64,000 nt of DNA from positions 13,542 through 77,541 of the forward strand of contig NW_013657643.1 of assembly GCF_000142905.1 (NCBI RefSeq), in the 5' to 3' direction. Each line of letters begins with the position of its first letter. The first letter of the stretch is position 1. Positions 1 to 64,000 of this stretch are shown piece after piece. The stretch is from Thecamonas trahens ATCC 50062 (lineage: Eukaryota > Protista > Apusomonadida). Both the position numbers and the translations under genes were made by a program. The notes under the pieces were generated by a model that was not told the origin of the DNA, did no database searches, and saw only the letters and a list, made by a program, of their open reading frames with translations.

Positions 1-327
1 TTTGTTCGCCAGCAGTTCTACCACCCGCAGTGCTTCCAGTGCGCCGTCCCCAATTGTACCTACGAGATGGTCTCGGACGAGTTCCTCGACCCCAATACTG
101 GCAAACCCATCTGCCGCTACCACTTTTTCGACATGCAGGGCCTCATCTGCTCCGTCTGCGACGAGCCCATCGACGTGCTGCTTAACCAGCAGTCTGTGGC
201 CGTCGGCGACGCCCGCTTCCACTCGGCCTGCTTCAAGTGCACCCGCTGCCGCAAGCCCATCAAGCAGTTCCGCAAGGGCCCGGACACCAAGATCTACTGC
301 AAGGAGTGCCACACCATGGTCTTTTAG
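1..327 (+). CDS. LIM-domain protein, 3' part (5' end outside window)
   Basis: Frame open from base 1: ...YHPQCFQC...PICRYH, then a full LIM domain CSVC...FHSACFKCTRC...IYCKECH. Confidence 0.9.
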   Translation, partial: FVRQQFYHPQCFQCAVPNCTYEMVSDEFLDPNTGKPICRYHFFDMQGLICSVCDEPIDVLLNQQSVAVGDARFHSACFKCTRCRKPIKQFRKGPDTKIYCKECHTMVF

Positions 328-640
328 CCAGCCTTGTTGTACCTCTCCTCGCTCCGCCCCTTGCTCGCCGGCTCGACCCCCCCCCTCCCCCCCTATCCCC
401 CAACTCGCCTGCCTCCCCTCTCCCCGGCCTGCCTGTACATCTCTGCACGCCCCGTCTCACCCGTCAAAGGTACACCCGCAAAGATCACAACCTTCCCGCA
501 GCCCCCCAGCCCCCCAGCCCCAGCCCCAGCCCCAGCCCACAAGCCCGCGTGCAGCACCCCCACGCTCACCCCCACCCCCACACCACCTCACCTCACCCCA
601 CACCACCTCACCCCCCACCCCCCACCCCACCCTCTCACCC

Positions 641-2064
641 ATGCCACCTTCCACCACCCTCTCCCTCGTCCTCATCTCCCTCGTCCTCTCCCTCTCCCTC
701 TCCACTACCACTGCCTCGTCGCCTTGCACAGGCACAGTTCTCTGGTACGCTCCTCCTCCTCCTCCTCCTCGACTTCTCCCAAACGAGCAAACGAGTCCTC
801 CCCTCCTCCTCTCCTCGGAACGAACGAACGAACGAGTAACTCACAACTCCCGTCGGATCGCTATTCTTGCCGTCTGCCACCATCTCACTCACGGTGTGGC
901 TCTTGCTGCCGACGCTGCAGTCGGACTGAGCCCACCGGAGATGCACCCGCGGGAACTCTAGTCCTTGCGGGGCACCCGGCCAACCCGGGGCAGAGGGACA
1001 CTGAGTCCCTCGCCCTTGGCCCGGGTGTGCCCCTATGGGGCGTGTTATGTTTGGTACGTCCTCCCTTCTCCTTGGTTCCCCCCCTCCTCCCCTCCTCCCG
1101 GATGGCGCGTATTTTCCACCATCCACCACCACCCCCCCCTCCCTCCAGCCACCCCATGGCTACCCAAGCAGACACATGATGAAAGAATACATACAACATA
1201 CATCTTAGGACACTTATGAGCCCAAAGGGCTGAGATCAGAATTGTTTTCCAACCTGATGTCTTGCTATCTCGCCTTGTCCACACGGCCCCCCCTCCCCCC
1301 CTTTGGCTGCCCGCCGAGGATTCTGGGGATGGCGGTCGGTGGTTACGGTGAAACTTTTTTTTCTCCCTTCTGCTTCCTCCTCCTCCTCCTCCATGTAGAC
1401 TCACAGCAACGACCGACGACAACAGTGTAATGCCTCCAAAGCTCTCGACACCCGACTTCACGTGGTGATGTGCAGGACGATGCAGTGTGCTGGGTCTGCA
1501 GAACTGATCTGTAGATCCATCGCTCCGCGCGTGTGGGCGCTACCGCGCTCCGCCGCAGACAGCCACCTGCTGCCGCCGCACGCACCGCTGTCGACGCCCA
1601 AGCACGCTGCCGCTAACCGCGGCGCGGCTTCGTCGACGCGCTCTCAGCCGCAGACGACGCTGATGTCGTCTCCGCCGCCGCCGCCGCCACCCCAGTCCCG
1701 GCCTCCGCCCCCGGTCTTCTCCGGACAGGGCAAGGTTGTGATCATTGTGGTCGGCGCGGTTGTCGGGCTTGCGCTCGTGGTCATGGCCGTCGGCTTGGTC
1801 CTGTGTCTGCGCGTCCGCTCCGGACGCCGCGGCTACGACGAGCTGGCCGGCCGCATCGACGAGGCTTCGCGGGAGGCGCCGACTCGGCACAACCCGCTCG
1901 ATTGGCCCCCGTCCACAACGCCGTACACCAAGTTTGACGCCGACTTTCGGCCGCTGCCCAAGTTCTGGCGCATGGGAACCGATCCCGCCAGCGGCAAGCC
2001 GTTCTACTTTCAGCGTCAGACCCGTGTTCGCTCCAAGCGCAGGCCCAAGAGCGTGTACAAGTAG
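641..2064 (+). CDS. Type I membrane protein: signal peptide, Cys/Pro-containing ectodomain, one TM helix, cytosolic WW-like domain. Exons 641-744, 921-1053, 1399-2064
   Basis: Signal-like MPPSTTLSLVLISLVLSLSLSTTTAS; GTACG donors at 745 and 1054; CAG/TAG acceptors with matching phases; TM VVIIVVGAVVGLALVVMAVGLVLCL; WW-like LPKFWRMGTDPASGKPFYFQRQTRVRSKRRP. Confidence 0.6.
1170..1262 (+). ncRNA. Intronic box C/D snoRNA with U58/SNORD58-like LSU rRNA guide
   Basis: Terminal stem AGACA(1170-1174)/TGTCT(1258-1262); box C ATGATGA 1176-1182; box D CTGA 1254-1257; D' ATGA 1216-1219 followed by a GCCC-AAA-GGGC hairpin and a C'-like TGAGA. CATCTTAGGACAC (1201-1213) is antisense to conserved LSU rRNA GTGTCCTAAGATG. 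It is an AT-rich island inside predicted intron 1054-1398. Confidence 0.75.
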
Positions 2065-2207
2065 CGGTCCCATCGAGAGCGTGTATTCCACGCGAGGACC
2101 CGCTTTGTATGTATTAATGAACAAGCATCAACACCAATCAATCTGCTGGGTGTGTGCCACCGTGCCGGCTGCGCCTCGGTGCCGACTGCGCCCTCCGTGC
2201 CTGATGC

Positions 2208-2912
2208 CTACGCCTCACTTCCCACGTCTACGTACGCCAGCTCGGTGAGCGTGGCGACGTTGACAGGGTCGATCCACGCCGGCGAGTTGGACTCGGCCCA
2301 TGCGTCCACCACAGCAGAGGCACTCTCCGGCTCGACGTCCGCGTCCTCGCCATACAGCGCGACAACGAGCTCGTCGTCGAGCAGCGTCCGCTTCCGCGCC
2401 CGCGACCGCGTGTACTGCATGACCATCGCGTCGACGGCGTCCATTGTCTCGAGCATCCGTGCCTCGAGCGCCTCGTTCACGCCTTCCACCCCCAGCACGG
2501 TCTCAATCGCGGCCACAGCCGCCCGCCCGGCCTTCTCCATCGCCTCCAACACGGCATCGAGCGGCTCGGCCGCCTTGCGGGTCCGACTCACAAGCAACTC
2601 CATCCTCTGGCGAATCCGCGCACGCACCCGCACTCGCCCGCCGGAATGCCGATCTAGCAGCGTCGAGCCATCCATCGCCGTCAGTGACTCTGCACTCTCC
2701 GAGCCGACCACTCCCCCAGCCTCCATAAACGCTGCCGCCGTCGTCACCGACCGCCTCGCCGGCCCGCTACTACTCAGCGCCGCCAGCGATGCCCGCCGCT
2801 CCGCCAACGTCGCCACACCCTGCAGACTCTTGTACACCGCCAGGTGGTGGTAGTCCCATCCTGCCACCGCCTCGGCGAGCGCAGACAACGCCGTCTGAAT
2901 GGCCTCACTCAT
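2208..2912 (-). CDS. Helical protein, possibly C1orf109/AIRIM-like ribosome-maturation factor
   Basis: 234-aa ORF from MSEAIQTAL. Segments (W...L..VATLAE; VRARIRQRME; Y.RS.ARKR.LL; AVVDAW) recall C1orf109 from memory only. Confidence 0.4.
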   Translation of the reverse strand: MSEAIQTALSALAEAVAGWDYHHLAVYKSLQGVATLAERRASLAALSSSGPARRSVTTAAAFMEAGGVVGSESAESLTAMDGSTLLDRHSGGRVRVRARIRQRMELLVSRTRKAAEPLDAVLEAMEKAGRAAVAAIETVLGVEGVNEALEARMLETMDAVDAMVMQYTRSRARKRTLLDDELVVALYGEDADVEPESASAVVDAWAESNSPAWIDPVNVATLTELAYVDVGSEA

Positions 2913-3024
2913 ATGCCCTCGCGCCAAGTCGAGTCTGCCGTCTGCTGCCTCCCCCCTCCCCCCCCCCCCCCCCCCCCTCCCCCGGCCACACACACAGGCG
3001 TCATTGACCGACACCTCTCCGCCC

Positions 3025-4463
3025 ATGCCGCCCTGCCCACCCAGACTCATCACCCTCACCCTCACCCTCGTCCTCGTCCTTGCCATCTCCTCTGCTACCG
3101 CACACATCCCCGTCGTGCACTATCATGGCGTAGAGACGTTCACAGAGCTGGCCGCCGCCGGACTGCCTGTCGTCGTCCGCGGCTCGCCGATGGCCGCGTG
3201 GGTCGCTGCTGGAGACTGGACACCTGAGGCCGTCATGGCTCGCGCCGGCAGGGCTACCAAGGTACTGGCCAAGATTGGCGAGTCACAGAGCCCGTGGTTC
3301 TACAAAGGATGCTGCCCGGCGAGCCAGATTGCTCTGGCCGATGTCCTCATCCCGCCCATCTCGGCACTCGACGTGGCCGACGACGACAGCCCCGGCTCGG
3401 AGATCTACTACTACGCCTCGTATCTGCGCGGACCGCTCTTGCCTCTTGCTGCTGTGCTGGACGATGCAGATGCTGCTGGTGTCTATGTTCGCGGCTCGCA
3501 TCCAGACTCGCGCGGACACCAGTTCTGGACTGGCTCGCCGTCCGCCACCACCCTGCTGCACTACGATCCGGTCCACAATGTGTATGCACAGCTACACGGG
3601 CGGAAGCGGTTTGCGCTTGCGCCGTCACAAGCCTGGCCCCATCTTGGCGTCTTTCCCCGCCACCACATGCAGCACCGCGATGCCCGCTTTGCCCGCTCGC
3701 ACAAGCTTGAGCTCGAGATCGTCGATCTTGTCGCTGGCGACGTCCTCTACCTCCCGCCAGGCACCTTTCACCAGGTCTCGGCCCTCGCTGACTCGGACGG
3801 CCCCTCGATCTCGGTCAACTTTTGGTCGGGCGTGGCGCTTGTTGAGGACCTGGATGCGCTGTGGGAGCTTCCGCTTGCTTTGCGCCGCCCCAGATCCCGC
3901 TCTCGCCCCGGATCCCATGCTCGGCGGTGGCGTCGCTGCTTGACGCCCTCGCCGCCGCTGCCTCGCCGCACCTTGCCTTTGCCCCGTACTCCTCCCTCCG
4001 CGCTGCTCTCCGCACCATGTATCCGCCCGAGGGCGTCATCGAGACCCCGACGACCTCGCCATTTCGTCCGGTCTACGGCTCCGAGGCCAGCAATCCCGAC
4101 CTCAAGCACCACGCCGGGCTCATCCGCCAGCACGCCCGCGCTACGGCCGCAGGGCTGGCTCGCCCGCTCCACCGCCCAGCTCACCAGTGTCGGCTTGATC
4201 TCGACTTGGTCACCGCTTTTCCGGCTCGGGCTGCCGATGCCCTCGACGTCGCTGCCACTTCCGCCCTCGCTGACGCCTTTGCCCGTCTCGCCGCTCGCGA
4301 TGATGCCCAGCGCGCACCAGGCCTCGTCGCCATGTACATCGGCCACTACCTCGACGACATGCTCTCTCTCCTCTACGGCATGGACGCCGCCTCCTCCATC
4401 GCCCACATCATCCTCTCCGCCCCTCCACCCGCATCACCACCTACACCCCAACCCACCCCATAG
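3025..4463 (+). CDS. JmjC (cupin-like 8) 2-oxoglutarate/Fe(II) oxygenase with signal peptide; apparent 1-nt frameshift at ~3879-3881
   Basis: TLLHYDPVHNVYAQLHGRKRF (HxD), GDVLYLPPGTFHQV (distal His), ISVNFW; hydrophobic N-terminus. The helical C-terminus continues in the 3861-4463 frame if one T is added (LPLAFAPPQ). Confidence 0.8.
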
Positions 4464-4723
4464 CACTCCAACGAGTAAACGCTCATGCCAATCCGATCGC
4501 CTTCCTCGCCGCCCGCCGCCCTCGCCGCCCGCCGCCTCCCCGCCCGCCACTTCGCGCCCACTGGCACCACCCCCACCTGACTGCGCGCCATGTCCTCCCG
4601 CCACGGCCACGCCCGCCAGGCCCTCTCCCGCACAGCCATGGTACGACCACCCCACCCCACCCCATCCCTCCACCCCCTACCCACCCCCCTCACCACCTCC
4701 ACTCACTGCCTACCCAGTCCGTG

Positions 4724-6553
4724 ATGGGCTACTCGGCGAGGTATGCCTCCGGCTCCGAGTCCGCCTCGTCAGCCTCGTCCGACGACTACTATCACCCTGC
4801 TCCCGCTCCTGCCACGTCTCGCCGATCGTCCCGAATGTCTCGCCCGCGCACCCGCTACGACAGCGACGACGATGATGGGGACTACTACGATGTGCTGGCG
4901 GCGTCAGAGCGGGTGTCGAGCGGAAAGACCCGCGTTGAGTTGCGCCTCGACCCTCCGCCGCCTCGCTCCCGCCGCCCGCCGCCCACACGCTCCTCCCCGC
5001 CCACACGCTCCTCGCCCCTTACTGATGAGTACAGTGACTCCAATGAGCAGGACGAGTCAGCTCGCTTCCGAGCCACTCCCCGCGCTGCCCGCTCCTCGCT
5101 GGATGAGGTATATGCTCGTTACGGGAGCCATCGCCAGTTGGCGAGCCCGCCGCGTCAACGGGCTGTCGTCGCGCCACTGGCCGAGCCAGCCCCACATGCG
5201 CTCGAGGCGGCGCGGATCGAGCTGGCGACGCTCTCGTCGGCGCTGCAGAACAAGTCGGAAGTTATTGCAGCCCGCGAGGCTCAGCTTGAGACGCGCGAGG
5301 CCGATGTATCTCGCCGCGAGGCTGACCTCCACCAACGGATCCTTGATCTGCGCCAGGGCGAGGACGAGGTCCTCCGCGGCGCGCGCATGGTCGCCAACGC
5401 GCAAGCTGAGGCCGATGCCCAGGTGGTCGAGGTTGAGGCTGAGTTTAAGATGGTGCTGGGTAGGACCCGCGCCCGTCTCGCGAGTGTGGAGGAGGAGTTG
5501 GTCCGGGTTCGGGCGCTGGCCAGCAAGCTGAAACGGGCCAAGGCCGAGGCCGAGGAAAAGGCCGCCAAGCAGCTGGCCGCCACCTCAGAGTCGGAGGCCA
5601 AGCTCTCAGCCGCTCGCAAGCGTATCGCCAAGCTTGAGCACAAGCTGATGCTGACCAAGACCTCTCCATCGGTGCACTCGCCGCCGTCGGCGTCTCCTGG
5701 CCCGACGCCTCCGTCGCCGACACCCGCTTCGCCGTCCAAGCCATCAAGCGCTACAAAGGCGGCAAGGGCGGCGTACGCGCTGTCGGCGGCGCTGATGACT
5801 GTGGCCACGGCGGCACTGGCCGGCGAGCGTGTTCCGCGCGCCCAGCTGGTCGGCTTGGCTCCACTGCTCGCGCCTGCGGTCCGTCTCACCGCCTCGCGGC
5901 CGGCCGACGACCAAGCTGCGCTGCTCCAAATGGTGCTTGCCGTCGAGCGGGCGGCGCTCTCATCTGATGCCAAGGCGCCGTACTCGGTCCGCAAGCTCGG
6001 CGACGACGTCTTTGCCGCGCCGCGCAACAGCTACCTCGCCGCGCTCGAGCCCGAGGTCCAGGCGCTTGCCGCGCTCGCTGTCATCGGCGCACGCGGCGGC
6101 GTCGACAAGGTCTCGGGCGCACTCAACGTCTTGCGCTCGCTTGTCCAGCGCGACTCTGTCCGTGCGATCCTGCACCAGCACGCTGCGCCGTCGCTGTTCC
6201 TCGCCGCGCTGAGCGGCGCAGCGACCGGCCGTGCCGTCTGCCCTCTCTGGTCGCCACTCGCCGCCGTCCTCCTCTCGCTCGTCTCTGCCGACACCGCCTT
6301 TGCCGCCGCCCTCGCCACCCCCGAGTGGATGGACGCTCTCGCGACCGCTGTCCCCGTCATCGATCCGCAGGATCTCGACTCGCTCTCGGTCGTCATCCAG
6401 AACATCGCTGCCACACCCGCAGGCGCAACCGCCTTTGCCGCCTCCACCCTCAAGCCCGCCCTCCTCGAACTCCGCCGACACGGCACCCTCTCTGACTTTG
6501 CCGGCATGAACATCGACGCCGCTCTTGCTGCATCAACGCCCGCACCCCGCTAA
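4724..6553 (+). CDS. Coiled-coil protein with ARM-like C-terminus, CCDC138-like
   Basis: Low-complexity N-terminus, long coiled coil, then VRKLGDDVF...LDSLSVVIQNI...FAGMNI, resembling the CCDC138 C-terminal domain (LRRLGEDIF, LEKLSIILQKL, FLCINL) from memory. Confidence 0.6.
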   Translation: MGYSARYASGSESASSASSDDYYHPAPAPATSRRSSRMSRPRTRYDSDDDDGDYYDVLAASERVSSGKTRVELRLDPPPPRSRRPPPTRSSPPTRSSPLTDEYSDSNEQDESARFRATPRAARSSLDEVYARYGSHRQLASPPRQRAVVAPLAEPAPHALEAARIELATLSSALQNKSEVIAAREAQLETREADVSRREADLHQRILDLRQGEDEVLRGARMVANAQAEADAQVVEVEAEFKMVLGRTRARLASVEEELVRVRALASKLKRAKAEAEEKAAKQLAATSESEAKLSAARKRIAKLEHKLMLTKTSPSVHSPPSASPGPTPPSPTPASPSKPSSATKAARAAYALSAALMTVATAALAGERVPRAQLVGLAPLLAPAVRLTASRPADDQAALLQMVLAVERAALSSDAKAPYSVRKLGDDVFAAPRNSYLAALEPEVQALAALAVIGARGGVDKVSGALNVLRSLVQRDSVRAILHQHAAPSLFLAALSGAATGRAVCPLWSPLAAVLLSLVSADTAFAAALATPEWMDALATAVPVIDPQDLDSLSVVIQNIAATPAGATAFAASTLKPALLELRRHGTLSDFAGMNIDAALAASTPAPR

Positions 6554-6685
6554 ACCCATGAACTCCCCGCCCGCCGCCGGCCACCGCCCTCCGCCCGTGA
6601 CCCGCCGACCAGACTCTGTCGACGTCAGCACACGGCACCCCCTCTCTCCCCCTTTCCACTCCCTCCCCCTCCCCCCCTATCCCTT

Positions 6686-8506
6686 ATGACCTCCCCTTCC
6701 ACCACGATTGATGCCGCCAAGCAGTGGGCGACCTGGTCCCGCGAGGTCGGTGACACTAAGCGTGCCGACGAGATGGCCGCCCTTGTGGAGGCCGGCGACG
6801 AGGAGGCTGTGGCCAGAGCCATGGTCCCGCGCATTGCCTTTGGCACCTCGGGCCTCCGCGCCAAGATGGCTGCTGGGGCTGCCCATATGAACACTCTGGT
6901 TGTCCTCCAGACCACCCAGGGCGTGCTCCGTGTCATGCGCGAGACCGGCGTGCTCGAGGGCGTGGACAAGCCCGCGGTCTTCATTGCCTACGACGGCCGC
7001 CACGAGTCGTATCACTACGCCAAAACGGCGGCCGGCGTCTTCCTCGCCGCCGGCATCTCGGTCCTCCTCCCGTCAAAGACCATGGCCACGCCGTTTGCCT
7101 CGTACTCGATTGCCCATCCGCTCGACTCGGCCCCGGCCCCGCTGGTCGGCATCGTCGTCACCGCCTCCCACAACCCGGCCTCGGACAACGGGTACAAAGT
7201 GTACTGGGACAACGGCGCCGCCATTCTCCCGCCGCTGGCCACTACCATTTCCGACGCTATCACCCGTGATCTTGCTCCCGGCTTTGATCGGGTCCTCCCT
7301 GAGGACGTCGTCGCCCACGAGGGCTGCATCGATGTGTACGACGACCTCGTCGCCGCCTACATTGCCGCCCTCTCGCACGCGCATCGCATCGACCCGCCGC
7401 CGGCTGCGGCCAAGCCCGTCGTCTACACCGCCATGCACGGCGTCGGCACCCCGTTCATTACCGCCGCCTTTGCCGCCGTCGGGCAGGAGCCGCCGGTCCT
7501 CGTCGCCGAGCAGGCCGAGGCCGACCCGGACTTTTCTACCGTCACCTTCCCCAACCCGGAGGAGGGTAAGGGTGCGCTGAAGCTGGCCATCGAGACCGCC
7601 AACCGCGTCGGTGCCGACCTTGTCCTCGCAAACGACCCTGATGCCGACCGCCTCGCCGTCGCCGAGCGCGGTGCCGACGGTGAGTTCTACATCTTCAACG
7701 GCAACGAGCTCGGCCTGCTGTTTGCGGCTCGGGCGTGGACTCTGCTCCCGGAAGCTGCCCGCGAGGACCCAAGCTCGCACGTCTTTATCAACACTGTCGT
7801 CTCGTCGTCGGCGCTCATGGCGTTTGCCAAGTCGGTCGGAGCCGAGTACGCGAGCACCCTCACCGGCTTCAAGTACATGGGCAACAAGGCCATCGAGCTG
7901 AAGGAGGCCGGTAAGAACGTGGTCTTTACCTACGAGGAGGCCATCGGCTTCCTCCCGGGCACCATCGTCTTTGACAAGGACGGCATCCAGTCGGCCGTCC
8001 TCGCCGCCCAGTACTGGCAGAGCCTCGCCGCCGGCGCCGGCGGCGTCACCACCGGCCTCTTCCGCACCGAGCTCGACCGCCTCTACGCCACCATTGGCTA
8101 CTTTTACATCGAGACCCAGTACCACTTTTGCCACGAGCGCAAGACCATCGACGCCATCCTCGACGCCGTCCGTGACAACGAGGCCTACGCCCGCGATGAC
8201 TTTGCCGCCGCAGGCTTTGACGTCGTCCGCGTCCGCGACCAGACCACTGGCTTTGACGACGGTGAGACCGACGGCAAGACCCGCCTCCCGGTCGGCGACC
8301 CCATGATCACCTGGTGGTTCGCCAACGGCGCCGTCGCCACCGTCCGCGCCTCCGGCACCGAGCCCAAGCTCAAGCGCTACGTCGAGGTCAAGGGCGCGAG
8401 CTCCGACAAGGCCGCCGTCGTCGCCGCCCAGAAGAAGCTCGACGACGCCATCGTCTCCATCGTCCTCAAGCCCGAGCAGAACGGGCTCATTGCCAAGGGC
8501 GAGTAG
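6686..8506 (+). CDS. PGM2: Phosphoglucomutase-2 / phosphopentomutase (alpha-D-phosphohexomutase)
   Basis: FGTSGLR, catalytic TASHNP, metal loop DPDADR, TLTGFKY, YEEAIG, RASGTEPKLK; intronless. Confidence 0.93.
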   Translation: MTSPSTTIDAAKQWATWSREVGDTKRADEMAALVEAGDEEAVARAMVPRIAFGTSGLRAKMAAGAAHMNTLVVLQTTQGVLRVMRETGVLEGVDKPAVFIAYDGRHESYHYAKTAAGVFLAAGISVLLPSKTMATPFASYSIAHPLDSAPAPLVGIVVTASHNPASDNGYKVYWDNGAAILPPLATTISDAITRDLAPGFDRVLPEDVVAHEGCIDVYDDLVAAYIAALSHAHRIDPPPAAAKPVVYTAMHGVGTPFITAAFAAVGQEPPVLVAEQAEADPDFSTVTFPNPEEGKGALKLAIETANRVGADLVLANDPDADRLAVAERGADGEFYIFNGNELGLLFAARAWTLLPEAAREDPSSHVFINTVVSSSALMAFAKSVGAEYASTLTGFKYMGNKAIELKEAGKNVVFTYEEAIGFLPGTIVFDKDGIQSAVLAAQYWQSLAAGAGGVTTGLFRTELDRLYATIGYFYIETQYHFCHERKTIDAILDAVRDNEAYARDDFAAAGFDVVRVRDQTTGFDDGETDGKTRLPVGDPMITWWFANGAVATVRASGTEPKLKRYVEVKGASSDKAAVVAAQKKLDDAIVSIVLKPEQNGLIAKGE

Positions 8507-8521
8507 TCGCACCGCCCTGCC

Positions 8522-9397
8522 TCACCCGCGCATCGCGTCGCCCACCACGCCCACCAACTCGGCGAGCACGCCAGCGTCTTGAAAGTAAAAGTGTTCGCCG
8601 CGGAAGACGTGGACCGCACAGGGCCCGCGCGCCAGCGCCCGCCACTCGGCCTCCATCTCGTCGGGCGCGATGCGCGCGTCGTGAGCCCCGGCGCAGATCG
8701 CCATCGGCACGTCCACCCCGCGGCTCTCCGCCCGCTCGTTGGAATACTCGAGCATGAGCCGAAAGTCGGTGCGAAGGACAGGCAGAACGAGCGTCTCCAT
8801 AAACTCCTTCGACGCCAGGATCTCTGGCGGTGTCCCACCCATCGTCACCAGGTACGAGGTGAGGCCCTCGTCCGTCAGCTCCGAGGCGAGGAGCGACGAG
8901 ACCGGAAACGCCGACCGGGCCGAGACAATGAGCGCCTTGGGCATCGGCAGAGCGCACACAGTCTCCATCGCCACGCCAGCCGCCGCCGCCGCCTCTTCCA
9001 CCGCTGCTGCCAGCTCGGCATCGGCCCCACTCGCCTTGCCATCGCCGTTCCCGGCACCGACCGCCATCAGCGCCCGCACCACCTCGTACGCCAGCGTGGC
9101 GCCCATCGAGTGGCCAAACACCACATACTCGCCACCTGCGCCCATTTCAGAGGCCATCGCCACCACCGCCTCGCCCACAATGCCCGCCACCGACGAAGGA
9201 TGAGCCTCGCTCATCCGCACCCCGCGACCCGGCAGCTGCAGCGCCCGCCAACTCAGCCGAGGCGCCGCCCGAGCAAAGGGCACAAACGAGGTCGCCGAGC
9301 CACCAGCATGGTGAAAGGCATACACCACACCATCGGACTCTGTGACCTCTCCTCCAGGCACCCGCAGCTGCGTAAAGATCTCCTTTTTCTTCGACAT
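8522..9397 (-). CDS. Type II thioesterase (GrsT/RifR/OLAH-like alpha/beta hydrolase)
   Basis: FHHAGGSA, LQLPGRG, GHSMG nucleophile, LPVLRTD, FRGEHFY. The frame stays open upstream through a His-rich stretch into the gap, so the start is uncertain. Confidence 0.88.
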   Translation of the reverse strand: MSKKKEIFTQLRVPGGEVTESDGVVYAFHHAGGSATSFVPFARAAPRLSWRALQLPGRGVRMSEAHPSSVAGIVGEAVVAMASEMGAGGEYVVFGHSMGATLAYEVVRALMAVGAGNGDGKASGADAELAAAVEEAAAAAGVAMETVCALPMPKALIVSARSAFPVSSLLASELTDEGLTSYLVTMGGTPPEILASKEFMETLVLPVLRTDFRLMLEYSNERAESRGVDVPMAICAGAHDARIAPDEMEAEWRALARGPCAVHVFRGEHFYFQDAGVLAELVGVVGDAMRG

Positions 9398-9609
9398 GAC
9401 CACACCCAGCGCCCAGTTAGAGGAGTGCCAGTCGGTACCGTGGTGGTGGTAGTGGTGGTGGTGGTGGTGGCCGTGGTGGCCGTGGTCGTCGTGGTTGAGC
9501 CCCCTGCCATCGCCACCGCCACCACCACCCGATCCCCTTTCCTGACCAACCTCTCCCTCCAGCTCTCCCTGTCTGACACCCCCCCTCTCACGCCCCCCCC
9601 CCCCCAACC

Positions 9610-10046
9610 NNNNNNNNNNNNNNNNNNNNNNNNNNNNNNNNNNNNNNNNNNNNNNNNNNNNNNNNNNNNNNNNNNNNNNNNNNNNNNNNNNNNNNNNNNN
9701 NNNNNNNNNNNNNNNNNNNNNNNNNNNNNNNNNNNNNNNNNNNNNNNNNNNNNNNNNNNNNNNNNNNNNNNNNNNNNNNNNNNNNNNNNNNNNNNNNNNN
9801 NNNNNNNNNNNNNNNNNNNNNNNNNNNNNNNNNNNNNNNNNNNNNNNNNNNNNNNNNNNNNNNNNNNNNNNNNNNNNNNNNNNNNNNNNNNNNNNNNNNN
9901 NNNNNNNNNNNNNNNNNNNNNNNNNNNNNNNNNNNNNNNNNNNNNNNNNNNNNNNNNNNNNNNNNNNNNNNNNNNNNNNNNNNNNNNNNNNNNNNNNNNN
10001 NNNNNNNNNNNNNNNNNNNNNNNNNNNNNNNNNNNNNNNNNNNNNN
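9610..10046. other. Assembly gap (N run)
   Basis: Run of N. Confidence 1.
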
Positions 10047-10062
10047 CCTCTACCTCCTCGCC

Positions 10063-12282
10063 ATGGAAAGCCCCCGTCTGCGCAAGGCCGTGGTGCCCAT
10101 TGCCGGGCTCGGGACGCGTATGTTCCCCTTTACCGGTGCTGTGGCCAAGGCCTTCCTTCCCTTGGTCGACGCCCGTCGTGGTCATGTCGTTCCCTTCCTC
10201 CACGCCCTTCTCCTCGCCATTCTCAATGATCCGCTCTCGTCCATCGATCAGGTCGCCATTGTCCTCTCGCCGGCTCAGCGGCCGATGATTGAATCCTACT
10301 TTGCCGGTGATGCTGAGGCTCTGTGGGCGCCTTATGCGGCAAAGTCGGAGGCTCATGCCGCCGCCGTGGCAGAGCTCGCCGTCATCGGCTCCAAGATGGT
10401 CCTCATCGATCAGCCCGTCCCGCGCGGCTTTGGCGATGCTGTCCTGGCCGCCGCCGACTTTGTCGCCCCGGACGAGTACTTTCTGCTCTGTCTCGGCGAC
10501 CACTTTTACACTTCAAGCTCCTCCACGTCGTGCCTCGCCCAGCTCCTTGCCGCCTTTGCCGCTGCCCCGGGCCCGATGACCTCGGTCGGCCTCACCCCGC
10601 TCCGCACAGCTCCTGTGTCAGGCGTCCTTGTTGCTGCTCCGGACGCAGTCCTTGATGCTACTCGCGCCTTTGATCTGGCCGACATGCTCGAGAAGCCCTC
10701 GGTCGAGCTGGCCGCCTCCTGCGCCGCCATCCCGGACTCGCTCGCCATCTCGCCGCCGCCAGCCGAGTTGAGCATTCTTTGCAACTTTGGCATGGACATT
10801 CTGCCGGTAGACGTCTTTGACAAGCTCGCCCGTCAGGGCCAGACTGCGTCCGGTGAGTGCGAGCTCCGGGTTGGCCAGCTCGACATCCTGCGCGAGCGCG
10901 GAACCCGCGGCGTGCTCATCGCCGGTGACCGCCACGACACCGGTCTTCCTCACGACTACGCTGCCTCGTTTGTCGCCGGCTACCTCGCCTCGGCGCGCAC
11001 TCTGCTCTTCAGTGACTCGTCCGGCCCGCCACCTGAGCTTGTCGCTGCCGCCGCCGCCCTCGCGCCTTGGACGCCTACCGCCGCCTCCGGCTGGGCGCCC
11101 GGCCGCATCGACGTCATGGGCGGCATTGCCGACTACTCGGGTTCACTTGTGCTCCAGCTGCCGACGCCCGACCGCGGCAACCTCGCGTTTGTGGCCCGCA
11201 GTCCTACCGACACCGGCTGCGAGCCTCATCTCTGTGCCTCATCGACCTGCGCCGAGCCAGCATCGTTTGCCCTCCCGATTGCAAGCCTGGTCGAGTGCGC
11301 CTCGCCCTCTGACGTCCGCAGCGCACTCGCCGCTGCCGCCGCACCACGTTGGGCCATGTATGCGCTCGGCGTCGTCGGCCTCCTCCACGCCGAGTCGTGG
11401 ATCGATCTCGGCGCTGAGCCGGGCGCAGACCTGCTGCTGGCCATCGCATCGAACCTGCCACAGGGGAAGGGCCTGGCGTCGTCGGCCTCGGTCGAGGTTG
11501 CGGTTGCCAAGGCCTGCGTCGCCGCCTTTGGCGCCGCCCTCGACGACAAGGCCCTCGCCCTCCTGTGCCAGCGAGTCGAGAACTTTGTCGTCGGCGCCCC
11601 GTGTGGCATCATGGACCAGCTTGCCTGCGCGCTTGGCGCGCCCGGAGCGCTCCTCGCCATCGTCTGCCGGCCGGCCCAAATTGACGGCCTCGTTGCTATC
11701 CCGCCCGGCCTCACCGTCATCGACGTCGACTCGGGCGCATCCCACGAGCTCGCCGACTCCGGCTCGGCCTATACCGTCGTTCGCGCCGCCGCGTTCATCG
11801 GCGCCAAGCTCCTCGGCGTCTCCTGTCTCACCGCCGATGTCACCGTTGCGCAGCTTGACGCTCTTCTGCCGACCCTCCCCGAGACTCTCGAAGCCGACGG
11901 CTTTGTCGCCCGCTTTGGCAGCCTCGACGCGCACCTCGACGCCGGCGTCACCCCACTCGAGGCCGGCGTCGCCTATCCGGTCCGAGCCTCGGTCGCCCAT
12001 GCCGTCCGCGAGCACCAGCGGGTTCGCCTCTTCCGGCAGCTGCTGGCGACTCCTGTCCCGGCCGCCGAGACTAAGGCGCTGCTCGGCGAGCTCATGCTCG
12101 CCTCGCACGCCTCCTACACCCGCCTCGGCCTCGGCAGCGCTGCCACCGACGCCATCGTCACCCGCGCCGTCGCGCTCCCCGGCGTTTGGGGCGCAAAAGT
12201 CACCGGCGGCGGCGGCGGAGGTGTGGTCGCTATCCTCTGCGACGATCATGCCGTCGAGCTTGTCCGCTCTTCGTTTTCCTAA
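10063..12282 (+). CDS. Fusion of GalU-like UTP:sugar-1-phosphate nucleotidyltransferase and L-arabinokinase-like GHMP sugar kinase
   Basis: N-terminal KAVVPIAGLGTRMFP...K.FLPLVD, QPVPRGFGDAV, LGDH, EKP; C-terminal APGRIDVMGGIADYSGSLVLQLP, PQGKGLASSASVEVA, CQRVENFVVGAPCGIMDQ, GAKVTGGG; one uninterrupted ORF. Confidence 0.9.
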   Translation: MESPRLRKAVVPIAGLGTRMFPFTGAVAKAFLPLVDARRGHVVPFLHALLLAILNDPLSSIDQVAIVLSPAQRPMIESYFAGDAEALWAPYAAKSEAHAAAVAELAVIGSKMVLIDQPVPRGFGDAVLAAADFVAPDEYFLLCLGDHFYTSSSSTSCLAQLLAAFAAAPGPMTSVGLTPLRTAPVSGVLVAAPDAVLDATRAFDLADMLEKPSVELAASCAAIPDSLAISPPPAELSILCNFGMDILPVDVFDKLARQGQTASGECELRVGQLDILRERGTRGVLIAGDRHDTGLPHDYAASFVAGYLASARTLLFSDSSGPPPELVAAAAALAPWTPTAASGWAPGRIDVMGGIADYSGSLVLQLPTPDRGNLAFVARSPTDTGCEPHLCASSTCAEPASFALPIASLVECASPSDVRSALAAAAAPRWAMYALGVVGLLHAESWIDLGAEPGADLLLAIASNLPQGKGLASSASVEVAVAKACVAAFGAALDDKALALLCQRVENFVVGAPCGIMDQLACALGAPGALLAIVCRPAQIDGLVAIPPGLTVIDVDSGASHELADSGSAYTVVRAAAFIGAKLLGVSCLTADVTVAQLDALLPTLPETLEADGFVARFGSLDAHLDAGVTPLEAGVAYPVRASVAHAVREHQRVRLFRQLLATPVPAAETKALLGELMLASHASYTRLGLGSAATDAIVTRAVALPGVWGAKVTGGGGGGVVAILCDDHAVELVRSSFS

Positions 12283-12313
12283 ACAAGAACACTCCTTGCG
12301 TATCTCTCATCTT

Positions 12314-12381
12314 TCGCTGCGAAGCTGTTGTCGCTGCCAAGCTGCTGTCGCTGCGAAGCTGCTGTCGCTGCGAAGCTGTTG
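12314..12381. repeat. Tandem repeat, 4 x 17 bp (TCGCTGC[G/C]AAGCTGYTG)
   Basis: Units start at 12314, 12331, 12348 and 12365. Confidence 0.9.
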
Positions 12382-12786
12382 TGACGTTTGCATGCGCTTT
12401 GAGCTGCAAGTCAAAAATTTCGGGCAAACCGTTGGGCGGGCAATCATTCCGAGTACGAACAAAGTAATAATACCTTTCCCCCCCTCTCCCCAACCTTGTT
12501 GCCTTCTCACCACCATGGCCGGTACGTTATCCACCCACCCACACGTATGGTCTTTGCCAGTGCGGCACCAAGTACATGATACGAAAGAGCACGGTATCAA
12601 CTATCCGTTCATGTCATCAATTTCCATCGCCCATCCCACCACCGTTCTCCATCCCCCACGGAAAGTGGCAACCGATCGAGTGGTGGAGGGATGGCAGTCA
12701 GCCGCTGCCACCGGTGCGCCTCCTCCCGCACCGCATACTCATGCCATCTGACGTGTGCCACTACAGATAACAGCACTTCGATCGAG

Positions 12787-13944
12787 ATGCTCGAGCTCTC
12801 GGGCCTCCGCGCGCTTGTGACGGGCGGCGCCGGCTTTATTGGCTCGCACCTGGTCGACGCATGTCTCGCCGCCGGCATGACCGTCCGCGTCCTCGACTGC
12901 CTCATGGAGGCCTCGCATGGTGCTGGTGCCGATTGGCCCGAGTACCTGCCGGAGAGCGTGGAGAAGATGTACGGCTCGGTGGCGGTGCGCGAGGATGTGT
13001 TCAAGGCGCTGACCAACATCGACGTTGTCTTCCACATGAGCTCCATCGGCGGCCTTGTTGAGGGCTCCGTCTTTATGCACGAGAACGCGACGGGCATGGC
13101 ACTTATGTTTGACGTCATTGCCCAGCACAAGCTTCCCATCAAGAAGATCGTTGTCGCCTCCTCGCAGGGCATCTACGGTGAGGGCCGCTACGCCTCGCCC
13201 GACGGCACCGAGTTCTCGCTCGCCGGCACCGGCGAAGTCGGCATGCGCAAGGAGGCCGATCTCGACAACGGCATGTGGGAGGTCCGCTGTCCGAAGACCG
13301 GCGAGCCGACAACGGGCGCGTGTGTGCCCGAGTGCCAGACGCCGATGCCGGCGAGCCCGTACGCCATCTCCAAGATGGCTGTCGAGCAGCTGGCCCTCGT
13401 CATGGGCCGCGCCCAGGGCATCCCCACCGTTGCGCTCCGCTTCGGCCTCACCTACGGCCCGCGGCAGTCGGTCAAGAACGCGTACTCGGGCATCGTCTCC
13501 ATCTTCTCCACCATGATCCTCAACGGCAAGAACCCGATCATCTACGAGGACGGCCTGCAGACCCGCGACTTTACCTTTGTCGCTGACAACGTCGCCGCCC
13601 AGCTGCTGGTCATGCGCGACCCGCGCGCCAACTACCAGGTCTTTAACGTCTCCACCGGCGTCGCCACCACCCTCAACGAGGTTGTCGAGATCCTCGCCAA
13701 CGAGTACGGCCGCCCTGAACTGACCGGCTCCCGCCCGGGCAAGTACCGCCTCATCGACGCCCGCCACCTCGTCCTCGACTCATCGCGCCTCCGCGCCCTC
13801 GGCTGGGCCCCGCAGTACACCGCCGCCATGGGCCTCAAGGCCCAGGCCACTTGGATCAAGACCCTGGGCGAGGTCAAGGACTACTTCTCCGACACAATGA
13901 CCAAGCAGGAGGGTGCCTCGTTTGTCCGCGGCTCCAAGGCGTAG
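12787..13944 (+). CDS. NAD-dependent NDP-sugar epimerase/dehydratase (extended SDR; bacterial WbiB/GalE-like)
   Basis: VTGGAGFIGSH, ASSQGIYGEG, YxxxK (PYAISK), YGPRQSVKNAYSGIVSIF, EDGLQTRDFTFV. Confidence 0.9.
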   Translation: MLELSGLRALVTGGAGFIGSHLVDACLAAGMTVRVLDCLMEASHGAGADWPEYLPESVEKMYGSVAVREDVFKALTNIDVVFHMSSIGGLVEGSVFMHENATGMALMFDVIAQHKLPIKKIVVASSQGIYGEGRYASPDGTEFSLAGTGEVGMRKEADLDNGMWEVRCPKTGEPTTGACVPECQTPMPASPYAISKMAVEQLALVMGRAQGIPTVALRFGLTYGPRQSVKNAYSGIVSIFSTMILNGKNPIIYEDGLQTRDFTFVADNVAAQLLVMRDPRANYQVFNVSTGVATTLNEVVEILANEYGRPELTGSRPGKYRLIDARHLVLDSSRLRALGWAPQYTAAMGLKAQATWIKTLGEVKDYFSDTMTKQEGASFVRGSKA

Positions 13945-14045
13945 CCCGCTGATCATGGCTTCCTCGTTTTGTACCAATACACATACTCACGCTGCCGCGC
14001 GCTTTATCCCTCCAAAATTCCAGCCTGCCATCCGCCGACGTGCGC

Positions 14046-15518
14046 TTACGCAATCGAGACGCTCGGCACGTCCTGGAGCCACGATGAAATGAGCTCAAAC
14101 TCCTGCTTGCGGGCGTCGATGACCGACTGCGGGTCGGCCGGATCCGACCACCGCAGGTCGAGGTGGTGAGCGCCGTGCTCGATGACAATGGCCACGACCG
14201 AGTCCGAGACTGTCTTGGTCACGCCGCCGCTGATCCACGGGTCCAGGACGCCATTGGAGAGGATGATGTTCGACGCGGCCTCGAGGTTGTTCGAGCCGTA
14301 GTACGTCTGAGCCCAGTACGGGCGTGGCATGACGCCAAACTGCTGCATGCAAGCCTCCTCGTATGCCGTCAGGTTGAACGGCGCCGGCCAGAACATGTCC
14401 GTCGTCCCGGTCTGGGTGATGGGGAACACCATCTCGGTGCAAGCCTGAAAGTCCCACGGAGTCATGTTGCCGAGGTTCGGCGAGAGCTGCGCGTAAATGT
14501 CAAAGCACTCGGCGTCGCCGGTCCCGTTCCAGTACACTCCGGCAGCGAGGCCAAAGGCGGCGATCCGCTCGGCATCGGTCGGCTGCGTCGGCAGAGCCGT
14601 CGCGTACTTGCACGACACGTTCACCGGGTTGCCGGGCATCGGCCGCAGAAAGTCCGACGGCGCCGGGTAGTCGAGCATCGACATGTACGCAAACGCAGAG
14701 TTGCTCCACTCGAACACCTGGTCGACGTCGGCCTGGCTCTCCACAGGCTTGCACGTCCGCAGCGCATCGCCAATTGCCCGCCGCCCGCTCGCCGTCGTCC
14801 GCATCTCAGGCAGCACGTTGTTGTACACCTGCCGGATGTTGTCCGCGCACCCAGGCGCAGCATCGGCAAAGTCACGCGTGATGACCGCGTTGTACGCTGT
14901 CGGATCCACAAGGCCCTCAAACTCCAGAATCGGCGCAGACGCCGCCAGCGAGCCCTTGACCAGCGCAGGGTACTTGACCCGAATCCATGCCGCGAGCATC
15001 CCGCCGTACGAGCCGCCAAAGGCAATGACCTCGGACTTGTCCAGGCCCTTGTACTCACCCAGAAGCTTGCCCTGCTGGATCTGCACCAGCAGATGCGCAT
15101 AGTCCGCGAGGGCCTGCTCCGACGAGCACAGCCGGATGTTCTCGGGCGTGAACGAGTCGGCGCCAAACGGGAGCGTCTCGCCATAGTACCGATGCTCGAT
15201 GAAGAGGACAAAGGCCCCGAGCCGCTCGGCAAACTCAAAGATGAGCCCGGTGTTGTTGTAGAACGAGACAATGTCGCCCTCGTTGCCCGTGTAGAGGAAA
15301 ATCGGGCCGCCCGTCCGCTCGTCGTAGTACTTGTCCGTGAAGATCATCCGCTGCTTGAACGTCGTCGCTCCGTCGGCGCCACGGGTGGTAAAGTCAAAGT
15401 GGTCCAGCTCCTGCGTCACCCACTGGGTGGTGTACGCCGGCGACGCACCCTCGCTGCCCACCGCCACATACACCACAGCCACCGCCAACATTGCTGCATA
15501 CGTCATACTCCTCACCAT
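14046..15518 (-). CDS. PRCP: Lysosomal Pro-X carboxypeptidase (peptidase S28)
   Basis: Signal peptide; QELDHF, GPIFLYTGNEG, EHRYYGE, GGSYGG, QACTEM, NGVLDPW, GAHHLDLR. Confidence 0.93.
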   Translation of the reverse strand: MVRSMTYAAMLAVAVVYVAVGSEGASPAYTTQWVTQELDHFDFTTRGADGATTFKQRMIFTDKYYDERTGGPIFLYTGNEGDIVSFYNNTGLIFEFAERLGAFVLFIEHRYYGETLPFGADSFTPENIRLCSSEQALADYAHLLVQIQQGKLLGEYKGLDKSEVIAFGGSYGGMLAAWIRVKYPALVKGSLAASAPILEFEGLVDPTAYNAVITRDFADAAPGCADNIRQVYNNVLPEMRTTASGRRAIGDALRTCKPVESQADVDQVFEWSNSAFAYMSMLDYPAPSDFLRPMPGNPVNVSCKYATALPTQPTDAERIAAFGLAAGVYWNGTGDAECFDIYAQLSPNLGNMTPWDFQACTEMVFPITQTGTTDMFWPAPFNLTAYEEACMQQFGVMPRPYWAQTYYGSNNLEAASNIILSNGVLDPWISGGVTKTVSDSVVAIVIEHGAHHLDLRWSDPADPQSVIDARKQEFELISSWLQDVPSVSIA

Positions 15519-15640
15519 GATGATTGGCGAGTCAAGTCTGCCCTGCCCTGCCCTCCCTCCCTCCCTCCCTCCCTCCCTCCCTCCCTCCCTCCCTCCCTGT
15601 CCATACCACGGCACTCGTTTTGCTTTGCTACACACGCCAC

Positions 15641-16858
15641 CTACCTCTCGGCCACATTGCGCTCGACGACTACGAGACAGGGATCTGGGTCGGCCACGGC
15701 CTCGATTGACGAGTTGCCTGTGGGATCGTCGAGGATAACGGTGAACGGGAGCTCGTCCTCACCGGCGATGCACGCGTCGAGCCGTGCCAGGAACGCCGCC
15801 CATGGAGCAGCATCGTCGCTGCTACGCGAGGCAGCGCCCAGCTGTTGGCGCACGTCAGCGAGCAGACCCTCGACCGTCGTCACCTTGCCGCCCAGCGTTC
15901 CTGGCTTCAGCCGGAGGCCGAGCTCGGGCACCTCGATCCCTGCTGTCTCGGTCTTGATCACTTGGCGGCCGAGATCGCTGCGCTCGTTGACGGTGAGCGT
16001 GTGCGTTCGGCCGCACCTGCTCGGCGTCGCCGTCGTTCGAACGTCGTTGGTCTTGTACCCGCAGCCCTCGCAGACAAAGCCCGAGACTGTGGTCTCGTTA
16101 AAGTGCGGAACCTGCATCACAATCGTTCGCACTGTTCCGGGCATCGAGCACATCCCGCACTCGACCGCCATGCTCACCACCTCCTCTGCCACCACCGCCA
16201 GCTCGTCCTCAATCTCGCTGTTTGGCCCAATGTACGACGCTCCCGACGGATCGTGAATTGTCAGCGTGAACGCCATGGCCCCGCGTAGACACGCTTCGAG
16301 CTGGTCCACAATCTCGTCGATCCGAGCCGCGGCCTCGGGCTCCTGGATCCGCCGCACCGGCTGCATCGCACTCAGCCCAACACACGCACGTCGCAGCAGC
16401 CTCTCCACCGTCGTTAGCTCGGCTTGTCCTGCCGCTGGCGCCCGGAACCCAATCTCCGGCACCTCCCAGCTCGCCGTCGCCGATCGAACCACTTCCCGAC
16501 CCAAGTCGGCGCTTCCCGCCATCACCTCGGACATCGCCGCCTCGACGGCCCCTTCCCGCAAATGGCACACATCAGACATAACCACAGTGGCCTCTGCCGA
16601 GCACTCGTCACATTCAAAGACCACAACATCCAGACCTGCCGCCCACCAGCTGTGAGTTGCTTCGATGGCTTGCCCCATGCAGCGAGCGCAGCCGCTGCTT
16701 GCACCACACCTTTACACGCTCGCCACAGGCAGCAACGTACAGCCGAGTCCCGACACGTCGACGCTCTCCGCACGTCCCGACCCCACTGCTCCACAGTCTG
16801 CGCACTCGACCGGCACGTGTCTTGTGCTCGTCCCACCCCCGCCCTCGGTGTCTGTCAT
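15641..16858 (-). CDS. ZPR1: ZPR1 zinc-finger protein. Exons 16741-16858, 15641-16635
   Basis: Two C4 finger-domain repeats: CADC...FECDEC (joined across GTACG..CAG intron 16636-16740) and CGMC...PHF...FVCEGCGYK; GKVTTVEGLL; DDPTGNS. Confidence 0.85.
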
Positions 16859-16902
16859 GTCGAGGTGACCGAGCGACGAGTGCTGCGCGTCGCGAGCTGC
16901 AC

Positions 16903-18393
16903 TCACCCACGCCGCTTCCGCATGCCGCGCACTCGCTTGCCAGCGGGCGAGTCATCATCTTCACGCCGCCGCTTCCGCTTCGTCTTGGGCTTGTTTCGGC
17001 CCTTGGCCGCGGCCTTGGACTTGGATGTCTGCTTGCCACGCAGTCGCTTGGCCGCCAGCAACTCCTGTCGTGACTGGCCGACCGGGAGTGCGGCCATGGC
17101 CATCGTGAGCGCCGCGGCGTCATCGGCACGGGTCGAGACCCAGAACTCGTCGGATCCGAGGTCGGAGACTGTGCGCCCGGGCGTAAAGGTGACTTGCTCC
17201 ACACGCGCCGGCACCGGCGACTGCGGCCCATCGTCCTCCGAGCTGGACCCTGGGACGCATGCTTGCGTCGGCGGGGCCTTGGAACTCGGCTGGACTGACA
17301 CAGGTGTCATCGTTGGCCGTGGTAGCGCCATCCGCGGCGTGCTGGGCGTCAGCGGCCCGTACTGTAGCACTCTCAGCCGGTTCGGCCGTGAGAGCGTCAG
17401 ATGCGGCCGGGCTGCCTCAGCGGCATGCCCGGCGAGCCTCACCGGCGTCGTCTCTGGTCCGATACCGTCGTTGCTGTCCTCATCATCGTTGGAGACCGAT
17501 GGAAGGCACACTGGCGGCGCTGGTTGCACCGTCGGTTTGGGCGCAGATAGTCGCGGTGGCGCAGGTGTCGGCGCGCCGCCGGCGTTGGATCCTGCGTCGG
17601 AATCCGAGTCAGACGCCAGCACGCACAGGCTGCCGCCATTGTCTACTCGGCTCGTACCCACCGTCGGCCGCACTCGCGTCAACATTCGCCACATCGAGCC
17701 CGGTGTCGAGATCGAGACGTTGAGCGCTGCTGGCCCCTCGCTCCTCTCGGCTCCAGCTCCACATTCGCTCGACGACGACGAGCCCTCCAGCTTTCGCAGA
17801 AACGAGGCGTTGATAGCCGCTGATGATGACGAAGACACCGAGTCTGCCACCGACACCGTCGACTCCTCACCAGAGCCCGACTCGGTCTCGGGCACCAGGA
17901 CCTGCGAGAGGCCCGGTGACCTGACCGGCGAGCTGGAGGCCACCGGCGAGTCTTCCACCACCCAGTTGTTGAACGACGGCGACCGGCCGATCCGCACTGG
18001 TGACGAGGCTTGTGGCCGAGGCGATGCCGACGCACGCGACCGTGGCGAGAGCGAAGCCTGCTGCGAGTGCGATGGCGACGAGTGCGGCGAGTTGGAAGCT
18101 TGCGATGAAAAGGAAAAGACTCTGGCCAGCGCCGACGGCGTCCGCTTGAGCGCCGGCGGTGTGATGACGATGGGCAGATCCATGGGCGAGTCCAAATACG
18201 ACACTTGCTGCTTCTGTTTCTCTTCCATCGCCCGACTCGAGCCACGCCGCATGGAGCCATGTCGGCGCGAGGATGTGGCGACTCGGCTGCTCCTCGCTGA
18301 GCCATTCGCTCCCCGCGGCGTCGTTGGCGCGCGGGCACCACCAGGCACAAGCCGGACCCGTGTCTGCCTAGCCTTTCGCGTTGTCCGTGGCAT
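16903..18393 (-). CDS. Hypothetical Ser/Pro-rich disordered protein with basic C-terminal NLS-like tract
   Basis: 496-aa ORF from MPRTTRK; many SP motifs; KPKTKRKRRR. Confidence 0.6.
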   Translation of the reverse strand: MPRTTRKARQTRVRLVPGGARAPTTPRGANGSARSSRVATSSRRHGSMRRGSSRAMEEKQKQQVSYLDSPMDLPIVITPPALKRTPSALARVFSFSSQASNSPHSSPSHSQQASLSPRSRASASPRPQASSPVRIGRSPSFNNWVVEDSPVASSSPVRSPGLSQVLVPETESGSGEESTVSVADSVSSSSSAAINASFLRKLEGSSSSSECGAGAERSEGPAALNVSISTPGSMWRMLTRVRPTVGTSRVDNGGSLCVLASDSDSDAGSNAGGAPTPAPPRLSAPKPTVQPAPPVCLPSVSNDDEDSNDGIGPETTPVRLAGHAAEAARPHLTLSRPNRLRVLQYGPLTPSTPRMALPRPTMTPVSVQPSSKAPPTQACVPGSSSEDDGPQSPVPARVEQVTFTPGRTVSDLGSDEFWVSTRADDAAALTMAMAALPVGQSRQELLAAKRLRGKQTSKSKAAAKGRNKPKTKRKRRREDDDSPAGKRVRGMRKRRG

Positions 18394-18677
18394 GCTCTCT
18401 GCCCTCTGCCTCGTACACGCAGCGAGCAGTGTTCCCTCTTCTCCCACCCTCCCTCCCTCCCTCCTCCCCCCCCCCCCCCCCCCCCCCACCCCCCACCCCA
18501 CCCGCGTCACACCAGCTGCTACGCAACACCAAGCTACCGAACCCTACCTACCACTTCTTCCAATGTCTTCCTTTAACATGTCCACGCTCTTGCCGCTTGC
18601 GTCGAAAAGCCGGCATATACCGCCGAGACGCGGCGCACGGCGGAGTCCAGAAAGGGTCGTGGTTTGGTGACTAAACC

Positions 18678-21107
18678 TCACGACGAGGCCGACGGGACCG
18701 AGTGGCCGATGGCATCGGCGGCGAGGTCTTTGCGGATCTTGGTGAGGATGGTGTCGGCGCCGTCGGCGAGGAGGGCGTCGGCGACAGCGACGCCAAAGGC
18801 GCGGGCAGCGTCGAGGACCCGGGCGTAGGCGCCGTCGTCAGCGGCGTCGTCGAGCGAGGCGCCGCCGAGTGCGTCGGTGAGCGAGACCGAGTCGTTGACG
18901 GCGACCATGTCGGCGCCATCGAGCGAGATGACTCGGGCGGTGATGGCGAGCTCGTTGGTGGCGGTGTTGAGGGTGGCCAGCGCACCGACCGGGAGCTTGC
19001 ATCCGCCCTCGAGGTGGTGGAGGAGTGCACGCTCAGTGACGACCGCGACCTCGGTCGGGCGGTGGTTGATGGCGGCGCGGACCTGTGCGGCGGCGTCGGT
19101 GTCTGCGGAGCGGACCTCGATGCCGTACGCGGCCTGACCGACGGCCGGGAGGCAGAGCTCGTGGTCGAGGACGAGGTCAATGCGCCCGTCGAGCGAGACC
19201 CGGTTGAGGCCGGCGACCGCGAGAATGATGGCGGCGTACGGCGGGTCGCGCGTTGGCGTGTCGAGCTTGGTCAGCCGGGTGTGGATGTTGCCGCGGATCG
19301 AGTCAAAGACCAGGCCCGGGTACGCCCGCTTCAGCTGGGCAATCCGCCGCAGCGAGCTCGTGCCCACCACCGAACCGGCAGGGAGGTCGGCGAGCGACGT
19401 CGGGCGCGGGACAATGGCCCGCGAGAAGACGACGCAGTCCGACGGGCACGATCGCTCCGAGTAGGCGACCAGCTCGAGGCCGGCCGGCAGCTTGGTCGGC
19501 ACGTCCTTGAGCGAGTGAACGAGGACGTCGACCGCCGAGTCGAGAAGCGCAGCCTCGAGCTCCTTGGTGAAAATGCCCTGCTCGCCAAACGAGGCCAGGT
19601 GGCGCGACTGGTCGAGGTCGCCGAGCGTCTCGCGTCGGACAACCGAAAAGGCGCCGAGCGGACGGGCGGCACGGAGCTTGCCCAGGATCTCACGGGTTTG
19701 CGCCAGCGCGAGCAGCGACGAGCGGGTCCCGATCCGCAGTGTCCGCTGGGTGTGGTCGTACGCATGCACCGCGTCCACAAAGACCTTGACCTTGGCCGGG
19801 TCCATGTCCGGGTAAATGCCGTGCCCGAGGTTGCAGATGTACCCGGTCGGGCCAAAGGCTGAGAGCATGGTCCCGACAGCGGCCACTAGGTCCTCGTCCG
19901 ATGCGTAGAGGTAGCACGGGTCGATGTTGCCCTGAAGCGCCACGCGTCCGCCAGTCTGCGTCCGCGCATACTCTGGGTCGATGGTCCAGTCGATGGAGAG
20001 CACGTCGTAGAACGAGTACGAGAGGTCGTGGAGCGCCCAGTGCGCGCCGCGCGCAAAGGCCGTCATCGGCACCGCCGCGGCGCCGAGCGCGCTCTTGACC
20101 CGGGTCGCAATCTGGGTCAGGTACGGCAGACCAAACTCGTCGTACAGCTCGCGGGTGAGTGCGCCGGCATTCGAGTCAAAGACCTGCAGCAGCTGCGCGC
20201 CAGCCTTGGCCTGCTCAACCAGATGCGCCACGACAACGTCGGTGATTGCCTGCAGCAGCTGGTGTGACGCAGCCTTGTGGATGTACAGCCACTTCTTGGC
20301 CTTGGAGTGGGTCTTCGACCCACCGCCCTCGATCATGTACGCCATCAGCGTCCACGGTGCACCAACAAACCCGATGAGCGGCACGGCGCCGCCGATGTTG
20401 GTCCGCGTCAGCGCAATGGCCTCGTACACATACGACAGCACGCTCGCCACATCCGGCTTGAACTCGAGCCGGCTCTGCATGTCCTCAGGACTCTCCAGCG
20501 GAGCTGGGAACACAGGGCCCTTACCCTTCACCATTTGCACCTCCATGCCCATCGCCTGCGGAACCACAAGAATGTCTGAAAAGATGATCGACGCGTCGTA
20601 CTCGAACCGACGCAGCGGCTGCAGCGTCACCTCGCACGCCAGCTCGGGCGTGCGGCAGATGTTGAAGAACCTGCACGTGCCGCCACCATCTCGCCACTGT
20701 GAGTCTTGCGCCCATACTGCAGCTCAGTCTCTCTATCTGATGTGGTACCCGACGTTTGGTCCGGCAAACCCCACATCCCGGCACCCATCACCGACCGGGT
20801 GAAGGCGGTGCGTCCGGCCAAGGATGGATGGGCAGCATGGGAGGGGAGGGGAGGAGAGGGAGGAGGAGGAGGGAGGCGGGGGGGGGGGGGAGGGGGGTCA
20901 AGTACATGGACACGTACCCATTGGCCTGGGAGACTGCGCGGTACTCGGGGAGGTAGCGACCAGCCTGGCGCATGATCCACACAGGCGTCCGCTCGGTCGT
21001 CTCGCCACGAGCAGCACGGAGGAGCAGGTCATTGGCCAGAGGGGGAAGGAGCCATCACCAGCAGGCGGAGTCAAGGGCGCACCCTCAGCAGTCACAGATG
21101 CAGACAT
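18678..21107 (-). CDS. UROD-HMBS: Uroporphyrinogen decarboxylase (HemE/UROD) fused to porphobilinogen deaminase (HemC/HMBS). Exons 20918-21107 (1-nt frameshift at G5 run 21041-21045) and 18678-20670
   Basis: UROD motifs [43 protein letters not shown], then in frame HMBS motifs [52 protein letters not shown] intron 20671-20917. Confidence 0.92.
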
Positions 21108-21741
21108 AGCAGAGAGGAGGAGGAGAATGAGGGAGGGGTGATGGGAGGGGGTGGAGTGATGTGTATGGGGGGAGCGAGGGAGGGAGGTGTGTTGGGGAGC
21201 ATCATTCGGGTTGCCATGGCGGTTGTTGGCAGCCGACTGTCGTCATCATTGTTGTCGTCGTCATCGTTGATCTCCATCACATCATCACGCACGGGTTGAT
21301 CAAGTCTGCCTGTCATTATAGTGGTGCTGGAGAAGGGTGATGGTATGGATGATAGAAGGAGGGTTTGTCTTGGATGATCGATGGGGGAAGGGGAGGAAGG
21401 GGGGGGGGCGAGGGGGGCGGGTGTGCCCGAGCTGACCCGGTCAATGACGCGCAGTGGCAATGACGTGATGGGGACGAGTTGTGGGTAAAGGCATGAGATG
21501 GAGGCAGCGATGGTGTGATCGGGGAAGGAGAGTGGGTGGCGACATGATAGAGAGAGAGAGAGTGTGTGTGTGTGATGGGGTGGATGGGGGAGGGGATTGT
21601 GAATGAGGGCTGGGGAGGGGAGGGAGGGCGGGGAGGAGGCACCAGCTCGTGTACCCGAGCAATGGAGCAGAGTGCGGATGGCTCACCGGGCACCAGGTTC
21701 CAGGCATTAGACACGAGCATAGGCAACACTTGACGCAGACC

Positions 21742-22164
21742 ATGGACATTGCACACAAGGTAGGTGACGGTGGGGATGAAGGCGAGCAGCAGCCGCGGGG
21801 GCTCGGCAAGCAGGGGGGAGGGGGAGCGAGGAAGGAGGCTTGCCCGCCGAAGCACTCACGCCTGGGTGTGGACGGTGGCGATGTCGATGACGACGCGTGT
21901 TTGTGGGCGGACATGTGCGTGATGGGTGATGGTGGCAATGGGCGGTGATGGTCGGCGGACGTGAGGATGTAGGTGGTGGCCGGCTCGCTCGGCGTGGCCT
22001 CGATCTATCTCACGGGATCGTTCCTCTTCAACACCTTCAACATTGTCCGCCAGTCGAAGGAGGGCCCGCCGCCGAACGCCCGGGTCAACGTCGAGGCTCA
22101 GGAGGCCGCGAACACTGCTGGCGCGTCGACAACATTGTCGAATGGATCATCGGCATCGCCGTAA
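21742..22164 (+). CDS. COX14-like cytochrome c oxidase assembly factor. Exons 21742-21759, 21973-22164
   Basis: Spliced MDIAHK|VVAGSLGVASIYLTGSFLFNTFNIVR resembles yeast Cox14 ([27 protein letters not shown]); GTAGGT donor, TAG acceptor, phase 0; one TM. A further upstream exon is possible. Confidence 0.55.
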
Positions 22165-22458
22165 CAAGATCGAGTCCCTCGATCGCCGCCTCGACGATCG
22201 ACCTGCCTGCACTCGCCAATCGGTTGCCGAGCTGCCCATGTACATGGTCGAATCCCGCGGCAGCCGTAGCCGTCCCTTCATGCGTGCTTCGGATTGCGTA
22301 CAACTGTTGCCCGCCGTATAAAGCATGCCACCCTCATGGTCAGCTCCGCCACGGCGGTACCTGATCCCTCTGCGAGCCCGAGCACACGACAACCTGTCCC
22401 TGGCCCTAGCCCAGCCAGAGACACACTTGACTCTACACGTTTCAAGGTGGCGCGTGTC

Positions 22459-23203
22459 ATGGCAGCCGACGGATCGTCCTCGTCCTCGGGCGTCTTCTCC
22501 ATCCCTGATGAGCTCGAGGAGATGCTCGATGACATCTCCAAGAAGTCGATGGAGTTTGCCGAGGAGCTGTCCGAGAAGCTCGACACAAAGTACAACTGCT
22601 GCGGCGTCAACTTTGGCTTTGATCCCATTCTTGGTACGGGCTGTACCGACCGTAGTGAGCAAGGGGCATGCTAAGACTACGGCCCAAATGCTCTGCGAGT
22701 ATGGCGAGGATTGGGTGGGGATAGCGGTCGTATGTGGCTTGGGCATGGTCAGGTGGCGTGGGAGACGAGCCGGTTTTGAGCGTTGCGAAACGCGCGCAAA
22801 GGTCGTTCAGGCCATGGAGGGGTAGGGAGTGGGGGGGATGGGCAAGGTGAGGGCACACAGACTCACTCTGGGACATGGGCTGGGGACGTGCTGGAGGAAG
22901 GCAGGTCTCATTCCGTTGGTGGGGGATGCTGTGGCTGTCTTTATTGCCGGCTCGCTCGTCCTCCGCTCGGTCGTTCTTGGCCTGCCAAAGTGCAAGCTCT
23001 TCCACATGGGCTACAACATCGGGACGGATGCCCTGCTGGGCGCGTGCCCTATTCTGGGCGATATCTTTGACGTCTCGTTCAAGGCTAATGTGAAGAACAC
23101 AGAAGTGCTGCGCAAGTTCCTCGCCAAGCACGGCGGCGCGCCGAATGCCGACCAGATGGACGGGACCGAGGACCCCAAGTGCTGTCCGTGCGGATGCTGT
23201 TGA
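22459..23203 (+). CDS. DUF4112 family membrane protein. Exons 22459-22633, 22905-23203
   Basis: LDTKY...FGFDPILG|LIPLVGD...NIGTDALLGACPILGDIFDVSFKANVKN is the DUF4112 signature; GTACG..CAG intron. Confidence 0.85.
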
Positions 23204-23363
23204 GTGGCCGAGGGCCAGAAGAGGCGCGGCTAGGCTGTTCGCGGGCGCCGGTACGGCGGCTTTGGACTCGATGATGCTGGGCTAAGGGGATAAATGCTGC
23301 GCTGTCGCGATGGTGTGTGTGTGTATGTGTGTGTGTGTGTGTGTGTGTGTATGCAGCAGAGAG

Positions 23364-25525
23364 CTAGAACGAGGCGCCGGCGAGGTCAGCGTCGCCGACA
23401 GAGCGGGTCTCGAGCTGCTCCATGCACTGCTCCATGAGCGAGCGGCCGGAGATGAGCTTGGTGGTGGCAACGATAAAGTCCTCGCGGCGGTCTGTGGCGG
23501 CCGAAGCGAGGAAGCGAATGGCGGCGAGCTCTGCGTAGGCGATGCCGCCGATGTAGACGACGAGTGTGACGCGCGAGCGCTGGGCGGCTTCGGAGCGCAT
23601 GGCATCGGCGGGGTCTGCGCCCGGGGCGGCGGGCGGGAGGTCGTCGTGGAGCGAGATGCCCTGCGGAATCTCCTGCTGGGCCTCGAACATGGGCTCGGGG
23701 ATGAGGGCGGCGACGGGGCGCGGGATGGCGGCCCAGGAGCCCGGGCGCGAGGCGAGCTCGATGAGGCGGACGGAGAGCGGGGCGTAGCCGGAGAAGACGT
23801 ACGAGATGTCGTCGGGATCGGCCTCGTTGACCTCGTCGGGGAGGAGGTTGAAGTTTTTGACCAGGAGCGGGAAGCTCGACTTGCCCTCTGAGCGCTTGAA
23901 GAGGCCGAGCTTCTCGAGGTTGTGGAGGGTGAACATGTGCTCAAAGCCGTAGGCCTGGACGATTTCACGGCGAAGAAAGTCGAACATCTTAGACTTGACG
24001 CCGTTGAGGGTGAGCGAGAGGATGCAGATCAGGCGCAGGACCTTGGTCAGCGGTTCCTGCTTGTTGATGCACTCCTCGATGTAGGCGACCGTCGAGGCCG
24101 AGTCGACCGAGTTGAGCATGGCCTGCTCGGCCTCAAGCTGGCGGTGGAAGGCGTCGGCGCGGGTCACCCGCATCAGCGCCTCGGTAATGTTCGTGTGGAC
24201 GGTGAGCGACTTGTGCTCCGCCTGCGCATCCTTGAACGTGCCCACGTACGCCTTGACATCAGAAATGGTCTGCACCTCGTGGCGCATGTCGTACGACTGG
24301 CGGACGCCCTCGGCCTTGGCGTGGAGGAGCGGGCCGAGAATGGCAAAGTTGTGGTCACGAATCTCGGTGTAGAGCTTGTCGTTTGAGTTGAGAGGGTGCT
24401 TGACCTGCCGACCGGTGCCCGACGGGCCGTCTGGGCCGAGCATGGCCGGATCGAGCCACACAAACGTGTTCTTGATGCCAAACTCCTCGTTGATGAGGCC
24501 CTCGTAGGTGAGCGGGGTGCAGAGCGGAGTGACGAGGTCGACTGCGCGGTCGATGAGAATGACCCGGTCGATTTCGGGCGTGATCATGTTGGCCTCGGAC
24601 GACTGTGCCGCCATCCGCATCATCATGTCTGCCACAAGCTTGGCTGCCGGCCCTGCGCCCATGATGTGCGGAATGGTGCCGTACATGGCCTGGATCTTCA
24701 TCAGCGACGTCGCCACCGAATACAGCGCCGTCCGGTCGCCGTCGAGGTAACACTCTCGGAACGCGCTCTCCATTTCCAGCGAGAGCACGTCGTCGTCGAG
24801 TGGAATGAGGTCCATCGCAAACTCAAACAGCGTGCAGTCGCCGAGCACGCCCTCCTCCTCCAGCACCCGCTCGCAGATAAGCGTCTTGCGCGGCGCAAAG
24901 AGCACAAAGTACTCGTGCGTGCCCTCCACCGCTCCCCGGATCTGCCTCGCAATCATCTTCATGTTCTTGAGCGTCGGCCGGGTAATGTACACCACATTGC
25001 GAGCCGCGTCACGCAGCGCACCGGCCTCGAGCTTGCGCAGGTTGGCCACGCCATGCTGCTGCAGAAACGGCACAGTCGTGACCAGGCCCAGCGGTCCCGT
25101 GAGATTCGAGTCGATCACCAGCTCCTTGTCGCCGCGGATCTGCACCATGTTGACCGCCGCGGACCAGGGCAGAAGCAAGCGGCAGCCGAGTACACGCCAT
25201 GGGTGAGTCCACATGCTATACACACACCACACACACACACGCACTGCGCATGCCATCTTCCCCACCTCCACTTGCCCTGTACCCCCCCCTCCCCCCGCTC
25301 ACCGTCCACACATGCGGCGGGAGCCGGTGCCCATGGCCCATGTGCGACCAAATTCCCTCACCAACCACCCCACGTCCCTCCCCTCCCCACCACCACCACC
25401 ACCACCACCACCACCACCACTACCATCACCACACATACCATGTCAAGGTAGTCCATGAGCTCCTCCTTGGCATGCTCGCGGAGTGCAGCGAGGTTCACCA
25501 CCGCTCCGGACAGGTTGGCAGCCAT
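23364..25525 (-). CDS. VPS33: Vacuolar protein sorting 33 (Sec1/Munc18 family). Exons 25439-25525, 23364-25139
   Basis: IPLDDDVLSLE, IDRAVDLVTPLCTPLTYEGLI, DISYVFSGYAPLSVRL, YIGGIAYAELAAIRFL. Confidence 0.95.
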
Positions 25526-25830
25526 GGTAGTCGGCCGAGTGCCACGACAAGTGCTGGTGCCGTCTAGTCGCTCACGCCCACGCTCACGCTCACGCTCCCC
25601 TCTCCCCCTCTCGGCTCCTCTTGCTGCCCACCTCTGGCCAATCTCTCGCCAACCTGTCATGCCCTTCCTGATGAGGCCCCACTGCTTCCGATTGTGCCCA
25701 ATTCATGCATTCTCATAGCCGATCGAGTCGAGTCAGCCGACTGTCATCGTGGGAGTCTGATGACCCGCAAAGAGCCTCTCCCCCCCTCCCTCTCTCTCTC
25801 TCTCTGTTCAAAGATCACGGGCGACAGCAG

Positions 25831-26644
25831 CTACACGTGGTCGTCGAGAATCGAGTGCAGCTCGGGATCAATGACGGGGCTGGCGTCTGATGACGGCTCG
25901 ATCGAGTCTGAGAGCGTCTCGAGAAACTCGACGATCTCGGCGAGCGAGCGCCCGGCAAGGACGGGCGAGTCGGCGAGTGCATTGCGGAGCGTATCTGCTC
26001 GCCCTTCCTTTGTAATCTGCGCCAGCCGCGCCTCCAACTCGGTGTTCTCCACCGTCAGCTGCTCCAGCTCGTCCCTGAGCGCCTCAATGGCGTACTCCTG
26101 GCCCTCGGTCACCACGCTGCTGTTCGATCGGTGGCTCATTGTATTCGGCAGATCTGCACATCACACCGCCGCACCCATGAGTACATCCATCTCTCCCTCT
26201 CTGCCTATCGCACACTCTCCCCTCCATCCACACCATGCAGCCGTACACAGAGATGATGCCAGATACGCATCGCCCGACGCATTCATCAGCCCAACCGCGT
26301 TCTCGCGCTCGTGCTTCTCCTCCAGATACCGACCCTATTCCCACGCCCACGCCCACGCCCACACCCACATCCATGCCCATGCCCATGCCCATGCCGACAC
26401 CCACGGCCACGGCCACGGCCATGCCCATCCCCCCCCCAGGCCCCACGTCACCATGCATGAGTCTGCTCCAGATCACCCACCCCTCGCCCCCACCCCCACC
26501 CCACCCCTCACCCCTCGCCCCCACCCCCCGCCCCAACCATACAATGACCGCCTCTAGGGCTGTATGCAGCTGAATAGCATCGTCCCAGTCCTCCGGCACC
26601 GCAATGCCCAGCTGGACCAGCCTCCGCTCGAGCTCGTCGGTCAT
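25831..26644 (-). CDS. Hypothetical small coiled-coil protein (170 aa). Exons 26543-26644, 26247-26334, 25831-26153
   Basis: Three phase-consistent exons with GTATG/GTACG donors and TAG/CAG acceptors; heptad-like IEALRDELEQLTVENTELEARLAQI. Confidence 0.6.
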
Positions 26645-26792
26645 GCAGAGAGTAGCGTCGCGTCGAGTCGAGTGCAGCTCCCGGCTCCCGCGCCTGCCAG
26701 AGACAGCTCACAACGCGGCCTTTGAACAGATGGGCCGCTCGCCCATCACGATCTGCTTTACCACGAAACCAACCACGGGGCTAGCGATAGTA

Positions 26793-27839
26793 CTAGAGAT
26801 TGGCATGCGAGGGCATACGCTTGCGATCACGAGCAAGGTTCTTCTTCCGCTTGCGCTTGACGTACTTGTTGAGGTTGCCGGACTTCTTGAGCTCCTCAAA
26901 CTTGATGGCGAGGTCAAGCTTTTTGCGGTCCTTGTTCTTGAGATGGTACGGGTTCTTGCCCTGCGCCACCAGCGCTGCCTCCATCCGCTTGCGCTCGATG
27001 TTGCGCCGCGCCTTGGCCCGCCGATCATCAATGTTGGAGGCCATGGCCTGAACCTTGCGCAGCTGGTCGCGCAGCTCCGCGCGCGCATCAGGGTTGCGCT
27101 CCTTCTTCAGCGACTTGCGCAGCTGCCCCATTTCCACGTCCTGCTGCTCGCGGATGTGTTTGTATCGAGCGTACCAGAGGTTGTGGTCGGTCGAGCCCGA
27201 GACGAGCGAGTCGAACCGCGGATCACGGGCCCGCACCGGCTTCTTGCCGCCGCGCAGCCGCGACGGAAGGCCCCGCGGCTTGGTCTTGGCTGACATCTCC
27301 ACCGGCCCATGCCGCGACGTTCTCTGCCTCTTCATCGGCCGCTGCGAGCTCTTGCGCTCATCGTCGGAGCTCGACGCACCCTCCGATCCGCTTCCCCAGC
27401 CGCCTGCCCCGGACTCGTCCGACGAGTCTCCCAGCCGCTGCCGCCGCAGCGCGTCCCGCTTCCGCTTCCGCGCCAGCGCCAGACCGCCCTTGACGCGAGC
27501 GAGCACAGTGCCCAGCTCCTCGTCGTCCTCGCTCACATCGCTCCGGTCGAGATATCCGACCGAGTCCATCGATCCCGACGAGCAGCCTTCACCGTCGTTC
27601 GACACACCGCTCTCCACCGACGACGATGATGTCGAGTATGTGTACGTGTACTCGTCGTCGTGCGCCTTGGCCGCCTCGGACCACTTTGCCCGTGCCGCCG
27701 CCCGCGACGCCTTCCCATCCCTCGCCACCGGCTGCTCGTCGTCTCCCCTCTTGGCAGGCCAGCCCTTGCCCTTGCCCTTGCCTTTACCCCCGGAAGCCCC
27801 CCTGCCCTTGCTCTTTCCCTTGTCCTTGCCACCACCCAT
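26793..27839 (-). CDS. RRP36: rRNA biogenesis protein RRP36 (DUF947)
   Basis: GPVEMSAK, RDPRFD, GKNPYHLK, KFEELKKSGNLNKY. Confidence 0.9.
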   Translation of the reverse strand: MGGGKDKGKSKGRGASGGKGKGKGKGWPAKRGDDEQPVARDGKASRAAARAKWSEAAKAHDDEYTYTYSTSSSSVESGVSNDGEGCSSGSMDSVGYLDRSDVSEDDEELGTVLARVKGGLALARKRKRDALRRQRLGDSSDESGAGGWGSGSEGASSSDDERKSSQRPMKRQRTSRHGPVEMSAKTKPRGLPSRLRGGKKPVRARDPRFDSLVSGSTDHNLWYARYKHIREQQDVEMGQLRKSLKKERNPDARAELRDQLRKVQAMASNIDDRRAKARRNIERKRMEAALVAQGKNPYHLKNKDRKKLDLAIKFEELKKSGNLNKYVKRKRKKNLARDRKRMPSHANL

Positions 27840-27998
27840 CCCCAGCGAAAATGAGTGTCGTGTGTCTCGTCCGTGTCTCGTCGCCTTTCCCTCCCGGCCT
27901 GCGGCCGGGTTGGATGGATGGGAGCACTTCGGCCGGTGGCCCGTCGGCCGGCAAGTGGAGCACAGGTTTTACAATGCCAGGCAGAGCAGGTTGGCACT

Positions 27999-29421
27999 CT
28001 AGATGACCTTCTCGATGAGAACGGCAATGCCCTGGCCACCGCCGATGCAGGCCGAGCCAATGGCGTACTTGACGTCCAGGTTGGCGACGCGATGGGCGAG
28101 GTGCGACATGATGCGGGCGCCCGAGGCTCCCAGCGGGTGGCCGAGAGCGATGGCGCCACCGGACGCGTTGGTGATGGCGCGGTCGAGGCCGAGCTCACGC
28201 TCGCAGGCGAGGTACTGCGGGGCAAAGGCCTCGTTGATCTCGACCAGGCCGATGTCGTCGAGCGAGAGGCCGGACTTGGCAAGCACGCCGCGGATGGCCG
28301 GGACCGGGCCGATGCCCATGATGGTCGGGTCGACGCCCTCGACGTGCCAGGCGACGACGCGGGCGAGCGGGTTGAGGCCGTGCTTGTTGGCGGCCTCCTC
28401 CGAGGCGACGACAACCGACGCGGCACCGTCACAAATGCCCGATGCCGCGCCAGGCGTGACCACGCCGTCCTTCTTGAACACCGTCGGCAGCTTGCCGAGC
28501 CCCTCAAGCGTCGTCTCCGGCCGCGGGTGCTCGTCGATGGCAAAGGTCGTCGTCTTCCCGCGCTTGCCCTTGACCTCCACCGGCGCAATCTCGGCGTCAA
28601 ACACGCCGTTGGCCGCCGCCGCCGCCCACCGGGCCTGCGACGCGAGCGCGTACTCGTCCGAGTCCTCGCGCGTCACGTTGTACATCTCGGCGAGCTTCTC
28701 CGCCGTCATGCCCATCGGCGACTGCACATGCGAGTCGGTGAGCCCGGCCCAGAGCGTGTCCGTCATCTGCGGAGGCTGCCCCAGCACCGTTCCGAACCGC
28801 ATCGAGCCCGGCAGGTGGTACGGCGCCTGCGACATCGACTCGGTTCCGCCCGCAACCGCCACCGAAGCCTCGCCGAGGAGGATAGAGTGCGCCGCTGAGA
28901 CCAGCGACTCAAAGCCGGAGCCGCACAGCCGGTTGACCACGTGCGCCGGCGTCGAAATCGCGCACCCCGACTTGAGCGCCACATGCCGCGCAAGGTACGC
29001 CGCCTGCGGGTCAGTCTGCTGCACGTTGCCGATCACCACGTTGTCGACGGCCCTGTGCGCACGAGTGAGAAGAAGGGAGAGTGAGTGGGGGTGTCACGGT
29101 CATCGCTTGGGTGGTCTCCGCCACTTCAAATTTGTCACTCTCCTCGCGGCGGAAGAAAATGACGCGCTAACGCCACCTCGCCTCAACCCGGCCGTCATTC
29201 TTCGCTCGCCAGCTCCCCGCCCAGCCCGCAGGCGAAGCAAGACTCTGCCCCCCCACAACCACCACGTACTCGGCCGAGACGCCAGCGTCAGCAATGGCGG
29301 CGCGGGTGGCATGGACCGCAAGGTCGGTGGCTGACATGCCCTTGAGCGTCCCGCCAAAGGTGCCAAACGGCGTCCGCTTGGCGCCCACAATGAAGAGGTT
29401 CGTAGCTGCGCGAGCTGCCAT
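27999..29421 (-). CDS. ACAA2: Mitochondrial 3-ketoacyl-CoA thiolase. Exons 29270-29421, 27999-29052
   Basis: IVGAKRTPFG, NRLCGSG, GGTESMSQAP, EINEAFA, GHPLGASG, ACIGGGQG. Confidence 0.93.
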
Positions 29422-30541
29422 GCTAAAGTGCTTGGTGCAAGAGTCAGTGAAGTGCTACAGTCGCCGATGCCTTGACCGCGCCCGTCGTCCCTCAACAACA
29501 CACAGCCCCCCCTCACCGCATCAAGGCTGTAAACGGCGACAGCTTCAAGGATGGGGAGACGGGGGCGGCCGTCGCAAAACCGGCCATCGTCGATCCATCG
29601 GTCTGTATAAACGTCGAGGTGCCGATCAAGGCCGGGCCGATTGCCCGAGCGCTGGCCGGTGCTCTTATCATGCATGCAGGCAACATCTCCAAGGGACGCC
29701 CATCCTCTACATTGCAGCGGATACCAGCTGCAGGTATCTGTGCTTTTATTGCGCTACAGCAAAGCGACTCGTGGCCAGCCCAAGCTCGCTCGAGATCCGA
29801 TCCCAGCCGACCACATGTCAGTGCATTGAATTGATACCCCCCCATCATCCACTGGCAGCTGGCCAGTTGCCCAATCTTGATGACGCCATCCAACACCGCC
29901 ATCTCGCCGACTCGCCGCAGGCAACAGCTCCGCAGTCGAGGCCACCGCGTTCGACCGACGAGTGCCGGCCGATTCGCCCGCCGGCCAGTCTGCACTAGAG
30001 GCACTCGACTCGGCGGTGAGGCAACCGAGCTTGGTGTATGTCCCCATGTGAGAGAGCGTGTTGATGGAGCCGGTAGCGTTGTACCTGGGTGGGTATAGAT
30101 GGCTGATGTGGGTATGGTCTGTGCTCTTGCCAACGTATGCGCCATGCTCAGACTCGCCATGGTCGCCGCCTCCCACCGGCTGGCATTGCCTCCATTTTCG
30201 GCTCGCCATCCCATCGCTGCGGGAGAGCGAGGGCTAGGGATGGGCAAGTATGGGGCATTGTCCATGGATTCCTCCCCGTTCTTCAGCTGTACCCCTCGGC
30301 GTAGCATGGTGGTAGACCCTGCGCGTCGTTTCTCTACCTTTATCAGCCTCTTTCCCCGTACCCAGCCGCGAGAATGCCTGTGACGCGCTGTGTGTGTTGG
30401 TGGAGACAGTCGAATCGAGAGCGACTCACCGAGAGATGCGGCGATGATGGCGATGCGGGGGATGATGCTGAACTGCGGCGATGATGTGATGGCGGCCTTT
30501 GGCTGTACGGTATGGTACTCGACGTGGTTGCAGTGGGAGGG

Positions 30542-31485
30542 ATGGACATCGAGGACGTTGTTGTGGAGGACGGGGGCTCGCCTCGCATCTGTTTGCTGGG
30601 GCGATGGCGGGTATTGCTGAGCATGTGGTTATGTTTCCCGTAGACACCATCAAGACCCGCATGCAGGTCACGGTGGCGGCCGTGGAGGGCGTCGCAGGCT
30701 CGGCGGGCGGCGCTACGGTGGGCATCCGCGGACCGACGGGCATGGTGGGAGTGGCGCGGTCGATTGTGGTGAACGAGGGCGTGATGCGGCTGCTTCGCGG
30801 CGCTCAGAGTGTGGCGCTGGGTGCTGGCCCGGCGCACGCACTGTACTTTGCCACGTACGAGAAGATGCGTAAGGTGCTTGGCGGTGACAACCGCGACGAG
30901 CACACGCCGTTGGCGGCGGCGGCGACGGGCGCGGTGGCGACTACCGTGTGTGACACGATCATGACCCCGTTTGACGTCATGAAGCAGCGGCTGCAGATCT
31001 CAGGCTCACCCTACCGTGGCGTGGTCGACTGCGCCCGGACCATGCTCCGAGTTGAGGGCTTTGCGGCCTTCTTCCGCTCGCTCCCCACCACGCTCGTCAT
31101 GAACGTGCCGTACGCCGGCTTCCACTTTGCCGCATACGAGTCGCTGTCCAGAGTACTGATCTCGGACAACGACCACCACCCGCTGGCCAACTCTCTGGCC
31201 GGCGCCGGCGCCGGCGCCTCGGCCGCCGCCCTCACCACTCCGCTCGACGTCGTCAAGACCCGCCTGCAGACCCAGGACATCGGCGCCGCCACCGGCGCCG
31301 CCATCCGCAAGGTTCCTTACAGAGGCATGGTCCAAACTGCACGCACCATCGTCGCCGAGGAGGGCCTCCGCGGCCTCTTTGCTGGCATGGTCCCGCGCAT
31401 GCTGTTCTTTGCACCCGGCGCCGCCATCGCATGGACCACATACGAGACGCTCAAGCATCTGACCCGCCACTGGGCCTCCGAGTAG
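30542..31485 (+). CDS. Mitoferrin-type mitochondrial carrier (SLC25A37/28, MRS3/4); apparent 1-nt frameshift at G5 run 30572-30576
   Basis: AGAMAGIAEHVVMFPVDTIKTRMQ, GAGPAHALYFATYE, TPFDVMKQRLQ, MNVPY, TPLDVVKTRLQ. The N-terminus MDIEDVVVED joins in frame if one G is added. Confidence 0.9.
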
Positions 31486-31705
31486 CTCGTCTCCAGCCGA
31501 CTCCTAGTCGCCTGTTAACATAATTGCTGCTCTCTTCTGCTTGCTTCACTGGCTTTCCCCCTCTTAGCCTTCTGCTGCCCGCACACAGGCGTCGCGCCTC
31601 ACACCGAGCACCGCGCCTCGCCGTGCTCCGGGACTGGGGAGACCGGAGAGCAGCGGCGTGCTGCGGGTGCGCGTCCAGCCGACAAGCGGCTGGATGTGCG
31701 AGGCG

Positions 31706-31792
31706 GGATGGCGCCGAGGCTCGGGCCGCGCTCCGGCCCGCGCAGTGAGCACAGGCTTGAGGAGCGCGACCGTCATGTCGTGTGCTGACCAG
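31706..31792 (-). promoter_or_regulatory. SECIS element (type II) in selenoprotein 3' UTR
   Basis: Minus strand: AUGAC-GGUCGCGCUCC-UC-AA-GCCUGUGC-UCACU-GCGCGGGC-C-GGAGCGCGGCC-CGAG, giving an AUGA/GA quartet, a fully paired 11-bp helix II, unpaired AA and an 8-bp apical mini-stem. Core 31720-31776; outer limits approximate. Confidence 0.88.
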
Positions 31793-31857
31793 CAGCAGTC
31801 GAGGAGAGGGAGGGGGGGGGGGGGGGGGGGGGAACGGGGAAAAGAGGCTACCTTGCG

Positions 31858-32721
31858 CTACAGCATCAGCTCCTCCTTGTCGCCGGGGCACTCGGACTCG
31901 GAGCGCGGCTCAGGAGCAGAAATATCCGAGGTGTCGGGCGCGTCGGCAGCGTTGCCGCCGAGAGCTTCGAGGATGTCGCCGAGAGGCGCGTGCTCGCCGT
32001 AGTTCTCCTGGCGGAACTCGTAGAGCAGATCGCCGCCGATGTCAAAGACAAAGGTGCCGCCGAGCTGGAAGCCGTCGCCCTTGAGGTTGCCTTCAAAGCC
32101 GCGGTCCTTGGACTCCTTGATCCGCTTGCGGGCGGTTGAGTTGAAGAGGCCAAAGCCCGAGGTAATGCCCTTCTTGGCCAGGCGAAGCGCCTTGTGGATA
32201 GTCTTGCCCTCGTTGACGAACAGCTCGCCGGCCCAAAAGTTACCATCGTAAAAGTCCTTGTAGCCAAAGGTCTCCACGCCGACGCCCACCAGCCGAACGC
32301 CCATGGCGTCCAGCTGCGGCTTGAGCTGGCTCAGCTCGTAGGCCCCCAGTCTGCAGATTTGTCAGCCAAACCTACGCAGGACATGAACCACAACCCGCTG
32401 TGCACCCATTCGCCCGTTGTTTGCCGCCCAGCGTTTGCCCACCACCGTTGCCCGTCCCGTCCACCATCACCAGCCGCCGCCAGGCACAGATAGGGATGAA
32501 CGAAATAAGAGAGGAGAAAAAAACAATGAGTCTGTTGTTGCCCCCCCCCCCCGGGCTGGGTCACGTCACGTCACGTCAGCCCCCCTCCCCCCTCCCCTCC
32601 CCAACCATCGTACCTGCTCCTTCCACAGAGTCTTCACCTGCATCTGCTGCGGGGTGAGACGGTCGGTGATGACGCACTCACCAATGGCGTCCGCCACCTG
32701 GTGCACGTCAGAGTCGGCCAT
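31858..32721 (-). CDS. Selenoprotein of the SelU / PRXL2B (FAM213B, AhpC-TSA-like) family with UxxC motif. Exons 32614-32721, 31858-32397; Sec codon at 32362-32364
   Basis: Spliced IGECVITDRLTPQQMQVKTLWKEQ|RVVVHVLRRFG(TGA)QICR...GVRLVGVG...GNLKGDGFQLGG matches PRXL2B, whose motif is LRRFGCxxCR; SECIS downstream. Confidence 0.9.
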
Positions 32722-32868
32722 GGTGAAGGTGAAGTGTGTCGGGGGGTGTGGGGTGTGGGGTGTTGGGGGGTTGGGAGGGGGTCAGCCAGTCAGCCAAGTC
32801 CGACAGATGCTTTTCCCCCGTCTTTTAGATGGAGAGGACTGCGTGGTGATGGCTGGGTTGAGAGGAGG

Positions 32869-34111
32869 TCATGTAGAGCCGGAGCTCGACGAGGAGGACG
32901 AGCCCGAGTCTGATTCGAACGAGTGGGAGGTGTCGGCGCGGGTGAGGATGGTGGGCTCATCGCCGGGCTTGATGGCCGGCTCACCCGAGGCAAAGTCAAA
33001 GTCTGCTGCTGCTGCTACCACTGGCTCGCCACCGGCCGCAGGTGCGTCGCCGTCAGCGGGAGTACGCTTGAGGTCTGTGGCAGTGATGCTAGAATCGAGA
33101 CCGGTAAAGGCCGGAGGTGCGGGCGGCCGCAGCCCCGAGCGGACATCGCGCGGATCGTAGCCTTCGCCCGAGTCAGACGACTCGTCCGAGTCGACAGTGT
33201 GCAGCCAGGCCTCGCCGCTACCCTTGGTCTGCTTGGCTGCCTGGTCGCCGCGAAGCAGAGCGTCGACCTTGGCTGCCGAGACCACGTGCGACGCGTCGAG
33301 CGGAACGGGCGGGCCCTGCCGCGAGAGGTTGACTCGGCTTCGCCGCGAGATCGCCGCACCCATCCGCGACGGGGTGATCGAGCCGGCGCCCGGCGATGCC
33401 CGTGCCGCAGGCGACCGCCCGGCTGCTGCCGGCGACGGCGACGCCACATACGACGCCGCTGTCCCCATGCGCGCCTCCATCACCGACGGCACTCGGTCTG
33501 ACACCACCCGCTTGGGCATGTTCTTGATGTAGGTCCGGACCTTACGCGGATTCTGTCGTCCCATTCGTGAGTGCTATCGCACCGTTCACCTCCCTTCCAC
33601 GTCTCCCCCATCTCCCCTCCCGCATCAACGTACCACCACCGTCTGATCAGCCCGTGCTGCTTCTCTCCCCAGCTGCGCCACAACATCTGCCACAAACATG
33701 TACGGGTTCTCCGGCTGGTCGGCGATCATCGCTGTTGTCAGCTCCTGTAGCCCATCCAAAAATGGTAAGTGAAAGAGCCATGTCCCATACCGATCATCTG
33801 TCGGACCACATCGACCGCCACCACAACACCAAGCCGACCATCCTGCTCATGACAACCGACAAATGACAACCGACAAACCCCACCACCACCACCCCAGACC
33901 CAATCACATCTTGCTAGTCGCCTGCACCACCATGCCCGATCCCCTCCATCACCTCCTGCCCCTCTCCATCCACAACAGCCCCTGCAACCGTCCTCGCCAG
34001 CAACGGCCGCCCGCCCGTCCGCCCGCCCACCCACAGCCGTACCTTGAACAGCTCCAGGATGCGGAAGTGGTTGAGATACGCACGCCCCGCTTCCACATGC
34101 TCGGCGTCCAT
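32869..34111 (-). CDS. Protein with N-terminal RIIa/Dpy-30-like docking-dimerisation domain and disordered tail. Exons 34043-34111, 33634-33744, 32869-33552
   Basis: Spliced YLNHFRILELFK|ELTTAMIADQPENPYMFVADVV; both introns GTACG..CAG, phase 0. Confidence 0.7.
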
Positions 34112-34600
34112 GCCCTTGGCTACGTATGATGTGTAAGAGAGAGTGTGTGTGCGTGAGTGAAATGCGTAGACTCGTGTGTCCGCCCACGACCGTCGCTCTC
34201 GTGGTGGCTCTGCTCAGTCACCACTGTTCGTCTGCCCGCAGCAAGCTAGATGCCACCGCCATGCAATCCCTCACCCACAATGGCCATCACGTTTGGTTGG
34301 AGAAGAGGCGATGCCACATTGGCCATACACACGTGGACAGAGTAGAGCATAGGCAAAGGCTCGAGGGAGGAATGGCGACATGAGTAGTTTGCTGATACGG
34401 TCATCGGCGGCGCCAAGCAGCCTCAGCGGGTGCTCGCGTGGATCTGAGCAGCACTCTAATCTGGTAGGCTTTGAGCTCGCATTATCCGCTCAAGCCGACA
34501 CAGTAGCATGCGGCGACGTTCGATCAGCACAGAGCCGACGGCACGCGCCGCACCGCCGACAATCCCCCCCCCCCCCCACTCGCGTCGCCAGAATCCAATC

Positions 34601-35180
34601 TCAGTCGTTCCACACCAGCACGTGTCCGCCGTTGTCACCGGTCTGGCGAGCAAACTGGATAAGCTCCTCCCAGCGCTCGGCCGGCGCAGATCCGACAAAC
34701 TTGATGTCCTCGTCGAGCCCCGGTCTGCGAATGACCAGCGGCTTGCCCGAGTAAAAGAGATAGACCGCCGGCGAGAGAGCCAAGCCAAGAGCCTCGACAT
34801 CCTCCTGCGACTCGATGTCATCAGCATCAACAACAAAGATCTTAGAGTACGGCGTGACCGACGACGACGATCCCGAGCGGAGACCACACAGCGCCCTTGC
34901 CGCATGCAGCGCCGGTGGCGACCACCGATGAGCGAGACAAATGACCACCACCCGTTCTTGGATACTTGTAAAGAGGGCCTCTGTTGATCCCATCCCCAGC
35001 TTGCCCCCGCCGTCCTCATCGCTGTCCCCACAGTCGAGTCAGTCCCGCCCCCCTCCCCTCCCCCCTCCCCCCTCCCCCTCACTCACTCCCCCTCCCCCTC
35101 TCCCTCCCGTCTAGCACATACGGTATGAGCAGAGGCCGAACCTCCTCCCATGTGTCCCATGTCACGTCACTGCTGCTCAT
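34601..35180 (-). CDS. Redox-inactive thioredoxin-fold protein, Dim1/TXNL4-like. Exons 35122-35180, 34601-35021
   Basis: VVVICLAHRWSPPA (WCxxC position without Cys), KIFVVDAD, cis-Pro segment SPAVYLFYSGK, Dim1-like C-terminal extension; phase-2 intron. Confidence 0.6.
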
Positions 35181-35533
35181 GCCAATACCCGAGCCGACCG
35201 GAGAGTCGAGTCTACCGACCCACCGCTTCCCGTCCGCAGTCAAGCTCCTGCGACTGCAGACTGCGATGATGCCTGCAAAGTCGGCTGCGTGGCTTATGGA
35301 CACCATCGCACGGTGTGCGCACTGGCAGATGGGCGCATGATGAAGGGTTTAGGTAGGCGTGTGTGTGCGTGTTGTGTGTGTGTGTGTGGTTCCAGCTCGG
35401 GCGATGGCAGGCGCCGGATGGAGCACCACGATGGTGTCGTGCCTACATGACAGCCATGGCGGTAGGACGGTTGTGGGGTGGGGTGCGCCGGCCGAAGGAT
35501 TCGATTCGGGTTCAGAGGTCGAGCGTGCAGGCG

Positions 35534-36004
35534 CTACGCTGCGATGAGCGTGGTGTTGGCGGTGACGTCGAGCGACATGACCGAGATCTTGCAGCCGGAG
35601 ACCCATTCGAGACAGTGAACACCAACAACGACAGCCCAGGGCCCTGCCGGCTCACGGGCGTAGCGGCCAATGTCGGCAGTGATGTTGTTGACGCGGCGCG
35701 GGGCAAAGTCGGGCGAAGCGTAGGAAGCGATGAAGCCATCGAGCTCATCCGAAGCCATCGGCAGCGATGCGCAGGTAAAGTCCGGCATGACGACATAGCC
35801 CTGATTCGACGATGCCGATCCATCGACCATAACCACCAACTCTGTACTCGCACTCGCCTCCTCCGCATCCATCATGCAGCACCAGGCCACCGTCTCACGT
35901 GGTCCGGTCGTCTGCACCAGTCCGCGGTAGCTGCACCCGGCCGAGGCCACAGAGCCAACAGCAGCGAGGACGACCACCATTGCGAGCAGTACAGCAGGTG
36001 ACAT
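35534..36004 (-). CDS. Hypothetical secreted Cys-containing protein (156 aa)
   Basis: Signal peptide MSPAVLLAMVVVLAAVGSVASA; six Cys. Confidence 0.65.
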   Translation of the reverse strand: MSPAVLLAMVVVLAAVGSVASAGCSYRGLVQTTGPRETVAWCCMMDAEEASASTELVVMVDGSASSNQGYVVMPDFTCASLPMASDELDGFIASYASPDFAPRRVNNITADIGRYAREPAGPWAVVVGVHCLEWVSGCKISVMSLDVTANTTLIAA

Positions 36005-36290
36005 GTCCGAGAGCAAGAGAAAGAGAGAAAGAGGGAGAGTTGAGAGTGTCGGTGGTCTTTGTGTTGGCGGTGGTCGTCGTGGTGGGGCCGGGTCCCAGTC
36101 GCCGGCGGGAATCCCCGGCGGGCGGACGGCTGCACTTGCGCTACGCGCCACATCCGGCAGCATGACACGACTGCTTGTTGAGCAGGCAGCGAGTTGATGC
36201 GGCATCACATTGCACATGCCGTGACTTTGATGTACGCTGAGGCAAGATGGTTCCGGTTCGGCAGTGCTGGTGCGTCGTAGCCTGTGATCA

Positions 36291-37640
36291 TCACTGGATG
36301 GTGTCCTTGTCGCGCTTCTTCTTCCACTTGCGCACGCGCTTCTTGCGGCTCTTTGGCGGCCGATCCTGCGATGGTTTTGCTCCTGCTGGCTTGATCTGAG
36401 GAGATCTCCCGCTGCTTGTCGACGCAGCGTTCCGGAGCGGACGGCGGGGTCGATGCGAGGCCAGGAGCCGCGCTATCTCTGGGTGGCCCTCGGCTTCGGC
36501 GCGCTGGATAAGCGATGTGCGATCGGCAGTGATGTCGGCACTGGGATGGGCGAGGAGGAGGCGGACAACATCCGCATGGCCATGCCTGATCGCGGCGTAG
36601 TACGTCTCAAAGTGAACTACGTACGGATAGTAGCAGCTGTGGTAGGTGATGTTGGGATCTAACTGGAGGTTGGCAAGGACGAGCTCGATCATGTCTGCTC
36701 TGCCTGCAGCGCACGCGTCGACAAGCAGCTCGTCGGCGCGGTCCAAATCGACACAGCTCGCCGCGCCGGCATCAATCAGAGCACGAACCATGTCGATGTC
36801 GCCGGCATCCATCGCGTCAAGGAAGATGCGGCCGACAGAGAGATACGATGCGCCCGGAGAACTGAGTAGCATCTTGACCATGTTCGCATGTCCGCTCTTC
36901 GCAGCTGTGATGACCAGCGTGTTTTGCTCGATCGACGGAGACAAATCAGGATGAGCGAGCAGTGCGGCGGCGACTTTGGTCTCGTTGTTGGCCACCGCCT
37001 CCTTGAGTGCCTGGACCAGCAGGTGCTGCGCCGGGATCTCAAACGATCGGACCATCCACGCCACCAGCTCGGCATGGCCCGCACAAGCCGCACACTTGAC
37101 AGCCTCTTCCATGACGCTGTCGCCCATTTCTTCGCGTGCCAACAGCTCCACCAGCTCGCGATGACCAGACTGGGCCGCGGCAACAAGGCACGTCGCCCGC
37201 TCTGCTGCATCCTCCACGGCAGGCAGCAGATCGACAGCCACACTCGGCAAACCATACAATATAGCCAAGACCGGCATAGCGAGCGGGCCACGAGCCAGCG
37301 CTCGCCGGCCGAGGCCCTCGCGTACCACAACGCCGCGCTTCATGAGGACGGCTACGATCTTACGCCAGGCTGCGGAGCCGGGCCGGGCGGCGACGAAGAT
37401 CTGGACGAGATCGCGATCGGCGGCACCTGCACGCTCGCGCGATTGCTGGAGAGCCACCGCAGCACCGCCCCAGCTCTGTCGCCACACACACGCGGCAAAG
37501 CCCGCAGTAGCTTCCGGCCGTAGCTCGAGCCGAGAAGAGCGAGGTCGAGCGTGGTACAGGTAGCCGCAAGAGAGCGGCGGATGTCGACCTCACTCAGTAA
37601 CCTGCAGGTGAATAATCTCGGTGGGAAGTTTGTCGAGCAT
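36291..37640 (-). CDS. Ankyrin-repeat protein with disrupted F-box-like N-terminus (possible pseudogene)
   Basis: Ankyrin repeats (AAQSGHRELVELL, AAKSGHANMVKMLL, AIRHGHADVVRLLL). Upstream MLDKLPTEII is in frame but has TGA at 37590-37592, and the F-box-like LSEVDIRRSLAATC lies in another frame. Confidence 0.65.
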
Positions 37641-37872
37641 GCCGCCTAATGGAAGCAGTTAGCCTTTGTCAGCTGTGGCCGTCGGCGTCAAGTGTCTCTG
37701 TCCTGCCGGGTGCTGGGAAGGGCCAAGATTCTGCAGATACGGCGGACCGCGTCGGCACGCGTGTCATTCACGCTGATTGCTGCCGGCCAGCGACCGACGA
37801 CGAACACGACGAACACGACGAACACGACGACGGGCGGCGACGGGCGACGACCACCTAACTCACTCTACGCCC

Positions 37873-38912
37873 ATGCTCCGGTCTCTGTCATCTGCTGCTG
37901 CTGCGCCTGCACTTGCTGCTGCTGCCTCTGCCTCTGCCTCTGCCACTCGCAGCTCGCTCGCCCATGCCTCGGGCATTGCCGCCGTCACCATTGTCGGCTC
38001 GGGCATCATGGGCGCTGGCATTGCCCAGGTCTCGGCCCATCATGGCAAGGACGTCCGCCTGGTCGATCTCTCGGGTACGCTCACCTCTCATCACCCCGTT
38101 GCTCTCACCCCTCTCCCCTCCCCCTGTCCGCTGCCTCTCACCTCGCCCCCTCCCCGCCCGCCCTTGTCACAGAGGAGAACCTCGCCCGCGGCAAGGCGGC
38201 TATCGAGGGCTCGCTCAAGCGAGTGCTGAAGAAGGAAGCGGATGTGGATGCTGCTGTAGCCGATGTTATGGCTCGCATCACCTTTACCTCGTCGATGGAG
38301 GAAGCGCTCAAGGGATCGGATCTGCTTGTGGAGGCGGTGTACGAGGATCCCGAGACCAAGCGGCAGATCTTTGGCGTGGCGCAGCAGTACGCCGACGACG
38401 AGTGCATCTTTGCCACTAACACCTCGTCGCTCTCGGTCAACTCGATTTGCAACGGCGTCCGTCCCGAGCGCTTCGGCGGTCTGCACTTTTTCAACCCGGT
38501 GCCTATGCTCAAGCTGGTCGAGGTCATCAAGACCGACGAGACCTCGGACGCCACTGCCGACGCCCTCCGTGAGTTTGCCGCCGAGGTCGGCAAGGAGCCG
38601 ATTGTGTGCAAGGACACGCCCGGCTTTGTCGTCAACCGCCTCCTTGTCCCGTACCTCCAGTCGGCCGTCGACATGATGGAGCGTGGCGACGCGTCCAAGG
38701 AAGACATCGACAAGGCTATGAAGCTCGGCGCTGGCATGCCCATGGGGCCATTCGAGCTCCTCGATGTCATCGGCCTCGACACCGCCGCCCTCATCATCAA
38801 CTCGTGGGTCCGCACCCACGGCGACACCTTTAACGCCACGCCTGCCATTGACAAGCTTGTCTCGGACGGCAAGTTTGGCCGCAAGAACGGCGAGGGCTTC
38901 TACAAGTACTAG
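37873..38912 (+). CDS. HADH: Mitochondrial 3-hydroxyacyl-CoA dehydrogenase. Exons 37873-38074, 38173-38912
   Basis: Transit-like N-terminus, IVGSGIMGAGIAQV, FATNTSSL, GLHFFNPVP, KDTPGFVVNRLL, PMGPFEL, GRKNGEGFYKY. Confidence 0.95.
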
Positions 38913-39031
38913 ACAAGGTAATAAAGCCATCGTCTGGTCATGACGTGCGCACGCACACGCACACAACTCACTCACTCACACACACACTCTCTCTCTCCCA
39001 CTCCCGCTCGCGCGCTTGCTTGCTTGCTTGC

Positions 39032-41017
39032 TCAAGCAAAGCCGACGTGCACGCTCTGGGTCGAGTTGGCCAGCCGCGTCCGGTGGAGCGCGCCGAGAAC
39101 ATCGAGCGACTGGCCCGGGTTGGCGAGCGTCAGATCGTACTCGTCGACCCGGCGGGAGTCGGCGATCGACACAACGCCGTCGGCGCCGATGACCCCGGTC
39201 ACCGCGTCGCGGACCTCGTCGCGCGAGCACCCGGGCGCGTCAATGTAGATGGTCGGCACAACCGGGCCGACCCGCGACGGCGAAAAGTCGCCCTTGAACC
39301 GGTGCCCGTCGCGCTCGGTGTACGCCTTGAGCTCCACCGCCCGCGAGAGCGCGTCACCAGGCACGCAAGCAATGTCCAGCCGCCCACCAAGCCCATGTGC
39401 ACCCGCAAGGAACTCCAGCACCGCATCGGCCTGTGCCAGCGTGTCGACGTCGACCAGAAAGGCCTCGCCGTCACGCGCGATGGCACGGACGTCGGCAAAC
39501 GCGCCAATGACGTTGAACAGGTCGTCGTACGCGGTCTGCGAGCTCACGCCCCGCACCTCGAGCACTGTCGAGTTGGCACGTCCGCCGGCACTCGCCGGCG
39601 GCGGCGGAGAGGGGCCGCGCGCCGGCGGAGGCGGCGACGGGCCACGCGCCGGCGGAGGCGGGGGTGGCGACGGGCCACGGAAGCCACCGCCACCGCCGCC
39701 GCCGCCGCCGTAACCGCGCCGGGTGTAGTCGACCTCCATCCGCGTGTCGCGCTTGATCTGGATCGACTTCTTCTTGGCCGGCTCCACACGGAGGTAGCAG
39801 CACCCCTTGTAGATTTCGTTGCGATCGAAGCGGTCCATGGCCTCAAACGCCTCGTCGGGAGACGCCATCTGCACAAAGCCGGCCACCTCGCCGCGCCGCT
39901 CAAAGAGGCAGATCTTGTCGACAAGCCCGGCCCGCGAAAAGAGCGCGTGGATGACGTCCGCGTCAATGTCGTACCGGAGCTCAGAGACCCGAACGTGAAG
40001 GATGCTTGTCTGCAGCCGGCGGCCGCCGCCACGCGACGAGCCAGGCGGATCCATCAGGCCGCCCGAGCCACGGTCGCCGTAGCCACCACGGTCGCCGTAG
40101 CCACCACGGTCGCCGTAGCCGCCGCGGTCGCCGTAGCCACCGCGGTCGCCGTAGCCACCGCGGTCGCCGTAGCCACCGCGGTCGCCGTAGCCACCACGGT
40201 CGCCGTAGCCGCCACGGTCGCCGCCACGGTCGCCGCCACGCTCACTGGCGCGGTCGCCACCGCGGTCGCCGTTGGCCGACTCCTTCTTGGCCTTGGCCTT
40301 GCGCAGCGTCGAGCGCCGCGAGCGCTCGGCCTCGATGACCTGGCCGCCGATAATGAGCTTCTCCGAACCGTTGGGCCCAACAAGGTCAACAAAGCGGTCG
40401 ACTTCTGCGCTCGACTCGAGCTCGACAAAGGCGAGGCCCCTGCGGAGAAAGTTGACGCCGAGGACACGGGCAAACTTGCCCACTGCGTCCGAGATCTCGT
40501 CGTCGGTCGCGGTCTTGGGCACTGGACGGAGGAAGAGAATCGGGGTGGGCTCGGCCGGCGGCTGCGGCTTGCGCTCTCCCTTGGGCGGGCGACCGCCACG
40601 GCGAACTGCATCGTCGCCTGCCGGCACCGCCTCGCCCTCGAGGTTCTTGGCCTTTTTCTCGCTCCGGCCCTCACCGTTGGCCTCGCCGCTGGCCTCGACG
40701 CCGCCGTTTTCGCCGTCGTCGTTGTCCTCGTCATCGCGACCACGCTTCCGCGACTCGCCGCCGTTCTCCTCATCATCATCATACCGACCAACATCATTGT
40801 TCGTCTCCTCGGTGACCTGCATCTCTGCCACCGGAGCGCTGCTGCCGGCTGCGTCGTCGTCACCGCCCGCCTGGGCCACGGCCTCCTGCTGCTGCTGCTG
40901 CTCCTGTGCCTCGCTCTGACCACCCTGGGTGGGCTCGTTGACTTGAGCCTGCTCCACCACGTCCATGTCGCCAGCAGCTGCCGTCGTCGTGGTCGTCGGC
41001 CTCGCCTGCTGCTCCTG

Positions 41018-41051
<34 letters not shown>

Positions 41052-41119
41052 GGTTGCTCCTCCGCGGCCGGCTCGGGCGACGGGGACGGGTTGCGACGGC
41101 TGCGACGGCGAGTGGTCAT
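39032..41119 (-). CDS. Multi-RRM RNA-binding protein, hnRNP L/PTB-like
   Basis: RRM YDIDADVIHALFS...IYKGCCYLRVEPAK resembles hnRNP L RRM2 (IYSGCCTLKIEYAK); polyQ/acidic N-terminus; RGGYGD repeats. Confidence 0.8.
40068..40271 (-). repeat. Coding 18-bp tandem repeat encoding (RGGYGD)n
   Basis: About 8 copies of GGYGDR plus degenerate GGDR units. Confidence 0.9.
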
Positions 41120-41936
41120 GACTGGTAGAGACTGTAGTCGTGTACGTCAAGTACCTTCTGCACACAAAGTCTGCCCCCCTCCCCCCCTCCCCTCCCCCCC
41201 CCCCCCCCTCCCCCATACCCTCTCGGTAGGTCGCTCACTCGCTTGAAACCAAAGATTTCCGCCGAGTCGCAAAACGGGCTGTCCAGCCGGACGGAGGGGG
41301 GGGGAGGGGGGGAGGGGGGATCGGGACATGGGTGATGCACATTGATGTGTTTGTGTTTGGTGGCTGGTTACGGATGTCTGAGAGAGCCCAGATCAGTGCC
41401 CGCAGCAACAGGGTGATGAGCCACAGCCACGGGTGCAACCTTGGGCGGCCACCACGATCGCTATCTTGGGTGCAACCAAGCGGCAAAGTCGCCACCTTGG
41501 GCGCAACCATAGCCGCATTCATGGCCGCAACGCAGCAGGCGATCATCATCATCATCGTCATCGCCTTCTCCCATTCCCCTTACCACCCCCCTCCCACCCC
41601 CCTCCCATCCCCCCCATCCCCATCAAATTCTTGCAACGCAAGCAATGCCCAGCGCACGTGCTAGCTCCCCCCCCCCTCGTACCCCATCCCCCCTCCGGAG
41701 ATGGCTATTATTCATCGTTCGGGTGTTCGAGCCTACGTCACATGTGAGCAGACTCGCTCGCCAGTGGTTGGGCGTTCGGCCATGTGTCACGTCATTTTGG
41801 TCGACTGGGTTCCACCCACCGAGAGATGGGACGTGGAGGGGGGGAGGGGGGAGGGGGGCACCCGACTACCTCCCCACGGGGGCTACCTCTTACCAGGGGG
41901 GAAGAGAGAGAGACACATACATATCATTTATATACC

Positions 41937-44900
41937 ATGTCAGGAGGAGGAGGTAAAGGCGTACGAGGTGAGCATGGCCACAACACCTCCATTCTCTCCC
42001 AGATCATTTACCGCGACTTTGAGGATGCCACCGAGGAGCGAGGGGAAGACCTTCTGCACTCGCGGCATGCCCCTGCCCACCACCCCTTCATCACCACCAC
42101 AAGGTACAGTCCCTCCCCCTCCTCCCCTCCCCTCCCCTCCCTCCCCCTCCCCCCCCCCCTTGCCTCCTCCCTACCTGTCCTCCCCCTCCCCCTCCCCCCC
42201 CCCCTCCTCCCTCTCACCCTCTCCCTCCGCCATGCACAGCACCCCCACGCCAGAGGTCATGATCTCCACCTCGCTGACCTCGCCGAGGGCCTCGTATCGA
42301 CAGATGCTGCAGTCTCCGCCGAGTATGAGCACCTCAACCTTGCCCACCGCTGGCCCTTCTACCACAGTGCTCTCAGCCAGGGGACACAACCTGCTTGCTC
42401 CCAGGATATTCCCTCCGCATTTGGTCTCCGAGTACGAGTACGCCTCAATGTCGGAGGAAGCGTCGGACGATGGCCCTCGCTCACCGGCATCAGACATGGA
42501 CCTCATTCCGCAGTTTGGCGGTCACTCGGTGCTGAGCGAGTCGACTCCCTCGCTCCCCTCGCCGCCGCCAAAGGAAAACTCGCTGGTCTCGTTTGCGAAC
42601 CTCTCGATTCCGCACGAGCCGTCCAAGCCCGAGCCGGTCTCGTCGCCCGACTGCTCCCCGGTGCAGACCCCACGCGGGCAGCCGGATTCGGATGACGAGC
42701 CGGAAAACACGAGTGATGGAAGCAGCGGGCCACCAAGCGGCATGCTTCGGACACAGCGTGCGTCGACGATGGCTGCGCGCCCGTCACGGATGCGCGCCCG
42801 CAAGGCTCTTATCCGCTCGCTCTCCCCGCCGCCGTCGCACGTCATGCCGCCGCCGTCGTCACCTGGCGATGTCGCTGCCACTGCCGACGCCATCGGCCTC
42901 GCCATCCCCCCCCTCGACATCACCGGCCGCCGGAGCCGGACCCTGACCGAGTCATCGCAGCCGGGTGCCGCGCCGCGGCCGCACGCTCACCGCTCGATCT
43001 CGGGCGACACTGCAGTGTCCAAGACGAGCATTGCGCGACTGCAGCGTGCGCGGACCGCGTTCCTCCGCGACGCCAAGGCCTTCAAGCGGGCGCTCAAGGC
43101 CGCTGGCGCGCAGCCACCGCCGCCGCCCGCCCGCGGCACGACGCCCAAGGGCGGGTCAGCCGGTGCCGCCTTTGTGCTCTGCCACACCAATGCGAGCTCG
43201 GTGCTCGCGCTCATTGACGAGCTGTCCGACTACGACGTCGAGCGCATTGTGGTGGAGAAGCCCGACTTTCGAACCGAGCTCCTCCATCAGTACCTGCGCG
43301 CATGGGACCCGGCTTGTCCGGCCAAGCGCGCGCTGTACCCGGTCCTCTTCTCCGCGGCAGCCATTGCCGCTGTCCTCGAGGACCTCGCGTACACCGCCAT
43401 TCTGCAGTTGGCCTCGCCGCCTGAGCGCCACCGCGTGGTATCGGTCGTCTCGCCGCGGGCAGCCCGCGAGCTGCACTCGGCCACGCCGACGCCGCGCTAC
43501 GACCCCGGTGCGCCGCTGTACTCGACGACCGGCTCGGCTTCAGCGTCGGCGTCGGCCTCGGTCTCGTCAGCCACTATCACTCCGCGTGATGTTCCGGGCC
43601 TCCCGCCACTTGACATGCACTCCTGTAGCAACAAGATGGGCGGCGCCGACTCCCCGCACTCGCCACCGCGCGCCTCGACCTCGTCGCCGGCCATTGTCGA
43701 CCCGAGCACGCTGCGGATTGCCGCGCCCCGCTCGCGCGAAGTCTCGCCACGGCTCGACCCGTCGTCGGGTGAGAACACACCTGTGCTCGACAAGTCGACC
43801 ACTGGCTTTTTTGGCCTCCTCCGTAAGATTGGCAAGCGCTGGTCGCGCAAAGGAACGCTCCCGCCGTCGCGGATCGCCGCAAGTGCTGCCGACGGAGCAA
43901 GGCCAATCGAGAGCGAGTCTCCGCTGGAGTCGCCAGAGCTGCAAAAGGCACCCTCCGGGGAGTCGGACGCCGCCGGTGTCAACGCCAACAACGTGCTCAT
44001 TCCCGCGCTTGGAGAGCTGCCACTGGAGCAGGCCCAAGCCAAGGGTGCCAAGACGCCGAGCACAGCGACAACGGCAACAACAACGACGTCGACGACGACG
44101 GCATCAACGCCCGTCTCAGCCCCGCTCCCACCGCCAAACACGCCGCTCGCCGGCAAGCTGGCCGACGTGGACGTGCCGCAGCTCTTGCTCTGCCGCATCT
44201 GTGAGCAACAGGTGCCGGACCTGCCTGCGCACTCGCGGACCTGCCTCGCCATTGCCGAGGACGAGGAAAAGGCCGGCTCGGTTGACCTGCGGCTCATCGG
44301 GCAGCTGCGCAAGCTCAAGCCGCACATAGAGGCGCTGGAGTCCGGGCTCAAGGCACCTGGTGCGTCGGAGCTGAGAGAGGACGGGCGGACCGAGCCTGCA
44401 CACGCGCGGGCCAAGCAGCAGCTCTCGCTGCTGCGGCTGGTGGCAGACACCATCATCAACCTGGGTATCAACGAGAACTCGGTCTCGTACGACGACGCCA
44501 TCACGTCGGCTTCGATGGCGGTCGACGTCCTCCGATCGCACGCCGACAAAGTGGATCTTTCGGTGGTGACGCAGCTCTCACTCGAGAAGCTCATCGACAA
44601 GGCGTGCAGCTTGCTGGAGACCAAGATGCAGGCGCTACTGTCTGCCAAGACCAAGGCGGCCGAGTCTGCGGCCGAGTCGGGCCACGCACGGAATCCGGAG
44701 CACACGGTTTGGGTGACGCGAGCAGCGTCGCAGCCAAACATCCTCACGCCGCCGGCAGGAAACCCGGTGCCGACGGCGCCGACGAGTGTGGCCCAAAGGG
44801 CGCTGGCGGCGCAAAAGGGCCACACGCGGCGGTCGTCAAGCGGCTCGGGCCTCATGGGCGTGCCCACCATCCGCGAGTTCAAGATCATCGACCGGATTAG

Positions 44901-46437
44901 CGCCGGGGCGTATGGGAGGGTGTATCTCGCGCGGAAGCGGACAACCGGTGACCTGTACGCCATCAAGGTGATCAAGAAAAAGGATCTTGCCCGTAAGAAC
45001 CAGCTGCAGTATGCGCGGGCGGAGCGCGACATCCTCTCGGACGTGCACGACGCACCGTTTCTGGTCACGCTCTACTTTGCCTTTCAGTCGCAGCGCAACC
45101 TGTACCTCGTGATGGAGTACCTCAACGGCGGCGACGTGCTGGCGCTCCTGTCGGCGTTTGGCGCGCTGGAGGAGGCGCACGCGCGGCAGTACGTGGCCGA
45201 GGTTGTCTCTGCCCTCGACTACCTCCACTCGCACGGCATTGTCCATCGTGATCTCAAGCCAGAGAACCTGCTCGTCGACTCTAAGGGCCACCTCAAGCTC
45301 ATCGACTTTGGCCTCTCGTTCCGCGGCATGATGACGGACCACCCACTGCACAACGTTGTCTCGTCGTACTCGGACGAAGGGGGCACCGAGGTGCCCGAGT
45401 CGCCGGCATCGGGCATGTTGGGCCCTGTCGACAGCGAGCGGCGCCACAACTCGAACGTCGGCACGCCCGACTACCTCGCTCCGGAGATCATTCTCGGTAC
45501 CGGCCACGCACATCACGTCGACTGGTGGGCGCTTGGGTGTGTGACCTTTGAGCTCCTTGTCGGCCTCCCGCCGTTCCATGCCGACTCGATCGAGCTCCTC
45601 TTTGCCAACATTGTCGAGCGCAACGTGGTCGGCGGGTGGCCGGCGGTGCCCGAGGACATGTCCGAGGAGGCGCGCGATTTTACCGACCGCCTGCTGGTGC
45701 TGCAGCCCGAGGAACGGCTCGGCGCGTGCGGCGCGGACGAGGTCAAGGCCCACCCATGGTTCCGCGGCATCGACTGGGCCACAGTCCACCAAGGCCAGGC
45801 GCCGTTTGTGCCCAAGCCGGTCGACGCCGAGGACCTCTCGTACCACGACGACCGCTCGGGCAAGTCGAGGCTAGACGAGGCCGAGCTCCGCGAGGTCGCC
45901 GAGGACGACGACCACCAGCACCGGGTGCTCGAGGAGCTCCGCCCACCGCCGATGTCGCCGGAGCTGGCGACCGCCAAGTCGGCGCCGCCCGCGCGCAGCC
46001 GCCGCTCGGGCGGGCCGCCCAAGTACGGCGTCTTTGATGGCTTTGCCTTTGGCGGCCCCGCATCGGACTCGATCCTTGCCCGCCCGAACCTCGACGACGA
46101 GGTCGCAGACGACGCTGGCAGCGGCGGCGACCAAGCCGGCGACGACGACGCCGTCCTCGACCTCTCAGACTTTGCCGTCGTCAACAAGCGTGCACTGCTG
46201 AAGAAGAACAACGAAGTGGCTATGGCGTCGCCCAAGACCTCGCGACCGCACTCGCGCACCGCCTCGTTTTCCGGCGTCCCGCCGCACATGAGCGACCTCG
46301 CCAGCGGCCCGGGACTCTCCAACTCGTCGTCGACCTCGCACCTGGCCGACCTCCGCGACCGGCTGCTAGTCATCCAAGCCGATCGCTCCGACGAGTCCGG
46401 CGAGTCGCGGGAGCTCTCGATCTCACCGAACATGTAG
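41937..46437 (+). CDS. MAST/Greatwall/RIM15/IRE-family AGC kinase. Exons 41937-42103, 42240-46437
   Basis: ISAGAYGRVYL, HRDLKPEN, DFGLS, activation-loop insert, VGTPDYLAPE, DWWALG; CRICE...HSRTC zinc finger typical of IRE/RIM15. First exon inferred from ACCATG and a phase-2 GTACA..CAG intron (less certain). Confidence 0.88.
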
Positions 46438-46558
46438 CCAGCCAAGCTGAGTGAACACAGAAACCAAGTGGCGCGGAGAAGCACATTGAGTCAATGACGC
46501 GCATCGCAGCGCCTTCAGCAGCAATCAGCCGACCACTCAACGCCGGTGACGACAGCCG

Positions 46559-47647
46559 ATGTTCCGAGTGAGCGGCAGCGGGCTGCGCATGGCACTTGGA
46601 CTTGGCGGGCGGCGGACTGTTACGACTGTCAGTAAAGGCAGTAGAGGCAGTGGTGGAGGAGGCGGTGCTAGTGCTGGTAGTGGTGCGACTGCCCGTGCTG
46701 GTGGTGGTGGTGGTGGTGGTGGTGGTGGTGGTGGTGGTGGGTCGGCGGCAGGGAGTGGCCGTGCCAGCAAGTGGTTGATGGTCCTGCCGATCACCTTTGC
46801 CGGCCTGGGCACGTGGCAGGTCTATCGCCACCAGTGGAAGCAGGATCTGTTGGATGTACGTGAGAGAGAGGAAGGAAGGAGGGGGGGGGGGGGGAGGGGG
46901 GGAGGGTCGTGTGGGTGGTGGGTGTGACTCATGTGTGTCCTGCTGGAATCGGCCGACTTGCTGCCACCGTCTCGGCTCTATGTGCTGTCTGATACCGGAC
47001 CATGACGGGCGCAACACAATTGATGACTCTCCACTGGCCTCGATCGCACGCGCTCTCGCTCCCAGCGTGTGGCCCAGCGTATTGAGCACGAGCCAATGCC
47101 GCTGGCTACGCCGACGCGCGAAGAGGTCGAGAATGAGCTCGAGTACACCCGCGTGGTCACCCACGGCAGCTTTGACCACTCGGCTGAGATTCTGATGGTG
47201 CCCAAGCTGTGGGATGGTGAGCCTGGGGCACACGTTCTCACCCCGCTAGTTCGCGACGACGGCTCGCGGGTTCTTGTCAATCGTGGCTTTGTCCCGCGCG
47301 AGCTCATGCCGCAGGACTCTCGTCGCGACTCGCTCGTCGATGGCCGCGTTGCGGTCGCCGGCATCCTGCGCGCCACCGAGCGGCCCAACTCGTTTACCCC
47401 CGACAACAAGCCCGAGTCCGGGACTTGGTACTGGCGCGACATCGACGCGCTCGTTGAAACCCTCGACGTTCTCCCGTTTGTTGTCGAGGCCGGCGCGCCT
47501 CTGCCCACCGACGAGCCGGCTGACGATTCGCCCATTCGCCCGGGCGTCACCGTCATCTCGGTGCCTAACAACCACTGGCACTACGCTGCCACCTGGTACG
47601 CCCTCGCGCTCGCCACCTCGGTCATGTACCTCCGCCGCCCGCTGTGA
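46559..47647 (+). CDS. SURF1: SURF1/Shy1 cytochrome c oxidase assembly protein. Exons 46559-46855, 47066-47647
   Basis: FAGLGTWQVYR..WK, VLVNRGFVP, WYWRD, NNHWHYAATWY. Confidence 0.93.
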
Positions 47648-47790
47648 GCGTTGGCTCTTGCTGCGCAGGAGGCCGCGTGTGTGTTACAACTCGCTATCAA
47701 AATCTCCCGTGCTGCCAGTTCCTGCGGTTGCCGGCAAACGAGCGCTTCCGGCGCACCAGAGGCGGGCAGCGCCTGCGAGCGTCCAGCACG

Positions 47791-50700
47791 CTACATCAGG
47801 TAGTTGAGCGGAACAACGCCGGTGAGCCCGCTGCTCACGTTGCGCGCCCTGCACCAACCGTCATCAAACTCTTCAAGCACCTCGACCTGGTCGCCCTCGG
47901 CGCACGCCAGCTCGTCGGTCTCGGTGCCAGCAAACGCGTACCGCATCGCACGCCGAGTCGCCACAATGCCAGGCGCAGGCGGCGGCGGAAGCGTCGGAGC
48001 CTTGGACTCCGGCTCGGGCACCGCGTCGGTCGGCGCGATGCCCCACGCCACGAGCTCGAGAGCAGCCGCGTCCGCGTCGCGCGCCGCGGCTGCCCGCGAC
48101 CGCCGCCGCCGCGACCGCACAAGCACCGCCAGCGCGATGGCGCCCACCGCAATGAGCGCAAAGCCTGAACCGGCGACCGTGGCATACGTCGCAGTCGGCG
48201 ACATGGCCGGCGTCGACTTGGACTGGACCGACGCACCCTGCTGGGCGCCGGCACCGCCAGCCGGGCCGGTCACCGTCAGTGGGTTCGACGTGTCGCAAGC
48301 CCCCTGCGCGTAGTCGACCGCGCCGATGTCGTGCGGCGAGCTCCGGGAGCGCCGGCAGAAGTCGTTAGTGACCTGCGAGAGCGAGACGCCAGCGTTGATA
48401 AAGTTAGACCGCTGCGAGGTGTCGCCCGAGAGGCGGAAGTCGCCGTTGTCCGCATCGACAAAGGCGCTGCGGGCGGCGGCAACGGTGGTGAGCCAGTTGG
48501 AGCCACTGGTGGACGAGCCGCCGTTGCGGTCGGAGATGTCGCCACCGGCGATGATGTTGTTGCGGATGTCGGCGGTCGAGGTGTCGAACCGCACGTCGAT
48601 ACCGTCGGTGTTGAACAAAACATTGTTGTAGATCTTGGTGTCGCGCGCCTCGTTGAGGTAGATGCCGATGGCGGCGCAGTTGATGATCACGTTGTTGCGC
48701 ATGGTGCCGCGGCGGTGCTCCGGGTTGCATGTCCCCTGCCCGCACACCGAGTCTGGCGACGTGCCGCCGCCGCCAAACGAAATACCGATGCGCACGCCGC
48801 CCGAGTGGAGGACCGAACAGGCGATGAGGTTGCCCTCGTAGATGCCGTCGGCGCCGTTGGACTTCATGAACGACTGGTACGAGATAGTGTTGCCGCCGTC
48901 CTTCCACGCGTCGTGGAAGTAGTTGTTGCGGACAATCCACCGCTCGCCACCGTCGATGTTGGCCGGGGTGACCGGCGCCGAGGTCCGGCGCCCGCCGGTG
49001 TTGTAGAACTCGTTGTGCTCGAGGAGGCAGTCGTCGGGGAACTGGCCGCTCCCGATGTTTGACTTGATCTGGGCGTTAAAGTCGCGGATGACGCAACGGC
49101 GCATGACGAAAAAGTCAGCGTCGCCCTGAACGTGGAACGCGTGCTCGCAGTAGTCGTGGTCCGAGCACGTGCCGGTGATGTCGAGGTCCTCAAAGGTCCA
49201 GTACTTGGCGGTGACCACAAAGCCCTCGACGTAGTTGGACGAGTGCGAAAAGTAGAGCTTGTGGCCAGGGAGGCCGCGGACGGTGATCGGGTTCGACGAC
49301 GTGCCCGAGCGCGAGCACGAGATACGGCGTAGCGAGTTGAAGGTAATCGAGCCCGAGATGCCGATGACGTCGCCCGGCGAGGCGTTGGCGATAGCGTTGG
49401 TGAGCGCAGACGCAGAACTCACGGTGACGGTGACCGGGGGCGGGGCGGGGCCAGGACCAGGCGTCGGGGTCGGGCCCGGCGTCGGGGCCGGCGTCCCAGC
49501 GCCGACGGACCAGTTGATGACAAACCCGTTGCCGACCGTGTTCGAGTCGGAGGTGAACCGGATGTTGCCGTTGCCGGGAATCGAGGCGATGGTCGGGATC
49601 GAGGTGCCCGAGTACTGCTGGCCCGTCGAGAGAGTCAGGAAGTCGTAGTTGGCTTCGGTGTTGAACTCGGCCGCTGTCAGCGAGATGGATGACGTCGACG
49701 GGAACTGGAAGTTCCACGTGCAGTCAAGGTCGTTGCCGTAGTAGGTCGAGGTCGAGAACGGCGTCGGAACCGTAATCGTGCCCGAGGTGCCGGACGAGAT
49801 GGTGATCGTGCCGGAGCACTGCGCCGGCGGCGAGGGGGTCGGGGTCGGGGCCGGCGTCGGGGCTGGCGTCCCAGCGCCGACGGACCAGTTGATGACAAAC
49901 CCGTTGTCACGGTCCAGTCGACAACAATCCCCGCTCGGCGGTGTTGCCATCGCTCACAAAGCGGAACGTGCCGTCACCGCCAATCGTCGGCAGTGCGGTC
50001 GGTGAGCCGGTGTACTGCCACGACGACGGCGCCGTGTCGGTGAGATACACCCAGTCGTAGTCGGGCTCAGTGTTGAAGTGAATGACGTTGAACGAGACCT
50101 GGGCCGAGAGCGGGTGGGTCCATGTCCAGCGGCAATCGAGGTTGTGGCCGTAGGTGCCAGCCGGGTCGTAAGGGTCGGGGATCGAGATCCGGCCCGAGGT
50201 GCCCGAGAGGAAGACCGTGCCAGAGCACGGGGTGCCTGGAGCCGGAGTCGGCGACGGAGTCGGTGCCGGAGTCGGCGACGGAGTCGGTGACGGGGTTGGT
50301 GACGGAGTCGGCGACGGGGTTGGTGACGGAGTCGGCGACGGGGTCGCACTGCTCACCGACCAGTTGATGACAAATCCGTTGCCGACCGTGTTCGAGTCGG
50401 AGGTGAACCGGATGTTGCCGTTGCCGGGAATCGATGCCATCGTCGGGATCGACGTGCCTGCGTACTGCTGGCCCGTCGAGAGCGTGACATAGTCGTAGCC
50501 AGCCTCGGTGTTGAACTCGGCCGCCGTCAGCGAGATGGATGACGTCGACGGGAACTGGAAGTCCCACGTGCAGTCAAGGTCGTTGCCGTAGTAGGTCGAG
50601 GTCGAGAACGGCGTCGGGACCGTGATCGTGCCCGAGGTGCCGGACGAGATGGTGATCGTGCCTGAGCACTGCGCCGGCGACGGAGTCGGTGCCGGAGTCG

Positions 50701-51793
50701 GCGACGGAGTCGGCGACGGAGTCGGCGACGGAGTCGGCGACGGAGTCGGCGCCGGCGTGGTACCCGACACGGTCCAGTCGACAACAATCCCCGCCTCGGC
50801 GGTGTTGCCATCGCTCACAAAGCGGAACGTGCCGTCACCGCCAATCGTCGGCAGTGCGGTCGGTGAGCCGGTGTACTGCCACGACGACGGCGCCGTGTCG
50901 GTGAGATACACCCAGTCGTAGTCGGGCTCAGTGTTGAAGTGAATGACGTTGAACGAGACCTGGGCCGAGAGCGGGTGGGTCCATGTCCAGCGGCAATCGA
51001 GGTTGTGGCCGTAGGTGCCAGCCGGGTCGTAAGGGTCGGGGATCGAGATCCGGCCCGAGGTGCCCGAGAGGAAGACCGTGCCAGAGCACGGGGTGCCCGG
51101 CGATGGGGTCGGAGTCGGCGCAGGCGTCGGCGACGGCGTCGGCGGCGGCGTTGGGGTCGGCGCGGGCGTCGGACCCGGGGCGCCGCAAGAGGTCACCATG
51201 GTCGTCGTCGACATGAACTGCTGGTTCTGCTGAATGTTCTCGGCGCCCGACATCGGCTCGGGCACCGTCGACGAGCCCGAGACCATCAGGCCCTGGTAGT
51301 CCTCGGCGTCGGTTGTGGTGGCGATGTGCAGGTGCGGGCCGGTCGAGCAGCCGGTGTTGCCGGCATAGCCGACGACCTGCCCACGGCAGACCGTGTCGCC
51401 GACCTGCAGGTTGGCAAACGAGTCGAGATGCGCGTACAGCGTCCGCACGCCCTGCCCGTGGTCGATGACCACCCGCAGCGCGTGGCAGCACCCGTTGTAC
51501 GTGTTGCGGCAGTCATCGATCTTGAAGATCGTACCGGGCGCCATGGCCAGCACAGGCGTCCCGAGCGTCTGCCCGTTGCCCACATACAGATCCAGTCCAT
51601 AGTACTGATTGGTGTACCCAACCCGATCCACGTAGATGTGGCCCGCCGAGCCGGCGTTCGGCCCGTAGCCTGACGAGACCACTACCTGAGTTCCCGACGG
51701 GAACGGCCAGTCGAACACCATCCCGGATGGAAGGAGCGTGCCACCCGGCTGGGGCGAGGTGATGGCATGAACGTATGCCGTCTGCGACACCAT
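47791..51793 (-). CDS. M23 peptidase + 4 CUB domains (PT linkers) + right-handed beta-helix + TM + SH3 membrane protein; frame break at ~49907-49950; 5' exon unresolved
   Basis: M23: GTPVLAMAPG, TLYAHL, GNTGCSTGPHLH. CUB: YGNDLDCTW, FNTEANYDFL, IRFTSD. Beta-helix with IRNN/IYNN repeats; TM FALIAVGAIALAVLV-RSRRRR; SH3 YAFAGTETDELACAEGD...DGW...GVVPLNY. Branch ACTAAC plus CAG acceptor near 51783-51803. Confidence 0.85.
49505..51095 (-). repeat. Near-identical internal duplications encoding alternating CUB types A and B
   Basis: CUB-A ~50760-51095 vs ~49907-50235 and CUB-B ~50350-50680 vs ~49505-49830 are almost identical in DNA; 12-bp (TPSP)n linkers. Confidence 0.9.
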
Positions 51794-52487
51794 CGCATGT
51801 TAGTGCTCGCCCACACACAAACCCGCCCACACCAGCACCCACCATCGCCATCCCCATGCCCGTCGAGGTCAGCTGCGGAAGGCGAGAATGGGCACATAAT
51901 TAACGTCCCCACACCGGTGCAGGACAATGCCATGCCCGCAACCTCCACCATCACCCATCGCCCATTGGCCATTGGCCACGGCCCATGCAGGAGCGAGCCA
52001 TGGCTCATGGCCCAGTCAGAAGCGAGCCATGGCCAAGAGGACCATGGCCAAGACGGACCGAGCCATTCGCAAAACAGTCCAGAGCCTTCCAAAAAAGCAG
52101 AGCAAGGTAACAGTGGCGCTGCAGGTGGGGAACATGGAGCGCACGCATCTGTCGTGACAAGCTACATATAGCTACGTTGTAATTTGTGGTTTCTAAATGC
52201 TTGGGCGTGTTGGGGGCGCACCCAAGGGTGTAGGGCTGTGGAGTGCGGCTGGTGGAAGTGGCAAAAAGGCCAAAAAAAAATACCAAAAGCAACAATGGCA
52301 TTCGCTGTAGAGGTGCACTCACTGCTGATGCAGGTGCACTCACTGCTGATGGGCAGAGAGGAGGAAGGGTGGGGGGGGGGGGGGGGGGGGGGAACGGTGG
52401 GGACTCATGCTGTGTGGGAGAACATCATCGGCTGCGGGGTCTGATCTGCACGTGGGGCTGGGGCTGGGGCTGGGGCTGGGGCTGCAG

Positions 52488-53840
52488 ATGGTGGTCCTCG
52501 TCCGCGTTGCTATCGTAATGGCTTACGCATGTGGCCTCACGCCGCCAACAACCCCGTCGCCTACACTGGCAGCAGTCTTGATCGCATCGGCAGTCTTTGC
52601 CATTGTCAAGGCTGCCCTGTTCGACTTTCCGATGTCGCCGCACCTGGCTGCGCTCATCGCCACCTTTGTACTGGCCGCGTTTGCGCCTCCGCTCACACTG
52701 GTCGGCCACATTCTCTCGTACACCTCGTACCTCTCGCCGGTGCCTCTTGCGCCGCACCTGCTGGGCGTTGGCGACGACGACCAGCGGGCGCCACTGCTCG
52801 GTAGCAGCACCCGCGGCACCATCAATGGCTACGCCTCGCACCGCTTGTCCTCCTCCTCCGCGTCCTCGTACACCAGCGGGGACGAGGAGGCCTCGGGCTC
52901 GGGATCGTTTGTGTCGGGCACCTCGTTTGCCAGCTGCGACACCGAGTTTGTCTCGGCCGACGGCACTGCAGCCTCGTTTGCCGCATCATCGTTTGCAGGC
53001 GCAGCATCGCCGGCCTCATACTTTGGCACGCCGCGCTCGGACCGGACCTGGGCCGGCGAAGACGGTCTGCTCTACGCCACCCCACCCGAGCACTCGTATG
53101 CCGCCGCCGCCGCCTCCGCACGTCTCGCCTCGCCACCGCTACCGCCGTCGTCGTCGCAAGGAGTTGCAGAAGCAGCAGGCGACGGCGTCACATTTGGCGG
53201 CATTGATGACGCACCCGAGGCCCACCGCGAGCTTCTGCTGCAGACTTGCACCGCGCTGCACGCCTCGCTCTCGGCAGACGCGCCCGGCTGGGAGCCGTTC
53301 TCGCTCGGCAGCTCGGTATCCAACGGCGTCACTCTCGAGGTCAAAGACATGCCGCACGGCGTCCAAGCCGCCCGCGCTCTTTTCTCGCTCTATGCCCCGG
53401 TCGACGCAGTCATCGCCGCGCTGAGCGACTGGACCCGCCGTGCAGAGTGGGACCCCGGGTTCGAATCGGCGACCCGCCTCGCCGAGCTCGGTGGCGGCGC
53501 GGCCGCCTGGCGCCTGGCCTTCCACGGGCGCGAGCTCACCCAGCAGCGCGATGCCTGCGTCCTCTCCGCGCTGTCAGCAGTTGGCCCGCGCGGATCAGCC
53601 ATGCTCGTCGCACTGGTCTCGGTCGAGCGCAGCGACTGTCCGCCGCGCCCTGACTACGCCCGTATGACTGTTTATCCCTCGGGCTTCCTAGTCGAACCGC
53701 TTCCGTCCGGCGCCACACGGGTCGCCGCTCTCTTCGCCTCGGACATCGAGGGCTGGGTTCCGCGCGCCATCAAGCGCCAGCTCACCGCCTCGGTCGCCCT
53801 CGCCGTCGTCGCCGTCTGCAACTCGCTCGCTACAAGCTAG
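52488..53840 (+). CDS. START lipid-transfer domain protein with N-terminal membrane segments
   Basis: Hydrophobic N-terminus, Ser-rich linker, START motifs RRAEWDP, QRDAC, SVERSDCPP..DYARM..YPSGFLVEP, DIEGWVP. An upstream exon is possible. Confidence 0.8.
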   Translation: MVVLVRVAIVMAYACGLTPPTTPSPTLAAVLIASAVFAIVKAALFDFPMSPHLAALIATFVLAAFAPPLTLVGHILSYTSYLSPVPLAPHLLGVGDDDQRAPLLGSSTRGTINGYASHRLSSSSASSYTSGDEEASGSGSFVSGTSFASCDTEFVSADGTAASFAASSFAGAASPASYFGTPRSDRTWAGEDGLLYATPPEHSYAAAAASARLASPPLPPSSSQGVAEAAGDGVTFGGIDDAPEAHRELLLQTCTALHASLSADAPGWEPFSLGSSVSNGVTLEVKDMPHGVQAARALFSLYAPVDAVIAALSDWTRRAEWDPGFESATRLAELGGGAAAWRLAFHGRELTQQRDACVLSALSAVGPRGSAMLVALVSVERSDCPPRPDYARMTVYPSGFLVEPLPSGATRVAALFASDIEGWVPRAIKRQLTASVALAVVAVCNSLATS

Positions 53841-54985
53841 AAGCTCGGCGCTTCGTCCTCGGGTCCATCGCCCATCTCGAGCGCAGCGGACACAAGAGCT
53901 CCAAGCCTGTTCGATCGCGCCCACATGTTCGCCGCCTGCCCGCGCACACCAACCGGCCCGTACTCGATAAGCCTTCCGTACCAGCACCCAGCCCGCAGGC
54001 ACGGAATGGCAAAGAACGCGCTTTCGGCGGCACGGACTCGCCGCGCACCGAGCACCACGGTCTGAACCTCGGCCTCGAAGCACCCGGCATGGACGTACAA
54101 TGTGCAACTTGCGCTGCACGACACGGAGCACATCTTTCCCGCGCTCCGATCGGCCGGCCGTGCTTGCGACACACGCCCGACTCGGCGGCATAGCTCGCAC
54201 CTCTGCCCGTGCCGCACCGAGGTCAGCGCCACGTTGGCAAAGAGCCTGCAGGTCAGAACCACGCTCTGCAGCTCGGCCCGGCTAAAGTAGCGCCTAAAAA
54301 TCAGCGCCCACACCTCCGCCGGCACCTGGCTCACCAACGACTGACCTTGATGGTGCGCGTAGAGGAAGGCGTGCCGTCCGCGCGGGCACTGCGCACACGC
54401 CAGGCTCGCTGCTCCCCGCCACACTGCCTTCCGTGAGCACCGCCACGCTACCCAGTCCGGGCACGATGCTGGCCTCGTCGACCGCGTCCGATGCATCGCC
54501 AGACTCCAGCGGATGCCCGATACCACCTCGCGCAGCACATCGCCGCCAACCAGCCCATCGTCCACCACAAAGAACAGCTCTTCGTCGCCGTCGCCGCCTG
54601 CTGCCGCTCCCACCGCCTCCCTCGCTGCAAACCTCGCCGGCGTCGTCGCCGTCGGCACGTATCCGATCAGCCGCAGCAGCGCACTCGCACGCGCATCGCC
54701 CATCGGACAAAACAAGGTCCTCTGCAACCGGACATTGCCTCTCCGCACCGCATTGGTCCGATCGCCGCCACCACCCAACGTCGTGCCGGTCCGCCCGCCG
54801 CCGCTCGCCGCCGCGGGCGAATGGCCCCAATTCGAGCTCGGGCTGGCCAGCCGCCGGTTTAGGGCAAGGACAAGCAGCAGGTCCACAACAGCCCGTGCGG
54901 CGTCTGCAGGAGTTGCTTCGTTCCACACCAGCGCCTCCAGTTCCGCCACTGTCTCATCGAACACGCTCTCGCCTTCGGCAGCCAT
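53837..54985 (-). CDS. Hypothetical protein with PUB-like N-terminus, F-box-like segment and Cys/His-rich C-terminus
   Basis: RRGNVRLQRTL...ASALLRLIGY (PUB-like); SQVPAEVWALIFRRYF...LTCRLF (F-box-like); CELC...CSVSCSASC..YVHAGC...CLRAGC. Confidence 0.6.
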   Translation of the reverse strand: MAAEGESVFDETVAELEALVWNEATPADAARAVVDLLLVLALNRRLASPSSNWGHSPAAASGGGRTGTTLGGGGDRTNAVRRGNVRLQRTLFCPMGDARASALLRLIGYVPTATTPARFAAREAVGAAAGGDGDEELFFVVDDGLVGGDVLREVVSGIRWSLAMHRTRSTRPASCPDWVAWRCSRKAVWRGAASLACAQCPRGRHAFLYAHHQGQSLVSQVPAEVWALIFRRYFSRAELQSVVLTCRLFANVALTSVRHGQRCELCRRVGRVSQARPADRSAGKMCSVSCSASCTLYVHAGCFEAEVQTVVLGARRVRAAESAFFAIPCLRAGCWYGRLIEYGPVGVRGQAANMWARSNRLGALVSAALEMGDGPEDEAPSF

Positions 54986-55173
54986 TGGTCAGCCCCTTCC
55001 CGCCCCTGCCTGCCTGTCGCAACACAGTCTGCCGCCAGGCCTGGAAAGAGAAGCGTACTTCCATTGGGTGGCAACTGCTGCCTCTGCGCCATCGCTCCCA
55101 TACCGCGCATGTTACTTGGCAGACGTCTGACCTGCGCTCGTCTTTCCGCTTGTCTTTCCACTGCGGCTGACGG

Positions 55174-55230
55174 CAGCACGCTCTGCAGCTCCAGCGCGCT
55201 CTGCAGCTCCAGCGCGCTCTGCAGCTCCAG
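55174..55230. repeat. Tandem repeat, ~3 x 18 bp (CGCTCTGCAGCTCCAGCG)
   Basis: Units at 55179, 55197 and 55215 (partial). Confidence 0.85.
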
Positions 55231-55408
55231 TTGGCAATGTACGCGACAGGGCGCAGCGACAGGGCGCGGCTAGGGGTAACCAAGATGGGAAGGCTGGGCA
55301 GATCGGGGCACGACAGGAGGCCAGTACCGAGCCAAGTAAGTACACAGCGTGCACGCGGCAGGGCGCGGGCGGGCGAGAAGAGAGGGCGAGAATAGAGCCG
55401 TCCTCTGG

Positions 55409-55746
55409 TCACGAGTTGTATCGCGGAGGCGACTTGCCCGCGCGCCGATCGGCCTTGCGCATGGCCTGCTGCGTCTTTCTGCACTTCTTGTACGCCGCAA
55501 TCGCCGCCTGGCATTCGGGGTCATTGGGCGAGTTCTCCATCTGGCACTTCATCTCCACCATCATGGCCATGGCCGTGAGTGCGTCGTCGTCCATGCCGCC
55601 CGTGCTCGTGTCCCCCCCCCCCCCCCCCTGCCCCCCCTGCCCTCCTCCCCTCCCACCCACACCCCTCCCTGCCCACTCTATCTTACCTCGTTCGACTCTT
55701 GTGCAAGGCGTGAGCATGCGTTGTGCGAGTGCCACGGCTTGGACAT
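55409..55746 (-). CDS. Twin CX9C protein, COX23/CHCHD7-like. Exons 55687-55746, 55409-55546
   Basis: Spliced NAC-SRLAQESNE|-CQMENSPNDPEC-QAAIAAYKK-CRK gives CX9C-X10-CX9C; GTAAG donor, AAG acceptor. The start may lie further upstream. Confidence 0.7.
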
Positions 55747-55921
55747 GGGCGGCGTCGAGACAGCTGATGGCGTGCCGACCCTCGTCGCCCCCCCCCCCCC
55801 CCCCCCCCTCCCCCCCCCCTGCCCCTGTGATGGTGTGGGCGACATTGTAATGTTCGACACAGATGGCCTCTCCGAGTCGCAGTGGACAGAGGCGATGCGA
55901 GAGGGATTCAACGACACGCAG

Positions 55922-58258
55922 CTACTCCTCGTCCGAGGAGATGAGCGGACTGACCTCGGACGAGGAGATAAAGGGAGAGGCAGTGGCCGAGGTGACCGGA
56001 GTCTCTGAAGCTTGCAAGCGTGTGGAGATGCGGAGGAAGTTCGAGTCGGCCATGGACGACGAGCCGTGATCGGCTGTTGCAGTGTGCGGTGAGGTGACAA
56101 CGGCGTGGTCTGCCGACGAGAGCGAAGTGGAGATCGAGTCGATCGAGTAGTACGAGCAGGCCGAGGACGAGCCGGCACCCGAGTGTTCTCTGCGGCTTGC
56201 GTCTGGACCCTCTGCTGAGTTTTGGGCCGAGTTGGGGGCGGAGCGGTGGTGGTGATGGTGGTGGTGGTGCTTGCGGCGTGGAGTGGACGGCGTGGGACGG
56301 TCATCGTTGTCGTCGAGCAGCTCGTCGTAGGAAATCCACGACGATGACGACCACGAACCGGTCTTGTGGTAGTGCTTGTGGTGGTGGTGGCGCTTGTGGA
56401 CTTCGGCACCGGACGACTCGGAGATGCTGGACGAGGACCACGAACCCGAGGCCCGCTTGGCGTGGTGGTGGTGGTAGTGGCGGCGGTGTGGGCGGGAGCC
56501 CTTGACGCCAAGGCCCGAGCCCGAGGCTGACGACGAGACCGAGACCGACCACGAGCCCTCAAAGAGAGCCTCATCCGAGGTCGACATGGCAACTGGCGCA
56601 AGGTCGACAATCTCGTTGAGCTTGGGCTGCGACATGGCGCGGGCGCGAAGAAACTTGGGCAGCGACACGCCCGACGCATTGGCCTCGCCGTCGTCGTCGG
56701 AATCACCATCGAGCGAGTACATGGACGAGCCGCGGGCGTTTCGAGACGAGTCGAGGCTCACGCCCTCATCGTAGAGTGCGCGGACCGGCGGCGATGCCGA
56801 GGTAGGCGAGCCGTCGCTGGCGAGCGCACGCGAGGTCGTGCGCTCTTGGGCGCCCAAGGGCGTGGTCGGCGCCGAGTTTGGCAGCTGGGCGGCAGCGTCG
56901 ACGCGCGACTTTTTGCGGGACGATCCGGCGTCGAGGACGCGATTGGGAGGCGGAGCCGAGGCGGCGACGGGCGAGGCCGGCGGTGAGGTGAGCGAAGTGG
57001 GCGCGTCCGGCGGGAGCGAGCCGCGGCGGCGACCCGAGGCCTTCTTGCGGCGGCGGCGGCGGGGGAGGCCCGACGCGTTCTTGACCAGCCACGGGTGAGC
57101 CTTGACACCGGCAATGTCGATGCGCGCCTGTGGATCGACCTCAAACATGCGAGCGAGCAGGTCGTGGAGCTCGGGAGAGACCGAGTCCGGGACGGTGTAC
57201 GCAGCCTCTCGGATGGCGTCGAGGACTTCGTCGACGTTGGCGCCGTTGAAGGGGAACGTGCCGCAGACCATCGAGTAGATAACAACGCCGAGGCTCCAGA
57301 TGTCGACCGGGAGGCCCGAGTAGCCCTCGCCACCGCCAAACATGACTTCGGGCGCGGCGTAGAAGAGGGTGCCGACGGCAGCAGAGAGGTGGTTCGGATC
57401 GCCGGCCTCGGTGACGGTAAAAGCACCGTAGCCAAAGTCGGTAAGTGTGACTTTGGAAAAGGTCTCGTCGCAGAGAATGTTCTCCAGCTTGAGGTCGCGG
57501 TGGGCAATGCCCTTGGAGTGGACGTACGCCAGCGCAGACACAATCTGCTTGACGATTTCGCGGGCGTAGCCCTCGGGCATGGCGCCGTGCTTGTTGACGA
57601 CCGAGAAGACTTCGCCACCCTTGTAGAAGCGCATGACCAGATGCAGGGCCTTGGTTCCATCGATGACCTCAAGCAGCTTGACAATGTGCGGGTGGTCGAG
57701 CTCGGTGAGGATGGTGATCTCTTGGTATACGCGGGCAAGGAGCTCAGGCTTGAGGGCGGTCTTGGAGATGGTCTTGATGGCGACGACGGCGCCCGAGACG
57801 CGATGAACGGCCCGATGGACAAGCGAGGTGGCGCCCTCTCCGATGAGGTCGACCAGCTTGTAGTCGCCCACATAGTGGTGCTTGTTGTGGTGCTTTGCAG
57901 CAATCTTCTTCCTTCTCCGCTTGCCCGTCCGCTTCCTCCGCTTGCCCTTCTTGCCCTTCTTCTTGCCCTTGTCCTTCCCACAACTGCGGCCAGGCTCTTC
58001 CGAGCCACTCGCCTCGGACGTCCGCGTGTTGTCCGAGTCATCATCGCGATGGTGCCCGTGGCCCAGCCCCAAGCCCAGACTGTCACCAAAGCCACCGCCA
58101 TGCCCCTGCCCGGGGCCCTGACCACTACCATGCCCCAGCCCACACTCTCCGCTCTCTCGGGCAGCAGCTCTTGCAATGGCCGCCGCCGCCTGCGCCTTTG
58201 CCGTAGCCGAGTCCAGCACAGACGCCGTGCGGATGGGCGATCGTGGTGCAGCACTCAT
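55922..58258 (-). CDS. CAMK-group (AMPK/MARK-related) Ser/Thr kinase with long disordered His/Ser-rich tail
   Basis: IGEGATSLV, VAIK, HPHIVKLLEVID, HRDLKLEN, DFG, YAAPE, DIWSLGV. Confidence 0.9.
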   Translation of the reverse strand: MSAAPRSPIRTASVLDSATAKAQAAAAIARAAARESGECGLGHGSGQGPGQGHGGGFGDSLGLGLGHGHHRDDDSDNTRTSEASGSEEPGRSCGKDKGKKKGKKGKRRKRTGKRRRKKIAAKHHNKHHYVGDYKLVDLIGEGATSLVHRAVHRVSGAVVAIKTISKTALKPELLARVYQEITILTELDHPHIVKLLEVIDGTKALHLVMRFYKGGEVFSVVNKHGAMPEGYAREIVKQIVSALAYVHSKGIAHRDLKLENILCDETFSKVTLTDFGYGAFTVTEAGDPNHLSAAVGTLFYAAPEVMFGGGEGYSGLPVDIWSLGVVIYSMVCGTFPFNGANVDEVLDAIREAAYTVPDSVSPELHDLLARMFEVDPQARIDIAGVKAHPWLVKNASGLPRRRRRKKASGRRRGSLPPDAPTSLTSPPASPVAASAPPPNRVLDAGSSRKKSRVDAAAQLPNSAPTTPLGAQERTTSRALASDGSPTSASPPVRALYDEGVSLDSSRNARGSSMYSLDGDSDDDGEANASGVSLPKFLRARAMSQPKLNEIVDLAPVAMSTSDEALFEGSWSVSVSSSASGSGLGVKGSRPHRRHYHHHHAKRASGSWSSSSISESSGAEVHKRHHHHKHYHKTGSWSSSSWISYDELLDDNDDRPTPSTPRRKHHHHHHHHRSAPNSAQNSAEGPDASRREHSGAGSSSACSYYSIDSISTSLSSADHAVVTSPHTATADHGSSSMADSNFLRISTRLQASETPVTSATASPFISSSEVSPLISSDEE

Positions 58259-58469
58259 ATATATATCTGTGTGTGTATGTGTGTGTGTTGTGGGGGGGGG
58301 GGGGGGGGGGGGGGGGTAAGGGGGTGAGGGGGGGTGAGTGTGTGTGTGTTGGTGGGGGTGCGCGTCACGTGTGGCGGGGGAGGAGGGGGAGGAGGGAGGG
58401 GGAGGGAGGGGTTGGTGACAGTGTGCGTACGTACGTGTGCGTATGTATGTATGTATATGTGTGTGTATA

Positions 58470-58506
<37 letters not shown>

Positions 58507-58605
58507 TGTGTGTGTGTGTGTGTGTTGGTGGCGTGTGTGCGGTGGGTGGGGTGGTGGCTGCCTTGGCCACCATGTTGTGCTGCCTTCTGCAGGTGGTTGG
58601 TCCCT

Positions 58606-58704
58606 NNNNNNNNNNNNNNNNNNNNNNNNNNNNNNNNNNNNNNNNNNNNNNNNNNNNNNNNNNNNNNNNNNNNNNNNNNNNNNNNNNNNNNNNNNNNNNN
58701 NNNN
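58606..58704. other. Assembly gap (N run)
   Basis: Run of N. Confidence 1.
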
Positions 58705-59295
58705 NGGGAATGGAGGACTACATACAGTAGCAAGTAGAAAGAGCAAGCATGAGATAACCCTCATAGTGTGCATCCCTACAGCAAGCACTTTGTGTCCAAA
58801 GTGTTGGTGAGAGAGTCGAATGGCGTTCTCCCTCACTCCCGCCTCCGTGCGCCAGGTGCCCCCAGTCAGCGAGGATCGTGCCGTGCAGTGTCGTTGGGAA
58901 AATAGCCAGCGAGATGTCGTCAGCCTGCCGTTACCGACACAGGGGTATGGGGACGGGCAAGGCTCTGCTCGACGAGAGTGAGAAGATGATAATGATGGGT
59001 GAGACATGGATGAGATGGCGCTTTGCTGGTTGATCCGGGGTGACATGGTCTGCCCATTTGGAATGCCGCCGGTGCGCGCGAGGGGGGGGGGGGGGGGGGG
59101 GGCGAGACCAGCGGTTAGTCCAATGCGCGAGGCCGGTGGATCCTGAGCTGACACGCGTGTTGGATGGTCGGCAGGCGCAGTGAGCAAGCTGATGAATTGG
59201 GTACTGGGTAGAGTTCCGTTGTGCTGCGGTGCGATTGGCCTGGCACGTTGCCGGGGCCGACGACGAGTCGACCTGCAGACAGATTCGGTGTGTGA

Positions 59296-60597
59296 TTAGA
59301 GAGTGACCAGAGACGACGATCCCGACCCCGACCCCGACCCCGATTCCGACCCCGACCCCGAAGCTGGGATGGATTCCGAGTACCAGCCGTCTTTTTCGGA
59401 CGAGTACCGGATCTCGCCGTCAGATGAAAAGGGGCAGGGGACAAAGACGGCGCCAGGAGTTGCGGTGCTCGCGCAAGGCGACGAGGGCGCATCAATGGGG
59501 TGAATGAGGACCGGATAAAGCGAGCTTTCGGAGTCCGAGGCACCGACGGGCTCGAGCTCGGGATCGGAGGGTGCGGCGGGCGCCGAGGCGCGGAGCCTGT
59601 GGCAGATGGCGTAGACGCCGGCAAAGGTGAGCATGATGCCAACAGCAAAGACCGCAAGCTGGCTTGCGTCGAGCTGGTCCGAGTCAAAGTCGCCGTAGAA
59701 GATGCCAGCCGAAATAAGGGTGAAGACGGTCCACACCACGTAGTAGGTCGGAACAACAAAGAGCGAGTCCGCCAGCGACAGTGCCAGCTGGAACTGATGA
59801 AGCTGCGTGAGCGCCGTGATGGCAGTCACGCCGACAATGGCGTAAACCCACGGCTGCGTGAGCTGCGAGTCGCCGCGGATGACAGTCGCGGCGAGCATCT
59901 CGGACGAGGCCTTGGCGCCGATGGCGGTCTGGCCGCCGACCAGGCCGCCAATGCAGATGTGCAGCAGCGGGAGGAGCGTGATGCCCCAGTCGTCACCGGC
60001 GTCGACGTTGACGTCGTCGTCGCAGCCTTCGTCAGGGGCGGCAGCTCGATTGAGCCGCTGCTGGCGGATGGCGGCTTCGCGCGCGGCCTTGCGGTCGCGG
60101 ATGCGGAGAACAACAAAGGCGAGGACAGTAACAGCCCCAATGACTGCGGCCCAATAGATCCAGAGGATCAACGAGTCAAAGAGGTCCAACAGCGAGTCTG
60201 CGTCGTAGTCTTTGTCGTTGCGATTGCCAAAGAGCACGGCCAGGATGGCGCCCGAGATGACGAGCACCGTCCCCACGCCGTCGAGCACCGAGAGCGTCTC
60301 ACCATTGATGATTGAGGCGAGGAGAACGTTGGAGACGAGCGAGATGCCACCGAGAGCAGCAATGAGCGATTGCGCCGCAAACGACAGCGCCACAAAGTCC
60401 AAAGCATTTCCGGCCAAAAACAGAGCCATGCCAGCCCACCATCGCGGCAGGCGAAGGTACAAGACCGGGCGCTGGTCAGCGGCGGCAGCTGCGAGGACAT
60501 TGGCCATATGAGCAGCCTTCATGAGATTGTGTCCCACATTGAGAATGATTGACCCCACCGCAGAGAGCACAACACCAATAGCCCATGACGGGAGCAT
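59296..60597 (-). CDS. NIPA-family magnesium transporter (NIPAL-like)
   Basis: WWAGMALFLAGNALDFVALSFAAQSLIAALGG, VVPTYYV, GIFYGDF; about 9 TM helices. Confidence 0.9.
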   Translation of the reverse strand: MLPSWAIGVVLSAVGSIILNVGHNLMKAAHMANVLAAAAADQRPVLYLRLPRWWAGMALFLAGNALDFVALSFAAQSLIAALGGISLVSNVLLASIINGETLSVLDGVGTVLVISGAILAVLFGNRNDKDYDADSLLDLFDSLILWIYWAAVIGAVTVLAFVVLRIRDRKAAREAAIRQQRLNRAAAPDEGCDDDVNVDAGDDWGITLLPLLHICIGGLVGGQTAIGAKASSEMLAATVIRGDSQLTQPWVYAIVGVTAITALTQLHQFQLALSLADSLFVVPTYYVVWTVFTLISAGIFYGDFDSDQLDASQLAVFAVGIMLTFAGVYAICHRLRASAPAAPSDPELEPVGASDSESSLYPVLIHPIDAPSSPCASTATPGAVFVPCPFSSDGEIRYSSEKDGWYSESIPASGSGSESGSGSGSGSSSLVTL

Positions 60598-61458
60598 GTC
60601 TTGACAAGATCCTCCAGCTCACCACCTTGTCAATGGCTACAGGGCGAGGGAGGGGGGAGGGGGGCGGGGGTTCGCGCCAAGTGTGGTCGGAAGACGAACC
60701 TTCGGCCGGCGAGCGGAAGCTACCATTGTGAACGTTCCATTAATGGTGGGCGGAGTGAGGTCCACATTGGCGTTTCGGAACGTTATCGTGCCGGGAAAGG
60801 TGGTGGGAGGGGAGCGATGGGAAAGGAGAAGGACTGCGAGGGTGGGCGGTGGGTGGTGATGGTGCTAGAGGTGGTCGATGGCCGGGTGGGAGCATGAACG
60901 GCCTTTGGGATGGCGGTGGGAGGCTACGGATGGCAGAGGGGGGGGGGGGGGTCGGCGGCGGCGAAATGCGGTGGGAAAGCGGCGGATGGCATCGTGATGG
61001 ATGATGAAGCGATGACGCACGAGCCGACTGAGCGCGCGGGGCGGGGGGGGGGGGGGGGGGGGTTGTGCATGCGCCAGCCATCACCATGGCCACGATTTCC
61101 GGGACGGAGAGACTCCAGATTCACTCAGGCTGCGGCTGTCTGGGAGCCCACTATGGGAGGGGCTTGAGGTTATTCGGGCCATGATCACGGCAAGGCAGTA
61201 CTCCAGGACAGATGCAACAGTACTTATTATGTACATACCACATACCACATCTCGAAGCGTGTACGGCTACGCAGATACCGACTTGCCACGCTGATCGGAT
61301 GTCGTGCCGCCGCCATCCGGTTCGCCGCCACTGGCAGCCGCGACAGCCCAGCAGCAGGCGACACTCGACTTTTGACCGTTTGGCTGTGCGCCAGGAGCAG
61401 CACCGCCACAGCCACAGCCACAGCCACAGCCACCACCACCTCCTCCTCCTCCCCACTC

Positions 61459-62841
61459 ATGTCGAGCGGACGGACGTATACGGCTGGGATCCGAGCCAGT
61501 CCCGGGCGACCGCTCTCGCTTGCGGCGGCGTCGAGTGCGGCGCGCGAGTCGACCATGGCGGCGTCTGCGTCGTCGCTGGCGGCGACGTTGGCATCACTGA
61601 CTCATCGTATCGATGCGCTGCAAGCTGGCGCGGTGCTCTCGCCCTCGCCGCCTCGTCGGACGAGCCCACGCCCGCCACTGCTTTCACATGCCCATGCCAC
61701 ATCGCCCTCGCCGCAGCGCAGGTATGCCTATCCGGCGGCTTCGGGCGCCACGTCGGCCGCTATGCTGCTGGAGGATCTGGCCAGAGCGACGGCGCCGGCG
61801 GGCGCACCGAGGTTGATCCAGCGGGACGACGCCCTGTTGGACAGGTTTCGCGACTCGCAGCGGCTGACGCACTCGCTGAGAGCTGGCTCCGGCCCGCACA
61901 CGGGCTCGCTCTCGCGCGGCGCCTCTGCCATCGCCACACCCGGCGATAGCCCGCTTGCCCTGCAGGACATTGCGGCATCGGGCGAGCCGGTGCTCCGCGG
62001 CGAGCTTGCCGAGCTGCGCAAGCAAAAAGCACAGCTGCTGGCCGAGATGGCTGGCGTCCGCCGGGAGCGCGACGAGGCTCGGACCGAGGCGCAGGCGCGC
62101 GAGATTGAGCTTACCCAGCTCCGCCTCGACGCCGTCGCCGAGAAGAACCGCCTGCTGGCCAAACTGCAGGCCGCTGCGGACCGGACCGCCGAACTAGAGG
62201 CCAAGAACGGTGCTCTGGAGGCGCTCGTCCAGAAGCAGCAGGACATGATCGGTCGACATGGCGCAGACTACGCCGCCCATGTCCAGCGACTGGAGGACGA
62301 TCTCGCCGCCGCCCGCACTGCGCTGGAGACGCCGGACCATCCGTTGGGAAAGGACCCGTCACTCGACGACATCCTTGCTCATCTCGAGGGCCATACCAGC
62401 AGCGATGATGAAGCAGCGCCAGAGCCGGAGCAGCAGTTGGAGCAGCAGACGGAGCTGCAGCCGGAGCAGCAGCCGGAACACCAACCGGAACACCAGCTGC
62501 ACCCCGAGTCTGACGACGGATCGTCCGAGTACGTCTACGTTTACGACGGCGAGAGCGACGACGGCGAGCAACCCGAGCTTGTCGCCCTGGTTGCGCGGAC
62601 GCTTGCGCCCATCTCGGCCGAGTACCGCAACCATGTCCCGGAGCACATCATCCAGTCGGTGCTGATGGCGTTTGGGGAGAGCGTTGACGATGCCAACTCG
62701 CTGGCGAGTGAAGTGGCCGGCCTCGCCTTTGACGATTTTGTAGTCCTTGTCAGCGACATGGTAGCCCATGCAGCTGTCATCGGCAACGTCACCGTCGACT
62801 CGGCCATCGCCCATGTGGCGCATGTAGTTGCGGACATGTGA
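61459..62841 (+). CDS. Hypothetical coiled-coil protein
   Basis: Long ORF with central heptad region and acidic linker; start at MSSGRT assumed. Confidence 0.7.
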   Translation: MSSGRTYTAGIRASPGRPLSLAAASSAARESTMAASASSLAATLASLTHRIDALQAGAVLSPSPPRRTSPRPPLLSHAHATSPSPQRRYAYPAASGATSAAMLLEDLARATAPAGAPRLIQRDDALLDRFRDSQRLTHSLRAGSGPHTGSLSRGASAIATPGDSPLALQDIAASGEPVLRGELAELRKQKAQLLAEMAGVRRERDEARTEAQAREIELTQLRLDAVAEKNRLLAKLQAAADRTAELEAKNGALEALVQKQQDMIGRHGADYAAHVQRLEDDLAAARTALETPDHPLGKDPSLDDILAHLEGHTSSDDEAAPEPEQQLEQQTELQPEQQPEHQPEHQLHPESDDGSSEYVYVYDGESDDGEQPELVALVARTLAPISAEYRNHVPEHIIQSVLMAFGESVDDANSLASEVAGLAFDDFVVLVSDMVAHAAVIGNVTVDSAIAHVAHVVADM

Positions 62842-63286
62842 TTGAACGCTGCGGCGGCAATATGTGTGGCTACCCGTTTCTCGCCCTGTGTTGAAACAAA
62901 CACAAACTTTGCGGTGGATGATCGCTGAACGAGCCCGCCCCGACTCAGGTTGTGAGCAGGTTTCGCGGCCGAAAAGCCCAGGCACATTGTCGATGAACGT
63001 AAGACGCCACACAACCGCAGTAGTTATCTACTTGATGGTGACGCGTGAGTATGGCTACCACCAGAGAGCTATCAAAGGCCAGGCCGTTGAGGGGTTGCAG
63101 TGAAAGTGGAGAAAAAAACCCTTTGCACAACTCATCTTGTAGTATTACTTCCATCGGAGACGGTGTCCGCACATTGCAGGCGTGTGCGTGTGTGGCGCGG
63201 TCAGGGTGCGGCGAGGGCGCGGCGAGCAGGGTAGGCCGGTTGGCGCAACTCGATCGGGGGATGAAGCGATGGTCGATGGTCTTTGG

Positions 63287-63987
63287 CTACATACCGATGA
63301 CGGCCAAGCCTGCAATAGCACCGGATTGGGCGGCAAAGGCGGCAAAGGGGCGCAGGAGAGTGATGAGAGCTCCAGACCATAGCGCAAGTGGACCCTCTCG
63401 ATGGTAGGCCGAGACGGCAAGGGCCCAGGTCGAGCTCTGCCGCGACGGGAGGGCAGCCGCCTGATCGACGGTAAAGATGGCGCCAGCGGCCTTGCGGTGG
63501 TAGAGACAGCTTAAGGGCGCGACGGCGATGCCGACGCCGGCAGTAAAACCATCGAGGCGCTAAATCTTCCGACGAGAGGCACAAGCGGAGGCACCATGGT
63601 GGAGTACAGGCCCAGGTACAGGGAGCGGTAGAGGAACGAGCCCAAGAGGGCCTCGCCAAAGGCGGTGTAGAAGCCAGCGATGCCGCGTGCGGCAAAGATC
63701 TCCTTGGCCGTCGCCACCCACGACTCGGCCAGCTTGGGCTCGCCGGCATCTGCATCACACTCATTCTTGGCAGCAGGCAGCAGGCGCTCATCGGCGGAGA
63801 GGTTCGCCTTCTGGGCAATCGAGACCACCACGATGGGGTGCATGACGATGAGAACCACTGCGTTGGTCAGATATCCAGCCCACGCCTGAGCCATCTTCTC
63901 GGCGCCAGCTGCCGAGAGCAAGATCTTGACGGCACCCTTCTTGATCGGCTTTTTGCCTGACTTGATAAGTCGTGGATTGGCGTTCCG
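63287..63987 (-). CDS. Divergent mitochondrial-carrier-family protein, 3' exon (5' end outside window); apparent 1-nt frameshift near 63545-63550
   Basis: AKEIFAARGIAGFYTAF...YRSLYLGLY, then in the shifted frame APLSCLYHRK...AYHREGPLALWSG; TAG acceptor ending at 63988. Confidence 0.6.
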
Positions 63988-64000
63988 CTAAGATGCGGAA

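Follow-up and report, generated by a model that had tools for sequence, protein, structure and literature searches.

A predicted SelU-family selenoprotein behind a truncated public gene model in Thecamonas trahens

In a 64,000-nucleotide stretch of Thecamonas trahens DNA (the window), a gene of the SelU family carries a TGA triplet inside its frame, raising the question of whether this codon ends the protein or is read as selenocysteine (Sec). Reading of the sequence places the gene, in two exons, on the minus strand of an intron-containing eukaryotic contig of ~65% GC. The coding part of exon 1 (32614..32721) runs for 36 codons from an ATG at 32721, with the translation MADSDVHQVADAIGECVITDRLTPQQMQVKTLWKEQ, and ends in KTLWKEQ before a GT donor (GTACGA). 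A phase 0 intron of 216 nt follows (32398..32613, GT...CAG), and coding exon 2 (31858..32397) then reads RVVVHVLRRFG, the TGA (32364-32362) and QICRLGAYEL, continuing to a TAG stop at 31860-31858. Both the splicing and the position of the TGA had been proposed in an earlier interpretation made from the letters alone (the sequence-only reading), and both hold. The spliced frame, ...KTLWKEQ/RVVVHVLRRFG-TGA-QICRLGAYEL..., stays open for 167 codons after the UGA, and the read-through protein has 215 amino acids with Sec as residue 48.

The closest relative in the databases, P0002, is itself a truncated call, and its contig (L033) is intronless, probably represents a transcript and shows 64% identity over the 167 amino acids after the UGA. 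In this contig, LWKDQRVVLHVMRRFG spans the exon junction without a gap and is followed by TGA-QICRLGAFEL, while exon 1 (32709-32614) is 63% identical to its N-terminal piece. As L033 is exactly colinear with the spliced frame and has no intron, the splice junction is confirmed.

The public protein at this locus (P0001) has 148 amino acids and is 100% identical to the piece found in the list of open reading frames. It is encoded by 31858..32304 on the minus strand, takes the internal Met of MGVRLVG (32304) as its start and carries no redox motif, so that automated annotation does truncate the gene, as had been predicted. We consider it very unlikely that this product is the real protein, with the upstream sequence serving as a leader or as a separate short peptide ended by the UGA. 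Such an interpretation agrees with the public gene call, but it leaves a product without the RRFG-[C/U]xxC-R active site present in every full-length relative. Moreover, the sequence before the UGA, exon 1 included, is conserved with L033 at the protein level, and many relatives are cut at the same place by gene callers.

Family searches were run separately with exon 1, with the 11-residue stretch that precedes the UGA and with the 167-residue piece that follows it. The post-UGA piece gave a full-profile match to Pfam PF13911 (AhpC-TSA_2; 82.3 bits, the curated cut-off being 27), and a profile search of the 28.7-Mb genome returned this gene as the sole match. Its best match in the PDB was PRXL2B (9us9; E=2.7e-22 over 138 residues), with 9usa the only other entry found, and the top cluster in the structural Atlas was likewise named prostamide/prostaglandin F synthase. 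By these comparisons, assignment of the Thecamonas gene to the SelU/PRXL2 (AhpC-TSA_2) family is well supported.

The UGA lies at the redox position of this family. In tBLASTn comparisons with the window, it aligns with the first Cys in the RR(F/W/L)G-C-xx-C-R motif of the Cys-form relatives P0003, P0005, P0008 and P0010, and in the alignment with 9us9 it falls on Cys44 of PRXL2B (C44-x-x-C47), residue 2 after the UGA corresponding to chain residue 46. These alignments bear out the claim that the UGA stands where PRXL2B homologues have the first Cys of CxxC, and on the homologue alignment we read 32362..32364 as Sec (U48), the first position of U-Q-I-C. The TGC codon at 32353..32355 encodes Cys51, the presumed resolving Cys of the UxxC motif. 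The Thecamonas motif is LRRFG-U-QIC-R, as against RRFGCxxCR in more than 70 relatives, and the CR that follows the xx of [C/U]xxC is conserved in all relatives.

We then asked what other members of the family carry at this site. TGA was found at the Sec codon in all seven of the related metatranscriptome or metagenome contigs checked, with both flanks conserved and protein identities of 40-64%; beside L033, these are L034, L035/L037, L040, L041/L042 and L043, from five other relatives. An exhaustive search of representative sequences returned 737 proteins at E<=0.001. Among the 159 usable top matches, the residue at the site is Cys in 77 and Trp in 4, and 29 begin 1-6 residues after it. Sec forms of the family are thus widely found in marine eukaryotes, and in metatranscriptomes they are systematically cut short or mistranslated by gene callers. 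The four entries written with Trp could be taken to mean that the UGA is read through as Trp or Cys, by near-cognate suppression or under a variant code, and not as Sec. However, the single such case examined (L043) proved to have TGA in its DNA, translated with another code table. TGA also terminates other genes of the Thecamonas genome, for example the GPx gene on C40, and the genome holds a set of Sec-specific factors together with a SECIS, making read-through as Trp or Cys the least probable of the alternatives considered. Overall, roughly one in five of the closest cluster representatives (P0018-P0165) starts just past the Sec site.

Minimum free energy (MFE) folding of the region beyond the stop revealed a SECIS-type hairpin at 31718..31779 on the minus strand, which is also the top match in the window of two covariance models (R1 and R2) described below. 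Its AUGA core (31776-31773) lies 81 nt past the TAG, and the distance from the UGA to the element is ~590 nt. In the MFE fold, an unpaired C separates the AUGA from the 5' arm of helix 2 (31771-31761), which is followed by UCAA (31760-31757), a mini-stem with its loop (31756-31736; 8-bp stem, 5-nt loop), a bulged C (31735), the 3' arm (31734-31724) and C-GA-G (31723-31720). This matches the succession of AUGAC, stem, AA, apical mini-stem and CGAG that the sequence-only reading had placed about 80 nt past the stop. Its description of the stem as a fully paired 11-bp helix stands only if wobble pairs are counted, the helix comprising 10 Watson-Crick pairs and one G.U. Helix 1 is weak, and immediately above the G.A quartet there is a C/C mismatch.

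The MFE z-score of the hairpin is -1.86, which is unremarkable for sequence of 65-74% GC. A descriptor of the SECIS build, composed after the element had been seen, matched once in the window (128 kb over both strands) and never in 100 dinucleotide-preserving shuffles. The Rfam model SECIS_1 gave no match at the SelU region at E<=10, and a scan of the whole window with Rfam at gathering thresholds returned no SECIS match. The same model (RF00031) found nothing in the whole Thecamonas genome and nothing in the contigs or UTRs of the relatives. Because it misses every SECIS candidate of a Sec-decoding genome, its silence at the SelU element is uninformative. The term 'canonical SECIS', used for the hairpin in the earlier interpretation, is apt for its motifs but not for the element as a whole, which is undetected by SECIS_1 and is an organism-specific variant with unpaired C's to either side of its core.

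That variant recurs in the genome. Eight other genes with an in-frame TGA were found (4 GPx-type, 3 deiodinase-like and SPS), and a fold scan of their 3' regions gave one 3'UTR hairpin for each, of the same build as the SelU element (L016:1174-1244(-), L015:2188-2262, L023:2124-2192, L024:2004-2073, L019:2526-2598, L021:2649-2719, L022:2106-2179 and L005:966-1039(-)). The common build is (A/C)UGA-C, a helix of 9-11 bp, (U/C)CAA, a mini-stem, one unpaired nucleotide, the 3' arm and C/U-GA-G; among the eight, CUGA replaces AUGA in three, and UCAU takes the place of the AA bulge in one. The SelU gene resembles these genes in having a UGA at the redox residue and a SECIS of the form (A/C)UGA-C...(U/C)CAA...C-GA-G. 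It differs from them in protein family and, with its AUGA and AA, from the three that have a CUGA core. Fold-based scanning of 3'UTRs was adopted after scanners for contiguous stems had been dropped, because they were too loose in DNA of 65% GC and, for the other elements, too strict. One of the GPx genes (L015; VNVASY-U-GLT, G000:C37:86435-86776) lies on the same contig as the SelU gene, ~9 kb past the end of the window; its SECIS-like hairpin, 156 nt past the stop, has an atypical bulge (CAAU) and reaches only 18.8 bits with R2.

Covariance models built from these other hairpins place the SelU element first in the window. R1, made from the single hairpin of a deiodinase-like gene on C10, scored it at 22.8 bits (E=1.3e-3), the next match in the 64 kb having 12.3 bits. 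R2, made from the hairpins of six other in-frame-UGA genes (GPx, deiodinase-like and SPS) with the SelU element excluded, scored it at 31.7 bits (E=1.1e-4), with the next match at 15.0 bits. R2 also finds both elements left outside its training set. For both models the E-values are rough and the training hairpins were chosen by fold. A MAFFT alignment of the eight other hairpins had been dropped, at 47% column identity, in favour of bootstrapping the model from one element. In an alignment of all nine elements, 93.8% of the cells are paired and 15 of the 16 pairs show compensatory changes, figures that are somewhat inflated because the alignment was fitted to the model; shuffled and slid controls gave far lower values. 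The SelU SECIS-type hairpin is thus more than a chance structure.

Among the relatives, the fold scan gave a clear hairpin with an AUGA or UUGA core 74-120 nt past the stop in L034, L035/L037 and L040, and for L033 only an ambiguous candidate ~70 nt past the stop. As R2 does not transfer to the SECIS elements of the relatives, conservation of the element across species is judged from the fold scan alone.

These results also bear on the simplest alternative, namely that translation does end at the UGA, in which case the locus would be a pseudogene, or a Cys-form gene inactivated recently, and the hairpin a chance product of GC-rich sequence. The modest MFE z-score, the lack of an Rfam SECIS match and the readiness with which GC-rich DNA folds all point in that direction. 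Against this, the hairpin tops models made from the SECIS elements of other genes, the 167 amino acids after the UGA are intact and conserved, the gene is the genome's only member of its family, and TGA stands at the same site in the seven related contigs at 40-64% protein identity. On balance, we regard a true stop as highly improbable.

A genome search located the Sec machinery: a tRNA-Sec with the anticodon TCA (74 bits; ARAGORN), SepSecS (285 bits in a profile search), SelD/SPS (193 bits), which has its own SECIS-like hairpin, and eEFSec (L007), identified by the eukaryote-specific SelB domain III (euk_SelB_III, 124 bits). The best match to TIGR00475 (selB), L006, was rejected as eEFSec and is EF-Tu. 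With tRNA-Sec(UCA), SepSecS, SPS and eEFSec all present in the genome, the premise of the sequence-only reading that this organism decodes Sec is upheld. The KTI12/PSTK family has one match in the genome (G000:C51:120125-121065; L038/L039), a candidate for either KTI12 or PSTK, and the search for SBP2 returned about seven genes with an L7Ae domain, three of them weak matches and none assigned to SBP2.

Because the UGA occupies the position of the CxxC Cys, TGA is conserved in the related contigs, the hairpin follows the SECIS consensus of this genome and the Sec machinery is present, we read the codon as Sec. The gene is thus very probably a functional nuclear gene for a 215-amino-acid, cytosolic-type, thioredoxin-fold oxidoreductase of the SelU/PRXL2 family in which UGA codon 48 specifies selenocysteine. 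The central claim of the sequence-only reading, an unannotated selenoprotein of the SelU family with a UxxC motif and a SECIS, agrees with the aligned UGA, the seven TGA-bearing contigs, the genome-type hairpin and the Sec machinery. In the mechanism that we propose, the 3'UTR SECIS would bring to the ribosome, at UGA 48, a SECIS-binding protein together with eEFSec loaded with Sec-tRNA(Sec)(UCA), yielding the recoded active site RRFG-U-Q-I-C-R. From knowledge of the family, Sec48 would act as the nucleophile on the O-O bond of a peroxide or endoperoxide, or on a disulfide, and would then form a selenenylsulfide with Cys51; a thioredoxin- or glutathione-type reductant may reduce this bond and so recycle Sec48. 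This chemistry is put forward because it can be modelled on Cys44 and Cys47 of the mammalian prostamide/PGF synthase. In PRXL2B, Cys44 is the catalytic residue.

Where the gene belongs within the family is less clear-cut. A vertebrate-centred study equates SELENOU1, 2 and 3 with PRXL2A, PRXL2C and PRXL2B, respectively, and finds that every Sec gene detected falls in the SELENOU1 branch (bioRxiv 10.1101/2025.05.29.656587). The named anchors among our top matches are PGF synthases of Ciona and fish (74-83 bits), and no named PRXL2A or PRXL2C occurs among the top 150 matches. The SELENOU1/PRXL2A type of motif is RRPG-[U/C]-xxC-REE, as against RRFG-U-QIC-R in Thecamonas; the relatives with RRPGC found here are unnamed (for example, P0115). 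Like PRXL2B (SELENOU3, 9us9), the Thecamonas protein has a short N-terminus (Cys44 compared with U48) and the LRRFG-C-xx-C-R motif, but with Sec at the position of the first Cys.

In a quick maximum-likelihood tree of 149 columns and 159 rows, built without a PRXL2A or PRXL2C anchor, the gene pairs with P0002 (support 97). It lies outside a 39-row clade (support 98) that holds the PGF synthases of Ciona, Bagarius and Coregonus, and the deep forks of the tree are unsupported. The assignment to a 'PRXL2B-like subfamily' made in the sequence-only reading is thus supported in part: PRXL2B is the best named match and the only solved one, but the tree puts the gene outside the chordate clade. A fair use of 'PRXL2B-like' would therefore be as a label for the nearest named relative rather than as a statement of clade membership.

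The chordate PGF-synthase clade itself contains verified UGA forms (P0004/L034 and P0018/L041). Because such forms both adjoin the Thecamonas gene and occur inside this clade, we tentatively raise the possibility, which we hold to be somewhat less probable than its converse, that Sec was the ancestral state of the entire RRFG-[U/C]xxC-R (PRXL2B-like) branch and is still widespread in it. Animal PRXL2B would in that case have changed from Sec to Cys, and the placement of all Sec forms in the SELENOU1 branch would be valid only within animals.

Sec forms of SelU/SELENOU are known from fish, birds, sea urchin, green algae and diatoms, those of algae and diatoms having been reported since 2004-2007. 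SelU selenoproteins are listed, for instance, in Ostreococcus and Thalassiosira (Lobanov et al. 2007, PMC2375036). The Thecamonas gene resembles SelU/SELENOU in its AhpC-TSA_2 domain, in the UxxC at the redox-Cys position and in the 3'UTR SECIS for Sec insertion, and the distribution of Sec and Cys forms among lineages is likewise patchy. Unlike known SelU proteins, it comes from an apusomonad lineage, and its short N-terminus lacks a signal or membrane segment. Our literature search on Thecamonas together with selenoprotein or selenocysteine found nothing relevant. The novelty implied for a Sec form in the earlier interpretation was overstated, with Sec SelU known in algae and diatoms and the UGA shared by many environmental relatives. 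SelU-type Sec genes are already known in other protists, and the Thecamonas case is an annotation fix.

The correction replaces a public 148-amino-acid product without an active site by what we predict to be the real protein, a 215-amino-acid selenoprotein. It would add one family to the selenoproteome of a protist lineage of phylogenetic importance near the animal-fungal stem, and provides a further clear instance of the SECIS variant of this organism, to which standard models are blind. The known picture of Sec recoding and of the chemistry of the family stays as before.

Several minor features surround the gene. C-rich tracts of the mRNA sense occur in the 5'UTR (32722-32790) and in part of the intron, and 23 consecutive G of the plus strand (31812-31834) correspond to a C-run in the mRNA between the stop and the SECIS. 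Within the intron, at 32563-32580 on the minus strand, GACGT is repeated three times in tandem (gctGACGTGACGTGACGTGAccc), with an ACGT core resembling a CRE or G-box. Finally, a convergent neighbouring open reading frame (30499-31485, plus strand) with mitochondrial-carrier-like repeats ends ~230 nt from the SECIS, so that the 3' ends of the two genes face each other across a short spacer.

Follow-up and report, generated by a model that had tools for sequence, protein, structure and literature searches.

The locus at 47791-51793 of the window (the window being the whole 64,000-nucleotide stretch of Thecamonas trahens DNA that was analysed) was interpreted as belonging, as a recombinant, to a family of surface proteins with one membrane pass, which place an enzyme outside the cell and an SH3 domain in the cytosol; we give this interpretation about an even chance of being correct. 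The members of this family would carry a bacterial-type lytic enzyme outside, a Pro/Thr-rich stalk, one transmembrane helix (TM) and, in the cytosol, one SH3 domain or two. The family itself is real and apparently undescribed, and the locus is apparently a recombinant within it. The initial annotation had presented the locus as a single chimeric protein spanning 4 kb. All of the domains that it listed were found, all on the minus strand (Table 1), but they are not in one open frame: they are divided between two ORFs in different frames, and the continuity of the protein is unproven. ORF1, ORF2 and the candidate exons were searched and folded as separate pieces, never joined.

Table 1. Features of the locus, in the direction of transcription (positions are those of the window).
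Feature	Position	Strand	Details
Candidate exon 1 (putative signal peptide)	52176-52301	minus	begins MPLLLLVFFFGLFATSTS; GT donor 52175, phase 0
Candidate intron acceptor AG	51782-51783	minus	exon 2 would begin 51781 (TAYVHA/ITSPQPGG)
ORF1	49907-51793	minus	628 aa; M23-CUB half
M23 metallopeptidase, long-spaced His...Asp subfamily	51209-51763	minus	Pfam, PDB, AF2, alignments
M23 key codons H52; D68; H122	51638-51640; 51590-51592; 51428-51430	minus	
M23 key codons H154; H156	51332-51334; 51326-51328	minus	
Spacer after M23	51089-51208	minus	ORF1 residues 196-235; second half Pro/Thr-rich
CUB-like A1	50759-51088	minus	Pfam CUB E 1.2e-3, 19.5 bits, model 1-105/110
CUB B1	50354-50668	minus	Pfam CUB (PF00431) 61 bits
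CUB-like A2	49929-50227	minus	last strand frame-shifted
Broken junction	49877-49950	minus	ORF1 stop TGA at 49907-49909
ORF2	47791-49950	minus	719 aa; beta-helix-TM-SH3 half
CUB B2	49501-49818	minus	Pfam CUB 28.4 bits
Right-handed parallel beta-helix, polysaccharide-lyase-like	48271-49443	minus	closest to PL9 Pel9A
Transmembrane helix	48118-48174	minus	ORF2 residues 593-611; Kyte-Doolittle 2.35, hydropathy scan
Basic stop-transfer RSRRRRSR	48094-48117	minus	translation
Cytosolic linker with PTLPPPPAP motif	47941-48093	minus	translation
SH3	47797-47940	minus	SH3_1 37.8 bits vs 22.9; SH3_9 37.3 bits
ORF2 stop codon	47791-47793	minus	

The M23 domain was recognised by Pfam (PF01551; score 71 bits, cut-off 28.7; ORF1 residues 76-161), by sequence matches in the PDB (zoocin A, TagE and lysostaphin, E ~5e-12) and by its AF2 model (pLDDT 90), whose best Foldseek matches were M23 folds (probability 1.0 to EnpA, ShyA, LytM, lysostaphin and LasA). 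The zinc motifs pointed out in the initial annotation (H...YGLD, YAHL and GPHLH) coincide with functional residues conserved in the subfamily. H52, D68 (YYGLD), H122 (YAHL) and H154/H156 (PHLH) were invariant or nearly so in the subfamily alignment; H52, D68 and H156 correspond to the zinc ligands, and H154 (the first His of HxH) and H122 (in the YAHL strand) to the catalytic histidines. His and Asp are separated by 15 residues here, compared to 3 in the canonical HxxxD motif; judging by LasA, this spacing would be more like that of M23A. As the subfamily stretch SGYGP..GS.LH aligns with the canonical SGYGPRWGRMH-NGID of a solved M23 domain, the HxxxD motif is split by an insertion of ~11 residues and not lost. 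A degenerate, non-catalytic LytM domain (Tyr at the expected position of the canonical His) was rejected on the basis of the subfamily and canonical-M23 profile alignments, in which the zinc ligands are retained. Judged by these alignments, the M23 catalytic residue set is intact.

The M23 domain is followed by CUB modules. Four had been proposed: B1 and B2 exceed the Pfam cut-off, whereas the A-type copies (19.5-19.9 bits) fall just under it (21.4), with an alignment that is full-length (105 of 110 model positions). The A1 repeat is 99% identical to A2.

The pectin-lyase/chondroitinase-like beta-helix anticipated in the initial annotation was confirmed at the level of fold by the AF2 model (pLDDT 95.6) and by its structural match to the PL9 enzyme Pel9A (1ru4; Z 34.3, rmsd 2.8 Å over 328 residues). 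Further structural neighbours were the PL31 alginate lyase 6kfn (Z 29.0) and RbmB, a biofilm-matrix lyase of Vibrio (Z 27). By sequence, Pfam Beta_helix was above its cut-off (27.3 bits), while Chondroitinas_B was below (21.8 bits vs 24); 6kfn was the sole PDB match (E 1.2e-8), over the N-terminal 105 residues only, and the domain does not fall within PL6, PL9 or PL31 at the sequence level. Hundreds of bacterial proteins of ~430 aa share 45-51% identity with the beta-helix (E ~1e-100), and in the alignment of this family many columns are invariant for Asp, Lys, Arg or Asn. As modelled, the domain would act like a lyase-type helix at most. The single TM with a basic stop-transfer and the C-terminal SH3 (PF00018, above the profile cut-off) were both found as described, and one TM followed by a positive cytosolic flank is the arrangement of a type I membrane protein.

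The same outline recurs in the genome. At least 40 loci match a query composed of the TM-proximal/SH3 tail (120 aa), and at least five other loci combine a bacterial enzyme outside with a TM and an SH3 inside; one paralog is recorded as AMSG_11919 (Thecamonas trahens ATCC 50062). Paralog C28 encodes, in one intact ORF of 1415 aa, a signal peptide, a beta-helix, three CUB domains, a second beta-helix, a TM and an SH3. C3 consists of a spliced signal-peptide exon, M23, CUB, stalk, TM and SH3, and C46 of Peptidase_M15_4, two PG_binding_1 and SH3_3, followed by a TM and two SH3 domains. C22 carries G8 and a CEMIP beta-helix on the common chassis, and C55 carries disintegrin repeats. The chassis of stalk, TM and SH3 is shared by the window locus with C28, C3, C8, C46 and C22, but only the window locus joins M23 and a beta-helix in one array, and only there was the chimeric CUB junction found. 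The intact sister genes show that the design is real although the frame of the window copy is broken.

Two of these paralogs match the two parts of the locus. Positions 51763-50676 are 92.8% identical to C3 (95% between the M23 domains), and positions 50757-47980 form a single blastn alignment (85.8%) with C28 (L010 5833-8623; 97% identity between the beta-helices). This segment of C28 lies inside its uninterrupted ORF and the alignment crosses the break of the window; the two ORFs of the window thus have their homologue in a single, unbroken coding region. We propose that the 5' part of the locus (M23 and CUB-A) would be a recent copy of the 5' part of the C3 gene and the remainder (CUB-B, CUB-A, CUB-B, beta-helix, TM and SH3) would have been copied from the 3' part of C28, both joined in the repetitive CUB/PT-linker array.

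The continuous coding region from the ectodomain to the SH3 that is expected of the family is interrupted at 49907-49950, the 44 nt over which ORF1 and ORF2 overlap; there are no other stops in the 628 + 719 codons. The assembled frame has two breaks within 60 nt. One G is absent between 49934 and 49933, compared to the first CUB-A copy and to C28, and at 49877-49905 a 29-nt stretch repeats the tail of a B-type CUB, pasted in at the junction, the net frame shift (1-nt gap plus 29-nt paste) being +1. The out-of-frame paste looks more like illegitimate recombination than a base-calling slip. A 48-nt GT...AG intron (49861-49908) joining both frames was rejected as contrived: the frame-shifted CUB tail would remain in the product, and the intron of C3 is, at ~220 nt, much longer. 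With a 4801-letter query, which matched only short contigs, no contig spanning 49900-49960 could be demonstrated. What is known here of M23 and the beta-helix on one polypeptide is their collinearity as DNA.

No signal peptide, as a type I membrane protein would have at its N-terminus, was found in frame with ORF1, whose ATG is preceded by a stop two codons upstream; a spliced candidate is all that the locus offers. A signal peptide is present in C28, C3 and the metagenome homolog P0271. The candidate exon 1 was one of several in-phase candidates obtained by listing ATG...GT segments in phase with the acceptor, and its frame is uncertain because metagenome contigs add one G in the run at 52211. 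C3 also has cag/AC 18 nt before its ATCAC(A/C) (Ile-Thr) codons, with a pyrimidine tract before the acceptor; its donor is GTACGT, and its exon 1 encodes MFHTHAAVFVVVMLAV.

As an alternative to the main interpretation, the locus could be a recently damaged duplicate, in which a recombination event within the CUB array removed one CUB and disrupted the frame; we consider this possible, if on the whole doubtful. At most a truncated M23-CUB protein would then be made, and only if the signal-peptide exon exists, while the beta-helix-TM-SH3 half would have ceased to be translated. The pasted tail with its 1-nt gap and the lack of an in-frame signal peptide favour such damage, as does the end of the C3 similarity at 51763, which indicates that exon 1 and the intron of C3 were not copied. 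Moreover, three environmental runs contain an additional B-type CUB, attached to the 49870-type linker, that the assembly lacks; the reference therefore differs from its relatives, which keep this extra CUB, exactly at the junction. RNA-library contigs point in both directions: none was found on the M23 half (51303-51785), weak evidence, as these are contigs and not reads, but those over 47653-49389, in the 3' half, had 0-1 differences. Also against damage, dN/dS was 0.09 for M23 compared to C3 and 0.116 for beta-helix-TM-SH3 compared to C28; values of ~0.1 in these alignments show both halves under purifying selection, in keeping with the lack of other stops. Finally, two G-runs within 4.8 kb have lengths in the assembly that differ by one base from those in two independent metagenome contigs, and C3 too switches frame, at a C/G run, so that single-base frame errors are plausible in the assembly. 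The frame break may itself be an error of sequencing or assembly. All of these contrary signals would nevertheless persist unchanged after a very recent break, and a damaged duplicate is therefore compatible with them.

The claim that two bacterial-type domains had been grafted onto a eukaryotic receptor was borne out in part. Both M23 and the beta-helix belong to otherwise bacterial families; other members of the M23 subfamily carry MYXO-CTERM, and one is named Polyangiaceae. The expected nesting within bacteria was not obtained: the eukaryotic sequences lie on one side of a branch in both trees (SH-aLRT 96 and 98; the M23 branch is long), and as both trees are unrooted, a rooted direction of transfer was dropped. 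A bacterial origin, as suggested by the sequences, rests on taxonomic breadth and not on nesting. Bacterial contamination was rejected: the neighbours are SURF1 and START-domain genes, the paralogs lie on five other contigs, and SH3, CUB and PT linkers occur within the gene. The host fits the bacterivorous protist that had been surmised, as apusomonads are gliding bacterivores and Thecamonas trahens is an obligate bacterivore (bioRxiv 10.1101/2022.11.09.515670).

Provided that the living strain has an unbroken frame, the recombinant gene would encode a type I membrane protein. M23 would cut the peptide bridges of peptidoglycan and the PL9-like beta-helix would depolymerise an acidic bacterial polysaccharide (e.g. 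of a capsule or of biofilm matrix). The two enzymes would work at the feeding surface and later in the food vacuole, while the SH3 tail would dock proline-rich endocytic/actin proteins for sorting, retention or possibly signalling. Topology, substrates, location and the role of the SH3 tail are predictions, as are the binding and cutting of prey wall and the coupling to actin suggested in the initial annotation. An intact protein could instead have a non-feeding role, in antibacterial surface defence or in clearing biofilm for gliding or attachment, with the SH3 serving trafficking only. The laterally acquired peptidoglycan hydrolases of Trichomonas vaginalis, which control bacteria and do not simply digest them according to the passages of PMC6299479 cited here, and the similarity to RbmB speak for this role; we consider it unlikely, since in an obligate bacterivore prey processing is the simplest reading. 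The two frames would also be explained by two independent genes, one for a secreted M23-CUB protein and one for a beta-helix-TM-SH3 receptor. This is highly improbable, as ORF2 begins within a CUB tail and lacks a signal peptide, the overlap leaves no space for a promoter, and the entire stretch aligns collinearly with an internal part of one C28 ORF.

A broader and frankly speculative extension of the recombinant reading, to which we attach little confidence, is that these proteins would be modular prey sensors. Engagement or cleavage of wall or capsule would cluster the SH3 tails and lead to engulfment driven by actin. The CUB/PT-linker array would allow laterally acquired enzyme domains to be shuffled into new specificities, and the locus would represent such shuffling in progress.

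The acquisition of bacterial cell-wall hydrolases by protists through lateral transfer is already known; their combination with a single-pass membrane anchor and a cytosolic SH3 is apparently undescribed. Our literature searches gave no paper on wall enzymes in this configuration, in agreement with the initial statement that the architecture was undescribed. Thecamonas is a close unicellular relative of animals and fungi. If made and active, the protein would provide a molecular handle on how prey is held, opened and sorted in a bacterivore of the sister lineage of Opisthokonta, and a clear case of intron-free domain shuffling via repeat-encoded linkers. The bacterial beta-helix family (hundreds of members, ~48% identical) is without a characterised representative.

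Among known systems, the Trichomonas vaginalis hydrolases are likewise bacterial-derived wall hydrolases used by a protist against bacteria, but they differ in being of the cysteine peptidase type, and the cited passages describe no TM anchor, cytosolic SH3 or second enzyme domain for them (PMC6299479). The beta-helix has the same fold as PL9 Pel9A (1ru4), the PL9 rhamnogalacturonan lyase (5olq), PL31 6kfn and the PL6 chondroitinase B/alginate lyases, but its identity to them is just 14-20%, and its true family is that of the uncharacterised ~430-aa bacterial proteins. The layout of ectodomain, TM and SH3 inside is found in the fungal Fus1 and Sho1, single- or multi-pass membrane proteins with a cytosolic SH3, and a similar general layout in the membrane-tethered CUB proteases of animals (matriptase, enteropeptidase and meprin/tolloid types); to our knowledge, none of these carries bacterial cell-wall enzymes. 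With bacterial M23 enzymes (lysostaphin, LytM, zoocin A, ShyA, LasA and beta-lytic protease), the window M23 shares the fold, the HxH and YAHL histidines, the Asp ligand and SGYGP...H, and with an unnamed bacterial subfamily (N-terminal catalytic domain, MYXO-CTERM) it shares the 'ALT.P..G' start and the 'VPEP' end at 33-38% identity. Unlike these bacterial proteins, it is nuclear-encoded in a eukaryote and fused to CUB, a PT stalk, a eukaryotic TM and SH3.

The initial annotation described a single receptor in which M23, CUB, beta-helix, TM and SH3 domains follow one another. All of the named domains were found, but not in one polypeptide: the locus consists of two ORFs in different frames with a 44-nt overlap (see table). 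All searches and folds used ORF1 and ORF2 as separate pieces, and exons were likewise kept apart. Pfam matches were Peptidase_M23 (71 bits) and CUB in ORF1, and CUB, Beta_helix (27.3 bits), SH3_1 and SH3_9 in ORF2, with Chondroitinas_B below threshold. The CUB modules are of two types, A and B, with Pro/Thr-coding linkers between them; the A-type modules align with the CUB profile from end to end at 19.5-19.9 bits (cut-off 21.4). A PTLPPPPAP motif lies just N-terminal of the SH3 domain. The locus is ordinary nuclear DNA, neighboured by SURF1 and START-domain genes; its candidate start codon and that of the START-domain gene are approximately 100 nt apart.

Features of the locus, its neighbours and its paralogs (window positions unless a subsequence, L, is named; G000, the T. 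trahens genome; C, its contigs)
Feature	Coordinates	Strand	Remarks
ORF1	49907-51793	minus	628 aa
ORF2	47791-49950	minus	719 aa
A-type CUB modules	50790-51089, 49929-50228	minus	99% identical to each other (DNA repeat analysis)
B-type CUB modules	50285-50584, 49435-49734	minus	85% identical to each other (DNA repeat analysis)
TM	ORF2 residues 593-611	minus	one only, then RSRRRRSR (hydropathy scan)
SH3	ORF2 residues 671-718
SURF1 homolog	47069-47644	+	133 bits; convergent with SH3 end of locus
START-domain gene	52407-53837	+	57 bits; divergent from 5' end of locus
C28 paralog	L010:4589-8836 (G000 C28:124588-128835)	+	intact single 1415-aa ORF
C46 member	L027:502-3858		ectodomain Peptidase_M15_4, two PG_binding_1, bacterial SH3_3; two SH3 inside
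C22 member	L026:528-5000		G8 and CEMIP-type beta-helix; same stalk, TM, SH3 tail
C55 member	L024:297-3167		14 disintegrin repeats; same stalk, TM, SH3 tail

A scan of 1.84 billion representatives revealed one close relative of the M23 domain, P0121 (52% identical, Tara Oceans marine metagenome contigs), whose longer form comprises a signal peptide, M23, a Pro linker, a CUB-like module, a Cys domain and a TM. Two marine metagenome contigs (L013 and L014, one from Tara Oceans) harbour a 548-558 aa homolog, 52% identical in M23, which includes a signal peptide of its own, a CUB-like module and a TM, and which adjoins a Lys/Arg-rich, eukaryote-looking gene of ~60% GC; the M23-CUB-TM design is therefore present in another marine eukaryote. 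The next matches were bacterial proteins (33-38% identity over the whole 190-residue domain), and a Cys-rich, hydrophobic, Arg-rich C-terminal tail is present in many bacterial relatives; P0145 passes the MYXO-CTERM model and P0166 is named Polyangiaceae. The zinc motifs claimed by the annotation were confirmed: H52, N62, D68, H122, H154 and H156 are fully or almost fully conserved in the subfamily alignment, and all are kept in the window. In the subfamily profile, SGYGP..GS.LH aligns with SGYGPRWGRMH-NGID of a solved M23, indicating that HxxxD is split by an insertion and that the ligand set is complete. A dead LytM-type domain, suspected from the Tyr at the canonical His position, was rejected on the basis of these alignments. 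Both M23 subfamilies are represented among the structures that match the AF2 model of the domain (pLDDT 90).

The beta-helix is 45-51% identical (E ~1e-100) to hundreds of ~430-aa proteins from Thermoanaerobaculia, Lysobacterales, Holophagales and others, all uncharacterised. An unrooted tree places its eukaryotic members together (SH-aLRT 96): the T. trahens paralogs, a metagenome protein that has an SH3 and is 85% identical, and a transcript from Vermistella antarctica. The structure nearest to the AF2 model (pLDDT 95.6) was the PL9 enzyme Pel9A (Z 34.3, rmsd 2.8 A, 328 residues), and further neighbours were PL9 rhamnogalacturonan lyases, alginate epimerase/lyases, PL31 6kfn, the Vibrio matrix lyase RbmB and PL6 enzymes. 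From its fold and structural neighbours, the domain is predicted to depolymerise an acidic polysaccharide.

Genome searches with pieces of the locus revealed a family, and a protein search matched the paralog AMSG_11919 of Thecamonas trahens ATCC 50062. The M23 paralog in C3 is 95% identical, while beta-helix copies lie in C28 (two, 97% and 86%), C27 (75%, with stops) and C8 (61%). The C28 ORF, in the order signal peptide, beta-helix, CUB-B, CUB-A, CUB-B, second beta-helix, TM and SH3, is the best template for the expected form of the window gene. In C8, a signal peptide is followed by the beta-helix, a Pro-rich stalk, TM and SH3. In C3, exon 1 (16 codons) and the first six codons of exon 2, separated by an intron of ~220 nt, encode a 22-residue signal peptide; M23, CUB-A, a long APTP stalk, a Cys-containing membrane-proximal domain, TM and SH3 follow, with one frame switch. 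This membrane-proximal domain, common to C3 and C22, had no Pfam match. A 120-aa query of the TM-proximal/SH3 tail has at least 40 matches across the genome, and three of those examined (C46, C22 and C55) carry other ectodomains. In the C46 member, the same chassis as at the locus tethers another type of peptidoglycan hydrolase. L025 (from C15) is grouped with the C22 and C55 members, which have the same stalk, TM and SH3 tail. A fourth M23 domain, in C18 (L028:1662-4469), shares a 936-aa open frame with a class-III aminotransferase; this fusion is probably intracellular and is unrelated to the surface family.

The locus copy is a mosaic of a C3-like head and a C28-like body: blastn aligned 51763-50676 with C3 (92.8%) and 50757-47980 with C28 (L010 5833-8623, 85.8%), the latter in a single alignment straight across the broken junction. 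The two parts meet in the linker that follows the first A module. The match to C3 ends at 51763, a short way into the mature N-terminus, indicating that the signal-peptide exon of C3 was not part of the copied segment. A cag|AC is present at equal upstream distance in the locus and C3, and a putative in-phase exon at 52301-52176 would encode a hydrophobic leader.

The end of the second A module was aligned with the first A module, the C28 paralog and the two B-module tails. One G is absent between 49934 and 49933; after GTGAC (49910-49906), 29 nt (49877-49905) are identical to the tail of a B-type CUB, and the B-type linker comes next. The net frame shift is +1, and ORF1 stops at TGA 49907-49909. 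Public data over the window are short contigs. One contig, common to two DNA metagenome runs and one metatranscriptome run, reads like an additional B-type CUB with seven differences from 49550-49663 and runs on into the linker version of 49870-49835. A search of the whole T. trahens assembly found no such copy. Relatives of the reference strain therefore carry a further CUB at exactly the position of its chimeric join, and the reference reflects either a genuine deletion or an assembly error. The G-runs at 52126 and 52211 (the latter inside the candidate exon) have one G more in two independent metagenome contigs, and the C3 frame switch lies at a C/G run (L009 ~5590-5610, equivalent to the P0121 membrane-proximal domain), making single-base run-length faults plausible. 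One added base there would restore the C3 frame. A long C/G homopolymer (52357-52400) separates the locus from the START-domain gene and, with the two G-runs, points to possible run-length errors in the assembly. Faults of this kind do not account for the 29-nt paste.

The main rival explanation, that the locus copy is a freshly damaged recombinant, is rather unlikely in our judgement. Nei-Gojobori dN/dS was 0.09 for M23 against C3 (dS 0.13) and 0.116 for beta-helix-TM-SH3 against the second C28 beta-helix copy (dS 0.34), indicating purifying selection on both halves for most of their separate history, although a very recent break may be compatible with these values. Metatranscriptome contigs covered 47653-49389 with 0-1 differences and none lay on 51303-51785; such contigs show presence only and are consequently weak evidence either way.

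Thecamonas belongs to the apusomonads, gliding protists that feed on bacteria and form the sister lineage of Opisthokonta (bioRxiv 10.1101/2022.11.09.515670); the annotation had likewise taken the host for a bacterivorous protist. The joint reading of a tethered feeding-surface enzyme with an SH3 tail seems to us evenly balanced between right and wrong. A type I membrane protein would act at the feeding surface and then be carried into food vacuoles; M23 would open peptidoglycan cross-links, while the beta-helix would strip capsule or matrix. Spacing, and perhaps binding, would be the role of the CUB modules and of the O-glycosylatable PT stalk. The SH3 tail would dock proline-rich sorting or actin factors, and the PTLPPPPAP motif could fold back onto it. 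Anchored in this way, costly enzymes would not be lost by diffusion to the surrounding seawater.

Among papers outside subscription journals, none linked Thecamonas with M23. Those retrieved for laterally transferred M23 in protists, or for apusomonads with SH3 and peptidoglycan, dealt with the Trichomonas NlpC/P60 work (PMC6299479), chloroplast DipM and archaeal peptidoglycan hydrolases, and did not report the architecture.
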